Shown: positions 1 through 64,000 of the stretch, in pieces | Position numbering within the stretch: the first letter of the stretch is position 1 | How the letters are laid out: every line of letters starts with the position of its first letter | Assembly: GCA_949290705.1 (NCBI GenBank) | Contig: CASESI010000001.1 | Coordinates: forward strand, 37,783 to 101,782 | From: an uncultured Holosporaceae bacterium | Lineage (GTDB): Bacteria; Pseudomonadota; Alphaproteobacteria; UBA3830; CASESI01 | Length of the DNA: 64,000 nucleotides | Direction of reading: 5' to 3' | Notes under the pieces: model-generated | Databases searched by the model: none | What the model saw: the letters and a program-made list of their open reading frames with translations, nothing else | Told to the model about the DNA's origin: nothing | Made by a program: the position numbers and the translations under genes

Positions 1-346
1 TTGCGAATAGTAGTCTTAAATAATCATAAATCTCAGTAACCGTTGCGACAGTAGATCTCGTATTTGTTGACCTAACCTTTTGATCAATTGCAATTGCAGG
101 GGATAATCCTTCTATTTTATCACAATCAGGTTTAGGTAATATATTTAAAAATTGACGAGAATATGGAGATAAACTTTCTACGTAAAGCCTTTGTCCTTCG
201 GCATAGATTGTATCAAACGCCAAAGATGTTTTTCCAGATCCACTCATTCCTGTAATAACAATGAGTTTGTTTTTAGGTATTTCTATATTTATATTTTTAA
301 GATTATGAGTTCTGCACCCAGTTATTTTTATATATTTTTGATCCAT
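1..346 (-). CDS. uvrA: Excinuclease ABC subunit A (UvrA), N-terminal fragment running off the window edge
   Basis: Reverse translation from the ATG at 344-346 gives [55 protein letters not shown]. This is the canonical UvrA N-terminus with Walker A GMSGSGKT. Confidence 0.9.
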
Positions 347-473
347 AGATTAACTTTCTGTAAGAAAATCGAGCCTGTGATTATATCATAAAATCAACTT
401 TAAACTAAATAGTGATTTTTAGTGGAGAAAAAAATATTATATTCCGAACAAAAAGTATTATAATTTCACAATC

Positions 474-1724
474 ATGAACAAAAAACTTATATTAGGTATA
501 GTTGGTAACGTTATGGAGTGGTTTTGTTACTCTCTATATGGAGCATTTACCGCAAATATAGCGTATCATTTTTTTAGTACAGGTAGTTTACACATTAATT
601 TACTTTTTAGTTATGCAATTTTTGCAGTTGGTTTTTTTATGAGACCAGTTGGAGCGGTGATTTTCGGTTATATAGGTGATAGAGTTGGTAGAGAGAATCT
701 ATTATTTTTATCAATGATGTTAATGGCTATTCCAACATTTTGCATGGCATTAATTCCTTCGTTTTCAGTTATTGGAATTTTAGCACCTATATTGCTTATT
801 ATCATGAGAGGATTGCAAGGGATTGCAATAGGTGGAGAGTATACCGGTGCGATGGTTTACTTGGTAGAACAGGCTCCAAGCAATAAACGTGGATTTTTAG
901 GAAGTTTTGCAGATTTCGGATGCTTGTTTGGCACATTAGTTGGTGGATCGTTGTCAATTCTTGCAATTTCTAATATTTTTGATGAAAAGTTATTTACTGT
1001 AATAGGGTGGAGAATACCATTTTATTTATCGATTTTAATTGTGCCATTGGCTTTTTTTATTAAGATGAGTAGTTCTCAGAAATCGACAAATGTTTCGCAA
1101 GAATTAACAAATACTAGAAAGAAGAATGAAGTGCCTATTATAGAACTTTTAAAAAAGCATTATAAAACAGCGATATATGTTGCTGCATCTTCAGCGTTCA
1201 GTGGTGTTAATTTTTATACATTATTGGTTTTTATGCCTAATTATATTTCCATGATAAATAACGATACAAGTGTTGGTTTCACGAGCACGTTAATTACTAA
1301 TATTGTCATGATTCCTGCTGTTTTAATATCTGGATTTCTTTCTGATAAATTTCGAAGAAAACCATTAATCATAGCTGGGATAATAGGTGTTATGATGTTT
1401 GGGTATCCACTTTTTTCGACCATTGATAATCATACTTTGCATATTGTGATAGAGATGCTTTTTGGAATTTCACTAGGCGTGTATTACGGAGGAAGGTCCG
1501 CTTTTTTTGCAGAAGCATTTCCAAAAAGTATAAGGTGTACAGCGGTTTCATTTTCGTTAAGTATAAGCCATTGTATTTTTGCTGGAACAGCTCCATTTGT
1601 GGCTACATACATTGCAAAAGTGTTTGATATAAGGTGGTTTTATTTATATATCGTTTTAGTATCACTTTTCGCTCTTTATGGATTTATAAAAATAAAAGAC
1701 AGGACAGGAGAGGATTTGCTATAA
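474..1724 (+). CDS. MFS transporter, metabolite:H+ symporter (ProP-like) family
   Basis: 416 aa with a multi-TM profile. MFS loop motif GDRVGRENLL sits between TM2 and TM3, and GGEYTGAMVYLVEQAP is typical of ProP-type symporters. Confidence 0.8.
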   Translation: MNKKLILGIVGNVMEWFCYSLYGAFTANIAYHFFSTGSLHINLLFSYAIFAVGFFMRPVGAVIFGYIGDRVGRENLLFLSMMLMAIPTFCMALIPSFSVIGILAPILLIIMRGLQGIAIGGEYTGAMVYLVEQAPSNKRGFLGSFADFGCLFGTLVGGSLSILAISNIFDEKLFTVIGWRIPFYLSILIVPLAFFIKMSSSQKSTNVSQELTNTRKKNEVPIIELLKKHYKTAIYVAASSAFSGVNFYTLLVFMPNYISMINNDTSVGFTSTLITNIVMIPAVLISGFLSDKFRRKPLIIAGIIGVMMFGYPLFSTIDNHTLHIVIEMLFGISLGVYYGGRSAFFAEAFPKSIRCTAVSFSLSISHCIFAGTAPFVATYIAKVFDIRWFYLYIVLVSLFALYGFIKIKDRTGEDLL

Positions 1725-2641
1725 TGCATGTGCAGTCGAGTTTATCTTATATGGCGAAAGAACATATCCCTGTACTTATAAATAATATAATAAATCTTTT
1801 AAAGCAAAATCCAAATTTTAATGGTGATAATAAAACGGTATTTGTGGATTGCACTTTTGGTAGAGGAGGTTATACACGTGAAATTTTAGAAAATATTTCG
1901 AATTCCAGTGTGATCGCGATCGATAGGGACAAAACTGTACAAAAATATGCAGATGAAATAAAAAATGATTTCTGTGATAGGTTTTCTTTTTATCATTCGA
2001 AATTTAGTAATATAAAAAATGTTGTTAGAAGTACAGGAATAGAATCTGTCGATGCAATTTTAGTAGATTTAGGTGTGTCTTCGATGCAGATTGATACAAA
2101 AGAAAGAGGATTTTCCTTTCAAGAGGATGCTCCCCTTGATATGAGGATGGGATTATGTGATATATCGGCTTATGATGTCGTGAATAAATTTTCTAAATCA
2201 GAATTGGAGTGTATCATACGCGATTATGGGGAAGAATATAGGTATAAAAATATTGTTCAAAAAATAGTTAATGCTCGCAAAATATCTCCAATAAAAACTA
2301 CATTGGAACTTGCAAATATAGTTAAATCTGCATATTGGAATTATTCAAAAATTCATCCTGCTACGAAAACTTTTCAAGCTATAAGGATTTTTGTTAATAA
2401 AGAACTTGAAGAGTTGCAAAAAAATGTTAGAATATCGTCAGAGATGTTAAAAAAAAGTGGTATGATGTTTGTTGTGTCTTTTCACTCAATGGAAGATAGA
2501 ATAGTGAAGCATTTTTTTAAGTCTCTTGGAGATGAATATGTATTAATTAATAAGAAACCAATTATTCCATCCGATGAAGAAATTTCGTCTAATTCTAGGG
2601 CTAGGTCTGCGAAAATGAGAGTGATTCAGAGGGGATGTTAA
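1724..2641 (+). CDS. rsmH: 16S rRNA (cytosine1402-N4)-methyltransferase RsmH/MraW
   Basis: Motifs HIPVL, FVDCTFGRGGYT, LVDLGVSSMQID and SFHSMEDRIVK. I placed the start at the ATG overlapping the upstream TAA (TAATG); the longer ORF from 1634 overlaps the MFS gene. Confidence 0.9.
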   Translation: MHVQSSLSYMAKEHIPVLINNIINLLKQNPNFNGDNKTVFVDCTFGRGGYTREILENISNSSVIAIDRDKTVQKYADEIKNDFCDRFSFYHSKFSNIKNVVRSTGIESVDAILVDLGVSSMQIDTKERGFSFQEDAPLDMRMGLCDISAYDVVNKFSKSELECIIRDYGEEYRYKNIVQKIVNARKISPIKTTLELANIVKSAYWNYSKIHPATKTFQAIRIFVNKELEELQKNVRISSEMLKKSGMMFVVSFHSMEDRIVKHFFKSLGDEYVLINKKPIIPSDEEISSNSRARSAKMRVIQRGC

Positions 2642-2693
2642 GAATTTTTTTATAATTAGTATTATATTGTTGCTGTGGTGGAAATAGTTTATT

Positions 2694-2993
2694 GTGATTA
2701 AGAATTCTATTTTTTTGGTTTTTTGTATTTTTGTATTATTCGAGGTGAAGTACTCTTCTATTTCTATTGAAGAAAGAATTGAAGAAAATATTTCATTGGA
2801 AGCAAAACTTGAAGAAGAATACAGAATATTACAAGCTGATTGGAAATTCTTAACTTCTCCTGACAGAATACAAAGACTTAGCAATATGTATTTAGGATTA
2901 CGTGAGACAGAGCCGTTTCAAATAAAAACAATTGACGCATATAGAGAAAAAACAATTTATACTGTTAATAAGAAAAAAATAAAAAGTTTTTAA
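2694..2993 (+). CDS. ftsL: Cell division protein FtsL (alphaproteobacterial type)
   Basis: 99 aa with an N-terminal TM helix followed by a coiled coil. Contains the LQADWKFLTSPDRIQRLSNMYLGL motif and sits between rsmH and ftsI. Confidence 0.7.
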   Translation: MIKNSIFLVFCIFVLFEVKYSSISIEERIEENISLEAKLEEEYRILQADWKFLTSPDRIQRLSNMYLGLRETEPFQIKTIDAYREKTIYTVNKKKIKSF

Positions 2994-3053
2994 TTAAATA
3001 GTTACATATTTTTGTTACAATTGTCAGATGAAAAGAGTAGTGCGTTTGTTGTT

Positions 3054-4625
3054 ATGTTTACCATGAATACAAATAATGTAAAAGAAAAGAAAGAACGTGT
3101 GGTTTATATTGCATGCGCGGTATTTCTCATTTTTTGTTATATAGTGGTGAAAATTCTTTCAATTTCTAGTAGTGGATCTTCTTCGCGCAGATTTTTTATG
3201 TCAGGTGTATCATTTGATGTTGAAAAGAGATCAGATATTCTGGATAGAAACGGTAACATAATCGCTAATAATATTCCTACGATTTCTGCATATTTAAAAC
3301 CAAATGAAATGGATATTTCTAAGAATGAATTTCTTGAGCATATATCTCAAATATTTCCAGAACGTTGCAGTGTAATTAAAAAAGATTTTGAAAAGGGAAA
3401 AAATTTTATTTGGATAAAACGCCATATGACGCCTAATCAAAAGTTACAATTGATGAATCTTGGGCTTGCCGGGATATATGTGCAGAACACTCTAAAAAGG
3501 GTTTATCCTAATAGAAATTTGATGTCGCATGTGATAGGTGTTGTTGATATAGATGGGAATGGTATTTCTGGTATTGAGAAAAAATTTAATGACCAAATAC
3601 TCAGTTCAGAAGAGCCTTTGATGACGACCATCGATATAAAACTTCAACATGCAATGCGAGATGAGCTACAGAAAGGTATAGATGAATTTCAAGCTCAAGG
3701 AGGATGCGGAATATTGATGGATAGGACCAATGGAGAAATTTTATCACTTGTATCGTTACCAGATTTTGATCCTAATCAACCATCAAATGGAGACCACGTT
3801 TTTAATATTGCAACTTATGGTTTGTATGAACCTGGATCGATTGCAAAGATATTTAATGTTGCGATAGGACTTGAAAGTAAAAAAATTTCACTTAATTCAG
3901 AATTTGATATTTCTAAACCTTTGAGAATAGGGCGATTTACAATAAGTGATTTTAAACAAAAATCAGGAAAATTTTCTGTAGCAGATATTTTTAAGTATTC
4001 ATCCAACATAGGGTCTGCACAAATTGCTATGGAGTTTGGAGAAGATATACAAAAGGAATATTTTCAGAAATTTGGACTATTAGATAAGTTGGATTTTGAT
4101 TTAGAGGAAGTTAGTTCTCCTATTATTCCTGATCATTGGAAGAAAGCAGCGTTGATGACATTAAGTTTTGGTCATGGCATAGCAATTACTCCGTTGCATA
4201 TGATAACTGCAATTGCTGGGATTTCAAATAATGGAAAGATGTATGCTCCGAAGCTTATAAAAGATTCTAATTACAAATTCAACCAAATAGTATCTGTGAA
4301 AACTTCAAAGATGATACGCGATATTATGAGAACAGTTGTAAGAGAATCATCAGGAAGAAAAGCTAATATAGAAGGGTACAATGTTGATGGAAAAACAGGA
4401 ACTGCGGAAAAGGTTGTGAACGGGTATTATAACAAGAAATCAAATGTTTGTTTCTTTGTTGGTAATTTTGATAAATATACCATTCTTATTATGCTTGATT
4501 CTCCACATGGAAATGAGTCTACATATGGATTTGCAACAGCGAATTGGAATGCAACAAAAGTCGCTGGTAAGGTGATAAAAAGAGTTGGTGCCGTGCTCGG
4601 AATTCCACCTGAAACTGTGAACTAA
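3054..4625 (+). CDS. ftsI: Peptidoglycan D,D-transpeptidase FtsI (PBP3, class B PBP)
   Basis: TM anchor plus the transpeptidase motifs SxxK (GSIAKIF), SxN (YSSNIG) and KTG (GKTGTAEK). Lies in dcw gene order. The start is uncertain: TTG 3012, ATG 3054 or ATG 3063. Confidence 0.9.
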   Translation: MFTMNTNNVKEKKERVVYIACAVFLIFCYIVVKILSISSSGSSSRRFFMSGVSFDVEKRSDILDRNGNIIANNIPTISAYLKPNEMDISKNEFLEHISQIFPERCSVIKKDFEKGKNFIWIKRHMTPNQKLQLMNLGLAGIYVQNTLKRVYPNRNLMSHVIGVVDIDGNGISGIEKKFNDQILSSEEPLMTTIDIKLQHAMRDELQKGIDEFQAQGGCGILMDRTNGEILSLVSLPDFDPNQPSNGDHVFNIATYGLYEPGSIAKIFNVAIGLESKKISLNSEFDISKPLRIGRFTISDFKQKSGKFSVADIFKYSSNIGSAQIAMEFGEDIQKEYFQKFGLLDKLDFDLEEVSSPIIPDHWKKAALMTLSFGHGIAITPLHMITAIAGISNNGKMYAPKLIKDSNYKFNQIVSVKTSKMIRDIMRTVVRESSGRKANIEGYNVDGKTGTAEKVVNGYYNKKSNVCFFVGNFDKYTILIMLDSPHGNESTYGFATANWNATKVAGKVIKRVGAVLGIPPETVN

Positions 4626-6277
4626 ACTTTTAATGATTTTATAATTGTATTTTTGATGCTTTGTTCAGCGAAAGTTTTTACAATTTGCTCGAGTGAGTCA
4701 GAGAGATTTTGCAATTCATAGAGATTATCATATGAGTTGGTAATTTCAGTTTTTAATTGTTTCATTGTTTCTAAAGTATCACTGTCAATCATTTCAGGAT
4801 TATTTTTTTGAAATTTATTGATATAATCTATAAGGTTGTTAGCTCTTAATTTTGCTTCGTATAATAATCTTAATTTTATATCACCTTTTCCTTCTTCCGA
4901 GTCTTTAATGAGAATAGTTTCAACTTTTTTCTTATCAAGATTATAAATAGGGTTGATTGTAATTTCTTCATTAATATCGTTGTCAGTCCAAGCATTCACA
5001 GATAATATTCCATCTATATCGATTTTAAATTTTACATAGATTTTTGGTTTACCACTTGGAAGATTTTTCAAAATTATTGTTCCAAGCGATGTACAATATT
5101 TCGCGACTTCTCTTTCACCTTGTAGAATATTTATTTTTATATTTTTTTGATCAGGCGAATCTTTCGTGTAAATTTCAGTTTTTTCAATTGGTATCTGGGA
5201 GTTACGTTTGATAATTGGATCTACAAATCCGCCGAAAATTTCTATCCCGAGTGTTAATGGAGTGACATCTATTAAAGATTTTGATTTCTTGTTTACTATA
5301 AAATCAGCATATTTTGCAGCTCCTATTGCAACAATTATGTCGGGGGATTTTGTTATTATTTTTGATTCATTTACGTTAATTGATTTTGCAAGAATATTTT
5401 TAATGAAAGAAAATTTTGAGGATCCACCGACAAGAATAATATTTTCAAAATTTATATTACAATCATCAATTGTATTTTTTACGATTTCTATTGTTTTAGA
5501 GATATATTTTTCAGCGATGGTTTTTATCTCTAAGGATACCATTCTTACGGTTTCAATATGATCGATATCTGAGTAATACGAAAAATTTACACTTTTGTCA
5601 TCATCAGTGATTGATGATTTTAATTTTTCTATTGAAATTTTATTTTTGAAGAATAAATTTTCTGGCAAGATTATGTGATATTTATTTTTTAAAAGTTCAA
5701 TTATTTCATTATCAATGTCATCTCCTCCAAGGTTAAGATTTCCTCCAGTTTTTAGTACTTTGAATACACCAAGTTTGTATTCAACAACAGAAAAGTCGAA
5801 TGTTCCACCTCCGAAGTCGTAAACTCCGTAAATTCCATCTTTTTTTAAATCATGCCCAAAAATTGCAGCTGTTGGTTCACTTAAAATTTTTAAAGTTGTA
5901 AAACCAGCATTATTCGCAGAATTCTTCATTGTATTTCTTTGAATATCGTTAAAATATGCCGGGACAGTTAATACAACTTTTGCATTGAGATTATTTTGAT
6001 CACAGATATTATCGCGCAAAAATTGAAAAATATCTTTGTATATACTTTCTATAGAATGGCCATTGAAATTTTTTTTAGTTCCCAAGAACTTTTTTACAGA
6101 AAATATAGATTTATCGTTTTGTTCGCCAAGGTCGAATGAATTCTTAGAATCATAATTCACAGTTGATGGAAGAATCATTTTCCCTTTTAATTTTATATTT
6201 TCTAACTTTCCATCGTCAGCAGAAAATACGACTGTATTTGTTGTGCCAAAATCTATACCAAAAACTTTCTCTGTCAT
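4622..6277 (-). CDS. hscA: Hsp70-family Fe-S cluster assembly chaperone HscA
   Basis: Hsp70 ATPase motifs GIDFGTTNTVV, DFGGGTFDFSV and VGGSSKF, plus substrate-binding domain VTPLTLGIE...LQGERE. At 551 aa it is short, HscA-like rather than DnaK-like. Divergent from a cysteine desulfurase gene. Confidence 0.8.
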   Translation of the reverse strand: MTEKVFGIDFGTTNTVVFSADDGKLENIKLKGKMILPSTVNYDSKNSFDLGEQNDKSIFSVKKFLGTKKNFNGHSIESIYKDIFQFLRDNICDQNNLNAKVVLTVPAYFNDIQRNTMKNSANNAGFTTLKILSEPTAAIFGHDLKKDGIYGVYDFGGGTFDFSVVEYKLGVFKVLKTGGNLNLGGDDIDNEIIELLKNKYHIILPENLFFKNKISIEKLKSSITDDDKSVNFSYYSDIDHIETVRMVSLEIKTIAEKYISKTIEIVKNTIDDCNINFENIILVGGSSKFSFIKNILAKSINVNESKIITKSPDIIVAIGAAKYADFIVNKKSKSLIDVTPLTLGIEIFGGFVDPIIKRNSQIPIEKTEIYTKDSPDQKNIKINILQGEREVAKYCTSLGTIILKNLPSGKPKIYVKFKIDIDGILSVNAWTDNDINEEITINPIYNLDKKKVETILIKDSEEGKGDIKLRLLYEAKLRANNLIDYINKFQKNNPEMIDSDTLETMKQLKTEITNSYDNLYELQNLSDSLEQIVKTFAEQSIKNTIIKSLKV

Positions 6278-6339
6278 AATTAATCTAATTTTAATATTTT
6301 CTGGTGTTTAATTATAGACATATTTTATAGAATATTCCT

Positions 6340-7899
6340 ATGAAGATAAAGACAGTGCTTTTTTTAACGTGTGCTTTTGGATTTAACAATTTTATATCAA
6401 GTAATGATTTTATGATAGATATAGAATCTATTTTAGAGAATAATGAATTGCAACTCGATTTAGATAAGTATATATTGAAAATTCTTCATAAAGGTGCAAA
6501 TAAACAAGGTTTTGGATATTCATCTTTGAAAAGTTTCATTGCGACTGATCCTATTAAGGTGAATGATAATAAAATAGGCATGAAACCTAGTACCCCGATT
6601 GTTACAAGTAGTATAGATAATTCTAATAAATCAAAAAAATTGCAAAATGTTATAGAGCCTGTAATATCTCGTGTGAATCAATCTGACATTATATATTTGG
6701 ATTATCAAGGATCTACGCCATGTTATGATGTCGATGTACGAAGGTTATTTTTAGATACGTTGCGATATCCAGGAAATCCAAGTGCTGTTAACAGGAGAGG
6801 AAAGTTTCTACATAAAGCGTATAATCATGCAAGAAAAGTTTTTGCTAATTTAATTAACTCTTCAGAAGATGAGATAATATTTACATCTGGTGCGACTGAA
6901 TCCAATAATATTGCGATTTTGGGTTATGTAAGAAGTTTACCAAAGGATTCACATGTAATTACAACTTCGATAGAACATGCAAGTGTACTTAATACATTTA
7001 AGGCACTTAAAAATGATGGGTATGACGTTACAATTTTGAAAGTTAACAAAGATGGTATAGTTGATATAGATTCTTTCACAAAATCAATATCTCCTAAGAC
7101 TAAATTTGTTTCAATAATGTATGTTAATAATGAAATAGGAACTATCCAAAATATTAAGGAAATAGGAGCAATTTGTAGGGAAAAGGGCATAGTATTTCAC
7201 ACAGATGCATCTCAGGCATTCGGAAAGTTGAATATAGATGTAAAAGATTTAAATGTTGATATGTTGTCCGCATCTGGACAAAAGGTGTATGCAATTCCAG
7301 GTATTGGTTTATTATATGTGTCGAATAAATTAAAGTCACAGTTGAAGCCTATTATGTATGGAGGGGAACAACAATACGGAATAAGGCCAGGAACAATTCC
7401 TGTTGCGTTAATAATAGCTTTTGCAAAGGCATCAGAAATTACATATAAAAATCTTGCATCAACAAATGATAAAATGGAAAAATTGCGAACAAAAATTAAT
7501 AACGCTATGATTTCTTTAAATAATGAATTAGATAATGTTGATGGCAAACCAGTTGTTGAGTTGAATGGATCTTCTACAGATCGTATCTTGGGAAATTTAA
7601 ATTATTCTATAAGAGGTGTTAATCCAGATGATTTGTTAAAATACCTGAATGATGAGTTTGCTGTGTCCTTTGGATCAGCATGTGAATCTGGCAAAGGATC
7701 TTCTCATGTTATAGTGGCAATCGATAAAGATTTAGAAAAATCACCAACCAACTTAAGGATAGGATTTGGAAGATTTACATCAAAGAAAAATGTTGAGAAA
7801 TTTGTGGAAAGGTTGACTCATGCTATAAGGTATTTGCGCAAAACATATCCTGATAAAGGGCAAAGATCATGTGTTGTAAGTGATAAAATATCAATTTAA
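6340..7899 (+). CDS. Cysteine desulfurase, IscS/NifS family, with an N-terminal extension of about 115 aa
   Basis: Core from IYLDYQGSTP onward. Motifs FTSGATESNN and HTDASQAFGK, PLP-lysine context SASGQKVY, catalytic Cys in FGSACESG. The N-terminus MKIKTVLFLTCAFGFNNFISS is hydrophobic and signal-like. Confidence 0.85.
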   Translation: MKIKTVLFLTCAFGFNNFISSNDFMIDIESILENNELQLDLDKYILKILHKGANKQGFGYSSLKSFIATDPIKVNDNKIGMKPSTPIVTSSIDNSNKSKKLQNVIEPVISRVNQSDIIYLDYQGSTPCYDVDVRRLFLDTLRYPGNPSAVNRRGKFLHKAYNHARKVFANLINSSEDEIIFTSGATESNNIAILGYVRSLPKDSHVITTSIEHASVLNTFKALKNDGYDVTILKVNKDGIVDIDSFTKSISPKTKFVSIMYVNNEIGTIQNIKEIGAICREKGIVFHTDASQAFGKLNIDVKDLNVDMLSASGQKVYAIPGIGLLYVSNKLKSQLKPIMYGGEQQYGIRPGTIPVALIIAFAKASEITYKNLASTNDKMEKLRTKINNAMISLNNELDNVDGKPVVELNGSSTDRILGNLNYSIRGVNPDDLLKYLNDEFAVSFGSACESGKGSSHVIVAIDKDLEKSPTNLRIGFGRFTSKKNVEKFVERLTHAIRYLRKTYPDKGQRSCVVSDKISI

Positions 7900-7922
7900 T
7901 AATGTTAAGCGTTGAAAAAATT

Positions 7923-7947
7923 GCTATACTATTAGTATAGCTTTAAT
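7923..7947. terminator. Perfect 8-bp hairpin (GCTATACT-ATT-AGTATAGC) after the iscS-like gene; candidate terminator or operator
   Basis: Stem 7923-7930 pairs with 7934-7941 around a 3-nt loop. An A-run lies upstream and TTTAATAAT downstream. The stem is AT-rich and the T-tract is weak. Confidence 0.3.
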
Positions 7948-7986
7948 AATATTGTATTATATTGTAGTTAGTAGTCGAGGTTGTTT

Positions 7987-9498
7987 ATGAAATTTAGGCT
8001 TAGTAGTTTGACATATTGCTTTTTGTTGGTTGGTTTTGGCACTTATAGCAATGTTTTTTCGAAAAGTGACATAAGAAGTGTTGATATAAAACAGAGGATA
8101 GAATCAGTGAAGGGGGTTGATAGTTCTGTTCTTATAAGTAGAAAACAAAAAGATGAAGAGTTTCCAATTGAAAAAGCGATAGCTTTGGCATATTCAAATA
8201 ACCCGCAAATTAAAACTGCTGTTGCTGCGAAAATGGTTGCAGACGAGCAATTGGCGCAGGTTTTTTCAGAGTTTTATCCAACTATTACAGCAAAATTATC
8301 TACTGGTATAGAGTCATCAAGGGCACAGCACAACGATACCAATACGAAAATGTATAAACATTCTATGGGTGTTGATTTTGTTTTAAATTTATATGGTGAC
8401 GGAACGCTTACAAAATTAGATAAAGTCCATCTGGCATTAATTGCTGAGAGGTATAACTATATAAAAATTGAACAAGATATATTGTTGAGGACTGTATCGG
8501 CATTTATGGATGTTTGGAGTGCTGCGGAACAGGTGAAGATATATGAAAAAATGAGGAATAATTTTAAGGAATGCGTGGAATTCTCAGAAGCTCATCTTAA
8601 AGCTGGTCTTTCAAAGTATCAAGATTTGGCGTCATTTAAAGCTTCATATTCAGATGCTGAATATAAATTGACCAATGCGAAGGCTGCTCTAAAGAGTGCT
8701 AAGGCTTTGTTGGCGCAATATATTGGTAAAAAGCCGAAAGGTGTTGTAGTAATTCCGTCATTCGTGATTGATATTCCTAGTGATATAAAGTTATTGAAAC
8801 AAGAAGCAGAGAAACGTAATGCTGGATTGTTAGCAGAAAAATATAAAGCAGATGCTGCAAATGTTGAAATAAGTGTACAGGCTTCATGTTTCTCGCCTTT
8901 ATTGAATTTGGAAGGTGGAATTGAGAGAGGTTTGATAGGAAAAAATCGTACAACAACGAATTCTGGTGTGACATTTGGTAATCATGAAAAAAATGATACA
9001 TATAATGCTGGGTTTGTTGTGACGATGCCTATTTGGAAGAATAGTACCAGCGGAGGTGCTAACCCATATTCCGCAGTTAGAAAAGCAAAGATGGAATCAA
9101 CGGCAGCTAGTTTTAATGTTGCAAATGTGAGAAATTCTTTACTTTCTGATGTTTCTAAATCATGGTACAGCCTTGTTGCATCAAAGGCCCAAATTGATCA
9201 AAGTATAGCTGCTGTAAAGAGTGCTGAGGTTTCAGTTGATGGATATAGGGAACAGGAAAAATTAGGTGCCTCTTCCGCAACTGACGTTGTTTATAACGAA
9301 AATAAATTGTTAGAAGCAAGATTGCAGTATGTTGAAGCAAGAAAGAAATATATAGTTTCTGCGTACCAAATAAAATCGATTTTAGGTGAGATAACTCCTG
9401 ATTTTGAGAAATATTCAATAGAAAAGCACGATATTACTTCTAATGAGAACTTTGTTAAATATGCTCCTGTTAGTACAAAGGTTGCAAAAATAAAATAA
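7987..9498 (+). CDS. tolC: TolC-family outer membrane efflux protein
   Basis: Signal peptide, then an OEP-family start (IEKAIALAYSNNPQIK) and a two-repeat alpha-helical/beta-barrel pattern. About 500 aa. Confidence 0.8.
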   Translation: MKFRLSSLTYCFLLVGFGTYSNVFSKSDIRSVDIKQRIESVKGVDSSVLISRKQKDEEFPIEKAIALAYSNNPQIKTAVAAKMVADEQLAQVFSEFYPTITAKLSTGIESSRAQHNDTNTKMYKHSMGVDFVLNLYGDGTLTKLDKVHLALIAERYNYIKIEQDILLRTVSAFMDVWSAAEQVKIYEKMRNNFKECVEFSEAHLKAGLSKYQDLASFKASYSDAEYKLTNAKAALKSAKALLAQYIGKKPKGVVVIPSFVIDIPSDIKLLKQEAEKRNAGLLAEKYKADAANVEISVQASCFSPLLNLEGGIERGLIGKNRTTTNSGVTFGNHEKNDTYNAGFVVTMPIWKNSTSGGANPYSAVRKAKMESTAASFNVANVRNSLLSDVSKSWYSLVASKAQIDQSIAAVKSAEVSVDGYREQEKLGASSATDVVYNENKLLEARLQYVEARKKYIVSAYQIKSILGEITPDFEKYSIEKHDITSNENFVKYAPVSTKVAKIK

Positions 9499-9569
9499 AG
9501 TTTTTACTTACATTTTTTACTGTTTATAATTGTATCTACGTTACATGATTTGTGTGGTAGTGTTTTTTT

Positions 9570-10358
9570 ATGATTTACTCTAAAGATGATTTTAAATTGA
9601 TGCGCAAAGCGTCGAAACTCGCAATGATGACTTTGGATTTTATAGATGAATATGTAAAGGCTGGCATAACTACGGAAGAACTTGATAATTTATGTAATGA
9701 ATTTATTGTTAAAAATGGTGGAATTTCTGCGTGTAAAGGGTACAGCGGGTATCCAAAATATACTTGCATTTCTTTGAATCATGTTATATGTCACGGAATT
9801 CCTACTGATAAGCGGAAATTGCATGAGGGAGATATTTTAAATATAGATGTTACTGTGATAGTTGATGGATTTTTTGGCGATACGAGTAGGATGTATAAAG
9901 TTGGAAAAATACAACCTATTGCTCAAAAATTAATTGATGTTACGTACCAATCTCTGTGGGATGCGATTCTCGCTATTAAGCCGTTTGATCCATTAAATAA
10001 AGTTGGTGATGTTATTTCCAAAACCATTTCTAAGACAGGATTTTCGGTTGTAAGAGATTTTTGTGGACATGGTGTGGGACGAAGGTTTCATGAAGATCCT
10101 ACTGTCTTACATTTCAAGAATAAATATTCAGAAGAACCATTAAAGCCTGGAATGATTTTTACAATTGAACCAATGATTAATGTCGGAAAGCCTGATACGA
10201 AGACATTGTCCGATGGATGGACATCTGTTACAAAAGATCATTCATTATCTGCACAATTTGAACACTCAATTGGAATTACTGATAAAGGTGTTGAGGTTTT
10301 TACAATTACAGACGAAGAGGAAAAAATATACGGAAAATTTTTGGATAAGTGGAATTAG
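9570..10358 (+). CDS. map: Methionine aminopeptidase, type I
   Basis: Motifs CHGIP, GDILNIDVTV, FCGHGVGRRFHE, FTIEPM and FEHSI (metal ligands). Confidence 0.95.
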   Translation: MIYSKDDFKLMRKASKLAMMTLDFIDEYVKAGITTEELDNLCNEFIVKNGGISACKGYSGYPKYTCISLNHVICHGIPTDKRKLHEGDILNIDVTVIVDGFFGDTSRMYKVGKIQPIAQKLIDVTYQSLWDAILAIKPFDPLNKVGDVISKTISKTGFSVVRDFCGHGVGRRFHEDPTVLHFKNKYSEEPLKPGMIFTIEPMINVGKPDTKTLSDGWTSVTKDHSLSAQFEHSIGITDKGVEVFTITDEEEKIYGKFLDKWN

Positions 10359-13300
10359 TTTTCTATTTCTCCATATTTTAGTATTTCATTTGATAATTCG
10401 TATTTTTTTGACAATGTGAACTTTTTATTACTTATAATCAATTTTATTTCGGTGTTTCCAGAAGGAAGATTTTGTATCATTTGATTTATATTGTTTAACT
10501 CAGTATTATTTCTGATTCTGATAGTAAATGACTTGATTGATGTTGCATCTATATTAGAATTTGCACGCAAAGGTTTAAATTCGTTTATATCGAGTGCTGT
10601 TATGCGTATCATCTCACTTTCTTGTTTTACAGAAGCTTTTACAATGACCATTTTTCCTTCTTCAAGTGTTTCAAATGCCTTTGAAAATACGTCAGAAAAA
10701 GCTACGACTTCATACGCGCCTGATATATCAGAAAGATGAATAAACGCAAATCTACTACCATTTTTTGAAATCTTTTTTACAACTTTGACTATAATCCCAG
10801 AAAGAATAATATTTCCTTCAAAATCTCCCATTTCTATTATATCAGAATAATGGATTACACCTATACGATGTAATTCCTCTTCAAAGCCCATCATAGGGTG
10901 GGATGATAGATAAAATCCTATTGCAGAAAATTCATAATTTAATTTTTCAATTTCACTCCATTCATTATGCTTTTTTAACTTTAATTTTTCATCATCCTGA
11001 TTTCCAAAAAGAGAAAATTGCTTTTTATTTTTAGAAATATCGTGGAAGTTTATCATGTTTTGTACGTTCATAAAAAGTTCTCTTCGATTATTATGAACTT
11101 CATCAAAAGCTCCACTGCAAATTAATGATTCCAGAAGTTTTTTATTTGCAACTTTTTGTGTTGATCTTTTTAAAAAATTTGATACATCATAGAAAGCTCC
11201 ATTTTTATTCCTTTCATCTATTAATTCTTGAACAGCTGCTTCTCCAACACCTTTGACAGCGGATAACCCATACCGAATTTGTAATTCATCTCCTGATTTT
11301 TCTACAGAAAAGTTGGAAACAGATTTATTAATATCAGGTGGTAAAAGTTTTATATGAAGTCTATCTAATTCTTGTTTAAAGTAACTTAATTTATCAGTAT
11401 TTCCTTTATCAAGATTCATTAAAGCAATCATAAATTCAACAGGATAGTGTGCTTTCAAATAAGCTGTTTGGTATGAAATCAAAGCATAAGGTGTAGCGTG
11501 TGATTTGTTAAATCCGTATCCAGCAAATTTGTTTATTTGTTCAAATAATGAATCAGCAATTTCTTTATCAATTCCTCTTTCCACGCATCCATTTATGAAC
11601 CTTTCTTTTTGCATAGCCATTTCAGATTTGATTTTTTTCCCCATAGCACGCCTTAAAAGGTCAGCTTGCCCAAGTGAATATCCTGCCATAACCTGCGCAA
11701 TTTGCATAACCTGCTCTTGATACACCATAACGCCATACGTTGGTTCAAGTATATCTTTGACGAGAGGATGCGCATATACAATTGGTTCCTCACCGTGTTT
11801 TCTTGCGACATATTTTGGAATATCATCCATAGGGCCAGGTCTATACAATGCAACCAATGCGATAAAATCTTCAAATCTATCAGGTTTTAATTTTCGAATT
11901 ACATCGCGCATACCTGTACTTTCAAGTTGAAAAACCCCGACAGTTTCAATTTTGTTTACCAGTTTAAAAACTTTTTCGTCGTCAAGTGGAATAAAGTTTA
12001 TATCAAGGTCTATGTTTCTATTTTTCAGTAAATCAACTGTCTGCTGAATTGTTGTTAAAGTTTTAAGGCCAAGGAAGTCGAATTTTACAAGTCCTGCTTT
12101 TTCAACGTATTTCATGTTGAATTGAGTTACAGGAATATCGGATTTAGGATCTTTGTAAAGAGGAACAAGTTCATCCAAGTCTTGGTTTGCGATAACAATT
12201 CCTGCTGCATGTGTGGAACAATGCCTTGATAATCCCTCCAATTTTAAAGAAATATCAAAAAGTCTTGCTACTTGTTCATCACTTTTTATTAAATCTTGAA
12301 GAGCAGGTTCAACATCAATTGCTTGTTGAAGAGATAGTGGGTTTGTTGGATTTTGAGGCACCAATTTACAAATACTGTTAACCTGTCCGTATGGCATTTC
12401 AAGAACACGCCCCACATCACGCAATACCGCTCTTGCCTGCAATTTTCCGAAAGTTATAATATGCCCGACTCTTGTTCTACCATATTTTTCACATACGTAA
12501 TTTATTGTAAGTTCACGTTTTTCCTGGCAAAAGTCTATGTCGAAATCCGGCATAGAAATACGTTCTGGGTTTAAAAACCTTTCGAAAATTAAGCGAAATT
12601 TGATTGGATCAAGGTTAGTGATAAGTAAACTCCATGCAACTATACTTCCTGCCCCTGATCCACGGCCAGGACCAACAGGGACATGATGATGAACAGACCA
12701 TTGTACGAAATCAGAGACAATCAAGAAATAGCTTGAAAATCCCATTTTAGCAATAACACCAAGTTCATAGTTTAACCTTTCGAAGTATTTTGGATGCTCA
12801 GTTTCAGGAACATGTTTTAATCTCTCTTTAAGACCACCAGTAGCTTTTTGTTTTAATGCATCATCAGGAGTTACACCTTCCTTTAAGTCCACCTTTGGAA
12901 GCATAGGTTTTTTTTCTCTGACCATGAAAGAACAACGTTTCGCAATGTTTATTGTATTTTCAATTGCTTCAGGAAGATCCTTAAATAATTCCTTCATTTC
13001 CTCTTGGGATTTAAAATAATAATCTTCAGAAGTTCTTTCTCGGTCATTCTCAGATATAAACTTACCTTGCTTTATGCATAACAAGACATCATGCGCCTCA
13101 ACCATATCTGGAGAAGCGAAATGTACATTGTTTGTTGCAACAATTGGAATATTATATTCATATGCGAGTTCAAGTTGAGTTTTTTCTATATTTTGCTCAT
13201 GCTGGTCTCTGATAATTTCAACGTACAATCTATCTCCAAAAATTTTCTTAAGGTATACGAGGTTAGTTTTTGCTTGGTCAATTAATCCTTTTCTTATATC

Positions 13301-13747
13301 TTCGCCAAGGATACCTTTTTCTCCTCCCGTTAATGCTATAATCCCATCAGAATGTTTTTCAAGCATCGACAATGGAAATTCAGGAGTTTCCGTATTTCCA
13401 TACTTTAAATACGAATCGCTTACAATTTTTAAAAGATTTTTATAACCACTTTCATTTTGAGCAATTAACAACAATTCTCCGGTTTTATGTTTATTAGATT
13501 GAGTAATTTGTTTGTCTTTACTGATTGTGACGACAGCACCTATGATAGGTTGAATACCTTTTCCAGAGAGTGTGATTGAAAATTCGAGAGCGCCAAATAG
13601 ATTGTTCAGATCAGAGATTCCCACGGCTGGCATATCATTTTTTAAACATAATTCAGCGACAGTTGGAAATTTTATAGCTCCTTTTAAGAGAGAATATGAA
13701 CTGAATAATCTTAAGTGGACAAACTCTTGCATAAATGGTATTAACAA
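10355..13747 (-). CDS. dnaE: DNA polymerase III alpha subunit
   Basis: 1130 aa. PHP domain FVHLRLFSSYSLLKGA, then PDFDIDF, GLVKFDFLGLKTL and FNKSHA, with an OB fold at the C-terminus. Confidence 0.97.
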   Translation of the reverse strand: MLIPFMQEFVHLRLFSSYSLLKGAIKFPTVAELCLKNDMPAVGISDLNNLFGALEFSITLSGKGIQPIIGAVVTISKDKQITQSNKHKTGELLLIAQNESGYKNLLKIVSDSYLKYGNTETPEFPLSMLEKHSDGIIALTGGEKGILGEDIRKGLIDQAKTNLVYLKKIFGDRLYVEIIRDQHEQNIEKTQLELAYEYNIPIVATNNVHFASPDMVEAHDVLLCIKQGKFISENDRERTSEDYYFKSQEEMKELFKDLPEAIENTINIAKRCSFMVREKKPMLPKVDLKEGVTPDDALKQKATGGLKERLKHVPETEHPKYFERLNYELGVIAKMGFSSYFLIVSDFVQWSVHHHVPVGPGRGSGAGSIVAWSLLITNLDPIKFRLIFERFLNPERISMPDFDIDFCQEKRELTINYVCEKYGRTRVGHIITFGKLQARAVLRDVGRVLEMPYGQVNSICKLVPQNPTNPLSLQQAIDVEPALQDLIKSDEQVARLFDISLKLEGLSRHCSTHAAGIVIANQDLDELVPLYKDPKSDIPVTQFNMKYVEKAGLVKFDFLGLKTLTTIQQTVDLLKNRNIDLDINFIPLDDEKVFKLVNKIETVGVFQLESTGMRDVIRKLKPDRFEDFIALVALYRPGPMDDIPKYVARKHGEEPIVYAHPLVKDILEPTYGVMVYQEQVMQIAQVMAGYSLGQADLLRRAMGKKIKSEMAMQKERFINGCVERGIDKEIADSLFEQINKFAGYGFNKSHATPYALISYQTAYLKAHYPVEFMIALMNLDKGNTDKLSYFKQELDRLHIKLLPPDINKSVSNFSVEKSGDELQIRYGLSAVKGVGEAAVQELIDERNKNGAFYDVSNFLKRSTQKVANKKLLESLICSGAFDEVHNNRRELFMNVQNMINFHDISKNKKQFSLFGNQDDEKLKLKKHNEWSEIEKLNYEFSAIGFYLSSHPMMGFEEELHRIGVIHYSDIIEMGDFEGNIILSGIIVKVVKKISKNGSRFAFIHLSDISGAYEVVAFSDVFSKAFETLEEGKMVIVKASVKQESEMIRITALDINEFKPLRANSNIDATSIKSFTIRIRNNTELNNINQMIQNLPSGNTEIKLIISNKKFTLSKKYELSNEILKYGEIEN

Positions 13748-13802
13748 TTCTTAAGGTATTATATCTTAATAATATTGGTTTTTCGAGATATCAATATAAA
13801 AA

Positions 13803-14711
13803 TTAGAAAGGAGCAATTATATCAAGTAATTCTGTTCCATATCTTGGTTTCTGTTGTCTTGACATAGCACCTTCTCCACCGAATGAAATACGTGCCTCGG
13901 CAATTTTGTCGTATGCTATCGTATTTTCTGATGTGATATCTTCTGGTCTTATTATTCCACTTAATGTGATCTGACGTTTTTCATAATCGACGATAATTTC
14001 TTGATTTCCTTCAACGTATAAGTTTCCATTTGGAAGTTCACTTTTGATTATTGCTGCCATATTAAATTTTAAAGTATCTCCACCTCTTGAAATAAGATTT
14101 CCTGATACTTTTGCAAGATCTTGCCCGGATGAAAGTCCTCCAGATTTTTCTTGATCAGATTCGGAGGCAGATTTACCTTCTGTATCTGTTTTTGTTTTTT
14201 CATAAGGATTTCCAAGTATTGCATCTGCAACTTTTGACTCTCTCACAATTGACTTTAAAATTTTTCTTATGTTAAGTAAAGAATCAGGATGAGAAGACGA
14301 AATTGTGTTTGATGCTGTTAATTTTGCTTGTTGGTCTTTTACATCAATTATAACTGTTAATATATCTCCAACTTTTGCAGCGCGTTGATCTTGAAAAAAT
14401 GATTTATTTCCAGGGGTCCATAATGAATTCGAGTGTTTACCATGAGAAATTGTTTTTATACTGTTATTATCAATACGATATATGTTGGGTGTTGAGTTTT
14501 GTTGATAATTATTTGAATGAGCGTGATTATTTTTTTGTAAATGGTTTCCCTTATCGGAAAAAGCGAATTTATAATTTTGTACATCTTCCTCATTTGTAGT
14601 TGGAATTTTTATTTCAGAAAATCTTGGTTTGTCTCCAAGATGACGTAATGCTTCTATTTTTTCTATACAAGATGTTAAAAATATTAACATACCCATTAAC
14701 AAGTACTTCAT
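13803..14711 (-). CDS. flgH: Flagellar L-ring lipoprotein FlgH
   Basis: Lipobox LTSC. Conserved SLWTPG..FFQDQRAAKVGDILTVII, LPNGNLYVEGNQEI and the C-terminal ARISFGGEG pattern. An extra His/Asn/Gln-rich segment follows the lipobox. Confidence 0.85.
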   Translation of the reverse strand: MKYLLMGMLIFLTSCIEKIEALRHLGDKPRFSEIKIPTTNEEDVQNYKFAFSDKGNHLQKNNHAHSNNYQQNSTPNIYRIDNNSIKTISHGKHSNSLWTPGNKSFFQDQRAAKVGDILTVIIDVKDQQAKLTASNTISSSHPDSLLNIRKILKSIVRESKVADAILGNPYEKTKTDTEGKSASESDQEKSGGLSSGQDLAKVSGNLISRGGDTLKFNMAAIIKSELPNGNLYVEGNQEIIVDYEKRQITLSGIIRPEDITSENTIAYDKIAEARISFGGEGAMSRQQKPRYGTELLDIIAPF

Positions 14712-14894
14712 ACTATTTTTAGTTCTACGTTTAAAGTTTATTAAGAAAATTGTTTACATTTGGTTAACGAAATTTATATTTTAGAATTTAAGGTGAAAAA
14801 CGTATTCATATTGTGTAAATTAATTTAATTTTAATTAATTTGAGTATAATATGCTTTAATTGTATAATTGTATTGAAAAATACGGGAGATAGTT

Positions 14895-15668
14895 TTGGCA
14901 CAGTTATCTGATTTTAGAATTTTAATATGTAATGATGATGGGATATTTTCAACAGGTATCAAAATCTTGGAAAGAATAGCAAGAGATATTTCTCCTGATG
15001 TCTGGGTTGTTGCTCCTGAGTTTGAACAAAGCGGAAAGGGGATGAGTGTAACTTTCAATGATATTTTACGTGTTAATGAAGTTTCTCCAAGAAAATATAC
15101 GGTTAATGGAACGCCAGCAGATTGTGTTGTTATGGCTGTAAATCATATATTGACGGATAAGAAACCTGATTTGGTTATAACAGGGATTAATCATGGAAAT
15201 AATGTTGGAGATACTGTATTCATTTCTGGAACGGTTGGTGCAGCACAAATTGCTGCATTTCATGGTATAAGATCGATTGCAGTAAGCCAAGATTGTTATG
15301 AAGGGGTTCCACCTAAATTCCACTTGCCGGATCATTTTTTGCCACAGATATTGAAAAAGCTTATTAAATTCAATTGGCTTAATGGAATGGTTGCGAATAT
15401 CAATTTCCCAGAGGCTTCAATTTCTGAGGTAAAAGGGACAGTTGTTGTTCCACAAGGATCTATGAAGATTGATTGGAATGTTATTGAACGGACAGACCCT
15501 GTTGGGTATCCGTATTATTGGGTAAGATCGAATTGGGATTCCAAAAACCCAAGTACAAAAACAGATACAAATTATCTAAACGATAAATATATCACTATTA
15601 CGCCTATTGATACCAATTTGAATAATCAGATGTTTTTGGATGAGCTCGAAGAATTTATGAATTCATAA
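14895..15668 (+). CDS. surE: 5'/3'-nucleotidase SurE
   Basis: Motifs ILICNDDGIFSTGI, VVAPEFEQSG, GTPADCV and GINHGNNVG. The apparent start codon is TTG. Confidence 0.9.
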   Translation: MAQLSDFRILICNDDGIFSTGIKILERIARDISPDVWVVAPEFEQSGKGMSVTFNDILRVNEVSPRKYTVNGTPADCVVMAVNHILTDKKPDLVITGINHGNNVGDTVFISGTVGAAQIAAFHGIRSIAVSQDCYEGVPPKFHLPDHFLPQILKKLIKFNWLNGMVANINFPEASISEVKGTVVVPQGSMKIDWNVIERTDPVGYPYYWVRSNWDSKNPSTKTDTNYLNDKYITITPIDTNLNNQMFLDELEEFMNS

Positions 15669-15729
15669 ATTTTTTTCCTTAACCTAAATTTACAGTGTAT
15701 AATCTATAGGTAGTAGTTTTATTTCCAAA

Positions 15730-16401
15730 ATGAATGAAGCGCTGATATTATACGAGTTAATATTTTGTGTGGCATCTATTTTTGTTCTGCATAAGTTTTT
15801 TAAGCTTAGTGGGTTGTATGCTTTTAATATTATCGCTGTGATTGCTGCGAATATACAGGTTTTAAAATTTACATCGTTTTCTTTTTATAGTTCTCAGGTT
15901 GCCTTGGGAAGTGTGATTTTTTCTTCTACATTTATTGTGGATAACATTATTACAGAAGAATACGGACCAAAAAGTGCTCGTGATGGAGTTTTGTTAAGTA
16001 GCTTGGCTTACATAATTTTCTCTATTGCAATGTACATATGTATATTTTATAGAAATGTTGGTGATCCTTATATGGGTTGTTGTATAAGAGCAATATTCTC
16101 TAATTCTTATGGAATAATTATATCTAGTATTTTTTCGTACATAGCGAGCAAATTATTTGATGTTTATTGTTTTGAAGGAATTAAAAAAATTACTTTCGGA
16201 AAATTAAAATGGATAAGGTTCAACGTATCGTCTCTAATTTCTGCATTTATCGATCAGGTTGTGTTTTCAGTTTTGTGTTGGAAAGTATTTTTGGTGAGAG
16301 AGTTTTCCTGGTCCGAAATTTTCAGTGTATATGTTACATTTGGATATTGTTTCAGAGCGATTATGATAATAATTGTCGGTACAATTTTCTCGAGAAAGTA
16401 A
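15730..16401 (+). CDS. Queuosine-precursor transporter (YhhQ/VUT family) membrane protein
   Basis: 223 aa polytopic membrane protein. C-terminal SAFIDQVVFSVL-type motif and overall layout match YhhQ/DUF165. Confidence 0.6.
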   Translation: MNEALILYELIFCVASIFVLHKFFKLSGLYAFNIIAVIAANIQVLKFTSFSFYSSQVALGSVIFSSTFIVDNIITEEYGPKSARDGVLLSSLAYIIFSIAMYICIFYRNVGDPYMGCCIRAIFSNSYGIIISSIFSYIASKLFDVYCFEGIKKITFGKLKWIRFNVSSLISAFIDQVVFSVLCWKVFLVREFSWSEIFSVYVTFGYCFRAIMIIIVGTIFSRK

Positions 16402-16435
16402 TTTGATAAATGTTCTATTTTTAATTTAAAACTTG

Positions 16436-16464
16436 TTGATAAAAGTCTCGCATTTTTATACTAT
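16436..16464 (+). promoter_or_regulatory. Sigma-70-like promoter upstream of dapA (TTGATA-17-TACTAT)
   Basis: -35 at 16436-16441 and -10 at 16459-16464 with a 17-nt spacer, 23 nt before the dapA ATG. Confidence 0.3.
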
Positions 16465-16486
16465 ATTCGAATTAAGGGTTTTTATT

Positions 16487-17362
16487 ATGTTTAAAGGATA
16501 TATTGCCGCAGTTGTTTCTCCGTTTAAGGATAATGTGCTCGATAAAGATGGGTATTCAAAGTATATATCATGGCTTGTTGATTCAGGTATTAATGGAATT
16601 GTCGTTTCTGGGACGACAGGGGAATCATCTGCATTATCTAGGAATGAAAAAATTAATTTAATAAATACTTCGATAGAAACGGTTAATAAAAGGATTCCTG
16701 TAATAGTCGGTGTTGGTGCTTCAAATACGCAAGATGTTATAAGACAACTTGACGATATAAACCAGATTGATGGAATTGATGCAATAATGGTTGTGACGCC
16801 GTTTTATGTAAAACCAAATCAAAAGGGAATCATAGAACATTATAGAATGATCTCAGAGGTTTCGAAATTTCCAATCGTGATTTACAATAATCCTGGTCGT
16901 GCATGTGTTGATATTGCGCCTGACACAATTGTGACGATTGCAAAATTTAATAAAATAATTGCTTTGAAAGAGGCTTCTCCTGATCTTTCAAGGTTTACGT
17001 ATTTAAGAAAAGCACTTGGAACGAATTTCTCTTTACTATCTGGAAATGATGATACTGCTCCTGGTGCATTTGCAATGGGGGCAGATGGTGCTATTTCTGT
17101 GTCGGCAAACATTATTCCAAACTTATGTTCTGATATGTATAAATCATTTGAAAGTGCTGATTTAAAATCATTTTCAGAGATTCGTAATAAGGTATTTAAT
17201 ATACACAAATTAATGTTCAAGGAGCCAAGTCCTGCACCTTTGAAGTATGCATTAAGCCTTAAGGGATTTATTACAGATGAAGTGCGTATGCCGATTATGA
17301 CTCTTTCAGATGATACAAAAAGAATGATCCATGACGAATTGCTTGGACTGAAGTTAATATGA
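16487..17362 (+). CDS. dapA: 4-hydroxy-tetrahydrodipicolinate synthase
   Basis: Motifs SGTTGES and YNNPGR, with the Schiff-base Lys in IIALKEAS. I placed the start at MFKGYIAAVVSPF. Confidence 0.9.
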   Translation: MFKGYIAAVVSPFKDNVLDKDGYSKYISWLVDSGINGIVVSGTTGESSALSRNEKINLINTSIETVNKRIPVIVGVGASNTQDVIRQLDDINQIDGIDAIMVVTPFYVKPNQKGIIEHYRMISEVSKFPIVIYNNPGRACVDIAPDTIVTIAKFNKIIALKEASPDLSRFTYLRKALGTNFSLLSGNDDTAPGAFAMGADGAISVSANIIPNLCSDMYKSFESADLKSFSEIRNKVFNIHKLMFKEPSPAPLKYALSLKGFITDEVRMPIMTLSDDTKRMIHDELLGLKLI

Positions 17363-17820
17363 TAAACAATGGCGATATAATTATAAAAAATAGGAAAGCC
17401 CATTTTAATTACGCTATTGAGGATACTTTCGAGGCTGGTATTGTTTTGACCGGGTCGGAAGTAAAGTCATTGCGTGCCGGAAAATGCAGCATTAAGGATG
17501 CATTTGTGATGGACTATGATGGGGAGTTGTTTCTTGATAACTCTACAATTAATGAATATGAGTTTGCGTCACGACAAAACCACAATCCATCAAGGCGCAG
17601 AAAATTATTGCTTCAAAAACGTGTAATACAAAAGCTGATAGGTAAAATTCGCACTTCTGGATATTCTGTCATTCCCATCAGTATGTATTTTAACAAAGCT
17701 GGACGTGTTAAGCTTGAGATAGGTGTTGGAAAGGGAAAAACACTTGTTGATAAGAGAGAGACAATAAAACAAAGGGATTGGCAGAGAGAGAGGGCTGCTC
17801 TTTTAAAGAGAGAAATGTGA
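17359..17820 (+). CDS. smpB: SsrA-binding protein SmpB
   Basis: Motifs RKAHFNY, GSEVKSLR, NHNPSRRRKLLL and GKGKTLVDKRETIKQRDWQRE. ATGA overlap with the dapA stop. Confidence 0.95.
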   Translation: MINNGDIIIKNRKAHFNYAIEDTFEAGIVLTGSEVKSLRAGKCSIKDAFVMDYDGELFLDNSTINEYEFASRQNHNPSRRRKLLLQKRVIQKLIGKIRTSGYSVIPISMYFNKAGRVKLEIGVGKGKTLVDKRETIKQRDWQRERAALLKREM

Positions 17821-17844
17821 CGATAACAATTGGGAGTTTTGAAA

Positions 17845-20241
17845 ATGAGATTTGCTTATGATTGGTTGAAAAGGCATTTGGATACAGAAAAATCGGTCTA
17901 TGAAATTGCTGATGAATTAACTTCTCTTGGAATAGAGGTGGATGAGGTTATTGATAATTACGATTATTTGAAAAATTTTTCTGTTGCAACTGTTAAGGAG
18001 CTTCGTCCACATCCTGATTCTGATCATCTAAAGATATGTACTGTGGATACTGGCGATGGGATTGTTACAATTGTTACAGGTGCTTCGAATGTAAAAAAAG
18101 GTAAGAAATATCCATTAGCCAAAATAGGGACGTTTATTCCAAATGGAGAGTACACAATCGAACTTCGTAAATTGCGTGGGATTGAAAGTAATGGAATGCT
18201 TTGTTCTGCTGATGAGATGTTGATTCCAGGTGAGTACGAAGATGGGCTTATGGAGTTGTCTGATAAATTAAAAAACGGGACAACGATCTATGATGCACTT
18301 AATTTGCATGAGTATATTCTTGATGTTTCAATTACACCTAACCGTGGAGATTGTTTTGGAATTCGCGGAATTGCTAAAGATTTAGCTGCAAAAGGTGTTG
18401 GTATTTTGAAAGATCTAAAAATTCCGTCAATAAAAACAGAGACAAAATTTCCATATACAATTTCTTCAGATGAGTTTGTGTCAAGTACGTGCCAGGCTTT
18501 TACTGCAATTGCGATCAGAAATATCCATAATGCCGAGAGTCCATCATGGTTGCAAAAGTTATTGATTTCTGCTGGATTAAAACCTAAAAATGTTATCGTT
18601 GATGTGACAAATTTCATGAGTATCGACATGGCAAGGCCTTTGCATGCTTACGATATTAACTTAATAGATGGTCATAATTTAACAGTTAAGTATTCCAATA
18701 ATGGGACAGAATTTACAGATTTAAAAGGCAATAAACATATTTTAAATGACACGATTGCTGTTTTAGCGGATGAATTGTCTCCTATCTCGATTCTTGGAAT
18801 AATGGGTGGAGAGAGGACGATGTGCTCTCTAAATACGACGGATATTATTCTTGAATCTGTTTATTTAACGCCTGAAAAGATTATGGCAGAAGGGCAATAT
18901 TTGAATATCACAAGCGATGCTCGAACAAGATTTGAACGTGGAACTGACCCAGAGACTGTTGTTTTATGCCTCAAAATTGCCGCTGATATGATCGTAAATA
19001 TTTGTGGCGGAGAGGTGTCGGAGATTGTTTCAACAAGTAGTTACAAACCAATCCCAAATGCAATACCTTTTAAAATTTCTGATTTTGAAAAATTGATGGG
19101 TATTACGTTTGAGGATGATGAAGTGATTTCCATCCTCCAAAATCTAGGTTTTGATATTACAGAGACAGAGCCAGGAAAATATACAGCTATTCCGCCTTCT
19201 GCACGTCATGATATTCATCAAAAGGAAGATTTGATAGAGGAAGTTGCAAGAGTTTTTAATTACGATAAATTTAAAGAGAATGCATTTTTTGTTGAGCCAC
19301 TTGTGTTGAATAACAGTGATGATGAAGTGAAATTTAAATTATTAAACTCTGTTAAGAAATTTTTGGCTTCAAATGGTTATGATGAGACTGTGAATTATTC
19401 TTTCATTTCAAAGTCTGATAAAGAGAGATTTTTTCGTAATGATAAATTAATAGAGCTTGCAAATCCACTAAGTGTTGAATTTTTATATATGCGTCCTTCT
19501 TTGCTTTCGAATATGGTTAATTTAACTGCGAAGTTGTTGAATTATGGCGAAAGGGAAGTTAATATATTCGAAGTGGGAAATGTGTATTCCAAAAATGCTG
19601 AGAATACGCGCATATCCGCGGTTGCTGCTTTCCCTGATCAGATTCATAATCCATGGAATGATAAGAATAAGTATGGTATATTTGATATTAAAAGGGTTTT
19701 CTTTTCTGTTTTAAGTTGCATAGGAATTGATCTTCGATTAATACAAATAAGATCTAATGATGTTCCTTCGTATATGCATATCACAAGGACAGGGATTATT
19801 TCTGTGCGAGGAATCGATCTTGGATTTTTTGGCGAGGTAAATCCAAAAATATTATCTGACCTTGGCATAAGAACTCGTGTTGTTGTATTTGATTTCGATT
19901 TTGATAAGTTTTTCAACAACAGAGATGTATTGACGCTATCTAATAAAAAATTTGCAAACACCAAATTACAAAAGATATACAGGGATTTCGCTTTCGTTTT
20001 CGATAAAGGAACAGAAGTTCAGAAAATAAAAGGGGTGATTTGCACTGACCACAGGATTTCAAATGTCATAACTTTCGATGTTTACGAAGATGAAGTTCTT
20101 GGCAATGATAAAATCTCAATTGCGTTTAACATAGAAATCGATCAAGCCGATGGAAAGACTTTAACAGATGATGATATACAAGAGATATCTTCAAAGATAA
20201 TAAAGTCTGTCGGTATGATGGGTGGAGTTTTACGAGGTTAA
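17845..20241 (+). CDS. pheT: Phenylalanine--tRNA ligase beta subunit
   Basis: N-terminus MRFAYDWLKRHL, tRNA-binding OB domain (GIESNGMLCS), B3/4 domain (ITPNRGDC), B5 domain and a ferredoxin-like C-terminus. Confidence 0.95.
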   Translation: MRFAYDWLKRHLDTEKSVYEIADELTSLGIEVDEVIDNYDYLKNFSVATVKELRPHPDSDHLKICTVDTGDGIVTIVTGASNVKKGKKYPLAKIGTFIPNGEYTIELRKLRGIESNGMLCSADEMLIPGEYEDGLMELSDKLKNGTTIYDALNLHEYILDVSITPNRGDCFGIRGIAKDLAAKGVGILKDLKIPSIKTETKFPYTISSDEFVSSTCQAFTAIAIRNIHNAESPSWLQKLLISAGLKPKNVIVDVTNFMSIDMARPLHAYDINLIDGHNLTVKYSNNGTEFTDLKGNKHILNDTIAVLADELSPISILGIMGGERTMCSLNTTDIILESVYLTPEKIMAEGQYLNITSDARTRFERGTDPETVVLCLKIAADMIVNICGGEVSEIVSTSSYKPIPNAIPFKISDFEKLMGITFEDDEVISILQNLGFDITETEPGKYTAIPPSARHDIHQKEDLIEEVARVFNYDKFKENAFFVEPLVLNNSDDEVKFKLLNSVKKFLASNGYDETVNYSFISKSDKERFFRNDKLIELANPLSVEFLYMRPSLLSNMVNLTAKLLNYGEREVNIFEVGNVYSKNAENTRISAVAAFPDQIHNPWNDKNKYGIFDIKRVFFSVLSCIGIDLRLIQIRSNDVPSYMHITRTGIISVRGIDLGFFGEVNPKILSDLGIRTRVVVFDFDFDKFFNNRDVLTLSNKKFANTKLQKIYRDFAFVFDKGTEVQKIKGVICTDHRISNVITFDVYEDEVLGNDKISIAFNIEIDQADGKTLTDDDIQEISSKIIKSVGMMGGVLRG

Positions 20242-20243
20242 AA

Positions 20244-21584
20244 TTAACCATCGTATTTTTTTATCAACTCTCCTATTTTATTTACGAGCTCGTTTATAAG
20301 CTTCTTGTCCATGCCCTCGACGAGGACCCTTATAACGGGTTCGGTTCCTGATTTCCTTACCAATATTCTGACTTGCTTTTCGTGGCTTGTTTTTATGTTC
20401 AGGATTTCTGTTTGCAAGTCTTCGTTTTCAAGCAGGGAGAGATTTTCGACACCGACATTTTTCTGTGCTTGGTGGCATGGAGTGTATTCGGATTTTAAGT
20501 CGCTTAACTTTTTCCCTGTTTTGCTCATTATGTACAAAACCTGTAAGCCTGCCACGATTCCATCCCCGGTCGAGTTAAGGTTGCCGATGATGACGTGCCC
20601 TGATTGTTCTCCTCCTATGAAAGAGTTGGTTTCAAGCATTTTCCGGATCACGTACTTATCGCCGACTTTTGTGCGGATTACTGTTATGCCTTTAGATTTT
20701 AAAAAATTTTCCATGGCAAGGTTCGTCATCTCCGTGACTATCACCGTGTCGTTTTTCAACTGATTCACGGATTTTAAGTAATTCGCGATAATTGCGATAA
20801 TCTGATCTCCGTCAACGATTTCACCATTTTCATCCGACATGATAATTCTGTCGGCATCTCCATCAAGGGAAATCCCAGCATTTGCGGTTTGCGCCACAGT
20901 GGCTTTTGTTATAACCTCAGGGTGCATAGCGCCAGCATCGTTATTGATGTTGTAACCGTTTGGTTCATCGTTAATGGAAATTACGTCGATGCCAAGTTCC
21001 CAGAAAACTGTTTTTGCAATTTTGTATGCCGCTCCGTTTGCGGAGTCTATCACGATTTTTAGGTTGGTGAAAGAAGCACCTTTTTCGATCGTAGATTTCA
21101 CGAACTCGATGTATCTTTCATCCGCCCCGTCTATTCTGTAACACTTCCCAAGTGAGCCAGTTGTTGGTTCAGGGAGGTTATTGAAGACTCTCTCCTCGAT
21201 TTCAGTCTCGGCAGATTCAGATAATTTGTATCCGTCACTGTCGAAGATTTTTATCCCATTATAATTAAAGGGATTGTGTGAGGCGGAAATCATGATCCCA
21301 AGGTCTGCTCTCATTGACTTTGTAAGCATAGAGACAGCAGGGGTTGGCATAGGACCAAGCAACATAACATCAATTCCCATGGAGATAAATCCAGAGGTTA
21401 ATGCTGATTCAATCATATACCCCGATAGCCTTGTATCTTTGGCTATAATCACTCTGTGATTTTTATTATTTTTTTTCAATATATATGCGCTTGCAGAAAT
21501 TGCAATTTTAACGCACATCTCGGGGGTAATCGGATAGCGATTCGCTATGCCGCGTATTCCATCTGTTCCAAAAAGTTTACTCAT
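20244..21584 (-). CDS. glmM: Phosphoglucosamine mutase
   Basis: Motifs FGTDGIRG, phosphoserine loop ISASHNP, Mg site SLDGDADR, and GEQSGH. I placed the start at MSKLFGTDGIRG. Confidence 0.95.
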   Translation of the reverse strand: MSKLFGTDGIRGIANRYPITPEMCVKIAISASAYILKKNNKNHRVIIAKDTRLSGYMIESALTSGFISMGIDVMLLGPMPTPAVSMLTKSMRADLGIMISASHNPFNYNGIKIFDSDGYKLSESAETEIEERVFNNLPEPTTGSLGKCYRIDGADERYIEFVKSTIEKGASFTNLKIVIDSANGAAYKIAKTVFWELGIDVISINDEPNGYNINNDAGAMHPEVITKATVAQTANAGISLDGDADRIIMSDENGEIVDGDQIIAIIANYLKSVNQLKNDTVIVTEMTNLAMENFLKSKGITVIRTKVGDKYVIRKMLETNSFIGGEQSGHVIIGNLNSTGDGIVAGLQVLYIMSKTGKKLSDLKSEYTPCHQAQKNVGVENLSLLENEDLQTEILNIKTSHEKQVRILVRKSGTEPVIRVLVEGMDKKLINELVNKIGELIKKYDG

Positions 21585-21603
21585 GCCGTATAATATATCA
21601 CAC

Positions 21604-23439
21604 ATGTTTAAAACGACAATTATTTTTAATGCTAAAAAAATTTATTGTGAAGTGAAAAATTACATAAGAGAGTTTCTCGTCCAAGTTGTGTCGGAGAAAT
21701 TTTTTATGTGGTTTCCTGTCTTTGTTGGGATAGGAATATTTCTCACATTCGATAGCTTTTTTTATGGCTCTAATTTTTTTTATGCATTATTTTTATTGCC
21801 AGTTTTATTATTTTTTAAAAAGGCCAGAGGCGTTTTAACAGCCCTTGTAATCGGGGTGTTTGTAGCCTCTTTGAAACTGTATTTTCTTTCAAACCACAAA
21901 ATGTTAGATCATGAAATCGATTTCATAAAATTAAGTGGTGTAATTGAAAAAACAGAGTTCATCAAAAGTGGCACAAGGGTTACGGTTGTGACCGACCTTG
22001 GTCGCTTAAAATTAAACAGCCTTATAAAAAATGTTAAAGCTGATGTTTTCAACCCTGGGAATAAAATCCGCTTCATAGCCAGGTTGTATCCTTTTTCTGA
22101 TAACAACCTTGGATATAATTTTTTCAGGCAAGCCTTTTTCGAAAGGTGCTATGCAAAGGGTGTCATATTGGCCAAACCATATGTCATGGAAAAAGTCAGC
22201 AGAAGCGAACTGTCAATTTTATTGGAAGGCATCAGAAATAAAATCAATGCCAAAATAAATCATGACTTTTCGCCCGACACCAAAGGAATAGCAGAAGCCT
22301 TAATAACAGGGGATAAAGGAGAAATCCCAATCAGCATAAGAAATAATTACGCCAAATCAGGAATCGCCCATATCCTTGCTATCTCTGGGTTGCACATAAC
22401 TTTAATCGCCGGAATGATATATTTTTTAATGCTATATATCTTTTTGTTAATCCCATCTTTTTCTCTTCGATTCGATGCGAAAAAAATCGCAATCATATTG
22501 TCTTTTATCGCGGCTTTATTTTATGTTTTCATCGCCGGGATGAGAGTGCCAGCAATCCGCGCATTAATTATGTACGGCGTTATCGTGATCGCTGTCCTCT
22601 TTGACAGGGTGGCATTCAGCCTACGCAATGTCTCCATCGCGGCATCAATTATTTTAATTTTAATTCCCGAGACAATTGATAACCCTGGATTCTACATGTC
22701 ATTTTTCGTCGTGGCCTCTTTGGTAAGTTATTACGAAGATCGCAAAATACAAGATGGGTATTTCCAAGGTATCGTTGTCTCGAGTATCATATCTTCTTTT
22801 GCTGTCTTACCTTTCTCTTGGTATTTTTTCAACCAGATTGTTGGAAATGGAATTTCGGCCAACTTATTATCTATTCCGTTACTCGGTTTTATAATCATGC
22901 CTTCCATGATAGGGTATATCATAGGTTTCGATTTTTTTGGCATAATAGCAGATCACAGTATAAAGCTACTTAACTTAATCGCTGAAGTTGTATCAGCATT
23001 TGATTTTTTATTTTTCCGTCTTGCTACGCCAAGTTTTTGTGTTATGTCAATCATACTTCTGGGGATGCTTGTTATTATTATTAACAAGAATAAAATCATC
23101 GGGTGCGGCATGATATCTTTTGCCGTGATTTTATACGAGATACTCCCGAAGCCATTCCTCTTCTTAGGGAATGATTTCAAAGTGTTCGGAGTAAAAGATG
23201 GTGACACCTTTTACGTCAACGATATGGTCAAATCAAGGTCGATGACCAACATGTGGCGGCAGATCTCGGGGGCAAAATCGAAACAGAAACTACTCCGCCG
23301 AGACGACATATTTTGCTCGCCAACTTACCAAATCACCAATTCGAGTGAGCATTTGTCTGTCGCCGAAGACAATAAAATAATCGCGACAGTACAAAAAAAT
23401 AAAGGAACAAAAAATACGAATATAATAATAAAGAGGTAA
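21604..23439 (+). CDS. comEC: ComEC/Rec2-family membrane protein with no C-terminal metallo-beta-lactamase domain
   Basis: Hallmark GIAHILAISGLHITLIAG, an N-terminal OB-like segment and many TM helices. No HxHxDH motif in the roughly 100-aa tail. The start is uncertain (ATG 21583 or 21604). Confidence 0.8.
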   Translation: MFKTTIIFNAKKIYCEVKNYIREFLVQVVSEKFFMWFPVFVGIGIFLTFDSFFYGSNFFYALFLLPVLLFFKKARGVLTALVIGVFVASLKLYFLSNHKMLDHEIDFIKLSGVIEKTEFIKSGTRVTVVTDLGRLKLNSLIKNVKADVFNPGNKIRFIARLYPFSDNNLGYNFFRQAFFERCYAKGVILAKPYVMEKVSRSELSILLEGIRNKINAKINHDFSPDTKGIAEALITGDKGEIPISIRNNYAKSGIAHILAISGLHITLIAGMIYFLMLYIFLLIPSFSLRFDAKKIAIILSFIAALFYVFIAGMRVPAIRALIMYGVIVIAVLFDRVAFSLRNVSIAASIILILIPETIDNPGFYMSFFVVASLVSYYEDRKIQDGYFQGIVVSSIISSFAVLPFSWYFFNQIVGNGISANLLSIPLLGFIIMPSMIGYIIGFDFFGIIADHSIKLLNLIAEVVSAFDFLFFRLATPSFCVMSIILLGMLVIIINKNKIIGCGMISFAVILYEILPKPFLFLGNDFKVFGVKDGDTFYVNDMVKSRSMTNMWRQISGAKSKQKLLRRDDIFCSPTYQITNSSEHLSVAEDNKIIATVQKNKGTKNTNIIIKR

Positions 23440-24690
23440 TTATTTATTCATCGAGCTAAAGAATTCCTCGTTGTTCTTTGTCTGAGACAATTTATCAATC
23501 AAGAACTCCATAGCTTCAACAGTTCCCATAGGTTGCAAAATCCTTCTCAGTATCCACATTTTTGAAAGTTTGTTTTTACCAACAAGGATTTCCTCCTTAC
23601 GCGTTCCAGACTTGTTTATATCGATTGCAGGGAATATCCTCTTGTCAGAAAGTTTTCTGTCAAGCACAATCTCGGCATTACCGGTTCCCTTAAACTCCTC
23701 GAATATAACCTCATCCATCCTTGACCCAGTATCAATCAACGCCGTAGCGATAATTGTAACGGATCCGCCTTCCTCGACATTACGAGCGGCCCCAAAAAAC
23801 CTCTTCGGTCTTTGTAACGCGTTTGCATCAACACCACCAGTCAACACCTTGCCGGATGAAGGACATACAGTGTTGTAGGCGCGGGCAAGCCTTGTGATAG
23901 AGTCAAGAACGATCACAACGTCACGCTTTTGCTCCACCAAACGTTTTGCCTTTTCAATTACGATTTCAGCAACCTGGACATGACGTGTAGGAGCCTCGTC
24001 AAAAGTGGAGCTTATCACCTCACCCTTCACGGACCTCTGCATATCAGTCACCTCTTCAGGACGTTCATCAATCAAAAGCACAATCAAATATGCCTCTGGA
24101 TGATTTGTCGATACCGCCTGAGCAATGTTTTTAAGCATCTCAGTTTTTCCGGTACGTGGAGGAGCAACGATCAACGCACGTTGCCCCTTTCCAATTGGGG
24201 TGATAATTTCGCAAATACGATTCGTTAAATCCTTTTCCCCCTCTATCTCCAGATTGATTTTTTCCATCGGATACAAAGGAGTCAAATCGTCGAAATACAC
24301 CCTATGCTGCATATCCTCGATAGCGCCGAAGTTTATTGTGTTGATCTTCACAAGAGCAAAATATTTTTCATTATCCTTTGGAGTTCTTAACATTCCCTCG
24401 ATTGAATCACCAGTTTTTAATCCCAACTTTCGTATTTGGGTAGGAGAAACATATATATCATCAGGACCAGCCAGGTAATTAGCCTCGGGAGAACGTAAAA
24501 ATCCAAATCCCTCTTGCAAAATTTCAAGCACACCCTCGCCGTAAATCTCACATCCGGCAGCAGCCTTTGCTTTTAAAATCGCAAACATCAAGTCATGCCT
24601 ATGCATCGCATTAGCATTCTCGATTCCTAGCTCACTTGCGAGCTTGTTCAGCTCTACAATTGGCATCTTCTTAAGATCTTTTAATCTCAT
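23440..24690 (-). CDS. rho: Transcription termination factor Rho
   Basis: N-terminal [16 protein letters not shown]-binding GFGFLR, Walker A APPRTGKT, then [11 protein letters not shown] and [24 protein letters not shown]. Confidence 0.97.
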
Positions 24691-24812
24691 AATTTATTTT
24701 TAAAACTTTGAAAAAATGAAAAAACTAACTAATATCAATTAGAAAATTTATTTTATTACTGTATCATACTTTTTTTAAAAAGTCAAGTACTTTTTTTAAT
24801 TTTTTTTAAAAA

Positions 24813-24834
24813 ATTTATTAACCATTTATTAACC
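24813..24834. promoter_or_regulatory. Perfect 11-nt tandem repeat (ATTTATTAACC x2) containing a full CtrA-box consensus TTAA-N7-TTAAC (24818-24833)
   Basis: Read directly: aaATTTATTAACCATTTATTAACCtttg. Lies in the divergent rho / orphan-gene intergenic region. Confidence 0.3.
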
Positions 24835-24896
24835 TTTGTAAATCAAGCTTAGAAGGTAAGGTGAGTTGCGATTTGACATTTTTATATTAAAAAAAT

Positions 24897-24925
24897 TTGT
24901 TTTTTCGGTTTGGTATAGGTATAAT
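24897..24925 (+). promoter_or_regulatory. Sigma-70-like promoter (TTGTTT-17-TATAAT) for the orphan secreted-protein gene
   Basis: -35 at 24897-24902 and -10 at 24920-24925. The predicted transcription start near 24932 favours the ATG at 24952 over the one at 24928. Confidence 0.3.
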
Positions 24926-24951
24926 ATATGTGGTTAATTAAAAAAGACATT

Positions 24952-25545
24952 ATGAAAACAAAAATTTTTACTTTGATCAGTGCGTTCAGCTTTGCAATAT
25001 CTTCTGCTGAATGTTCAGAAAAAATGATTAATGGCGGGGTTGTGCAAGTTAATTCTGGCTCAATAAAATACGGTTATAATGATGAAGGTGATCCGGTTGC
25101 ATATATTGGTAAAGATATATGTATATGCAAGACACCTATTATGGAAAGACGTCAAAGATTGCCAAAAACACCAAACACTCCAAGTATGCCCCCAGTAGAA
25201 AATTATGAAGATTCAGAAGATGGTGAGATAAACAATTTACCAACACCACCATTGTTTGGTGCGAATGAATCGATAGACAATGGCAAAGCTTTGGATATTA
25301 GAGTATTGGGGCCAAGTGATTTTATAACACCTGTGAAGAAACGAATGAGAAAAATTCCATCATATCAACGTCCACTTTTTGTGTTGAGTGCAAACGTTAC
25401 TTGCGTAAGACACCAAAATCTCTCATTTAGTGATCAAATATCACTGCAAAATGGTCTTTTTACGCCAACAAAAAGATTCAAGCGTGCTGTATCCTACCCA
25501 GTTAGTGCCGAAGAAAGAGCAAGCTTGTGCCGTGTATTATTTTAA
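24952..25545 (+). CDS. Hypothetical secreted protein (orphan), Pro-rich with basic clusters
   Basis: Signal peptide MKTKIFTLISAFSFAISSA|ECS. Pro-rich acidic stretch PKTPNTPSMPPVENYEDSEDGEINNLPTPP and basic clusters KKRMRK and KRFKR. I recognise no family. Confidence 0.5.
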   Translation: MKTKIFTLISAFSFAISSAECSEKMINGGVVQVNSGSIKYGYNDEGDPVAYIGKDICICKTPIMERRQRLPKTPNTPSMPPVENYEDSEDGEINNLPTPPLFGANESIDNGKALDIRVLGPSDFITPVKKRMRKIPSYQRPLFVLSANVTCVRHQNLSFSDQISLQNGLFTPTKRFKRAVSYPVSAEERASLCRVLF

Positions 25546-25550
25546 TAATA

Positions 25551-26111
25551 TTAATAATTATATAAATTAATATTATTTTGATATACTTCGTTTAGTATTG
25601 ATAATGCCGAGTTTTGGTATCTGATCTTTTCAGATACTTTGGATAATTTGTTTTTATTTATTATATTGCGTGTTTTCGCAAATATGTTATACCATCCAGC
25701 ACGGGAGTCATGTGCCACCTGTGCATAGAGGTTATTATATTTATACTCTGATGATACAATGTACGAATACATAACATTTCGCGCGAATCGAAGGCTTGCA
25801 TCATCGTATACGTATTTGTTGAATTTTTTGTAGATAGACTGGTGCGATAAGTTGTGTCTCATGATGTTGCGAATCGTGAAATCGAACATGTCAATCTGAA
25901 ACGAACTCTTTGCAAGTGATATTGAGGAAGAGTAATATGGGTTTGTTTGGTTCAAAAACATCCCGTTGTATTGTGCGTTGCCAGAGTTATTAATAATTGT
26001 CAAATTTGCGGAATTGTTTCCGGTATTTTGGTAATAAATTGATGGTTCCGGGAAGTCTGTTTCAATAATGAATAAGACAGTCGCGAGCAGGATTAAAGAT
26101 GGTTTAAGCAT
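25551..26111 (-). CDS. Hypothetical secreted protein (orphan), Asn/Tyr-rich
   Basis: 186 aa with N-terminal hydrophobic signal MLKPSLILLATVLFII. I recognise no motifs. Convergent with the previous orphan, with a 5-nt gap. Confidence 0.45.
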   Translation of the reverse strand: MLKPSLILLATVLFIIETDFPEPSIYYQNTGNNSANLTIINNSGNAQYNGMFLNQTNPYYSSSISLAKSSFQIDMFDFTIRNIMRHNLSHQSIYKKFNKYVYDDASLRFARNVMYSYIVSSEYKYNNLYAQVAHDSRAGWYNIFAKTRNIINKNKLSKVSEKIRYQNSALSILNEVYQNNINLYNY

Positions 26112-26174
26112 ATTTCACCTTTTGGTAACTTAGATTAATGATATTACAAAAAGGTAAATAAATGGTTAATTTGA

Positions 26175-27011
26175 CTATAAATTTTTAATCAGTGAATCAA
26201 TTTTTTGCAAATTGGATAAAAGCTGCTCGAATTTTGAGAGGTACACCATGTTCGGCCCATCACAAGGAGCTTGGTCGGGGTTGTCGTGCACTTCGAAAAA
26301 CAATCCTGCCACACCAACAGCGGTTGCGGCCCTTGCGACAGTTTCAACAAATTCGCGATGTCCGCCGCTGCACGTTCCGTTTCCGCCCGGTGTTTGTACG
26401 GAATGCGTAGCATCAAAAACGACAGGATACCCTGTTGCCTCCATAATAGGTAACGCGGTCATATCATTCACAAGCCTGTTATATCCAAAGCATGCACCAC
26501 GCTCACAAAGGAGGATTTTCTCGTTTCCGGTCGATGAAATCTTTTCCGCAACATTTTTCATATCGTCTGGTGCCATGAATTGCCCCTTCTTCACGTTGAT
26601 GATCTTTCCGCTCTTCCCAGCCGCGACGAGGAGGTCGGTCTGCCTTGATAAAAATGCAGGGATTTGCAATACATCAACAATATCTTTCACGATGTCGATT
26701 TGGTATGTCTCGTGAACGTCGGTAATCGTTGGTACGTCGAACGTTTTCTTTACCTTTTCAAAAATTTTGCATCCAACATCGATCGAGACACCGCGAGCAC
26801 TTCGGATGCTTGTCCTGTTCGCTTTGTCGAAAGATGATTTGAAGACGAAATGGATTTTCAACCTTTCGGTGATTTTTTTGAGCTCTTCAGCCATGAACAT
26901 CACGTGATCCTCGGATTCCATCACGCAAGGCCCAGCAATCACGAATATAGGGAGCGAGTTTGAAACATCAAACCTCCCGGAAATATTAACTTTTTTAAAA
27001 ATTTCAGACAT
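26175..27011 (-). CDS. kdsA: 2-dehydro-3-deoxyphosphooctonate aldolase (KDO-8-P synthase)
   Basis: Motifs VIAGPCVMES, FKSSFDKANRTS, TDVHE, KKGQF, CERG, DATHSVQTPGG and FFEVHDNPDQAPCDGPN. Confidence 0.95.
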   Translation of the reverse strand: MSEIFKKVNISGRFDVSNSLPIFVIAGPCVMESEDHVMFMAEELKKITERLKIHFVFKSSFDKANRTSIRSARGVSIDVGCKIFEKVKKTFDVPTITDVHETYQIDIVKDIVDVLQIPAFLSRQTDLLVAAGKSGKIINVKKGQFMAPDDMKNVAEKISSTGNEKILLCERGACFGYNRLVNDMTALPIMEATGYPVVFDATHSVQTPGGNGTCSGGHREFVETVARAATAVGVAGLFFEVHDNPDQAPCDGPNMVYLSKFEQLLSNLQKIDSLIKNL

Positions 27012-27044
27012 ACACCGTCAGTATAATACTTTTCGTGAAAATGT

Positions 27045-27794
27045 TCAAATCTTGTATTTACCAAAAAGTATTAAAACTATGAATTGAAAAATGTTCATAT
27101 TTCCCCTTGGCTCAATTCTTGGGATTCGATATTTGTCAGATTCCAATTCTTGGTAGCTTTTCAATTTTTTCCCGATTATGACAGCCGTCTTGTAGCCAGC
27201 TTTTTCAAGCATTTCAACATGAGCATCGGTAAATTTTCCGTATGGATACGCAAAGCTTGTGCAAGGTGCGCCTGTGATGGATTCGATTGTAGATTTAGAT
27301 TTCACGATGTCGTCGTTAACAATGTCGTCGCTGTACTCTAACATATTTATGTGATTCGTTGAGTGAGAACCGAATTCAACAAGTCCGGAATCCTGCATGG
27401 TTTTCATTTGCTCGTCGGATAGAACCTTTTTCCCAGCAATGGACCTGCATGCGTACACGGTTGCTTTCACGTTGTATTTTTTCAAAATAGGGAACACGTT
27501 CGTGTAAATATCCTCGAACCCGTCGTCAAAGGTTATAAACGCCCTTCGGTTGTGTTTTTGGATTTCTTTATCGTCGAATAAGTCTTCGATGGTATAGAAT
27601 TCAAAATTCAACTTTTTCAACATAGCAATTTGCCGCTCAAATTTTGCGGAAGACATGTTCGTTTTATAGGATACTTCCTTGTCAGAAACATTATGGTATA
27701 AGAAAATCCTTGGGTTGTCCCTGTGGTTGAATGCATACACAACCATCAAGACCAGAATCAAAAGTACAAAACCAATAGTATATATCATGATCAA
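27045..27794 (-). CDS. Polysaccharide deacetylase (NodB-homology) family protein, membrane-anchored
   Basis: N-terminal TM helix. NodB motifs ITFDDGFED, HSTNH and FAYPYG. Confidence 0.8.
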   Translation of the reverse strand: MIMIYTIGFVLLILVLMVVYAFNHRDNPRIFLYHNVSDKEVSYKTNMSSAKFERQIAMLKKLNFEFYTIEDLFDDKEIQKHNRRAFITFDDGFEDIYTNVFPILKKYNVKATVYACRSIAGKKVLSDEQMKTMQDSGLVEFGSHSTNHINMLEYSDDIVNDDIVKSKSTIESITGAPCTSFAYPYGKFTDAHVEMLEKAGYKTAVIIGKKLKSYQELESDKYRIPRIEPRGNMNIFQFIVLILFGKYKI

Positions 27795-27866
27795 AAATCC
27801 ACACTACAACGCAAATATAGCAGATAAAAATTGAAAAGTTAAGATAAATAAATTAAAAATAGAAAA

Positions 27867-29552
27867 TTATCTTTGAAGAGGTTTGTACCTGATTTTGTGT
27901 GGTTCGATGAAATCCGTGCCAAGTCGACGTTTTAGATCCTCTTCATAGAAAGTGTAATCGCCTTCAAACCATGTTACTTTGCTGTTTCCTTCGAATGCGA
28001 GAATGTGAGTTGCGATTTTATCCAAGAACCATCTGTCGTGGCTTATCACAACTGCGCATCCAACGAAATTCTGAAGGCCATCTTCAAGGGATCGCAATGT
28101 ATCAACATCGAGATCGTTCGTAGGTTCGTCGAGTAATATAAGGTTTGCGCCGGATTTCAAAAGTTTTGCAAGATGCACACGGTTTCTTTCTCCACCGGAC
28201 AATTGCCCAACTTTTTTCTGATGATCAGGTCCTTTAAATCCAAAGTTTGCGACATATGCTCTGCTTGGGATTTTTCTTTTTCCAAGTTCAAGTTCGTCAT
28301 GCTTTTCGGAAATTTCTTCCCAAACGGTTGCATCGGGGTTAAGCTCGTCTCTTCCTTGATTGACATAGGCCATTTTTACCGTTTCGCCAATTTTTATTGT
28401 GCCAGCATCAGGTTTTTCCTCGCCAGTTAAAATTTTAAACAATGTGGATTTTCCAGCACCGTTAACACCTATGACGCCCACAATTCCGTTTGGAGGGAGT
28501 TTAAAGGATAAATTCTCAAATAATAATTTATTACCGAACCCTTTTGCCAAATTATCAGCCTCTATCACGACATTACCAAGTCTTGGTCCAGGTGGAATAT
28601 AAATAACAGATGTGTCGTAATAATTTTCTTTTTCCGCATCGGCTTTAAGCATTTCTTCGTATGATGACAAACGAGCCTTGCTTTTTGCTTGGCGTGCTTT
28701 ATGCGACATTCTTACCCATTCAAGTTCAGATGCCAGGAATTTCTTACGGTCAGCATCATGCTTTTCCTCAAGTTCCATCCTTTTTTGTTTGTACGTAAGC
28801 CATGCAGAATAGTTTCCTTCAAATGGATATGCATTTCCGTACTCCAATTCCAAAATCCATCCGACAACATTATCGAGGAAGTACCTGTCGTGGGTGACAA
28901 GAACGACTGCACCTTCGTATTCCTTCAAATGTCTTTCAAGCCATGCAATAGATTCAGCATCCAAGTGGTTTGTAGGCTCGTCAAGGAGTAATAAATCGGG
29001 CTTTTCAAGTAATAATTTGCAGAGTGCAACACGCCTTTTTTCTCCACCAGATAATTTTGTAACATCAGCATCTGCATCAGGGCAGCAGAGGGCATCCATA
29101 GCGATTTCAACCTGGCGATCAAGATCCCAAAGTCCCTGGGATTCGATTATTTCCATTAACTCACCTTGCTTTGTGATAAGCTCTGTCATTTCATTCTCGT
29201 CAGTCACTTCGCCAAGCTTTGCCGAGATTGCTTCAAAATCATCCAGAACCTTTTTCTTATCTGCAAGAGCAAGCATTATATTTTCGTAAACATTGAGTGA
29301 TGGATCAAGCTTTGGCTCCTGTGCAAGGTAACCAACTTTTGCCCCTTTTGCAGCAGTTGCTTCACCAGAATATTCTGTATCAATTCCGGCCATAATTTTT
29401 AATAATGTGGATTTTCCAGCACCGTTTCTTCCGATAATTCCTATCTTTGCGTTTGGAAGAAATGATAATGTAGTCTCTTTCAAAACCTTCTTTCCACCTG
29501 GATAAGATTTCGCAAGACCCCGCATGGTATATATGTATTGGTATGATGCCAT
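27867..29552 (-). CDS. ettA: Energy-dependent translational throttle protein EttA (ABC-F ATPase)
   Basis: Two ABC cassettes: GRNGAGKST/LSGGEKRRVAL/LLLDEPTNHLD and GVNGAGKST/LSGGERNRVHL/LILDEPTNDLD. N-terminus MASYQYIYTM resembles EttA. Confidence 0.95.
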   Translation of the reverse strand: MASYQYIYTMRGLAKSYPGGKKVLKETTLSFLPNAKIGIIGRNGAGKSTLLKIMAGIDTEYSGEATAAKGAKVGYLAQEPKLDPSLNVYENIMLALADKKKVLDDFEAISAKLGEVTDENEMTELITKQGELMEIIESQGLWDLDRQVEIAMDALCCPDADADVTKLSGGEKRRVALCKLLLEKPDLLLLDEPTNHLDAESIAWLERHLKEYEGAVVLVTHDRYFLDNVVGWILELEYGNAYPFEGNYSAWLTYKQKRMELEEKHDADRKKFLASELEWVRMSHKARQAKSKARLSSYEEMLKADAEKENYYDTSVIYIPPGPRLGNVVIEADNLAKGFGNKLLFENLSFKLPPNGIVGVIGVNGAGKSTLFKILTGEEKPDAGTIKIGETVKMAYVNQGRDELNPDATVWEEISEKHDELELGKRKIPSRAYVANFGFKGPDHQKKVGQLSGGERNRVHLAKLLKSGANLILLDEPTNDLDVDTLRSLEDGLQNFVGCAVVISHDRWFLDKIATHILAFEGNSKVTWFEGDYTFYEEDLKRRLGTDFIEPHKIRYKPLQR

Positions 29553-29651
29553 AATAAACAAAAAAACTTTCTTGGAGAGAATCTATCACAAATTCACATT
29601 ATTCACAATCTTTTACTTTTTATTAACTTAATAGGTGTTAAAACAGTATTT

Positions 29652-30020
29652 ATGGATATGCGAAATACTATATTGAACACATCAACCTTTAATAAGTTGA
29701 TTGACAGGATGAATTTCAATAATAATAAGCTTAAAATTATAAATGACAATGTTGTTGAGTCATTGCACCATACTTCAAGGCATGTTAAGAAGGATATATT
29801 TTTTATGCCTCCAGCTATCCAAAAAATTGATATGGCAATAACAAATCAAATGCATATAGAAATGCCAAAAACACATAGGTATAAGGAAAGTGCAAAAGTT
29901 GAACCAATTGACGCAAATGAACAACTTGCAGCTGGCCAGGGGACATATATGAATCAGCAAGAAGTTATGAGTGCCTATAAAAAATGGGTGAATTTATTCA
30001 ATGAAGTTTTGAAGGGATAG
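29652..30020 (+). CDS. flgB: Probable flagellar basal-body rod protein FlgB (highly divergent)
   Basis: 122 aa immediately upstream of flgC-fliE, the standard flgB-flgC-fliE order. Similarity at the N- and C-termini is weak and the usual N-terminal ANxxT-type rod motif is not recognisable. Confidence 0.45.
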   Translation: MDMRNTILNTSTFNKLIDRMNFNNNKLKIINDNVVESLHHTSRHVKKDIFFMPPAIQKIDMAITNQMHIEMPKTHRYKESAKVEPIDANEQLAAGQGTYMNQQEVMSAYKKWVNLFNEVLKG

Positions 30021-30032
30021 TAGGGGATTAAA

Positions 30033-30443
30033 ATGCAATTATCATCGTTACATCTTGCAAGATATGCAGCACTTGAAGGGATGAGAGCTCATCAATTTAC
30101 AATGAAGTGTGCAATGCAAAACCTTGCTCATGCAGGACTTAAAAGTACAAAAGATCATGATTATGTGAGAAAAATTGCTGTATTTAACACATCGGTTAAT
30201 ACGCGTAATAATATGCTGAAAATCAAAAAAAGAATAAAACAGGATGATAAAAATCCGTTCACATATGAATATAACCCCAATGATCCAGATGCAGATGAAA
30301 GAGGTTTTATAAAAAAGCTTAACATTAATCCAAATATAGAAACAGTCGATATTTCTAATGCTAAATACAATTATACCAACTGTTTAAAAATGTATGAGTT
30401 GATGGTTGATATAGAAAAGAAAACAAATAGTTTAATTTTATGA
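30033..30443 (+). CDS. flgC: Flagellar basal-body rod protein FlgC
   Basis: 136 aa. The middle and C-terminus, YEYNPNDPDADERGFIKKLNINPNIETVDISNAKYNY, parallel E. coli FlgC [36 protein letters not shown]. Confidence 0.8.
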   Translation: MQLSSLHLARYAALEGMRAHQFTMKCAMQNLAHAGLKSTKDHDYVRKIAVFNTSVNTRNNMLKIKKRIKQDDKNPFTYEYNPNDPDADERGFIKKLNINPNIETVDISNAKYNYTNCLKMYELMVDIEKKTNSLIL

Positions 30444-30455
30444 TAGGTAAGAATT

Positions 30456-30947
30456 ATGTCAGACAATAGCACTTTGAAAATAAATCAGAATACATTAAGG
30501 TTGTTTAATGAAGCAGCGAAAAGTATCAAAAATAAAAATTCAGGTGAAAATTTTGCAAATTTTTTGAATATCACAGCTCCAAAAGGAAAGTTTGTTGATA
30601 ATCAATATTTTAATACTAATAACATGTTGAACAGTAATACTATTAAAAATATTAATGTGTTTAATGATAACAAATTAGCAACGATCAACAAAGATATGAC
30701 GATTGATACAGTGATGAAAGATAATGAAACTGTATCAGATGGGATAATTAATGCTATTGGGAGAAAAATAAATTCGATTAAAGATACTGAAAAAAGAATA
30801 AATAATATAGCCTCATCGGATGATATAGATTCATTGGATTTAGTAACAAGTATACATAACCTTGAATTGGAATTTAAACAACTTAATATGTATGCAACAA
30901 AAATTGTCGATGCTGTAAAATCTATCCTCTATAACACCCAAGTGTAA
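30456..30947 (+). CDS. fliE: Flagellar hook-basal body complex protein FliE (extended N-terminus)
   Basis: C-terminus DLVTSIHNLELEFKQLNMYATKIVDAVKSILYNTQV matches the FliE C-terminal pattern (...DLHDVMIAMQKA...AYQEIMxMQV). Sits after flgC. Confidence 0.7.
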   Translation: MSDNSTLKINQNTLRLFNEAAKSIKNKNSGENFANFLNITAPKGKFVDNQYFNTNNMLNSNTIKNINVFNDNKLATINKDMTIDTVMKDNETVSDGIINAIGRKINSIKDTEKRINNIASSDDIDSLDLVTSIHNLELEFKQLNMYATKIVDAVKSILYNTQV

Positions 30948-31023
30948 AAATTTTTCAAAACAGGTTGTTTTTTTTTCTAGTTTAGTATTTTTTTAATAAA
31001 TATGTGCTATTATATATATAATT

Positions 31024-31602
31024 ATGGATTACCAAGGAATACTTTCGCTGGATTATTGGCTTGTAAAATTAAGTTTCATCAGCGATTTTTCTATTCTTGA
31101 CTATGCCATAATAGCAGTTACAGTTGTCTCCATAATCGACGCCTGCAAAAAAGGAATTGTTGATGAGATTTTGAATGCTATCCTTATTTGTGCGCCGACT
31201 GCTTTAAGTTATTTTTGTCATGATAATTTTATTACGAACGCATTGAAGGGGTATTTTTCGGATAGTGAATTTGTCCCATTTTTATACGTTGAGTACGTTG
31301 TTACGTTTGTGCTTAGTTTTATAGTTTTTCATTTAATCATCATTGATATGAAAGATAGGATGATCAAAAAAGATGATGAAAACCTAATAAGCATTAATAA
31401 AATGTTTGGTGCTGTTTTTGGTTTGATTCGTGTATATGTCCTTATTTTCTTTATAATTATTCTTTATGATGAATTCCCAAGTTTGGCTGTTGTTAAGGAG
31501 TCTTTCATTTGTTCAAATATAAATGCAGATGTTCAAAAGAGATTAAATAAAAATATTGTCAATAATATACAAAAGATAAAAGAAAGCGTAACTAAGAATT
31601 GA
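31024..31602 (+). CDS. cvpA: CvpA-family membrane protein
   Basis: LDYAIIAVTVVSIIDACKKGIVDEILNAI matches the CvpA N-terminal signature. Four TM segments. Confidence 0.7.
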   Translation: MDYQGILSLDYWLVKLSFISDFSILDYAIIAVTVVSIIDACKKGIVDEILNAILICAPTALSYFCHDNFITNALKGYFSDSEFVPFLYVEYVVTFVLSFIVFHLIIIDMKDRMIKKDDENLISINKMFGAVFGLIRVYVLIFFIIILYDEFPSLAVVKESFICSNINADVQKRLNKNIVNNIQKIKESVTKN

Positions 31603-31651
31603 GCAAGTCAAAAAATTATAGTAAAATAAGTCATTATTAGTGGGAGTTTTT

Positions 31652-32143
31652 ATGTATAAAGTTACCAAGATATTTTATGTTCTTGCGGCACTTTTTGTGA
31701 CAAGTTGTTCTGATTTCCAAATTGAGCCGGATGTGTATACAGGTGAAGAGTCAATGAACGATATGGATACGTATGCTTGTACTGTTTTAAGTAGACGGTC
31801 CGTCCAGGTTTCGGGATATAATGCAAATAACAATATAGCTGGAGGTTTGATTGGTGCCATTGCCGGTGGTGCTGTTGGAAATGCTTTTGGTGGAGGTCAT
31901 GGACGTTCTGCTATGACAGCCGTTGGTGCCCTTGGTGGGGCAGCTGCTGGTTCTGCAATCCAAGAGTCAACAAAGCAATCTAGAAAAATGTTGGCATATG
32001 AGTATACTGTGAAATTGGATATCAATGGTAGATTGAAAACAGTTGTTCAGAGTAGGAGTGTGATGCTTAAAAAAGGTGAAAGGGCATATCTCGTAATTGA
32101 TAGAAAGAGATCAGAAAGGTCGAGATTGATCCCAATGGAATAA
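31652..32143 (+). CDS. Outer-membrane lipoprotein, glycine-zipper (17-kDa surface antigen / SlyB-like) family
   Basis: Lipobox FVTSC. Glycine zipper GGLIGAIAGGAVGNAFGGGHGRSAMTAVGALGGAAAGSAI. Confidence 0.75.
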   Translation: MYKVTKIFYVLAALFVTSCSDFQIEPDVYTGEESMNDMDTYACTVLSRRSVQVSGYNANNNIAGGLIGAIAGGAVGNAFGGGHGRSAMTAVGALGGAAAGSAIQESTKQSRKMLAYEYTVKLDINGRLKTVVQSRSVMLKKGERAYLVIDRKRSERSRLIPME

Positions 32144-32151
32144 AAAAATTT

Positions 32152-33078
32152 TTATATAATATTTAATTCTTTTAAATTTTTTAAATCTTCTATTGTTTCT
32201 ATGTTGTAGACGTTGACGTTTTTGTTAATTCTTTTTACAAGACCAGATAAAACTTTTCCACTTCCGATTTCAATAGCACATTCTATTCCAAGATCAGTAA
32301 ATGATTCAACAGACTCTCTCCACTTGACACCATGGTTGATTTGCTCGGCAAGTAAAGTTTTTATCTCATCAGGATTTGTAACAGGTTTTGCAGTTACATT
32401 GGAAATAATAGGGATAATAGGTTGGTGAACGTTTGTTGATGAGAGAGCTTTGCTTAATACATTATAAGCATGCGTCATATAAGATGAATGGAATGGACCA
32501 CTTACATCAAGAGGTATAACTTTTTTTGCGCCATTCTTGAGTAGTATTTCGGATGCAAGTTTCAAATCATCCTGCATTCCGCTGAGTACAACCTGCATTT
32601 CTGAATTATCATTCGCAATTTCAACTTTTCCCAACTCTAATTTTTTCAAGTCAGATATACTGATTCCTATGCATGCGATCATTCCGCCAGCTTTGTTTGG
32701 GACAGAGGATTCCATAGCTTCGGATCGTGTTTTTAACAGTAGTAATGCATCCTTGAATGATAATGCTTCGGCAACTGTTAATGCGGAATATTCCCCGAGA
32801 GAATGGCCAATTCCGTAAGAAAAGTCAGAAACTTTTACACCAAATTCTTGCTTTAAAACAGAGAAAATTGCATAGCTTACAACCATCAAAGCAGGTTGAG
32901 AATTTACAGTGTTTTTTAATGCTTGTTCATCGTTGAAGATTATGTCTGTTAAATTTTTGTTCAACACAGAATCAGCTTCTTCAAAGACTTCTTTTGCAGT
33001 TTTAAAATTATCGTAAAAAGACTTTCCCATCCCAATCTTTTGGGATCCTTGCCCTGGGAACATACAAATTTTCTTCAT
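32152..33078 (-). CDS. fabD: Malonyl CoA-acyl carrier protein transacylase
   Basis: Motifs FPGQGSQ, GHSLGEYSAL (active-site Ser) and VSGPFHS. Confidence 0.95.
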   Translation of the reverse strand: MKKICMFPGQGSQKIGMGKSFYDNFKTAKEVFEEADSVLNKNLTDIIFNDEQALKNTVNSQPALMVVSYAIFSVLKQEFGVKVSDFSYGIGHSLGEYSALTVAEALSFKDALLLLKTRSEAMESSVPNKAGGMIACIGISISDLKKLELGKVEIANDNSEMQVVLSGMQDDLKLASEILLKNGAKKVIPLDVSGPFHSSYMTHAYNVLSKALSSTNVHQPIIPIISNVTAKPVTNPDEIKTLLAEQINHGVKWRESVESFTDLGIECAIEIGSGKVLSGLVKRINKNVNVYNIETIEDLKNLKELNII

Positions 33079-33146
33079 TTTTAAAAAGACCAATAACAAG
33101 GAAGAATGATAAACAAAATGGAATGAAAATGAAATGATTATTTTTT

Positions 33147-33692
33147 TTATGACTGTACCCAGCCTATATTTCTATCGTTACGCCAATACACGACATTGAC
33201 TTTGTTCCCATTCCTGAACACAAGTACTTGATTTGGTGTGTTGGTCAGAGCTTCAGTTGCTTCTTTTACGGTCATAGTTGGAATATTATCAATAATATCA
33301 GCGATTACCAAAGGTGCATTTTCCTCGCTGCCATAAAACTCAGCATTAGTTTCAGGGTTATCCAAATTAGTTTTAAACAAAAATTCAGATATCCTGTCTT
33401 TTTTGGACCTGGTGATTTGCTTATTTTTTTGTAGTTGCTTTATAATTTTCTTTCCAGCGTCTTCTATGCAAGCATAAGGATCAGCATTTTCGCCATGAGC
33501 GTTTATAGTTACCCCTCTTTTTAAATGAACTGAAATATCAGATTCATAATTACCATTTTCCTTACTAACTATCACTGAAAATTCAGCATCCTTTCCATAA
33601 TATTTTTTTACAATATCAGAAAGAGCGTTCTTGGCATATTCAGTTAAAGATTCTCCAAGATTAATTTGTTTTCCAGAAATTTTGCAATTCAT
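33147..33692 (-). CDS. hpf: Ribosome hibernation promoting factor (long HPF / sigma-54 modulation protein)
   Basis: S30AE-type N-terminal domain (GKQINLGESLTEYA...), with a C-terminal dimerisation domain ending VLVFRNGNKVNVVYWRNDRNIGWV. Directly downstream of rpoN. Confidence 0.9.
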   Translation of the reverse strand: MNCKISGKQINLGESLTEYAKNALSDIVKKYYGKDAEFSVIVSKENGNYESDISVHLKRGVTINAHGENADPYACIEDAGKKIIKQLQKNKQITRSKKDRISEFLFKTNLDNPETNAEFYGSEENAPLVIADIIDNIPTMTVKEATEALTNTPNQVLVFRNGNKVNVVYWRNDRNIGWVQS

Positions 33693-33739
33693 AACTTATA
33701 CCTCCTATTCAATGTTACAACAATATAATTATCGAAGCA

Positions 33740-35071
33740 TTAAATTTTATATAAAATTTTATTTTTTTTTCTTTTATTCGAAGTAGGGATATTCATTGAT
33801 TCTCTGTACTTGCTGATCGTTCTTCTTGCTATGTTGATACCTATTTCTGATAAAAGAGAGGCGATAACTTCGTCGGAATATGGGGAAAATTTATCTTCAT
33901 TTTTTATTAAGTTTTTTATTTTTTCTTTTATCATGTTTGATGAAAATGAATTTCCGTATGAGTCTTCAGTTTTTGATGAGAAAAAATATTTAAACTCGAA
34001 GATACCAAAGTCAGTCATTATATATTTGTTATTTGTTGCTCTGCTTACAGTGCTTTCATGTAGGCCAGTTTCATCAGCTATGTCCTTTAAAATCATTGGA
34101 GCAAGGAATTCTGGTCCTTTTTCAAAAAAATCTCTTTGTTGTTCAAGGATTTCTTTCGTAACTTTCATTATGGTACATGCTCTCATGTTTATAGCTTTGA
34201 TAATCGAATTTGCTGAATTTATATTTTCCGTATAGTATTTTTTTTCTTTAGTGGATTTTCGAACAGATTTTACTATGGATATATACTCTTCATCCATAAC
34301 AACTTTTGGCAAAGTTTCATTATTGAGTTCAATTTTCCAAGTGTTATTGTTAGTTTTTGTTATATAAACATCGGGAATTATTGTTTGAATATCATCGTCA
34401 TATTGGATGTTAGGATAAAGCCCCAGTTGAATTATTTCTTTAAAACAGCTCATCACATCGGATTTTTTTATTTTGCATAGATTAATGAATTCCTCAAATT
34501 TTTTATGAGTGATTAAATCGATTTTATTTGCTATTTTCTGTAAATTTATAGGGATGTTATTATCATATTTTTCGGATAGTTTTAATTGTAAGCATTCTTT
34601 GATATTTTTCGCAAATATTCCAACAGGAGTTATGTTGTTTTGTAATTTTTTGAGAACACTTTCGATCAAGTCTTCACTATTTTGTGTTTTGAGAGCGATT
34701 ATTTTTAATGGAATTTGCAGTAATCCGTGCTCATCAAGGTTCTCCATTAGAGTAAAAGCTATATTTTTTAAGAGTTTAGACGAAAATAGAGTTTCTATTT
34801 GGTTTGATATACTATTGTATATATTTTCATTTTCAGGGATATTTTCTATGTAATTTAAATTTTCTGAATTAATATTTTTATTACCTCGAGAGTTTGGTAA
34901 ACTGGTATTTCTGTCTATCAATTTTATGAAAGGGTTTTTTTCTGATTCTGATTTTATGAAATCTGCAAGTTCTATGTTGTTGAATTGTAATATTTGTATT
35001 GCTTGCTGAAGTTTTTGTGACATCACAATCGATGTCGATGCATTCAAATAAAATCCATTAGAACTTATCAT
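33740..35071 (-). CDS. rpoN: RNA polymerase sigma-54 factor
   Basis: N-terminal region I (SQKLQQAIQILQFNNIEL), HTH GLHESTVSRATNNKY, and RpoN box ARRTISKYRESM. Confidence 0.9.
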   Translation of the reverse strand: MISSNGFYLNASTSIVMSQKLQQAIQILQFNNIELADFIKSESEKNPFIKLIDRNTSLPNSRGNKNINSENLNYIENIPENENIYNSISNQIETLFSSKLLKNIAFTLMENLDEHGLLQIPLKIIALKTQNSEDLIESVLKKLQNNITPVGIFAKNIKECLQLKLSEKYDNNIPINLQKIANKIDLITHKKFEEFINLCKIKKSDVMSCFKEIIQLGLYPNIQYDDDIQTIIPDVYITKTNNNTWKIELNNETLPKVVMDEEYISIVKSVRKSTKEKKYYTENINSANSIIKAINMRACTIMKVTKEILEQQRDFFEKGPEFLAPMILKDIADETGLHESTVSRATNNKYIMTDFGIFEFKYFFSSKTEDSYGNSFSSNMIKEKIKNLIKNEDKFSPYSDEVIASLLSEIGINIARRTISKYRESMNIPTSNKRKKNKILYKI

Positions 35072-35129
35072 AATGTATTTATTACATCAGATAAAAGTTT
35101 ATCTTCAGTAAACAAATAATTTTATTTTT

Positions 35130-35834
35130 TTATTTTCCGTATCTTCTTGTGCGAGATTGAAAATGAGCGATTGCGTTCTGCAAATCATCTTTGGAAAAGT
35201 CAGGGAAAAGTTTTTCAGAAAAAAATAATTCGGAATATGATATCTGCCACAGCAAAAAATTACTAAGTCTGTATTCTCCACTTGTCCTTATTAAAAGGTC
35301 AGGATTTGGTAAACCTTTTGTATATAGATAATTTGCAAATAATTGTTCAGAAATGTCATCAATACTTATTTTTTGTGCAATCACGTCTTTTGCTATATTT
35401 TTGGTTGCATTTACAATTTCAAGATGAGATCCATAGTTCAATGCGATAGTAAGTGTTAGTTTGTTACATTCACATGTTTTTGAGACAGCAGAGTTAATTA
35501 TGGTAATTATTTTATCATCAAAATAGCTTATATCACCTATAACATTAAGCTTAATATTGTTCTTTATTAATTTAGGTATGTTTAATTTAAGATATTTATA
35601 AAAAATATTTTTTAGGTAAGAAACTTCCTGTTCAGAACGTTTTTGATTCTCGGTTGAAAAACAAAAAAATGTGAGATATTTTATACCAATTTTTAAAGCT
35701 TCATCTATCAGCGAAACCATAGCGTTATATCCTGCTATATGTCCTTCTATTTTATTAATTCCGCGTGCAGATGCCCACCTTCTGTTTCCATCTGGGATTA
35801 TCGCAATATGGTTTGGTAATAAACTGTCATTCAT
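35130..35834 (-). CDS. uppS: Isoprenyl transferase (undecaprenyl diphosphate synthase)
   Basis: Motifs HIAIIPDGNRRWA, FSTENQKR and DLLIRTSGEYRLSNFLLWQISYSELFF. Confidence 0.95.
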   Translation of the reverse strand: MNDSLLPNHIAIIPDGNRRWASARGINKIEGHIAGYNAMVSLIDEALKIGIKYLTFFCFSTENQKRSEQEVSYLKNIFYKYLKLNIPKLIKNNIKLNVIGDISYFDDKIITIINSAVSKTCECNKLTLTIALNYGSHLEIVNATKNIAKDVIAQKISIDDISEQLFANYLYTKGLPNPDLLIRTSGEYRLSNFLLWQISYSELFFSEKLFPDFSKDDLQNAIAHFQSRTRRYGK

Positions 35835-35893
35835 ATCGATCGTAAATTATACATTAGTATAGTGTTATTTTAATAAAACAAAATAATTTATTG

Positions 35894-36838
35894 TCATAGT
35901 TTATTTTTAAAAAAATCAGGTAAAGGGATATTTATAGTAATTTCATGGCCGAATACCTTTTTATTAATTACAACTTGAGAGGCATTCAAATGTAGATGTT
36001 TTTCATTATCTTTTTGTAGAGCATATTTTTGGTCACCAAGAATGTATCCTCCGAGAGTTTTGGAATGTACTCGTAATTGATGAGTTCGTCCTGTTAAGGG
36101 CATAAATTTAATTAGTATATATCTGTGATTGAGTTTTTTTACGACTTCATAATCAGTAATCGCTTCATCACCAGAATTGGAGACAACAACTAGTTCTTCC
36201 CCTGAGATAGTTTGTTTTTTCAGCTTGTTAACAATTGTTCCAAATGATTGAATGGAATTGTAAGCCTGTTTATCTGTAAAGCTTAAAATAGCAAAATAAG
36301 TTTTATGAATTAGTTTGTCTTCAAACGCTTTCGTTAATTTTCTTGCAGAATCTATTGTTTTTGCGATTAAAAGTATTCCCGATGTGTCTTTATCTATCCT
36401 GTGCACGATGCGTAGTTTTTGCACTTTAGGGTAATTTTCTGATCCGGAAGATTTATTTAACTCAGAGAGTTTCATTGTATAAGCATTCATTAGTGTCTCT
36501 ACGCAAAATTTTACCTTTGTTCCAAGTTGTACAGCCAAATGATCAGGTTTATTAATCGCTATTAAATCTTTATTTTCAAAAATAATCATGGACTTGAATT
36601 TTTCATACAATTCGTCTAAGTCTTTTTCTAGGTTTGGTTTTTTTTCTATTTCTAATTTTGCAAGGATTTCGATTTTATCACCATTTTTTAAATTTACATT
36701 TGATGAGATAGTACTATCGTTGATTTTTATCTGTTTTGTTCTTAAAAGTTTGTTTATCATCGAAAAAGGAATGCTTTGTTTTTTTAAAAAATTACACAGC
36801 TTTTGCCCGTCATGGCTTTCATCTATAAAAAATTTCAT
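35894..36838 (-). CDS. RluA-family 23S rRNA pseudouridine synthase (RluC/RluD-like)
   Basis: N-terminal S4 domain, catalytic HRIDKDTSGILLIAK, and GRTHQLRVH. Confidence 0.85.
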   Translation of the reverse strand: MKFFIDESHDGQKLCNFLKKQSIPFSMINKLLRTKQIKINDSTISSNVNLKNGDKIEILAKLEIEKKPNLEKDLDELYEKFKSMIIFENKDLIAINKPDHLAVQLGTKVKFCVETLMNAYTMKLSELNKSSGSENYPKVQKLRIVHRIDKDTSGILLIAKTIDSARKLTKAFEDKLIHKTYFAILSFTDKQAYNSIQSFGTIVNKLKKQTISGEELVVVSNSGDEAITDYEVVKKLNHRYILIKFMPLTGRTHQLRVHSKTLGGYILGDQKYALQKDNEKHLHLNASQVVINKKVFGHEITINIPLPDFFKNKL

Positions 36839-36845
36839 ATTTTTT

Positions 36846-36873
36846 TTGTACTTAATTTAGGATATTGTATAAT
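36846..36873 (+). promoter_or_regulatory. Sigma-70-like promoter (TTGTAC-16-TATAAT) ending 6 nt before the gatC ATG
   Basis: -10 TATAAT at 36868-36873 and ATG at 36880. This implies a leaderless or near-leaderless transcript. Confidence 0.3.
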
Positions 36874-36879
36874 GATCTC

Positions 36880-37167
36880 ATGGATATTACAAAAGAAGAA
36901 ATTTATCGTACGGCGAAATTGGCGAAATTAAAAGTTGCGGATTCTGATTTCGATAGTTTGCAGAAGGATTTGAAGCAGATTTTGGATTTTGTTGAGACTT
37001 TAAATGATTTGGATTGTTCAAATGTTGAACCACTGTTTGGTATAACAACGACTGCTGTCAGAGAGAGAAAGGATGAGGTCGGAAAAACACCAGATATCAA
37101 AGATTTATTGAAAAATGCGAATAATGTAAAGCACAACATGTTTGCTATTAAAAAGTTCGTTGAATAA
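36880..37167 (+). CDS. gatC: Asp/Glu-tRNA amidotransferase subunit C
   Basis: About 95 aa. IYRTAKLAKLKVADSDFDSLQKDLKQILDFVETLNDLD...VEPL is the typical GatC pattern. Confidence 0.85.
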   Translation: MDITKEEIYRTAKLAKLKVADSDFDSLQKDLKQILDFVETLNDLDCSNVEPLFGITTTAVRERKDEVGKTPDIKDLLKNANNVKHNMFAIKKFVE

Positions 37168-37176
37168 GTTAGGTTT

Positions 37177-37749
37177 GTGAATCTTTATAAAACAATAGAA
37201 TCATATTCAAGAAGTAAGTATTTGATTCATGTTCTTTGTGCTGTTTCTTTTGCGGAAAGTTCTTTTTTTCCAATTCCACCAGATGTGCTCTTAATTCCTG
37301 CCATTGTTGTTAATAAGTCCAATGCCTATAAATACGCACTCTACTGTTCGGTGTCATCTGTTTTAGGGGGAATTTTAGGATATTACATAGGTATGTTTTT
37401 GTTTGATTCAGTTGGAAAATGGTTAATAGAAACATACAATTATGGCGAGCAATTTGCAACTTTTACCAATGGTTTCAATAAATACGGCTTTTGGATTATT
37501 GCATTAAAGGGATTGACACCGATTCCATATAAACTTGTTACAATTACGAGTGGGTTTTCCAATGTAAATGTGGCGACTTTTATTTTTGCTTCAATTATAG
37601 CAAGAACTTCTAGGTTTTTTTTATTATCGTTTTTGTCTGTAAAGTTTGGTGTTAAGCTCTCGGATTTATTGAAAAAACACATGTGGGTATTTTTAATTAT
37701 TACTTTTTTTGTGGTAGTTTTAGGTTTTTATTTGTTCTCTTTAATATGA
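37177..37749 (+). CDS. YqaA/DedA-superfamily membrane protein
   Basis: FAESSFFPIPPDVLLIP motif and four TM segments. GTG start. Confidence 0.75.
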   Translation: MNLYKTIESYSRSKYLIHVLCAVSFAESSFFPIPPDVLLIPAIVVNKSNAYKYALYCSVSSVLGGILGYYIGMFLFDSVGKWLIETYNYGEQFATFTNGFNKYGFWIIALKGLTPIPYKLVTITSGFSNVNVATFIFASIIARTSRFFLLSFLSVKFGVKLSDLLKKHMWVFLIITFFVVVLGFYLFSLI

Positions 37750-37905
37750 TTTTTTCTTATTGAGGGAAAAACTGATGTTGAATTATTTATTCAAAAGTCA
37801 ATATAAAAAAATATAATTTATTGATGACTTTATTTTTAAAACGTGTGATAATTAGTGTGTTGGTTTTTTGAAAAGCCATAGATTCTCTGGATAGGAGGGT
37901 GTTTT

Positions 37906-39933
37906 ATGTCTGAAAGTATGTTTATCACGTCTCGAACTCTGCCGTTAAATATTGTCAAAAGAGATGGCGCGAAAATTAATTTTGATATTAGTAAAATTAC
38001 GTATGCCATTGAACGTGCAGGTGAAGATACTGGAGAGTTTGGACATGAAGAGGCAAAACTTTTGACATATCAGGTTTTAAAAGTTCTTGAACATAGGTTT
38101 GAAAAACTTGAGCCAACTGTTGAGCAGATTCAGGATGTTGTTGAGCAAGTGTTGATTTCATCAAATCATTTCAACACAGCGAAGTCTTACATTATATATC
38201 GTGAAAATCGTGCAAAGTTACGTGAAGCTCGTCATGCTATGGTTGATGTTATAGCATCGATTGATGAGTATTTAAACAGGCTGGATTGGAGAATTAATGC
38301 AAATGCCAATCAAGGATATTCTCTCGGTGGTTTGATACTTAATATGTCAGGTAAGATGATTGCAAATTACTGGTTGTCTAATATATACCCAGCAAAAATT
38401 GGGAATGCTCACAGGAATGCTGACCTTTACATCCATGATTTGGATATGCTCTCTGGGTATTGTGCTGGATGGTCTTTAAAGATGTTACTTCTGGAAGGAT
38501 TTAACGGTGTGAATGGTAAGGTTGAATCGTCTCCTCCTAAGCATTTTGGTACGGCACTTGGTCAGATGGTGAATTTCCTTGGTACTTTGCAGAATGAATG
38601 GGCAGGTGCACAAGCATTTAGCTCTTTTGATACATATCTTGCTCCATTCGTGAAAAATGATGGATTGTCTTATGAAGAAATAAAACAAGAGATTCAGTCA
38701 TTCATTTATAATCTGAATGTTCCGTCAAGATGGGGAACCCAGACTCCTTTCACTAACTTGACGTTCGATTTGGTTTGTCCTGAAGATTTAAGGGAAGAGC
38801 ATCCTGTGATTGCTGGGGAAGAAATGCCGTTTGCGTACGGTGAATTGCAGAAAGAAATGGATATGATCAATCGAGCATATATCGAGAATATGCTTCAAGG
38901 TGATAAAAGTGGGAGGGTATTTACGTTCCCTATTCCAACTTATAACATCACGAAGGATTTTGATTGGGATTCTGACTTAACGAACTTATTGTTCGAGATG
39001 ACGGCGAAGTATGGACTGCCATATTTCCAGAATTTTATTAATTCAGAGCTTTCTCCGAAAATGATAAGGTCAATGTGTTGCCGTTTGCAATTGGATTTGA
39101 GGGATCTTTTAAAGAGGGGAAACGGTCTTTTCGGATCGGCTGAACAAACTGGATCGATAGGTGTTGTGACGATTAATTGTGCAAGGCTTGGGTATCTTTA
39201 TAAAGGAAATGAACAAGCTTTACTTGAACGATTGGATTATTTGCTAACACTTGCAAAGCAAAGTTTGGAGTTGAAACGTAAGACTATTCAGAATTATATG
39301 GATAATGGTTTGTATCCTTATACGAAGCGTTATTTGGGAACTTTACGAAATCATTTCTCAACGATAGGGGTGAACGGTATGAACGAGATGGTTCGTAATT
39401 TTTATTCTGATGAATGTGATTTAACATCAGAAGAAGGTCAGAAGTTTGCACTTAATGTGCTTGATTTTATTCGTGCAAAACTTGTTAAGTTTCAGGAAGA
39501 AACAGGTCATATGTATAACCTTGAAGCAACTCCTGCTGAGGGGGCAACTTATAGGTTGGCGAAAGAGGACAAGAAGAGGTATCCTGATATAATACAGGCT
39601 GGCACTGAAGATGCTCCATACTATACCAATTCGTCTCAGTTACCTGTTGGGTATACGGATGATTGTTTTGATGCTTTATGTAAACAGGAAGCATTACAGA
39701 TGAAATACACTGGTGGAACGGTTTTTCACATATACATGAGTGAAAGTTTTGGCGATCCTATGATGTGTAAAAAGTTGGTATGGAAAGTGTTAGAGAATTT
39801 TAGGTTGCCATATATCACGATTACTCCTACTTTTTCAATTTGCCCTAAGCACGGATATTTGAAAGGTGAACATAAATTCTGCCCAATTTGTGATGCAGAG
39901 ATTATGAATAAGAAGAGATGTTCTTGTAAGTAA
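37906..39933 (+). CDS. nrdD: Anaerobic ribonucleoside-triphosphate reductase (class III, NrdD), large piece lacking the glycyl-radical loop
   Basis: ATP-cone (IVKRDGAKINFDISKITYAIERA), NrdD core (SMCCRLQLD, GSIGVVTINC, YNLEATPAEG, YYTNSSQLPV) and zinc ribbon CPKH...CPIC. Preceded by a strong AGGAGG Shine-Dalgarno site. Ends at a TAA 13 codons after the ribbon. Confidence 0.9.
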   Translation: MSESMFITSRTLPLNIVKRDGAKINFDISKITYAIERAGEDTGEFGHEEAKLLTYQVLKVLEHRFEKLEPTVEQIQDVVEQVLISSNHFNTAKSYIIYRENRAKLREARHAMVDVIASIDEYLNRLDWRINANANQGYSLGGLILNMSGKMIANYWLSNIYPAKIGNAHRNADLYIHDLDMLSGYCAGWSLKMLLLEGFNGVNGKVESSPPKHFGTALGQMVNFLGTLQNEWAGAQAFSSFDTYLAPFVKNDGLSYEEIKQEIQSFIYNLNVPSRWGTQTPFTNLTFDLVCPEDLREEHPVIAGEEMPFAYGELQKEMDMINRAYIENMLQGDKSGRVFTFPIPTYNITKDFDWDSDLTNLLFEMTAKYGLPYFQNFINSELSPKMIRSMCCRLQLDLRDLLKRGNGLFGSAEQTGSIGVVTINCARLGYLYKGNEQALLERLDYLLTLAKQSLELKRKTIQNYMDNGLYPYTKRYLGTLRNHFSTIGVNGMNEMVRNFYSDECDLTSEEGQKFALNVLDFIRAKLVKFQEETGHMYNLEATPAEGATYRLAKEDKKRYPDIIQAGTEDAPYYTNSSQLPVGYTDDCFDALCKQEALQMKYTGGTVFHIYMSESFGDPMMCKKLVWKVLENFRLPYITITPTFSICPKHGYLKGEHKFCPICDAEIMNKKRCSCK

Positions 39934-39963
39934 GATTTTAGAGTTTTTATACTGAGGTGTAAA
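39931..39963 (+). other. In-frame TAA (39931-39933), 10 sense codons, and a GAGGTG Shine-Dalgarno-like site (39954-39959) separating the two nrdD pieces
   Basis: 37906 and 39964 are both 1 mod 3, so the pieces share a frame. The only stop between them is the TAA, and the ATG at 39964 lies 4 nt after GAGGTG. Confidence 0.9.
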
Positions 39964-40203
39964 ATGTTGAAAGAAAAAGATAATAATGTAAAAAATGCAG
40001 TAAATGATACTGAAATCGCGTTGACTGATGCTGAGCGTCAGCCTTGTGAGATATGGACGAGAGTTATGGGATACCATAGAAGTGTAAGTTCATTTAATAA
40101 AGGAAAGAAGAGTGAATTCGCAGAGAGAGTTTGTTTTGATAATATCTCTGGTTGTGACACATGTCGTACACAACAAAATGACGATAATACTAAATGTGCT
40201 TAA
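39964..40203 (+). CDS. NrdD C-terminal glycyl-radical domain encoded as a separate 79-aa ORF
   Basis: CEIWTRVMGYHRSVSSFNKGKKSEFAERV matches the class III RNR glycyl-radical signature (RxxGY...NxGKxxE). The Gly codon is at 40069-40071. Confidence 0.8.
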   Translation: MLKEKDNNVKNAVNDTEIALTDAERQPCEIWTRVMGYHRSVSSFNKGKKSEFAERVCFDNISGCDTCRTQQNDDNTKCA

Positions 40204-40231
40204 ATCAAAAATTTCTCTTTTTCCTTTTTTG

Positions 40232-40260
40232 TTTTCAATAGTTTTGTAGAATGTTATAAT
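40232..40260 (+). promoter_or_regulatory. Extended -10 promoter (TTTTCA-17-TGtTATAAT) upstream of frr
   Basis: TATAAT at 40255-40260 is preceded by TG at 40252-40253. The frr ATG lies 27 nt downstream. Confidence 0.35.
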
Positions 40261-40287
40261 GAGATTGTTGTTGTTGAGTAATTATTT

Positions 40288-40845
40288 ATGATATCTGAAG
40301 TTTTATCTAATGTTAAGGGTTCTATGGACGCTTCTATACAGTCTTTCAAGAAGGATCTTAATGGAATTAGAACGGGAAGAGCTAGTCCTACTTTGTTGGA
40401 TAGTGTTGTTGTAGATTCTTATGGACAAAAAATGCCATTGAAAAATGTTGCAAATATTTCTGTTCCAGAGCCAAAAATGATAATTGTCCAAGTTTGGGAT
40501 CGTGATGCAATGAAAAATGCTGCAAAAGCAATATCTGATTCTGGTTTGGGATTGAATCCTATTGTTGAAGGACAAACGATAAGGATAATTTTACCTGATT
40601 TGACAGAGGAACGTCGTCGTGAACTTATAAAAGTTGTTGGTAAACATGCTGAAAAGACTAGAGTTAGTATTAGGAACATAAGAAGAGATGGAATTGATGA
40701 ATTAAAAAAGTTAGAGAAATCAAAAGAAATTTCTGAAGATGAAACAAAAAAATATTCTAATGAAATTCAGAAAATAACAGATGATTTTAATAAAACAGTT
40801 GATAAAATTGTTGAAGAAAAAGAAAAAGAATTAATGAAAATATAA
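40288..40845 (+). CDS. frr: Ribosome recycling factor
   Basis: 185 aa. Motifs IRTGRASPTLLD, IRIILPDLTEERRRELIK and RVSIRNIRRD. Confidence 0.97.
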   Translation: MISEVLSNVKGSMDASIQSFKKDLNGIRTGRASPTLLDSVVVDSYGQKMPLKNVANISVPEPKMIIVQVWDRDAMKNAAKAISDSGLGLNPIVEGQTIRIILPDLTEERRRELIKVVGKHAEKTRVSIRNIRRDGIDELKKLEKSKEISEDETKKYSNEIQKITDDFNKTVDKIVEEKEKELMKI

Positions 40846-40980
40846 AATTATAGTCAAATACTTTTTTTGTTTTTTATCCGTACATACGTTTGGTTTATAT
40901 TACAGTAAAAAAAATTGCCATTTTAATAAAAAATTTAACATTGGAATGTATAATATTGTTATCTTAAGAGGTAACAGATT

Positions 40981-42255
40981 ATGAAAAAAATTATATATTC
41001 TTTAGGTGTTGTGTCATGTATTTATGTAGCGCATGCATCAGAAAATTCTTTAAATGCCAGTGAAAATATTAATGAACCAGTTGCAATTGTGCAAGATGAT
41101 ACGATAGAAATAGCAAAGAAACGTAGTTCGAAAATTTTTGAGATTGATGAAAGAAAAATAGTAAAACCAATTGGTAATGAAATAATGTGCCTGTCCATTG
41201 ATGGAGGTGGTATAAGGGGAATCATTCCGGCAGTTTTGATTGCTGCATTGGAGGAAATGATTACTGAGAAGATGAATGACGGAGCAGAGCATTATATTGC
41301 TGATTATGTTGATTGTATTTCTGGGATTTCTGTTGGTGGAATTATCGCTACATTAATATCTGTCACAGATGATCAAAACTATTCATATTATTCAGGATCA
41401 GATATATACCATTTATTACGTGATAATGGAACAGATATTTTTAAAAGGAATATGTTTTCGTGTTTTGGGTTATTAAGGCCTCTATATACAAATACTAATT
41501 TGATAAAAATGGCAAAGAAAAAATTGTCAGATGTGATGAAGGATGAAGGTGATTATCCAAAATTAAGTGATATTAAAAAGGTAAATTTTATTGGACTTGC
41601 TGTTGATATAGCAAATGAAAAAACAGTCCTATATAAAAATTGGAAAGCTGCAGAAGATCCAAAATACGATTATTATTTGCATGATGTTGCTGTTTCAACC
41701 TCTTCTGCCCCATATTATTTTCCATCATATTATGTAGAAAATGTTAATGGAGAGGCAAAGCATAGGATGTGTGATGGAGGAATGTGTTTGAATAACCCAT
41801 CTCAAATTGTGTACAATTCCATGCACAAATTTTTTCCTGAAAAAAAGATCAATATATTTTCTATAGGAACAGGTGCGAGTGAAAGAGGGATTATTCCAGA
41901 TTATAATAAGGGAAACGGAAGTATACTATTTTGGGCAGGAGATATCATAAATACATTCATGTGGTCGGATGCAAACAATATAGACTATGCATTAAAGAAT
42001 GATTCTTATAATGTTAATTATGAGCGTTTGCAAACTCCATTGTTATTGGCATCAAGTGCTATGGATAATACAAATAGCGAAAATATATTACATTTAAAGC
42101 AAGATGCGTTGTCTTATTTGGATTCAAATTTTGAAAAATTTGAAAAAATAGCTAATTTGCTTATTGTCAATAAGGACCCAAATAAGAAAATATCACAGAT
42201 TGATAAAAGTAATATAATGAAGGTTTTAGAGCATGATTTAAATAGAAATCTATAA
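40981..42255 (+). CDS. Patatin-like phospholipase with Sec signal peptide
   Basis: Signal peptide MKKIIYSLGVVSCIYVAHA|SE. Oxyanion DGGGIRG, nucleophile elbow GISVGG (GxSxG), and catalytic Asp in CDGGMCLNNP. Confidence 0.85.
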   Translation: MKKIIYSLGVVSCIYVAHASENSLNASENINEPVAIVQDDTIEIAKKRSSKIFEIDERKIVKPIGNEIMCLSIDGGGIRGIIPAVLIAALEEMITEKMNDGAEHYIADYVDCISGISVGGIIATLISVTDDQNYSYYSGSDIYHLLRDNGTDIFKRNMFSCFGLLRPLYTNTNLIKMAKKKLSDVMKDEGDYPKLSDIKKVNFIGLAVDIANEKTVLYKNWKAAEDPKYDYYLHDVAVSTSSAPYYFPSYYVENVNGEAKHRMCDGGMCLNNPSQIVYNSMHKFFPEKKINIFSIGTGASERGIIPDYNKGNGSILFWAGDIINTFMWSDANNIDYALKNDSYNVNYERLQTPLLLASSAMDNTNSENILHLKQDALSYLDSNFEKFEKIANLLIVNKDPNKKISQIDKSNIMKVLEHDLNRNL

Positions 42256-42325
42256 TTATTTTTGTCAAATTAACACTTTTTTAACTTTTTTGTTTTATTA
42301 TATAAGGTAATAGAGGAAAAATAAA

Positions 42326-43552
42326 ATGTTGTATCAATTATATAATTTAAAGAAAACTTTTTTACATCCTATTTTGCGTTTTTTTCAAAAACAGGCTCCT
42401 ATTTTTGAAAATACATTTAAAGATCCTTTAATAGGTAGAAATATCGCTGGACTTTGCGATATTTTGGCAAGGGTTAACCATGATATAAAAAAACCTGATT
42501 ATAGGATCAATGAAACGATTGTGAATGGTGAAACTGTTCCTGTCGAAGAAGAGGTGATTTTGGATTATCCATTCGCAAAATTGCTGCATTTCAAGAAAGC
42601 TAAAAAATTAAATCAACCAAAAGTTTTAATTGTTGCTCCTATATCTGGTCATTATGCTTCTTTGCTTAGAGATACAGTAAGGACAATGCTTCCAGATATG
42701 GATACATATATCACTGATTGGAAAAATGCTAGGGACGTGCCACTCTCAGATGGATATTTTTCAGTAGAATTAAATACAGGATACTTAATTGATTTCTTAC
42801 AAAAAATTGGTCCAGGTACGCATATGATGGCTGTATGCCAACCTGTTGTACAAGTTGCAGCTGCAACATCTATTATGAATGCTCACAAAGATAAATGTGC
42901 TCCTGCAACAATTACACTTATGGGTGGACCACTTGATCCAAGAGTTAAAAAAACAGAAGTAAATAAACTTGCTGAAAGGTATTCATTGGATCGGTTTAAG
43001 CAGACTATGCTTTATAAAGTGCCAGATGAGTATAAAGGTGCTGGAAGATTGGTTTACCCTGGTGTATTACAATTAACTGCGTTTATCATGATGAATCCTG
43101 ATAAGCATTTTATGAAGTTTGTGAAGTATCATACGGATTACATTAAAAATGATCAAGCTGCCATGAAAAAGCATAACGAATTCTATGATGAATATTTAAC
43201 TGTTATGGATATGGATGCTCCTTGGTTTGTTGAAACAATAGATGAAGTGTTCCAGAGATATGTATTTCCAAAGGGTGAGATGCTGTACAAGGGTGAGACA
43301 GTGGATCCATTAAAGGTTACAAAAACTGCATTGATGACAGTTGAAGGTGAGAAAGACGATATTTCTGCTCCTGGCCAGTCTTATGCGGCGCATGATATAT
43401 TTAAAAATATTCCGCAAAATATGCAAGAACATCACTTACAACCTGGTGTTGGTCATTATGGCGTATTTTCTGGAAGTAAGTGGAGGACGTTCATTGCTCC
43501 AAAAGTTAAAAACTTTATGTTAAAGCACAATAAACCTATAATTTGGAATTAA
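42326..43552 (+). CDS. phaZ: Intracellular polyhydroxyalkanoate (PHB) depolymerase PhaZ family
   Basis: LIVAPISGHYASLLRDTVRTMLPDMDTYITDWKNARDVPLSDGYF...MAVCQPVVQVAAATSIM closely follows the alphaproteobacterial PhaZ pattern I recall. Confidence 0.8.
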   Translation: MLYQLYNLKKTFLHPILRFFQKQAPIFENTFKDPLIGRNIAGLCDILARVNHDIKKPDYRINETIVNGETVPVEEEVILDYPFAKLLHFKKAKKLNQPKVLIVAPISGHYASLLRDTVRTMLPDMDTYITDWKNARDVPLSDGYFSVELNTGYLIDFLQKIGPGTHMMAVCQPVVQVAAATSIMNAHKDKCAPATITLMGGPLDPRVKKTEVNKLAERYSLDRFKQTMLYKVPDEYKGAGRLVYPGVLQLTAFIMMNPDKHFMKFVKYHTDYIKNDQAAMKKHNEFYDEYLTVMDMDAPWFVETIDEVFQRYVFPKGEMLYKGETVDPLKVTKTALMTVEGEKDDISAPGQSYAAHDIFKNIPQNMQEHHLQPGVGHYGVFSGSKWRTFIAPKVKNFMLKHNKPIIWN

Positions 43553-43598
43553 AATTTTATTTATTTTTTTTAGTATTCGTGATAGATTGGAAACACAT

Positions 43599-43672
43599 GC
43601 GCCTGTAGCTCAATTGGATAGAGCATCGCTTTCCGGGGGCGGAGGTTACAGGTTCGAGTCCTGTTAGGCGCG
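43599..43672 (+). tRNA. tRNA-Arg (anticodon CCG)
   Basis: Hand-folded cloverleaf: acceptor GCGCCTG/TAGGCGC, D arm GCTC-AATTGGATA-GAGC, anticodon arm TCGCT-TTCCGGG-GGCGG, T arm ACAGG-TTCGAGT-CCTGT. No encoded CCA. Confidence 0.9.
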
Positions 43673-43677
43673 CTTTT

Positions 43678-45738
<2,061 letters not shown>

Positions 45739-45811
45739 TTATAAGATACCACAATTCGTATTTAGAATCATTTATGTTGATAATTCTTTGTGATTATTTT
45801 AGTATTATGCT

Positions 45812-47275
45812 ATGACAGAAGATTTTATTTATTTATCGTTATCTGAATTAATTGATGGTTTTAAAACAAAGCAATTTTCAGTGTCAGAAGTCGTGAAATC
45901 GCTTATCAATCGTTGTGAAAAATTTAAACCACTGAATGTGTATATTACAGAATGTTTCGAGAACGCTCTGAAGAAAGCGGCAGATTCGGATCAAAGATAT
46001 GCAAATGGAAATAATTTGCCTCTTGACGGTGCACCGCTTGGGATCAAGGATTTGTTTTGTACAAAGGATATATTAACAACCTCAGGTTCCCATATTTTAT
46101 ACAATTTTGTCCCACCTTATGAATCAACGGTTACTTCAAATTTGTTGAATAATGGTGCTATATTTGTTGGAAAGACGAATATGGATGAGTTTGCAATGGG
46201 ATCAAGTAATAAGACGAGTTATTTTGGTCCTGTCATTAACCCATGGAAATCCAAAAACAGCGATAAAGACCTGGTGCCAGGTGGTTCTTCTGGTGGTTCT
46301 GCGTCTGCTGTAGCTGCCCATTTGTGTTATGGTGCATTGGGATCTGATACTGGCGGATCTGTAAGGCAACCTGCGTCATTTTGCGGAATAGTAGGACTTA
46401 AGCCTACTTACGGAAGATGTTCAAGGTATGGGATGATTGCATTTGCTTCATCATTGGATCAGGCTGGTACTATGACAAAGACCGTAGAAGATTCTGCGAT
46501 TTTGCTCAAAGCGATTGCTGGATATGATGATCGTGATGCAACAAGTTCTAAAGAGGCTGTTCCTGATTATGCATCATTCATAGGAAAAAGTTTGAAAGGA
46601 TTAAGGATCGGAATCCCAGCTGAATATAAAGAAAAAGTTGCCTCTAAAGATATAGAAATGCTTTGGGAGCGTGGCATTAATGTATTGCGAGAAGCAGGTT
46701 GTGAAATAAAGGAGGTTTCATTACCTCATACCAAATATGCATTACCAGCTTACTATATCATTGCTCCAGCTGAAGCATCTTCGAATTTGGCAAGGTTTGA
46801 TGGTATACGTTTTGGGTACCAAGGTGAAGGTGAAACATTACAGGAGATTTACGAAAATAGCAGAGATGTTTTTGGAAAGGAAGTGAGAAGAAGAATAATG
46901 ATAGGAACATATGTTCTTTCATCTGGACATTTTGACGATCATTATATTAAGGCTAAGAAGATACAGAGATTGATTTTGAATGACTTTTTAAATGCTTACA
47001 ATGATGTTGACGCTATTTTGACACCTACTGCCCCAAGTGGAGCGTTTGCAATTGATGAAGAGATTACTGATCCTGTTCAAATGTATTTAAACGATGTATT
47101 TACTGTGACTGTGAATTTGGCCGGTATTCCTGCTATTTCCGTGCCTTTTGGATATACAAATGATGGATTGCCTCTTGGGTTACAGGTGATATCAAAGCAT
47201 TTTAGAGAGGATTTGTTATTCCAAATTGGTGCAAAACTAGAGAGTGATAGTGGTTTTAAAAGTTGGAAGGAGTAA
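45812..47275 (+). CDS. gatA: Glu/Asp-tRNA amidotransferase subunit A
   Basis: Amidase signature GGSSGGSASAVAA...GSDTGGSVRQPASFCG. Confidence 0.97.
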   Translation: MTEDFIYLSLSELIDGFKTKQFSVSEVVKSLINRCEKFKPLNVYITECFENALKKAADSDQRYANGNNLPLDGAPLGIKDLFCTKDILTTSGSHILYNFVPPYESTVTSNLLNNGAIFVGKTNMDEFAMGSSNKTSYFGPVINPWKSKNSDKDLVPGGSSGGSASAVAAHLCYGALGSDTGGSVRQPASFCGIVGLKPTYGRCSRYGMIAFASSLDQAGTMTKTVEDSAILLKAIAGYDDRDATSSKEAVPDYASFIGKSLKGLRIGIPAEYKEKVASKDIEMLWERGINVLREAGCEIKEVSLPHTKYALPAYYIIAPAEASSNLARFDGIRFGYQGEGETLQEIYENSRDVFGKEVRRRIMIGTYVLSSGHFDDHYIKAKKIQRLILNDFLNAYNDVDAILTPTAPSGAFAIDEEITDPVQMYLNDVFTVTVNLAGIPAISVPFGYTNDGLPLGLQVISKHFREDLLFQIGAKLESDSGFKSWKE

Positions 47276-47280
47276 GATAA

Positions 47281-48759
47281 ATGAGCTATTTATTAAAAGA
47301 TTGGGAAGTTGTAATAGGTATGGAAGTACATGCGCAGATTATTACAAAAACTAAATTGTTTTCATCTGCTCCATCCAGTTTCGGTGAAGAACCAAATGAA
47401 AATGTTGCATTTATAGATGCTGGATTTCCTGGGATGTTACCTTCTCTGAATGAACATGCAATCGACCAAGCAATTAGAACCGGACTTGGCATTTCTGGGC
47501 ATATTAACCTTAATTCTTATTTTGATAGAAAAAATTATTTTTACCCAGACTTGCCTCAAGGATACCAAATTTCTCAATTTTTCATTCCATTAGTTTCTGA
47601 TGGATATATAGATATAGAATCGAAAAATGTGCAGAAAAAGAGGATAAGAATTGAAAGGATTCATGTAGAGCAAGATGCTGGAAAGAATATACATGATAAG
47701 GATCCATATTATTCTCTTGTCGATCTGAACAGGGCAGGTGTTCCTTTGATGGAAATTGTGACGAAACCTGATATTTCATCTCCTGAGGAAGCTTGTTTAT
47801 TTTTGTCCAAGTTACGTACAATGTTAAGGTATTTAAAAACCTGTAATGGTAATATGGAGGAAGGTAGCATGCGTGCAGATATTAACGTATCTGTAAGGCG
47901 CAAAGGTGAACCTCTTGGAACAAGGGTTGAAATTAAAAATGTTAACTCTCTGAAATTTATAGCTGAGGCCATTAATTACGAGGTTGAGAGGCAAATAGAT
48001 CTTATAAATGATGGTGGAAAGGTTGTGCAAGAGACGAGGCTTTTTAATAGTATTACGTGCGAGACTAAATCGCTCCGTACGAAAGAGGATGCCCAAGATT
48101 ATAGGTATTTTACGGATCCAGACATTCCAATGTTGAAAATTACAGAGGATAGGGTTAATAAGATCAAAGATTCTATGCTAGAGTTGCCTGACCAAAAAAA
48201 GAATAGGTATATGAATGATTATGGGCTTACGGAATACGATGCATCTGTTCTTATATCAGAGCCAGAGATTGCGGGTTATTTTGAGAGTGCAATTTCTGAG
48301 TATACTGTCCTGGTAAATAATTGTGAAATTCAACAATCAGAAATAAAGCTTATTACAAATTGGATTTCGTCTGAATTGTTTGCAAAACTCAATTCTGAAC
48401 AACTTGCGATTGAACAATCCAAAATTTCTCCAAAAGCATTATCAGAGTTGGTAATGCTTATTAACACCGATGTTATTTCTGGAAAGATTGCAAAGGATGT
48501 TTTCCAAATTATGTGGGATACAGGTGATTCTGCGGTTAAAATAGTTGACGAAAAAGGTATGAGGCAGATAACTGACACTAACGCTATCGAGGAAAGTATT
48601 CGTAAAGTATTGTCAGAAAATCCAGATAAATTACAGGAATATAAATCTGGAAAAGTGAAATTGTTTGGATTCTTCGTGGGGCTTTTAATGAAAGAAACGA
48701 AGGGTAAAGCAAATCCACAAGTTTTGAATAAATTATTAAAAGAGTATATGGATAAATAA
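47281..48759 (+). CDS. gatB: Glu/Asp-tRNA amidotransferase subunit B
   Basis: Motifs WEVVIGMEVHAQ, DLNRAGVPLMEIVT and MRADINVS, with a C-terminal YqeY-like tail. Confidence 0.97.
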   Translation: MSYLLKDWEVVIGMEVHAQIITKTKLFSSAPSSFGEEPNENVAFIDAGFPGMLPSLNEHAIDQAIRTGLGISGHINLNSYFDRKNYFYPDLPQGYQISQFFIPLVSDGYIDIESKNVQKKRIRIERIHVEQDAGKNIHDKDPYYSLVDLNRAGVPLMEIVTKPDISSPEEACLFLSKLRTMLRYLKTCNGNMEEGSMRADINVSVRRKGEPLGTRVEIKNVNSLKFIAEAINYEVERQIDLINDGGKVVQETRLFNSITCETKSLRTKEDAQDYRYFTDPDIPMLKITEDRVNKIKDSMLELPDQKKNRYMNDYGLTEYDASVLISEPEIAGYFESAISEYTVLVNNCEIQQSEIKLITNWISSELFAKLNSEQLAIEQSKISPKALSELVMLINTDVISGKIAKDVFQIMWDTGDSAVKIVDEKGMRQITDTNAIEESIRKVLSENPDKLQEYKSGKVKLFGFFVGLLMKETKGKANPQVLNKLLKEYMDK

Positions 48760-48765
48760 TCCAAA

Positions 48766-50673
48766 TTACTCTGTCGTTGTGCCCTGTTGAGCTTTCGCAT
48801 TTGTTCTTGATGCCAAGTGCGCAGCGGAGTCATTTCCTTCGTGTAATTCAAATACCTTTGTTAATTCTTCGTGGGAATTTTGAGTAAATTCTTCAACGGA
48901 AGAGTGTAAGGCAGAGTAATCTATATATACATGCTCTTTTGTGTTTGGCATATTATGGGATTCCGTAATATAATTTGATATGTCGGATTTTATTGAAGAT
49001 ATTATATTATCGAGGTTATTTTTATATTCATTAAATACATTTGATGGTAAATATCCGCTTTGTAATGTTGCTTCAAGTTGTTTTGCAGTTGTGATTTTTT
49101 CTTGTAGTAACTCATTAATATTACCGCGGTGACTTTTCGTTGTTCCATCGTCACTCGAAAATGATCCGCCAGTAAGTTGCAATAGTTCATTCAAACAATG
49201 CGAAGAGTTAGGCATGTTTTCGATAAGTGATAATAATTCATTTTTTAATTGTTTTTCATATTCAGGTGGAAGATGATCTCCACTGGTTGGATAATTAACA
49301 CATGCTTCAGTTGAATTTAGATTTTCAAGTGTATTTTGCAATTGATTTATGAATGTTTGCTTATCGGTTTCTAATGATGTGGAGAACTCATCTGATAACT
49401 TTCTACATTCTTCATATTGCTCTTCTGTTGTCAAATGTCCGAATTGTTCAAGTTCTTTTTGTTTTGCAAGCATTGTGTTTTGTACTTTTTGTACAGGATC
49501 AAGTTCCATAACGCTATCAACATGTTTATAAAATCCTTCCACATCAAAATATATATTGTTATTTGCCGATTTTGTGGAATTTCTACTATCGTATTGCTTT
49601 TGGTAATCTATTATTCCTTGTTTTATTTCATTCCCAAGCGCTTCGTGGTATGATGATACTTGTTCTAATAATTCTGTCATTTTAGATTTCATGTTTTCAT
49701 CTTTTGATTCTTGAATTGCAGTGCTTAATGACATGATACTTGATTCAAGTTCTATCAATTCGTTTATTTTTGAAGAATACAAACTTGTTAATGCGTCTTT
49801 ATGGGATTGTCCTACACCCATTGATACACCAAACAATTCACCTGTAGATTGAGATCCCCCAGTTGAATCTATCAAAAGTTGTAACCCAACAGACGTATTA
49901 GGAGTATTTTTTAAAAGTGTATCATATGCATTGCGTAACGAATTATTTGCATCGATTATATCATTACTGACGCCAGGGGATAATTGCTTACCTCCGGAAT
50001 ATTCAAAGGATTTCGAGGATGTCAATAAATCGTCGGATATAATAGACTTTATATTATTAATTGTGTCTATATGTTGCTTTATAAACATACTTCCGGTATT
50101 GGTTAACAATTCAACAGTTTCTTTGGATAAAGTCTTCCTCATCGATTCAAGTTCTTGCTCTGTATAAGTCTTTTTGAATGGATTTAAATTAGAGGTTATG
50201 TTTGAAACAGCATCTTTTATGTTTGAGAGAGAGTCTTTTATATTGGACGTAATATTTGAAAAAGCATCTTTTATGTTTGATCTAATTGATGATAATTTTT
50301 CTCTTGATTTTTCTGATTCTTCTTTGAATCTTGATTGGTACTCAGATATCAAGCGTGAGGCATTGGTCATGGCAGTTGTTGCGGTAGTTTTACAAGAATT
50401 AACTGCAGACAATATTGATATTTGTGCGACGTTTATAGATGATGCGATAGATGAAACAGACGAATTGATTCCATTTTGAATATTGTTTGTTGTAGAGTCT
50501 ATCGATGATGAAGCATTATCAAAAGCGGCATTAACATTGTTGATGCTAGTTGACAATTTAGAGTCAGACATTTGATTGTTTTCAGAATTAGATGCACATA
50601 TACTTGCATTGGCTAGCATGAAAAATGTCAACATCAATCTGCAGCTTTTGTTATTTATAAGCATAGTCTTCAC
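48766..50673 (-). CDS. Large hypothetical secreted protein (orphan), Ser/Asn/Thr-rich and coiled-coil, with internal repeats
   Basis: 635 aa with signal peptide MLTFFMLANASICA. Tandem SNIKDxxSNIT repeats. Two diverged modules share (L)xNxPNxS..L..LL...TGGS...INEL...Y.D (residues about 253-390 and 481-595). I recognise no family. Confidence 0.6.
   Translation of the reverse strand: MKTMLINNKSCRLMLTFFMLANASICASNSENNQMSDSKLSTSINNVNAAFDNASSSIDSTTNNIQNGINSSVSSIASSINVAQISILSAVNSCKTTATTAMTNASRLISEYQSRFKEESEKSREKLSSIRSNIKDAFSNITSNIKDSLSNIKDAVSNITSNLNPFKKTYTEQELESMRKTLSKETVELLTNTGSMFIKQHIDTINNIKSIISDDLLTSSKSFEYSGGKQLSPGVSNDIIDANNSLRNAYDTLLKNTPNTSVGLQLLIDSTGGSQSTGELFGVSMGVGQSHKDALTSLYSSKINELIELESSIMSLSTAIQESKDENMKSKMTELLEQVSSYHEALGNEIKQGIIDYQKQYDSRNSTKSANNNIYFDVEGFYKHVDSVMELDPVQKVQNTMLAKQKELEQFGHLTTEEQYEECRKLSDEFSTSLETDKQTFINQLQNTLENLNSTEACVNYPTSGDHLPPEYEKQLKNELLSLIENMPNSSHCLNELLQLTGGSFSSDDGTTKSHRGNINELLQEKITTAKQLEATLQSGYLPSNVFNEYKNNLDNIISSIKSDISNYITESHNMPNTKEHVYIDYSALHSSVEEFTQNSHEELTKVFELHEGNDSAAHLASRTNAKAQQGTTTE
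50185..50280 (-). repeat. Imperfect in-frame tandem repeat (54-nt / 18-codon period) inside the orphan gene
   Basis: tttgaaaCagcatcttttatgtttga at 50201-50226 and tttgaaaAagcatcttttatgtttga at 50255-50280. Encodes SNIKDAFSNITSNIKDSL / SNIKDAVSNITSNLNPF. Confidence 0.75.
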
Positions 50674-50744
50674 TATATAGGTATCATAATAACCAATTAT
50701 GACATAAAAAGATTAAAAAATAGTAAAAATTAATAAAGATAATA

Positions 50745-51737
50745 TTAATGAGAGTGTTTTTCTGAAGCTTCTATTCTATGTTGCAAGAATGATTCAAGGT
50801 TATCATTGCTTTGTTCTTGCGGCTTTTTAATCTCATTTATCTTACTTTGAACAAGTGGATCAACATCTATCACGATCACGCAATTTTTATGAACAGCAAA
50901 GATGTCCTTAATCACAGCCTCCTTAATTTTTTCAACATTTTCCAATGTTTCGTTTGGATCCATATAAAACTTCAACGTTATCAACTTTTGCATACCGCTG
51001 ATCCTTGTCTTTACATATTCAACGTACCTGATTTCCTGGTAACGGAGAAGAATATTCTTAATTTGGTCTTTGCTTTTTTCCGACATTGATTTATCGAGTA
51101 ATACCTCGAAAGATTTCTTTATAATTGTGAATGAGTTCCTGAACAAATACATTGTAAAGCATACACCAAAAATGCTATCCAAATATCTTAAATGGAAAAG
51201 ATCGTTGAGGAGCAATGTTATAAGAACACCTATGTCGAATAAAATGTCCAGGTGAAAATGCAAAAAGCTAGCCTTAATTATCAATGAATCGGTCCTTGAT
51301 ATGACGTACTTTTGGATTCTGGTCAACAAGAATAACAACAAGCATGTAGTTATAACGATTGCGATTGCAATCCCAGAGTATTTCACTTCTTCTTTATGTA
51401 TGAAGCTTTGTATAGCCTCCATAAACAAATAAATTCCTGAAATGAAAATGAATAACGATTGTATCAATGATGCAAGTGCTTCAACCTTGCCATACCCAAA
51501 TTGAAAGGCAGAATTGGCAGGTTTTTGGGAAATTTTAATCGATGCAATAATAACGAGAGAGGCGATTATATCAGACACAGAGTCGATGAACGATGCTTTA
51601 AGGCTGATAGAGTCGGTAATTATATACCCAAACAGTTTTAAGCACATAATACAAAACGGTATCAAAAACGCCGCGTTTGCCGCGAATCTCACGATAGCAT
51701 TATCACCTTTTTGGTGGAGATTTAAAAATTTAAACAT
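50745..51737 (-). CDS. Cation diffusion facilitator (CDF) family transporter
   Basis: Six TM segments with the SDxxxS...HxxxD-type sites (DSVSDIIASL, HFHLDILFDIG), plus a cytoplasmic C-terminal domain. Confidence 0.85.
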   Translation of the reverse strand: MFKFLNLHQKGDNAIVRFAANAAFLIPFCIMCLKLFGYIITDSISLKASFIDSVSDIIASLVIIASIKISQKPANSAFQFGYGKVEALASLIQSLFIFISGIYLFMEAIQSFIHKEEVKYSGIAIAIVITTCLLLFLLTRIQKYVISRTDSLIIKASFLHFHLDILFDIGVLITLLLNDLFHLRYLDSIFGVCFTMYLFRNSFTIIKKSFEVLLDKSMSEKSKDQIKNILLRYQEIRYVEYVKTRISGMQKLITLKFYMDPNETLENVEKIKEAVIKDIFAVHKNCVIVIDVDPLVQSKINEIKKPQEQSNDNLESFLQHRIEASEKHSH

Positions 51738-51817
51738 AAAAAAATAGTTAACAAAACCTTAACATTATACAACGTTATTACTAGAAAGCAAAATTATAAG
51801 ATAAAAATTGTTCAATC

Positions 51818-52225
51818 TTAAACAATATCATCACCGTCGTCATTTATCGCAAAGTCATGTTTTTTGGAATATATTTCATCAATTTTGGAAATCAACGACT
51901 TTAGATGAAACGGTTTATGCAGTGTTGTGTTTTCTGGAAATAAATTTTTCGCATCCGCCTCGTAAGCATTAAACCCTGTGATGAAAATTATACTCATATC
52001 CTTGATTACGGATTCAGGAAGTGACTTTACGAATGAAAGACCATCAATGCCAGGCAATTTTATATCCGTTATCAAAATCTTAAAATTTGCTTTAGACAAT
52101 TCACCAAGTGCAGACTCGACATTTTCAACAGCAATAACATTATACCCAGCACGCATCAACGAATTATGCAGAAAGACCAGCATGTCCCCATCGTCTTCAA
52201 CAAGTAATATATCAAACGTTTTCAT
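51818..52225 (-). CDS. cpdR: Single-domain response regulator, CpdR-like
   Basis: REC domain with EDD, phospho-acceptor D in LITDIKLPG, T in FITGF and K in HKPF. ILLVEDDGDMLVFL...AGYNV and FITGF...LHKPFHLKSLISKIDEI match the CpdR pattern I recall from Caulobacter. Confidence 0.7.
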   Translation of the reverse strand: MKTFDILLVEDDGDMLVFLHNSLMRAGYNVIAVENVESALGELSKANFKILITDIKLPGIDGLSFVKSLPESVIKDMSIIFITGFNAYEADAKNLFPENTTLHKPFHLKSLISKIDEIYSKKHDFAINDDGDDIV

Positions 52226-52301
52226 ACTTTATATCACTATTGTAGCAAAAAACGACAAAATATTAAAGAAAAAATTAAAAAAGAAAAATAAAAGAATCAA
52301 A

Positions 52302-53069
52302 TTAGAATGTGTATGTCAAAGTAGCACCGATTGTGTAAAGATTGCACTTAAATTTAGCAAATCCTTTTACAGCTTCACCAACATCATCCATGCGAAGTTT
52401 TTTGTTTTTTGCTTTTACTTTTTGCATCTTAAGGTCAATACCCAATGCTAAATTATCATTGAATACGTAATTTGCAGAAGCCTTTGCAATAAATCCGACC
52501 TTGTTTCTGAACTTTACTGAAGTAATCATATCAACTTCTTCCTTTGTCCTTAAATCATTGTCCCACATATGTAAATCCTTTATCTTTGTTGTTTTTGCGA
52601 TACCTGCACCAAGATCAAATGACAAATTGCTGAGTGGTGTATAAGCAAAAACAGCCATCAAGCCATATGCTCCACGAATTTTTGATTCATCAGCAAGACC
52701 TTCAACACCTTTTTTCAATTGAAGTTTCACATTCATTGCATCATAGAAAATATCTCCACCGAGTGCGAATTGATCATTGAAATTATATTTCGTACCAAGT
52801 GTAATTCCGATGAAAGCAGAAGACTTTTTCTTTGTATTCTTGCTCGTAGCTTCTGCGTTTGAAGTAGCAGCAGGAGTAGCATAGTCGTACTTAGCAGATG
52901 TACCATATGTTATATATTTATTTTTCACATTACCAGCAAAAGCAACACCTGTTGATACTTTTGCATTTACCGTCATGCAACCAGATTTAGAAGAAGCAGC
53001 ATCATCAGCGAACACAGATGAAACTGCGAAACAACCTGCGAACAAAGTTGTAAATAAAATATTTTTCAT
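52302..53069 (-). CDS. Outer-membrane beta-barrel protein (porin / Omp25-OmpA-membrane-like)
   Basis: Signal peptide MKNILFTTLFAGCFAVSSVFA, alternating beta-strand pattern, and a C-terminal aromatic residue (...ATLTYTF). Confidence 0.65.
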   Translation of the reverse strand: MKNILFTTLFAGCFAVSSVFADDAASSKSGCMTVNAKVSTGVAFAGNVKNKYITYGTSAKYDYATPAATSNAEATSKNTKKKSSAFIGITLGTKYNFNDQFALGGDIFYDAMNVKLQLKKGVEGLADESKIRGAYGLMAVFAYTPLSNLSFDLGAGIAKTTKIKDLHMWDNDLRTKEEVDMITSVKFRNKVGFIAKASANYVFNDNLALGIDLKMQKVKAKNKKLRMDDVGEAVKGFAKFKCNLYTIGATLTYTF

Positions 53070-53191
53070 AATTATTATTCCTTCAAATAACGTTATCGAT
53101 TGTAACACCAAAAATGTAATTTTCAATTAGTTAATAAAATTTTTCTAAAAAGTTGCAAAAATGCAACACATTAAATTTATTAATTTTTTAC

Positions 53192-53220
53192 TTGACATTT
53201 GAAAAATTATGTGATATAGT
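53192..53220 (+). promoter_or_regulatory. Strong sigma-70 promoter (TTGACA-17-TGaTATAGT) for the tRNA gene
   Basis: -35 TTGACA at 53192-53197 and -10 TATAGT at 53215-53220, with TG at 53212-53213. The tRNA starts 24 nt downstream. Confidence 0.5.
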
Positions 53221-53243
53221 GTAAAAAGTTTTCTGGATTGAGT

Positions 53244-53320
53244 GGCGAAGTAGCTCAGTTGGTTAGAGCAGCGGAATCATAATCCGCGTGTCAGGGGTTC
53301 AAATCCCTTCTTCGCTACCA
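53244..53320 (+). tRNA. tRNA with CAT anticodon (elongator Met, or Ile2 if lysidine-modified), CCA encoded
   Basis: Cloverleaf: acceptor GGCGAAG/CTTCGCT, D arm GCTC-AGTTGGTTA-GAGC, anticodon arm GCGGA-ATCATAA-TCCGC, T arm AGGGG-TTCAAAT-CCCTT, then ACCA. Not initiator-like: there is no C1:A72 mismatch and no triple G-C anticodon stem. Confidence 0.9.
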
Positions 53321-53330
53321 CGGATGTTTC

Positions 53331-53359
53331 TTGAATTTTTTTTCTGGTTATGTTATAAT
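53331..53359 (+). promoter_or_regulatory. Extended -10 promoter (TTGAAT-17-TGtTATAAT) 10 nt upstream of the tatD ATG
   Basis: -35 at 53331-53336, TG at 53351-53352, TATAAT at 53354-53359, and ATG at 53369. Confidence 0.45.
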
Positions 53360-53368
53360 GTACGACCT

Positions 53369-54136
53369 ATGATAGATTCTCACGCGCATTTAAATTATCC
53401 AGAATTGAAAAATGCAATTGATGAAATAATACAGAGGGCGAAAGGTGCTGGTGTTGACGGTATCGTCTCCATTTGTACCAAGCTTGAAGAAATATCCGAA
53501 ATAAAAACTTTGGTTAATAAATATCCAGATTACTTGTGGTATTCAATAGGAATACACCCTGATTATGCAAGGTCTGAATTGGCCAAGTACGGAGAAGAAA
53601 GTATATATAATACATTAATTTCTGATGGTGCGGCTGTAGGGATAGGTGAATGTGGGTTCGATTTCAGAAATGGTGATTCTGAAAAAAAAGAACAAAGAAA
53701 GGTGTTTCAAATACATATCGATGCGGCCATAAAAAACGGTAGGGTGTTAATAATCCATACAAGGAATGCTGAATCGGAAACAAAGTCGGTTCTTTTGGAA
53801 AACAAATCGCTTCAAAAAGTTTTGATTCATTGTTTTTCTGGAACGAGGGAGTTTGCGAGGTTTGCATTGGATATGGGCTATTACATTTCATTCTCCGGAA
53901 TTGTGACTTTCAAGAATGCCAAAGAAGTTCAAGAGGTTGCAAAATTTGTACCTACCGATAGACTATTGATAGAGACTGATGCACCATTTTTGGCTCCTGC
54001 GCCTTTGCGTGGGAAAGCTAATGAACCGTCATATGTAAGGTATACCGCAGAGTACATTGCTAAATTAAAAGGAATTAGCGTGGAAGATTTATCAGAGATT
54101 ACAACTGATAATTTTAAAAAAATATTTTTGTATTGA
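53369..54136 (+). CDS. tatD: TatD-family metal-dependent hydrolase/DNase
   Basis: Motifs DSHAHL, GECGFD, IHTR, HCFSG and ETDAPFL. The longer ORF from 53288 overlaps the tRNA, so I did not use it. Confidence 0.9.
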   Translation: MIDSHAHLNYPELKNAIDEIIQRAKGAGVDGIVSICTKLEEISEIKTLVNKYPDYLWYSIGIHPDYARSELAKYGEESIYNTLISDGAAVGIGECGFDFRNGDSEKKEQRKVFQIHIDAAIKNGRVLIIHTRNAESETKSVLLENKSLQKVLIHCFSGTREFARFALDMGYYISFSGIVTFKNAKEVQEVAKFVPTDRLLIETDAPFLAPAPLRGKANEPSYVRYTAEYIAKLKGISVEDLSEITTDNFKKIFLY

Positions 54137-54156
54137 CATCTAAAATATGTTATGAT
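54128..54156 (+). promoter_or_regulatory. Candidate promoter for rpoBC (TTGTAT-17-TGtTATGAT)
   Basis: -35 at 54128-54133 and -10 TATGAT at 54151-54156, with TG at 54148-54149. Overlaps the end of tatD. Confidence 0.3.
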
Positions 54157-54226
54157 AGAAATGTACGGTCATGTTTCCAAAGAAAATCAATAGTTTTAGT
54201 TTTTTGCTTATCAAGGGATAAATATT

Positions 54227-57200
54227 ATGAAAAGGTCGTTTACTGAAAAAAAGAAGTTTAGAAGAAATTTTGCGCGTATAAGGGAAGTTTTTGATACTCC
54301 CAATTTAATTCAATTGCAGAAAAAATCTTACGACGATTTTTTACAGGATGGTGTTGATCCAGATAGTCGTAGGCGTGTTGGCTTGCAAGAGGTATTTAGT
54401 TCGATTTTTCCTATTGCTGATTATGCAAACAAGGGTGAGCTACATTTCGTCTCCTACAGGTTTGAGCAGCCTCAGTATGACGAGGAGGAGTGCAGGTATA
54501 AGGGGCTTACTTATGCTGCGCCACTTCGCGCTGTATTCAGGTTGATCATATGGGAAAATAATGAAGATACAGGCGTTCGGTCAATAAAGGATATCAAGGA
54601 GCAGGAAGTTTACATGTGTGATATCCCTGTTATGACTGACAAGGGTGGATTCATCATAAATGGTGTCGAAAGGGTTGTTGTGTCACAGATGCAAAGATCA
54701 CCTGGTGTGTTTTTTGATCACGATAATGCGAAATCGAATACTTTCGGAAAATTACTTTATGCTGCCCATGTTATCCCTGTTCGTGGTTCTTGGCTTGATA
54801 TAGAATTCGATGTGAAGGATACTCTTTACATAAGGATAGATAGAAGGCGTAAGATTCTCGCAACTACTTTCTTGATGGCATGCTATTCGGAAAAGACCGA
54901 GAAATTGATTGCTGAAAAAGGTATCAATGAATTATCTTTTGATGAAATAGAAGGAATGTCGAGGGAGGAAATCTTAAGATATTTCTACAAGAATTATGTT
55001 GTTACCCGCGATGCAGATGGTAATTGGTACAGAGGGTTTAACCCTGAGGATTGGGTTGGAGTAAGGCTTGATGAGGATATCATCAATTACGATAACTCAG
55101 AGGTGGTTTTCAAAGAAGGTACGAAGATATCTAAAGTTTTGGCAAAGCGTGCTTATGAAAATGGCTTGCGTAATGTGAAACTTGATGAAGCTGATATCAT
55201 CGGTGCTTTTGTTGCATCTGATGTTGTTGATTTGAGGACAGGAATTGTTTTGTCGGAGGCAGGTGAGGCTGTGACGCAAGAGTTCTTGGAAAAAATCAAA
55301 GAGCTTGATATCAACTCTATAAAGCTATTGGTCATCGATTATAAAAATGTTGGTCCTTATATAAGGGATACGTTGGAGATTGATAAAAATAATTGCAGGG
55401 AAGAGGCACTTTTCGAAATATTCAGGATTATGCGTCCTGGTGAGCCTCCAATTTTGGAGTCTGCGGAAAAGCTGTTCAATGACCTGTTCTTCAATTTCGA
55501 GAGGTATGATCTTTCGGTCGTTGGTCGTGTAAAGATGAACCAAAGACTTGGAATGAATGTTGATACATCTGTTCGTGTTCTTTCGAAGAGTGACATTTTG
55601 ATCATAATGAAGGTTTTACACGATCTTCGTGATGGTGTTGGTGAGATTGATGACATAGATAACCTTGGTAACAGAAGGGTGAGAGCTGTTGGAGAGTTGT
55701 TGGAAAATCAATTCAGGATTGGTTTGGCAAGGGTCGAGCGTATGATCAGGGAGCGTATGGGATCTGTGGAAATTGATTCCATTATGCCGAATGAGCTGCT
55801 TAACTCAAAACCTATATCGTCCTTGGTAAGAGAATTTTTCGGAACCTCACAATTGTCGCAATTCATGGATCAGGTTAACCCACTTGCCGAAATTACCCAC
55901 AAGCGTAGGGTTTCAGCTCTTGGACCTGGCGGTCTTACAAGAGAGAGGGCTGGATTCGAGGTGAGAGATGTGCACCCAAGCCATTATGGAAGACTTTGTC
56001 CTGTGGAAACACCGGAAGGTCCAAATATTGGTCTTATTAACTCTCTTGCGACTTATGCGAGAATTAATAATTACGGGTTCATAGAGACGCCTTACAGAAA
56101 GGTAAAGGATGGCTTGGTAACAGACGAGGTTGAATACTTGTCTGCTCTTGATGAAGCGAAATACAGAATTGCTCAAGCAAGTTCGCCACTCGATGAAACG
56201 TCGCATTTCAAAGGTGATGTGGTGTTGTGTCGTCATGGGGCAGATGTCGAGGCATCTGATCCTTCAAAGATTGATTATATGGATGTTTCGACAAGGCAGT
56301 TGGTGTCTGTGTCGGCATCTATGATTCCATTCTTCGAGAATGACGATGCGAGCCGTGCTTTGATGGGATGTAACATGCAACGTCAGGCTGTTCCTTTGCT
56401 GAAACCACATGCTCCACTTGTTGGAACTGGTGTTGAAAAGGTTGTGGCAAGGGATTCTGGCGTATGTATCGTTGCAAAACGTCACGGTATAGTAGAACAA
56501 GTTGATGCAGAAAGGATCGTGATAAAGGCTCTTGATGGGAATGACAATATAGAAGGGGTCGATATATATAGGCTCAGGAAGTTTGATCGTTCTAACCAAA
56601 GCACATGTATCAACCAAAGGCCAATTGTTAAAAAGTCTGATGTTGTTTATGCCGGCGATATAATCGCAGATGGTACTTCGACTGAGATGGGTGAGCTTGC
56701 ACTTGGAAATAACGTTCTTGCGGCTTTTGTGTCGTGGAAAGGTTATAACTATGAGGACGCTATAATCCTCTCTGAGAGAATTGTTGCAGATGACGTGTTT
56801 ACCTCTATCCATATCGAGGAATTTGAGGTGTTATGCCGCGATACGAAACTTGGTAACGAGGAAATTACACGTGACATCCCAGGGGTTTCAGAAGAAGCTT
56901 TGACGGATATTGATGAGTCAGGTGTGATTTCGATAGGTGCGAAAGTTAAGGCTGGAAGTATCCTTGTTGGTAAGGTAACTCCACGTGGTGAGTCTGTGAT
57001 TTCTCCTGAGGAAAAATTGTTAAGGGCAATTTTCGGTGAAAGGGCATCTGATGTTGCGGACAGTTCTTTGCGTGTTCCACCTGGTACAACAGGTACGGTT
57101 GTGGATGTAAAAATCTTCTCCCGTCGCGGTGTTGAAAAAGATGGAAGGGCTCTTGAAATTGAAAAGAAAGAGATAGAGTTTTTGTTAAAGAACAAGAATA

Positions 57201-58468
57201 TCGAGAAAGGCATTTTGGAAAACAATTACCGTTCAGCTATGATTGATCTCTTGAAAGGCCAAGTTGTCGCTGCGATATCTGGAAAAGTTGGTAAGGTTGA
57301 AAAAGGTGATAAATTAACCGAAGAAAATTTGAAACACATGAAACTTGAAGTTTTATCAAAAATTTCTGTTGAGGACATAGAAGTCAACAAGAAGATTATC
57401 AATATCACGAACGAGTTTACAAGACACTTGAAGAATATTGAAAAGACTTTTGAATCGAAGGTTGAAAAAATAAGTCGTGGTGATGAATTACCATCTGGTG
57501 TTTTGAAAATGGTTAAGGTTTACTTGGCTGTGAAACGTAAAATCAGAGTCGGTGATAAGATGGCTGGAAGGCACGGAAACAAAGGTGTTGTGTCAAGAAT
57601 TGCTCCAATTCAAGATATGCCATTTTTGGAAGACGGTACCCCTGTTGATATCGTTTTAAATCCTTTGGGTATTCCTTCTCGTATGAATATCGGACAGGTG
57701 CTTGAGATTCACCTTGGAAGGGCTGCTCGTGGCCTTGGTCAGGTGATCGAAAAAACTCTCCAGAATATGCAGGAGAATGAGAAAGGTTTGCTTGAGCTTC
57801 GTATGAAACTTAAGGAAATTTACCCAAGAGATGTGAAGGATATCGATGATTTAAGTGATGACGAAGTTGTTGAGCTTGCTAATAATCTGACATCCGGTGT
57901 TCCAATGGCTACACCAATTTTCAACGGTGCAACAATTGCTGATATTGAAAATTATTTGAAGATGGCGGGCTTTGATACAACTGGTCAGGTGAATCTTTAT
58001 GACGGTATGACAGGTCGTAAATTTGATAAGAAGGTTACTGTCGGTGTTAAGTACATGATAAAGCTTAATCACATGGTTGATGATAAAATGCATGCAAGGT
58101 CTATCGGTCCTTACAGCTTGGTTACACAACAACCTCTTGGTGGTAAGGCTCAATTCGGAGGACAGAGATTCGGAGAAATGGAGGTCTGGGCAATTGAGGC
58201 ATACGGTGCTTCTTACATACTTCAAGAGATGCTGACTATAAAATCTGATGATGTGATGGGAAGAACAAATGCCTATAACGCAATCGTGTCAGGAGTAAGT
58301 GATATAGAGATTGGTATTCCTGAATCGTTTAATGTGCTTGTGAATGAGCTTTCGTCGTTGGGACTTAACATAGAATTTTTGGAAAAGAAATCACTAGAAG
58401 AAGAGTCTGATAGAGAAGAAATTGAAACTACTGCAGAAGATATGAATGGAGAAGACGAGAATGTTTAA
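54227..58468 (+). CDS. rpoB: DNA-directed RNA polymerase subunit beta
   Basis: 1413 aa. Motifs [44 protein letters not shown] and [13 protein letters not shown]. Confidence 0.99.
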
Positions 58469-61400
58469 TAAATTTCAGAAGGTATTTGGTGGATCTAATG
58501 TTCGTGATTTGAATAGTTTTGATTCTATAAGAATCTCCATAGCTAGTCCAGAGCGTATAAGATCTTGGTCGTATGGTGAGGTGAAAAAACCTGAGACGAT
58601 TAATTACCGTACTTTTAAGCCAGAGAAAGACGGACTTTTCTGTTCAAGAATTTTTGGTCCTGTGAAGGATTACGAATGTTTATGCGGTAAATATAAGCGC
58701 ATGAAGTACAAAGGTGTGATCTGTGAAAAATGCGGTGTTGAGGTTATTCAATCTCGTGTGAGACGTGAAAGGATGGGACACATTGACCTTGCTGCTCCTG
58801 TGGCGCATATTTGGTATGTGAAGTCAATCCCAAGTAAGATTGCATTGTTGCTTGATATCACTGCAAAAGATATGAAAAAGATTCTCTATTTCGAGAGTTA
58901 CGTTTTGATTGATCCAGGTGTCACTTTGTTTAACAAATACGATTTGTTGACGGAGGATGAGTATTATGATGCTTTGGATAAGTATGGTGAAGATACTTTT
59001 ACTGTTGGTACAGGCGCTGAAGCAATCCGTGATATGCTTAAAAGTTTAAATCTTGAAGAAGAGATGCGTTTTGTGATGGAAAAAATCGAGGAGGTTTCTT
59101 CTGATCTTATAAAAAAGCGTCTTGAGAAAAGGTTAAAGCTTATAAATGATTTCTTGCATTCAAACAGCAAACCTGAGTGGATGATTTTGGAATGTATTCC
59201 TGTTCTTCCACCGGATCTAAGGCCTTTGGTTCCACTTGAAGGTGGTAGATTTGCAAGTTCTGACTTGAACGATTTGTACAGGCGTGTGATCAATAGAAAT
59301 AATCGTTTGAAGAGGTTATTGGAATTACAGGCTCCTGATATTATCATTCGAAATGAGAAACGTATGCTCCAGGAAGCTGTTGATGCATTGTTTGATAATG
59401 GAAGAAGCGGAAAGGTTTTGACTGGTGGATCGAATCGTCCTTTGAAATCTTTGTCTGATATGCTTAAAGGTAAGCAAGGTCGTTTCAGACAGAATCTTCT
59501 TGGAAAGCGTGTTGATTACTCAGGTCGTTCCGTTGTTGTTGTTGGACCAGAGCTAAAATTGCACGAATGCGGTCTTCCAAAAAATATGGCACTTGAGTTA
59601 TTCAAACCTTTCGTTTATTCAAAGCTTGAAAGGTATGGTATTGCAAACACATTAAAGACTGCAAAACGTATGGTGGAGCGTGAAACACCGGAGGTTTGGG
59701 ATATTTTGGAAGAAGTGATCAAAGAACATCCTGTGCTTTTAAACCGTGCTCCTACGTTGCACAGGCTTGGTATTCAAGCTTTTGAGCCGCATTTGATTGA
59801 TGGTAAGGCTATACAATTGCATCCTCTTGTTTGTAAAGCATTCAATGCGGATTTCGATGGTGACCAAATGGCTGTACACGTCCCTTTGTCGACAGAAGCT
59901 CAGATGGAAGCTAGGGTTTTGATGATGTCAAGTAATAACATATTAAGCCCTGCAAGCGGAAAGCCAATTATTGATCACAGAATTGATATGTTGCTTGGTA
60001 TGTATTACTTAACAATGGAACTTCCAAAGAAAGACGGAGAAAAAATACATTTGTTTGTTTCTGATGCCGAAATTGATGCTGCGCTTGAGAATGGTGATGT
60101 TGTTTTGCAATCAAGAATAAAGTATCAATTTAAAGATGGAAAGGTATACGATACAACTGTTGGACGTACAATTTTTGGAAGAATTTTACCAAAAGAAGTA
60201 GAATTTTCGATGATCAATAAAACTTTTGCAAAGTCTGCGTTGTCGGAAATGATTACGTATGTTTTCGAACATTGCGGTCAAAAGGATACTGTTGTTTTTG
60301 CTGACCAGATTAAAAATCTTGGATTTAAATATTCAACCGAATCAGGTGTTTCTTTCGGTAAAGATGATTTGATAGTGTCAGATAAGAAGAATAAGCTTAT
60401 TGCTGATACACAAAAGAAAATCAGTGAATATGAAAAGCAATACGAAGATGGTTTGATCACACACGGTGAAAAATATAACAAAGTCATCGATGCTTGGACC
60501 AATTGTTCTGATGAGATCGGAAAGATCATGTTGGAAGAGATGTCAAAGATGATGTCTGATGGGAAACCAAACTCTGTTTTCATGATGGCAGATTCTGGGG
60601 CAAGAGGTTCCGTGACACAGTTAAGGCAGATTGTCGGTATGAGAGGGTTGATGGCTCGTACTTCTGGTAAGATTATTGAAACTCCAATTATTTCAAACTT
60701 TAAGGAAGGTTTGTCGGTGTTTGAATATTCTATTTCAACTCATGGTTCACGTAAAGGTTTGACGGATACTGCATTGAAGACAGCAAACTCTGGTTATTTA
60801 ACTCGTAGGCTTGTTGATGTTGCACAAGATTGTGTGATTTCGATGCATGATTGTGGAACAGAAGACGGTTTGAATTTCGGTGACGTGATCGAAGGAAGTG
60901 ATTTGATTGCTACTATTGCAGAGCGAATTCTTGGACGTGTTTTAGCTGCTGATGTCGTTCATCCAAAAACAGGAGAGGTTTTGTACACTCGTGGAACTTT
61001 AGTTGATGAAGCGATTGCGAAGGCGATTGGAGATAGTGGTGTTGCATCCGTAAAGGTGCGCTCTGCATTGACTTGTAAGGCAGAGAGAGGAATTTGTGCA
61101 AAGTGTTATGGACGTGACCTTGCCTCAAAGCGTTTGATAAGCATAGGAGAAAGCGTTGGTATCGTTGCTGCACAGTCTGTTGGTGAACCTGGTACACAGT
61201 TGACATTACGTACATTCCACGTTGGAGGTGCTGCTCAGAGTGGATCGGAAAGATCTTCGATTGAATCACCATTGCCAGATATGTATGTGCATTTTGATAA
61301 CTGTCATACTGAAAAGAATACTCACGGTGTTGATGTGGTTATGACCAAACGTGCAGAATTGTTGCTTTCCGATGAAAATGGTAAGGGAAAAGCAAAGTAT

Positions 61401-62660
61401 AAAATTCCATACGGTTCTTCGCTTTTCGTAACGGAAGGTCAAAAAGTTGATCGTGGTACAAGAATTGCAGAGTGGGATCCTTATGTTATACCTTTAATTA
61501 CGGAGCAATCTGGATATGTAAAATTTGTGGATGTGATCGAGGATGTGTCAATGCATAATGTGATAGATGAATCTACAGGTCTTTCTACGAAAGCTATTAT
61601 TGATTGGCGTCAATATGCAAAGAATTCAGATTTGAAACCAAGGATTGTTTTAACTGATAAAGATGGAAATGTTATCAAGTTGAAGAATGGTCAGGAAACA
61701 AGGATCATGTTATCTGTTGATACTGTGATTTCTGTTGATGAAGGGGATTTCGTCCAAAAGGGTGATATCGTTGCAAAGATGCCAAGAGAGAGCGTCACGA
61801 CAAAGGATATTACAGGAGGTTTGCCTCGTGTAGTTGAATTGTTTGAAGCAAGAAAACCAAAAGATGGATTTGTGATTGCTGATGCTGATGGTGTGATTGA
61901 GTTTGCTGCAGATTTCAAGGGAAGAAAGCAGGTTTATCTCAATGCTAATGATGGATCTCGTTATGAATACATTGTTCCAAAGAACAGGTATTTAGCTGTT
62001 CAGGATGGTGATACTGTAAGGAAGGGAGATTTAATCGTTGAAGGTGCAACTGTACCACACGATATTCTCCGCGTAATGGGTGTTGAAGCTTTGGCGGATT
62101 ATTTCGTCAATGAAATCCAGTCTGTTTACAGATTACAAGGTGTGCAGATCAACGATAAGCATATTGAAATAATTTTAAAACAGATGCTTCGTAAGGTTGA
62201 GATTACAAATCCTGGTGATACAAAGTTCCTTATTGGTGAGGTTATAGATCGTAAGATTGTAAATCAGAGGAATTCGACTGTCGATGGAGAGAAGGCAAAG
62301 TATATTGATGTTTTGCAGGGGATTACAAAAGCTTCGTTGCAGACAGAGTCATTTATTTCTGCTGCTTCATTCCAAGAAACAACAAAGGTGTTAACCGATG
62401 TTGCGATTAAAGGTAAGGTCGATCACTTAGTTGGGCTTAAAGAGAATCTCACACTTGGAAGGTTGATACCTGCTGGTACGGGGCTTTATACAATGTTTTA
62501 TAAGAAGAAGGCTCTTGAAGAGGATATTGCCTTTAAAGAGGCTGAGAAAAATAGTCGTTTGGAAAATGACGATGAGTTATCAGTTGATGAAAATGTTGTC
62601 TTGCAAGGTAATCAAGATAACGCAGCAGGTGATGATAATTCAAACCAACATGGAGTGTAA
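58461..62660 (+). CDS. rpoC: DNA-directed RNA polymerase subunit beta'
   Basis: Zn-binding [20 protein letters not shown], catalytic [14 protein letters not shown], and trigger loop/bridge helix regions. The ATG at 58461 overlaps the rpoB stop by 8 nt. Confidence 0.99.
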
Positions 62661-62709
62661 AATGGAGTTAAGCCAGGTTTGATTATGGTTGACATTAATC
62701 AAATTTTGC

Positions 62710-62738
62710 TTGACATTTGTAAAGTTTTATGATATGTT
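62710..62738 (+). promoter_or_regulatory. Sigma-70 promoter (TTGACA-17-TATGTT) for rpsL-rpsG-fusA
   Basis: -35 TTGACA at 62710-62715 and -10 at 62733-62738. A second TTGACATT copy lies 21 nt upstream (62689-62696). Confidence 0.45.
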
Positions 62739-62770
62739 AAAAAAGGTTATAGTTTTGTGAGGGGATTGTT

Positions 62771-63145
62771 TTGCCTACAATAAATCAGTTAGTTAGAAAA
62801 CCAAGGGTTAGTATAAAAAAGAGGACCAAGGCTATCGTTTTGAATGCTTGTCCTCAGAAAAGAGGGGTTTGTACCCGTGTTACAACAACAACGCCAAAGA
62901 AGCCTAACTCGGCTTTGCGTAAGATATGCCGTGTTAGATTGACAAATGGTGCGGAGGTTACTGCATACATTCCAGGAGAAGGACACAATTTACAAGAGCA
63001 CTCTGTGGTTCTTATAAGAGGTGGTCGTGTGAAAGACTTGCCAGGTGTCGGTTATCATGTGATTCGTGGCGCACTTGATACACAAGGTGTTGCAAAAAGG
63101 AAGCAAGCAAGGTCGAAATATGGTGCAAAGAAAGCCAAGGCTTGA
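62771..63145 (+). CDS. rpsL: 30S ribosomal protein S12
   Basis: [11 protein letters not shown]...[13 protein letters not shown]...[13 protein letters not shown]. The apparent start codon is TTG. Confidence 0.98.
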
Positions 63146-63172
63146 TTTTGTGTATAATTTGGAGTTTTAATT

Positions 63173-63643
63173 ATGTCTCGTAGAAGAACAACGGCAAAAA
63201 GGGATATCATTCCTGATTACAAATATGATAGTGTGGTGGTTTCAAAGTTTATCAATGCTTTGATGATGAGCGGTAAGAAATCCATTGCTCAGAATATACT
63301 TTATACGGCAATTGATGTGCTTGCAGAAAAATCTTCAAAAGATCATTTGGAGGTTTTTTTAGAGGTGCTTGATAACGTTAAGCCAAGGCTTGAGGTTAAG
63401 TCTCGTCGTGTTGGCGGTGCGACGTATCAGGTTCCAATGGATGTTAAACCTGCAAGGGCACAGGCGCTGGCAATTAAATGGTTAATCGAAAGTGCTGCTT
63501 CAAGATCTGAGAAGACGATGGAAGACAGGCTTGCTGGTGAGTTTGTTGATGCGTTCAATTTACGCGGTGGCGCTATGAAGAAGAGAGAAGATTCTCATAA
63601 AATGGCTGATGCAAACCGTGCATTCTCTCATTATCGTTGGTGA
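63173..63643 (+). CDS. rpsG: 30S ribosomal protein S7
   Basis: [18 protein letters not shown]...[10 protein letters not shown]...AFSHYRW. Confidence 0.98.
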
Positions 63644-63648
63644 TCGAA

Positions 63649-64000
63649 ATGGCTGAAGAAAGAAAAGTTCCTTTGGAAAAGTACAGGAATATCGGTATCA
63701 TGGCTCATATTGATGCCGGTAAAACTACAACAACTGAAAGAATCCTTTATTACACCGGAAAGTCGTACAAAATTGGTGAGGTGCATGAAGGTGCTGCAAC
63801 AATGGACTGGATGGAGCAGGAACAGGAAAGAGGTATTACGATTACTTCGGCTGCGACAACATGTTTTTGGAATGGCTATCGTGTGAATATTATCGATACC
63901 CCAGGCCACGTTGACTTTACTGTTGAGGTCGAGAGATCACTTCGTGTTCTTGATGGCGCTGTTGCTGTTTTCGATGGTGTTGCTGGTGTTGAACCACAAT
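63649..64000 (+). CDS. fusA: Elongation factor G, N-terminal fragment running off the window edge
   Basis: My translation from the ATG at 63649 gives [37 protein letters not shown]...[18 protein letters not shown] (G1 and G3 motifs). The ORF track does not list it because the window ends before any stop. Confidence 0.97.

Follow-up and report, generated by a model that had tools for sequence, protein, structure and literature searches.

A putative two-polypeptide class III ribonucleotide reductase with its glycyl-radical loop encoded by a separate small gene

The window, meaning the whole 64-kb stretch of DNA that was analysed, is chromosomal (rpoBC, rpsL/G, fusA, dnaE, rho, gatABC, and ligA are all present) and has a GC content of 34.6%. 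Two neighbouring open reading frames in this window, ORF A and ORF B, lie in one frame and were matched by profiles of the anaerobic ribonucleotide reductase NrdD. Their features are listed below, with the basis of each assignment in parentheses.

37906-39933, + strand: ORF A, class III ribonucleotide reductase large subunit gene, 675 aa (ORF translation, profile matches, dN/dS)
37948-38214, + strand: ATP-cone, allosteric activity site, residues 15-103 (Pfam PF03477, E 1.3e-21)
38296-38316, + strand: NANANQG motif, probably the NxN flap closing over the substrate (sequence)
39073-39084, + strand: finger-loop motif MCCR, residues 390-393, predicted to carry the catalytic thiyl-radical cysteine (sequence)
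39841-39891, + strand: zinc ribbon CPKH-x9-CPIC, residues 646-662 (sequence and alignment with phage T4 NrdD; metal binding is predicted)
39892-39930, + strand: post-ribbon tail DAEIMNKKRCSCK, 13 residues, ending in a Cys pair (fits D-x-E-[LI]-[ILM]-A-x-K)
39931-39933, + strand: TAA stop codon of the large subunit gene (sequence; the same in the sequences L004 and L085)
39934-39963, + strand: intercistronic spacer of 30 nt with no in-frame stop (sequence)
39954-39959, + strand: Shine-Dalgarno site GAGG(TG), 4 nt ahead of the ATG at 39964 (sequence)
39964-40203, + strand: ORF B, small subunit gene with the glycyl-radical loop, 79 aa (ORF translation, profile matches, dN/dS)
40021-40137, + strand: conserved core LTDAERQPCEIWTRVMGYHRSVSSFNKGKKSEFAERVCF, residues 20-58 (columns near-invariant among 274 stand-alone homologues)
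40069-40071, + strand: codon of Gly36, the predicted glycyl radical site (RVMGY aligned to the C-terminal Gly motif of Pfam NRDD, TIGR02487, and PRK08270)
40138-40200, + strand: variable Cys-rich C-terminal tail DNISGCDTCRTQQNDDNTKCA (close relatives likewise end in ...KCA)

ORF A matched positions 2-532 of the 562 positions of the Pfam profile NRDD (PF13597) with an E-value of 3.4e-178, and positions 4-657 of 684 of NCBIfam PRK08270 with 1128 bits (cutoff 548). The ATP-cone, the NrdD barrel, and the zinc ribbon were present; the radical glycine was absent. ORF A aligned with residues 19-564 of phage T4 NrdD, so that its match to the T4 protein runs out right at Cys564, the last of the zinc ligands. 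The MCCR finger loop is that of the double-cysteine, methionine-containing subclass (PMC9669993), and the flap of Prevotella copri NrdD (PMC11226230) was the basis for reading NANANQG as the probable counterpart in ORF A. The codon of the last ribbon Cys occupies 39889-39891, and the Gly codon of ORF B follows 60 codons further on. An earlier first-pass annotation of this DNA had reported the coordinates, the domains, the 13-codon tail, the shared frame, the spacer, the Shine-Dalgarno site, and the 60-codon distance, all of which held when rechecked.

In ORF B, the segment RVMGYHR spans residues 33-39. The protein matched the end of Pfam NRDD (its last 33 positions, 530-562 of 562; E 4e-8, over the gathering score) and positions 649-682 of PRK08270, and a Pfam scan returned PF13597 NRDD alone, without a match to the PFL-type Gly_radical domain. 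A PDB sequence search with ORF B alone, which is too short a query, gave chance matches only. Among 1.84 billion cluster representatives, 1316 matched ORF B at E<=0.001, a count far in excess of chance. The stand-alone relatives, 53-109 aa long, form at least 150 distinct clusters at 50% identity, and every one of the best 120 matches of a word-indexed search and of the best 150 matches of an exhaustive search of the representatives fell within this length range. The family shares a nearly invariant core, LxDxERQPCE[IV]WTRVMGYHRP..FN.GK..E..R, in which the Gly of RVMGY was conserved in 100% of the stand-alone homologues.

The glycyl radical domain as defined in structural papers is divided between the two ORFs. 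The separate ORF had at first been described as this domain, which is right for the Gly loop and the C-terminal tail, the only parts that ORF B takes over; the zinc-ribbon half remains on ORF A.

The junction was compared with that of related sequences. It was identical in the independent ENA assembly L004, which showed a single difference in 511 nt, located away from the junction, and the JGI contigs L085-L087 had the TAA and the spacer length of the window. At the position of the TAA, the relative L089 has TGA. The window, L004, L085-L087, and L089 have the two ORFs in frame; in L088 (ORF A identity 81%) they are out of frame, with a spacer of 52 nt, and in L090 the spacer extends to 194 nt. 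Relative to the syntenic L085, 28 of the 30 spacer nucleotides were identical, compared with 67% and 52% in the flanking intergenic regions. No terminator was found at the junction, the RNA fold z-score of -1.27 was not significant, and promoter-like matches were not in excess over the shuffled expectation. The spacer, only 30 nt long, contains no mobile-element ORF and no self-splicing element. An Rfam scan of the 64-kb window yielded two tRNAs and nothing else, so there is no intron or riboswitch in the window.

In compact fused relatives, 6-13 residues separate the ribbon from the conserved Trp, as in the example junction CPQC-EALG-ERQPCEIW, and the compact fused sisters (Desulfovibrio, Solidesulfovibrio, Geothrix, and Holophagaceae) showed about 70-80% identity. 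The split junction contains about 43-44 codons more than the compact fusions, which bears out the earlier proposal of an insertion of about 44 codons carrying the stop, the Shine-Dalgarno site, and the restart. Two motifs flank the junction: the tail motif of the large subunit, with D conserved in 100%, E in 94%, and K in 87% of 122 split large subunits, and the leader motif of the small subunit, [IV]-x-L-x-D-x-E-R-Q-P-C-E. Both are specific to split sequences, and neither occurs in the compact fusions. The comparison with L085 gave dN/dS values of 0.025 (ORF A) and 0.16 (ORF B), with dS >1.4. Both ORFs are under purifying selection, including the 79-aa ORF, for which a dN/dS test had been suggested.

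The split layout is conserved well beyond this locus and is ancestral in a large clade. Conservation of the linker and stop had been put forward as a check, and in 119 of the 120 closest ORF A homologues (70-100% identity) the split is kept, the protein ending 11-33 residues past the ribbon without the Gly motif. A scan of species genomes for the small ORF, also proposed earlier as a search for the two-ORF layout, gave at least 599 matches, and the layout was scored in the best 80 loci. In 60 of these 80, the small ORF lies directly behind a truncated nrdD. These linked loci have a median gap of 26 nt, often with an ATGA overlap. An SD-like site is present in 48 of the 60, and each of the three stop codons is used among them. 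The two ORFs are in different frames in 50 of the 60 and in the same frame in 10, and at least six of the same-frame loci carry two or more in-frame stops at the junction. In about 19 of the best 80 loci, the small ORF has neither nrdD nor nrdG within 4 kb; in Magnetospirillum fulvum it is found just upstream of the class I genes nrdAB.

The nearest named relatives of the locus were uncultured gut and rumen Alphaproteobacteria. On plasmid pHG1 of Cupriavidus necator H16, a 676-aa gene is followed by a 142-nt spacer, a 66-aa gene, and then nrdG, and the same layout was seen in Paracoccus denitrificans, C. metallidurans CH34, and Ralstonia solanacearum. The small ORF of C. necator H16 is H16_RS32675, and the small protein of P. 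denitrificans is A1B6C7_PARDP. PMC2864759, citing Siedow et al. (1999), describes the pHG1 nrdDG locus as essential for complete denitrification, and this may be counted as support for an in vivo function of the split layout. The split arrangement is present in at least several hundred species, well-studied denitrifiers included, and is the norm in this clade.

The activase gene nrdG comes next in most of the scanned loci and was adjacent in 64 of 84 related loci. In the 64-kb window, tblastn with a Martelella NrdG query detected no nrdG, and none of the window's ORFs of at least 100 aa has a CxxxCxxC motif; the activase is therefore assumed to be encoded elsewhere in the genome. Scans for NrdR boxes and FNR boxes upstream of nrdD gave nothing beyond chance.

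As a proxy for the complex, we modelled the natural long-linker fusion P0210 with AlphaFold2, using an alignment that combined fused, split, and small sequences, with compact fusions as anchors. The model adopted the NrdD fold with a mean pLDDT of 77.8, and its best PDB matches were NrdD structures. Its Gly loop had a pLDDT below 50; in the control model, a compact natural fusion, residues 693-720 likewise fell below 50. In one-chain NrdD, the glycyl radical domain is mobile, losing and regaining its order (PMC11226230), and this mobility would make a separate radical chain physically plausible.

Explanations other than two cooperating polypeptides were weighed against these data. Readthrough of the TAA in this lineage, yielding a fused protein of about 764 aa as the active form, seems to us quite improbable. 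It is in keeping with the shared frame, the ten stop-free spacer codons, which would be translated as DFRVFILRCK, and a spacer more conserved with respect to L085 than its intergenic surroundings, where one of the two differences would be synonymous if translated (CTG to TTG); these properties leave room for a minor read-through product. However, the Shine-Dalgarno site and ATG are themselves conserved, a ribosome-binding region explains the spacer conservation equally well, and TAA is the least read-through stop in bacteria. The altered spacers of L088 and L090 also argue against it. The shared frame is a peculiarity of this lineage, 50 of the 60 linked loci in other species being out of frame, and at least six of the same-frame loci carry two or more in-frame stops, so readthrough is disfavoured; same-frame arrangements are not enriched among the linked loci (10 of 60, compared with a chance expectation of one third). 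The title of the first-pass annotation had stressed the in-frame layout, which looks coincidental. The same annotation had listed a very recent nonsense mutation, and a lone in-frame stop in an otherwise intact gene is what a nascent pseudogene would show. We give this next to no credence: L085, at synonymous saturation, retains both the stop and the spacer, the downstream piece has a dN/dS of 0.16, L089 substitutes TGA for TAA, the architecture recurs in at least several hundred species, and some 43 extra codons with a Shine-Dalgarno site and ATG are not the product of a point mutation. A base-call or assembly error at 39931-39933, for which only the general possibility speaks, is equally hard to credit when the independent assembly L004 is identical across the junction and L085-L087 share its stop and spacer length.

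As a different alternative, the small protein might work on its own as a spare part or cofactor for another enzyme, and the large ORF might encode a protein that lacks a radical and does something else or nothing at all. The small ORFs remote from nrdD and nrdG, and the Magnetospirillum fulvum copy beside nrdAB, are compatible with this. Against it, the core of the small protein corresponds to the NrdD C-terminus and contains no PFL-type domain, and compact fused sisters have this very sequence joined covalently to the same ribbon in one chain. The large ORF, moreover, keeps its catalytic motifs under very strong purifying selection, and tight linkage, frequently with ATGA overlap, prevails in 60 of the best 80 loci. 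We regard this alternative as very improbable, slightly more so than readthrough. Of the readings offered at the outset, the first, an enzyme of two polypeptides whose radical-bearing subunit can detach, is the one that the comparative evidence supports.

We consider it highly likely that the locus encodes a class III ribonucleotide reductase composed of two separately translated polypeptides. The comparative data establish the gene layout, its conservation, and the purifying selection on it; how the two chains dock, that the small one is activated, and what benefit the split might bring are inferred. The large subunit would provide the ATP-cone, a ten-stranded barrel that holds the MCCR finger loop, the CxxH...CxxC ribbon, and a short conserved tail. 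The small subunit, translated from its own Shine-Dalgarno site and ATG 30 nt downstream and probably coupled to termination at the TAA, would contribute the glycyl-radical loop. It would dock non-covalently, with Gly36 placed in the barrel beside the finger-loop cysteines, and would thereby stand in for the covalent C-terminus of one-chain NrdD. An NrdG activase encoded outside the window would put the radical on Gly36, and subsequent catalysis would proceed as in other class III enzymes.

Compared with canonical one-chain, NrdG-activated NrdD (phage T4, E. coli, Thermotoga maritima, and Prevotella copri), the locus has the same ATP-cone, barrel, finger-loop cysteines, ribbon, and RVxGY motif, but the chain ends past the ribbon, the Gly loop is a separate gene product, and about 43 extra codons at the junction are flanked by new conserved motifs. 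Members of the NrdD family have RVxGY on the same polypeptide as the barrel; here ORF B bears the motif. Since every NrdD element is present when the locus is taken as a whole, it can be described as a two-chain variant of the family.

To our knowledge, the radical glycine of every characterised glycyl radical enzyme is on the catalytic chain, and the only known free-standing radical module is GrcA, which serves in the repair of pyruvate formate-lyase. E. coli GrcA (YfiD) is homologous to the C-terminus of PFL (Pfam Gly_radical), and the enzyme that it repairs carries a glycine of its own. ORF B resembles GrcA and the phage T4 vs.6 protein, which also matches the Gly_radical domain (PMC1524935), in being a small stand-alone protein that consists mainly of a glycyl-radical loop and can serve a large barrel subunit. 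Unlike GrcA, it would be the sole source of glycine for its partner, the large subunit having no glycine loop of its own. The parallel with GrcA/YfiD that had been drawn earlier therefore stands for function and not for homology, because ORF B corresponds to the NrdD C-terminus and not to the PFL-type Gly_radical domain.

Other reductases and glycyl radical enzymes share single aspects of the arrangement. Multi-subunit glycyl radical enzymes keep the radical glycine on the large catalytic chain and have small subunits with other roles, whereas here the glycine is on the small one. Benzylsuccinate synthase, alkylsuccinate synthase, and 4-hydroxyphenylacetate decarboxylase are glycyl radical enzymes with such small accessory subunits (cf. 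PMC12358834). In Pseudomonas aeruginosa, the catalytic chain of the class II reductase NrdJa/NrdJb is likewise divided over two adjacent genes and made as two polypeptides (PMC4860495, PMC9669993), but this enzyme belongs to another reductase class and is split at another point. Class I NrdA and NrdB also place a stable radical on a separate, smaller polypeptide that must dock; NrdB, however, is unrelated: it is a ferritin-like metalloprotein, its oxidant is tyrosyl or metal-centred, and the radical is transferred over a long range, whereas the small chain described here is a fragment of the catalytic subunit itself.

By analogy, the most likely advantage of the split would be that oxygen cleavage at the glycyl radical costs only a cheap, replaceable peptide of about 9 kDa. 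This idea is loosely backed by our impression that the named split carriers are mostly facultative or denitrifying and the named fused sisters mostly strict anaerobes. The activase might also gain access more readily to a free peptide. A tentative extension, which we consider possible and on balance rather doubtful, is that the small protein serves as an exchangeable radical cartridge: NrdG would load the free or loosely bound peptide, its fragments would leave after oxygen cleavage at Gly36, and a fresh copy would restore the 76-kDa subunit without resynthesis of the latter. If this were so, facultative and denitrifying bacteria would gain an oxygen-damage-tolerant class III reductase, and class III would functionally resemble class I in having a catalytic subunit and a separate radical-storage subunit.

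In reviews and in the curated reductase database, class III enzymes are given as alpha2, the glycine being part of alpha (PMC2795772). We found no description of a split NrdD in the full-text literature searched, reductase phylogeny and review papers included; the report of Siedow et al. (1999) on the C. necator locus lies outside its coverage. A large conserved clade with the glycine on a separate peptide of 6-9 kDa would alter the alpha2 picture and would bear on activase access, on how the enzyme copes with oxygen, and on the annotation of these genes. The split carriers C. necator H16, P. denitrificans, and R. solanacearum are genetically tractable, so the idea is directly testable there. 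At present, the small ORF is labelled "Oxidoreductase", "hypothetical protein", or "anaerobic ribonucleoside-triphosphate reductase", and it is missing altogether from the incomplete PLSDB gene tables. As for the large subunit, a C-x0-4-C pair was present in the tails of 28 of the 122 split sequences, and if the C-terminus of the large subunit is free, the Cys-pair tails in this part of the clade could additionally act as redox shuttles in the style of class I and class II enzymes.

Against Pfam and NCBIfam, ORF A, the large-subunit nrdD gene of the window, carries an ATP-cone (Pfam, E 1.3e-21), an NrdD barrel matching positions 2-532 of 562 of PF13597 (E 3.4e-178) and a PRK08270 (NCBIfam) score of 1128 bits, the cutoff being 548. 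The finger-loop motif MCCR was found in its sequence. ORF B, the small glycyl-radical gene, aligned only with the final 33 positions of the Pfam NrdD model and with positions 649-682 of 684 of PRK08270, and GAGGTG lies 4 nt 5' of its ATG. All the features described in the first-pass annotation were confirmed in the sequence.

Features of the nrdD locus in the window
37906-39933, + strand: ORF A, class III reductase large subunit, 675 aa (sequence, Pfam, NCBIfam)
ORF A residues 646-662, + strand: zinc ribbon CPKH-x9-CPIC (sequence)
39931-39933, + strand: TAA stop ending ORF A, 13 residues past the ribbon
39964-40203, + strand: ORF B, ATG start, 79 aa, in the same frame as ORF A and 30 nt downstream
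ORF B residues 33-39, + strand: RVMGYHR (sequence)
40069-40071, + strand: Gly36 codon, within RVMGYHR of ORF B

Because the alignment of ORF A with phage T4 NrdD spans residues 19-564, ending at the last zinc ligand, and ORF B corresponds to the C-terminal end of the model, the alignments place the split point after the zinc ribbon and before the glycine loop, with the ribbon kept on ORF A. The region holding this point is the "glycyl radical domain" of structural papers (PMC11226230). The locus comprises two cistrons, and translation signals are present for each. Neither Pfam nor NCBIfam holds a model dedicated to the small ORF.

Among the 120 proteins most similar to ORF A (70-100% identity, 671-748 aa), 119 ended 11-33 residues past the ribbon without the glycine motif, the sole exception being protein P0210, a fusion with a 40-residue linker; the best 120 matches to ORF B were every one 57-101 aa long. 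When 1.84 billion cluster representatives were searched exhaustively, 1316 relatives of ORF B were found at E<=0.001, 172 of them at E<=1e-10, and the best 150 of the 1316 were all 53-109 aa, with an almost invariant core in the small protein, [IV]xLxDxERQPCE[IV]WTRVMGYHRPVSxFNxGKxxExxxR. When one genome per species was scanned, at least 599 gave a match. The best 80 loci were analysed; the organisms named among them are chiefly Alpha-, Beta- and Gammaproteobacteria, with a few assemblies of Actinobacteria, Coriobacteriia, Acidobacteria and Parachlamydiales. In a large clade the gene is normally split, and the layout there is conserved and ancestral.

Layouts among the best 80 loci
60 loci: truncated nrdD with the small ORF immediately 3' (in another frame in 50/60, in the same frame in 10/60)
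1 locus: compact fusion
2 loci: long-linker fusion, upstream frame broken
About 19-20 loci: no same-orientation nrdD upstream (19 without nrdD or nrdG within 4 kb)

The gap in the 60 linked loci had a median of 26 nt, with frequent ATGA overlaps; an SD-like site lay within 18 nt 5' of the small ORF in 48 of them, and all three stop codons were in use. In the long-linker fusions of L066 (Massilia sp. H-1) and locus L070, ribbon and glycine loop share a frame open for just 234 and 426 codons upstream, respectively, which suggests frameshifts or assembly errors and not genuine re-fusions.

The first-pass annotation had also considered a base-call error, a recent nonsense mutation or readthrough at the TAA. 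The first two are contradicted by related loci and were ruled out: an independent ENA assembly (L004) has an identical junction, with a single difference in 511 nt that falls outside it, and a syntenic JGI contig (L085; rluD-like, gatC, dedA-like, nrdD, small ORF, frr, patatin), whose ORF A protein is 92% identical, has the same stop codon (TAA), spacer length (30 nt) and reading frame although synonymous sites are saturated (dS 1.4-2.5). In L089, which has the identical spacer, the stop is TGA in place of TAA, so that a stop was kept through substitution. Comparison of the window with L085 gave dN/dS values of 0.025 (ORF A) and 0.16 (ORF B), the core of ORF B being unaltered; both cistrons are under strong purifying selection. 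More distant members of this AT-rich lineage have a 52-nt spacer in another frame (L088) or a 194-nt spacer (L090).

A minor read-through product may be made in the window's own lineage, where the spacer is in frame, contains no stop codon and is conserved relative to L085 at 28/30 nt, against 67% and 52% in neighbouring intergenic DNA. However, the small ORF is in a different frame in 50 of the 60 linked loci among the best 80 of at least 599 genomes matched, and the 10 same-frame layouts are no enrichment over a chance expectation of one third. Since two or more in-frame stops interrupt the junction in at least six of these 10, readthrough is not the general mechanism, and separate translation of two polypeptides is the reading followed here.

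Searching with the compact fusion as seed gave more than 100 one-chain relatives, those with a name being from Desulfovibrio, Solidesulfovibrio, Humidesulfovibrio, Geothrix, Holophagaceae and some Burkholderiales. Their ribbon lies just 6-13 residues from the conserved Trp (e.g. CPQC-EALG-ERQPCEIWTRVMGY), compared with 42 residues in the window, where the last ribbon Cys and the Gly are 60 codons apart, counting stop and spacer; the earlier estimate of an insertion of about 44 codons is therefore sound. In a quick neighbour-joining tree of 217 large subunits, most fusions fell in one clade of 84, with at least five state changes including two long-linker re-fusions. This tree is rough and lacks an outgroup, and it is taken to indicate only a close relationship of split and fused forms.

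The junction is more than filler sequence. Past the ribbon, split large subunits share a tail, D-x-E-[LI]-[ILM]-A-x-K (D 100%, E 94%, K 87%; n=122), and small subunits a leader, [IV]-x-L-x-D-x-E (L 93%, D 89%, E 92%; n=274); compact fusions have neither. We infer from these motifs that tail and leader may substitute for the covalent link as a docking interface. In the AT-rich lineage the tails are Cys-rich, RCSCK (39919-39930) in the large subunit and CFDNISGCDTCRTQQNDDNTKCA (40135-40200) in the small one, where relatives also end in ...KCA; the relatives considered for these tails are L085, L088 and proteins P0005-P0008. Clade-wide, a C-x0-4-C pair occurs in 28/122 large-subunit tails. The pattern is reminiscent of class I and II reductases, whose tails serve as redox shuttles.

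We considered that the small chain would put its glycine loop into the barrel alongside the MCCR cysteines and would be activated by NrdG, after which catalysis would proceed as in the usual class III enzymes. Docking of a separate chain is physically plausible, since in one-chain NrdD the glycyl radical domain moves as a module, losing and regaining order (PMC11226230). AlphaFold2 did not place the glycine loop, even in a compact natural fusion. Since the glycyl radical is where O2 breaks the chain of class III enzymes (PMC3019208, PMC2795772), a separate radical peptide would confine damage to a cheap, replaceable part, an idea based on analogy with GrcA. By the names among the retrieved sequences, split carriers seem to be largely facultative or denitrifying, and fused sisters largely strict anaerobes.

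In RefSeq, megaplasmid pHG1 of Cupriavidus necator H16 carries, in order, the gene of a 676-aa "ribonucleoside triphosphate reductase", 142 nt of spacer containing AAGGAG, a 66-aa "nrdD" and the activase gene. As mentioned in PMC2864759, citing Siedow et al. 1999, its nrdDG locus is essential for complete denitrification; thus, a split-type locus appears to be functional in vivo. For C. metallidurans CH34, the same paper gives NrdD as Rmet_5137 and NrdG as Rmet_5139, passing over 5138. Ralstonia solanacearum has nrdD (685 aa), a 58-aa ORF with a 4-nt overlap and an nrdG overlapping that ORF, and the small ORF is also present in Paracoccus denitrificans and Bradyrhizobium. Its database names include "Oxidoreductase" (2003 pHG1 submission), "hypothetical" or "uncharacterized protein" and the pipeline name "anaerobic ribonucleoside-triphosphate reductase".

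The full-text literature searched, including reductase phylogeny, database and structure papers, contained no description of a split NrdD, the original 1999 C. necator account lying outside that scope. The reductase database paper describes class III enzymes as alpha2, the glycine residing in alpha (PMC2795772), and a split class II enzyme, NrdJa/NrdJb, is already known (PMC4860495, PMC9669993). Given this literature, the widespread architecture appears to be an uncharacterised variant within a known enzyme class; the window contains one ordinary example of it.

In Cupriavidus, Ralstonia and Bradyrhizobium, nrdG as annotated begins within the 3' end of the small ORF, with 17-44 nt of overlap (3631-3647 in locus L092, 3601-3638 in L096, 3643-3686 in L095), which suggests a tightly coupled nrdD-small ORF-nrdG operon in these genera. 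In L095 (Bradyrhizobium japonicum plasmid p2S06B, NZ_CP066353.1), neither the small ORF nor nrdG is disrupted, but the upstream large-subunit frame is open for just 84 codons, and a second small-ORF match lies elsewhere in the record. No nrdG was found in the entire window (1-64000; 64 kb searched); in its lineage nrdD and the small ORF lie between a dedA-like gene and frr, and in most relatives nrdG follows directly.

In Magnetospirillum fulvum DSM 13234 (L083, 4001-4168), a solo small glycyl-radical ORF lies about 60 nt 5' of class I nrdA-nrdB, with no nrdD or nrdG within 4 kb. Sutterella assemblies differ, the small ORF being linked to nrdD in some and, in L020, L052, L057, L063 and L067, lying in a conserved context that is unrelated to nrdD, flanked by a gene of phosphoribosyltransferase type and one for an M20 peptidase. 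Upstream of nrdD, blocks conserved between window 37750-37905 and L085 2446-2604 (e.g. TTG.TGACTTT...GTGTGATAA) match neither the NrdR nor the FNR box consensus and may represent a candidate regulatory site.
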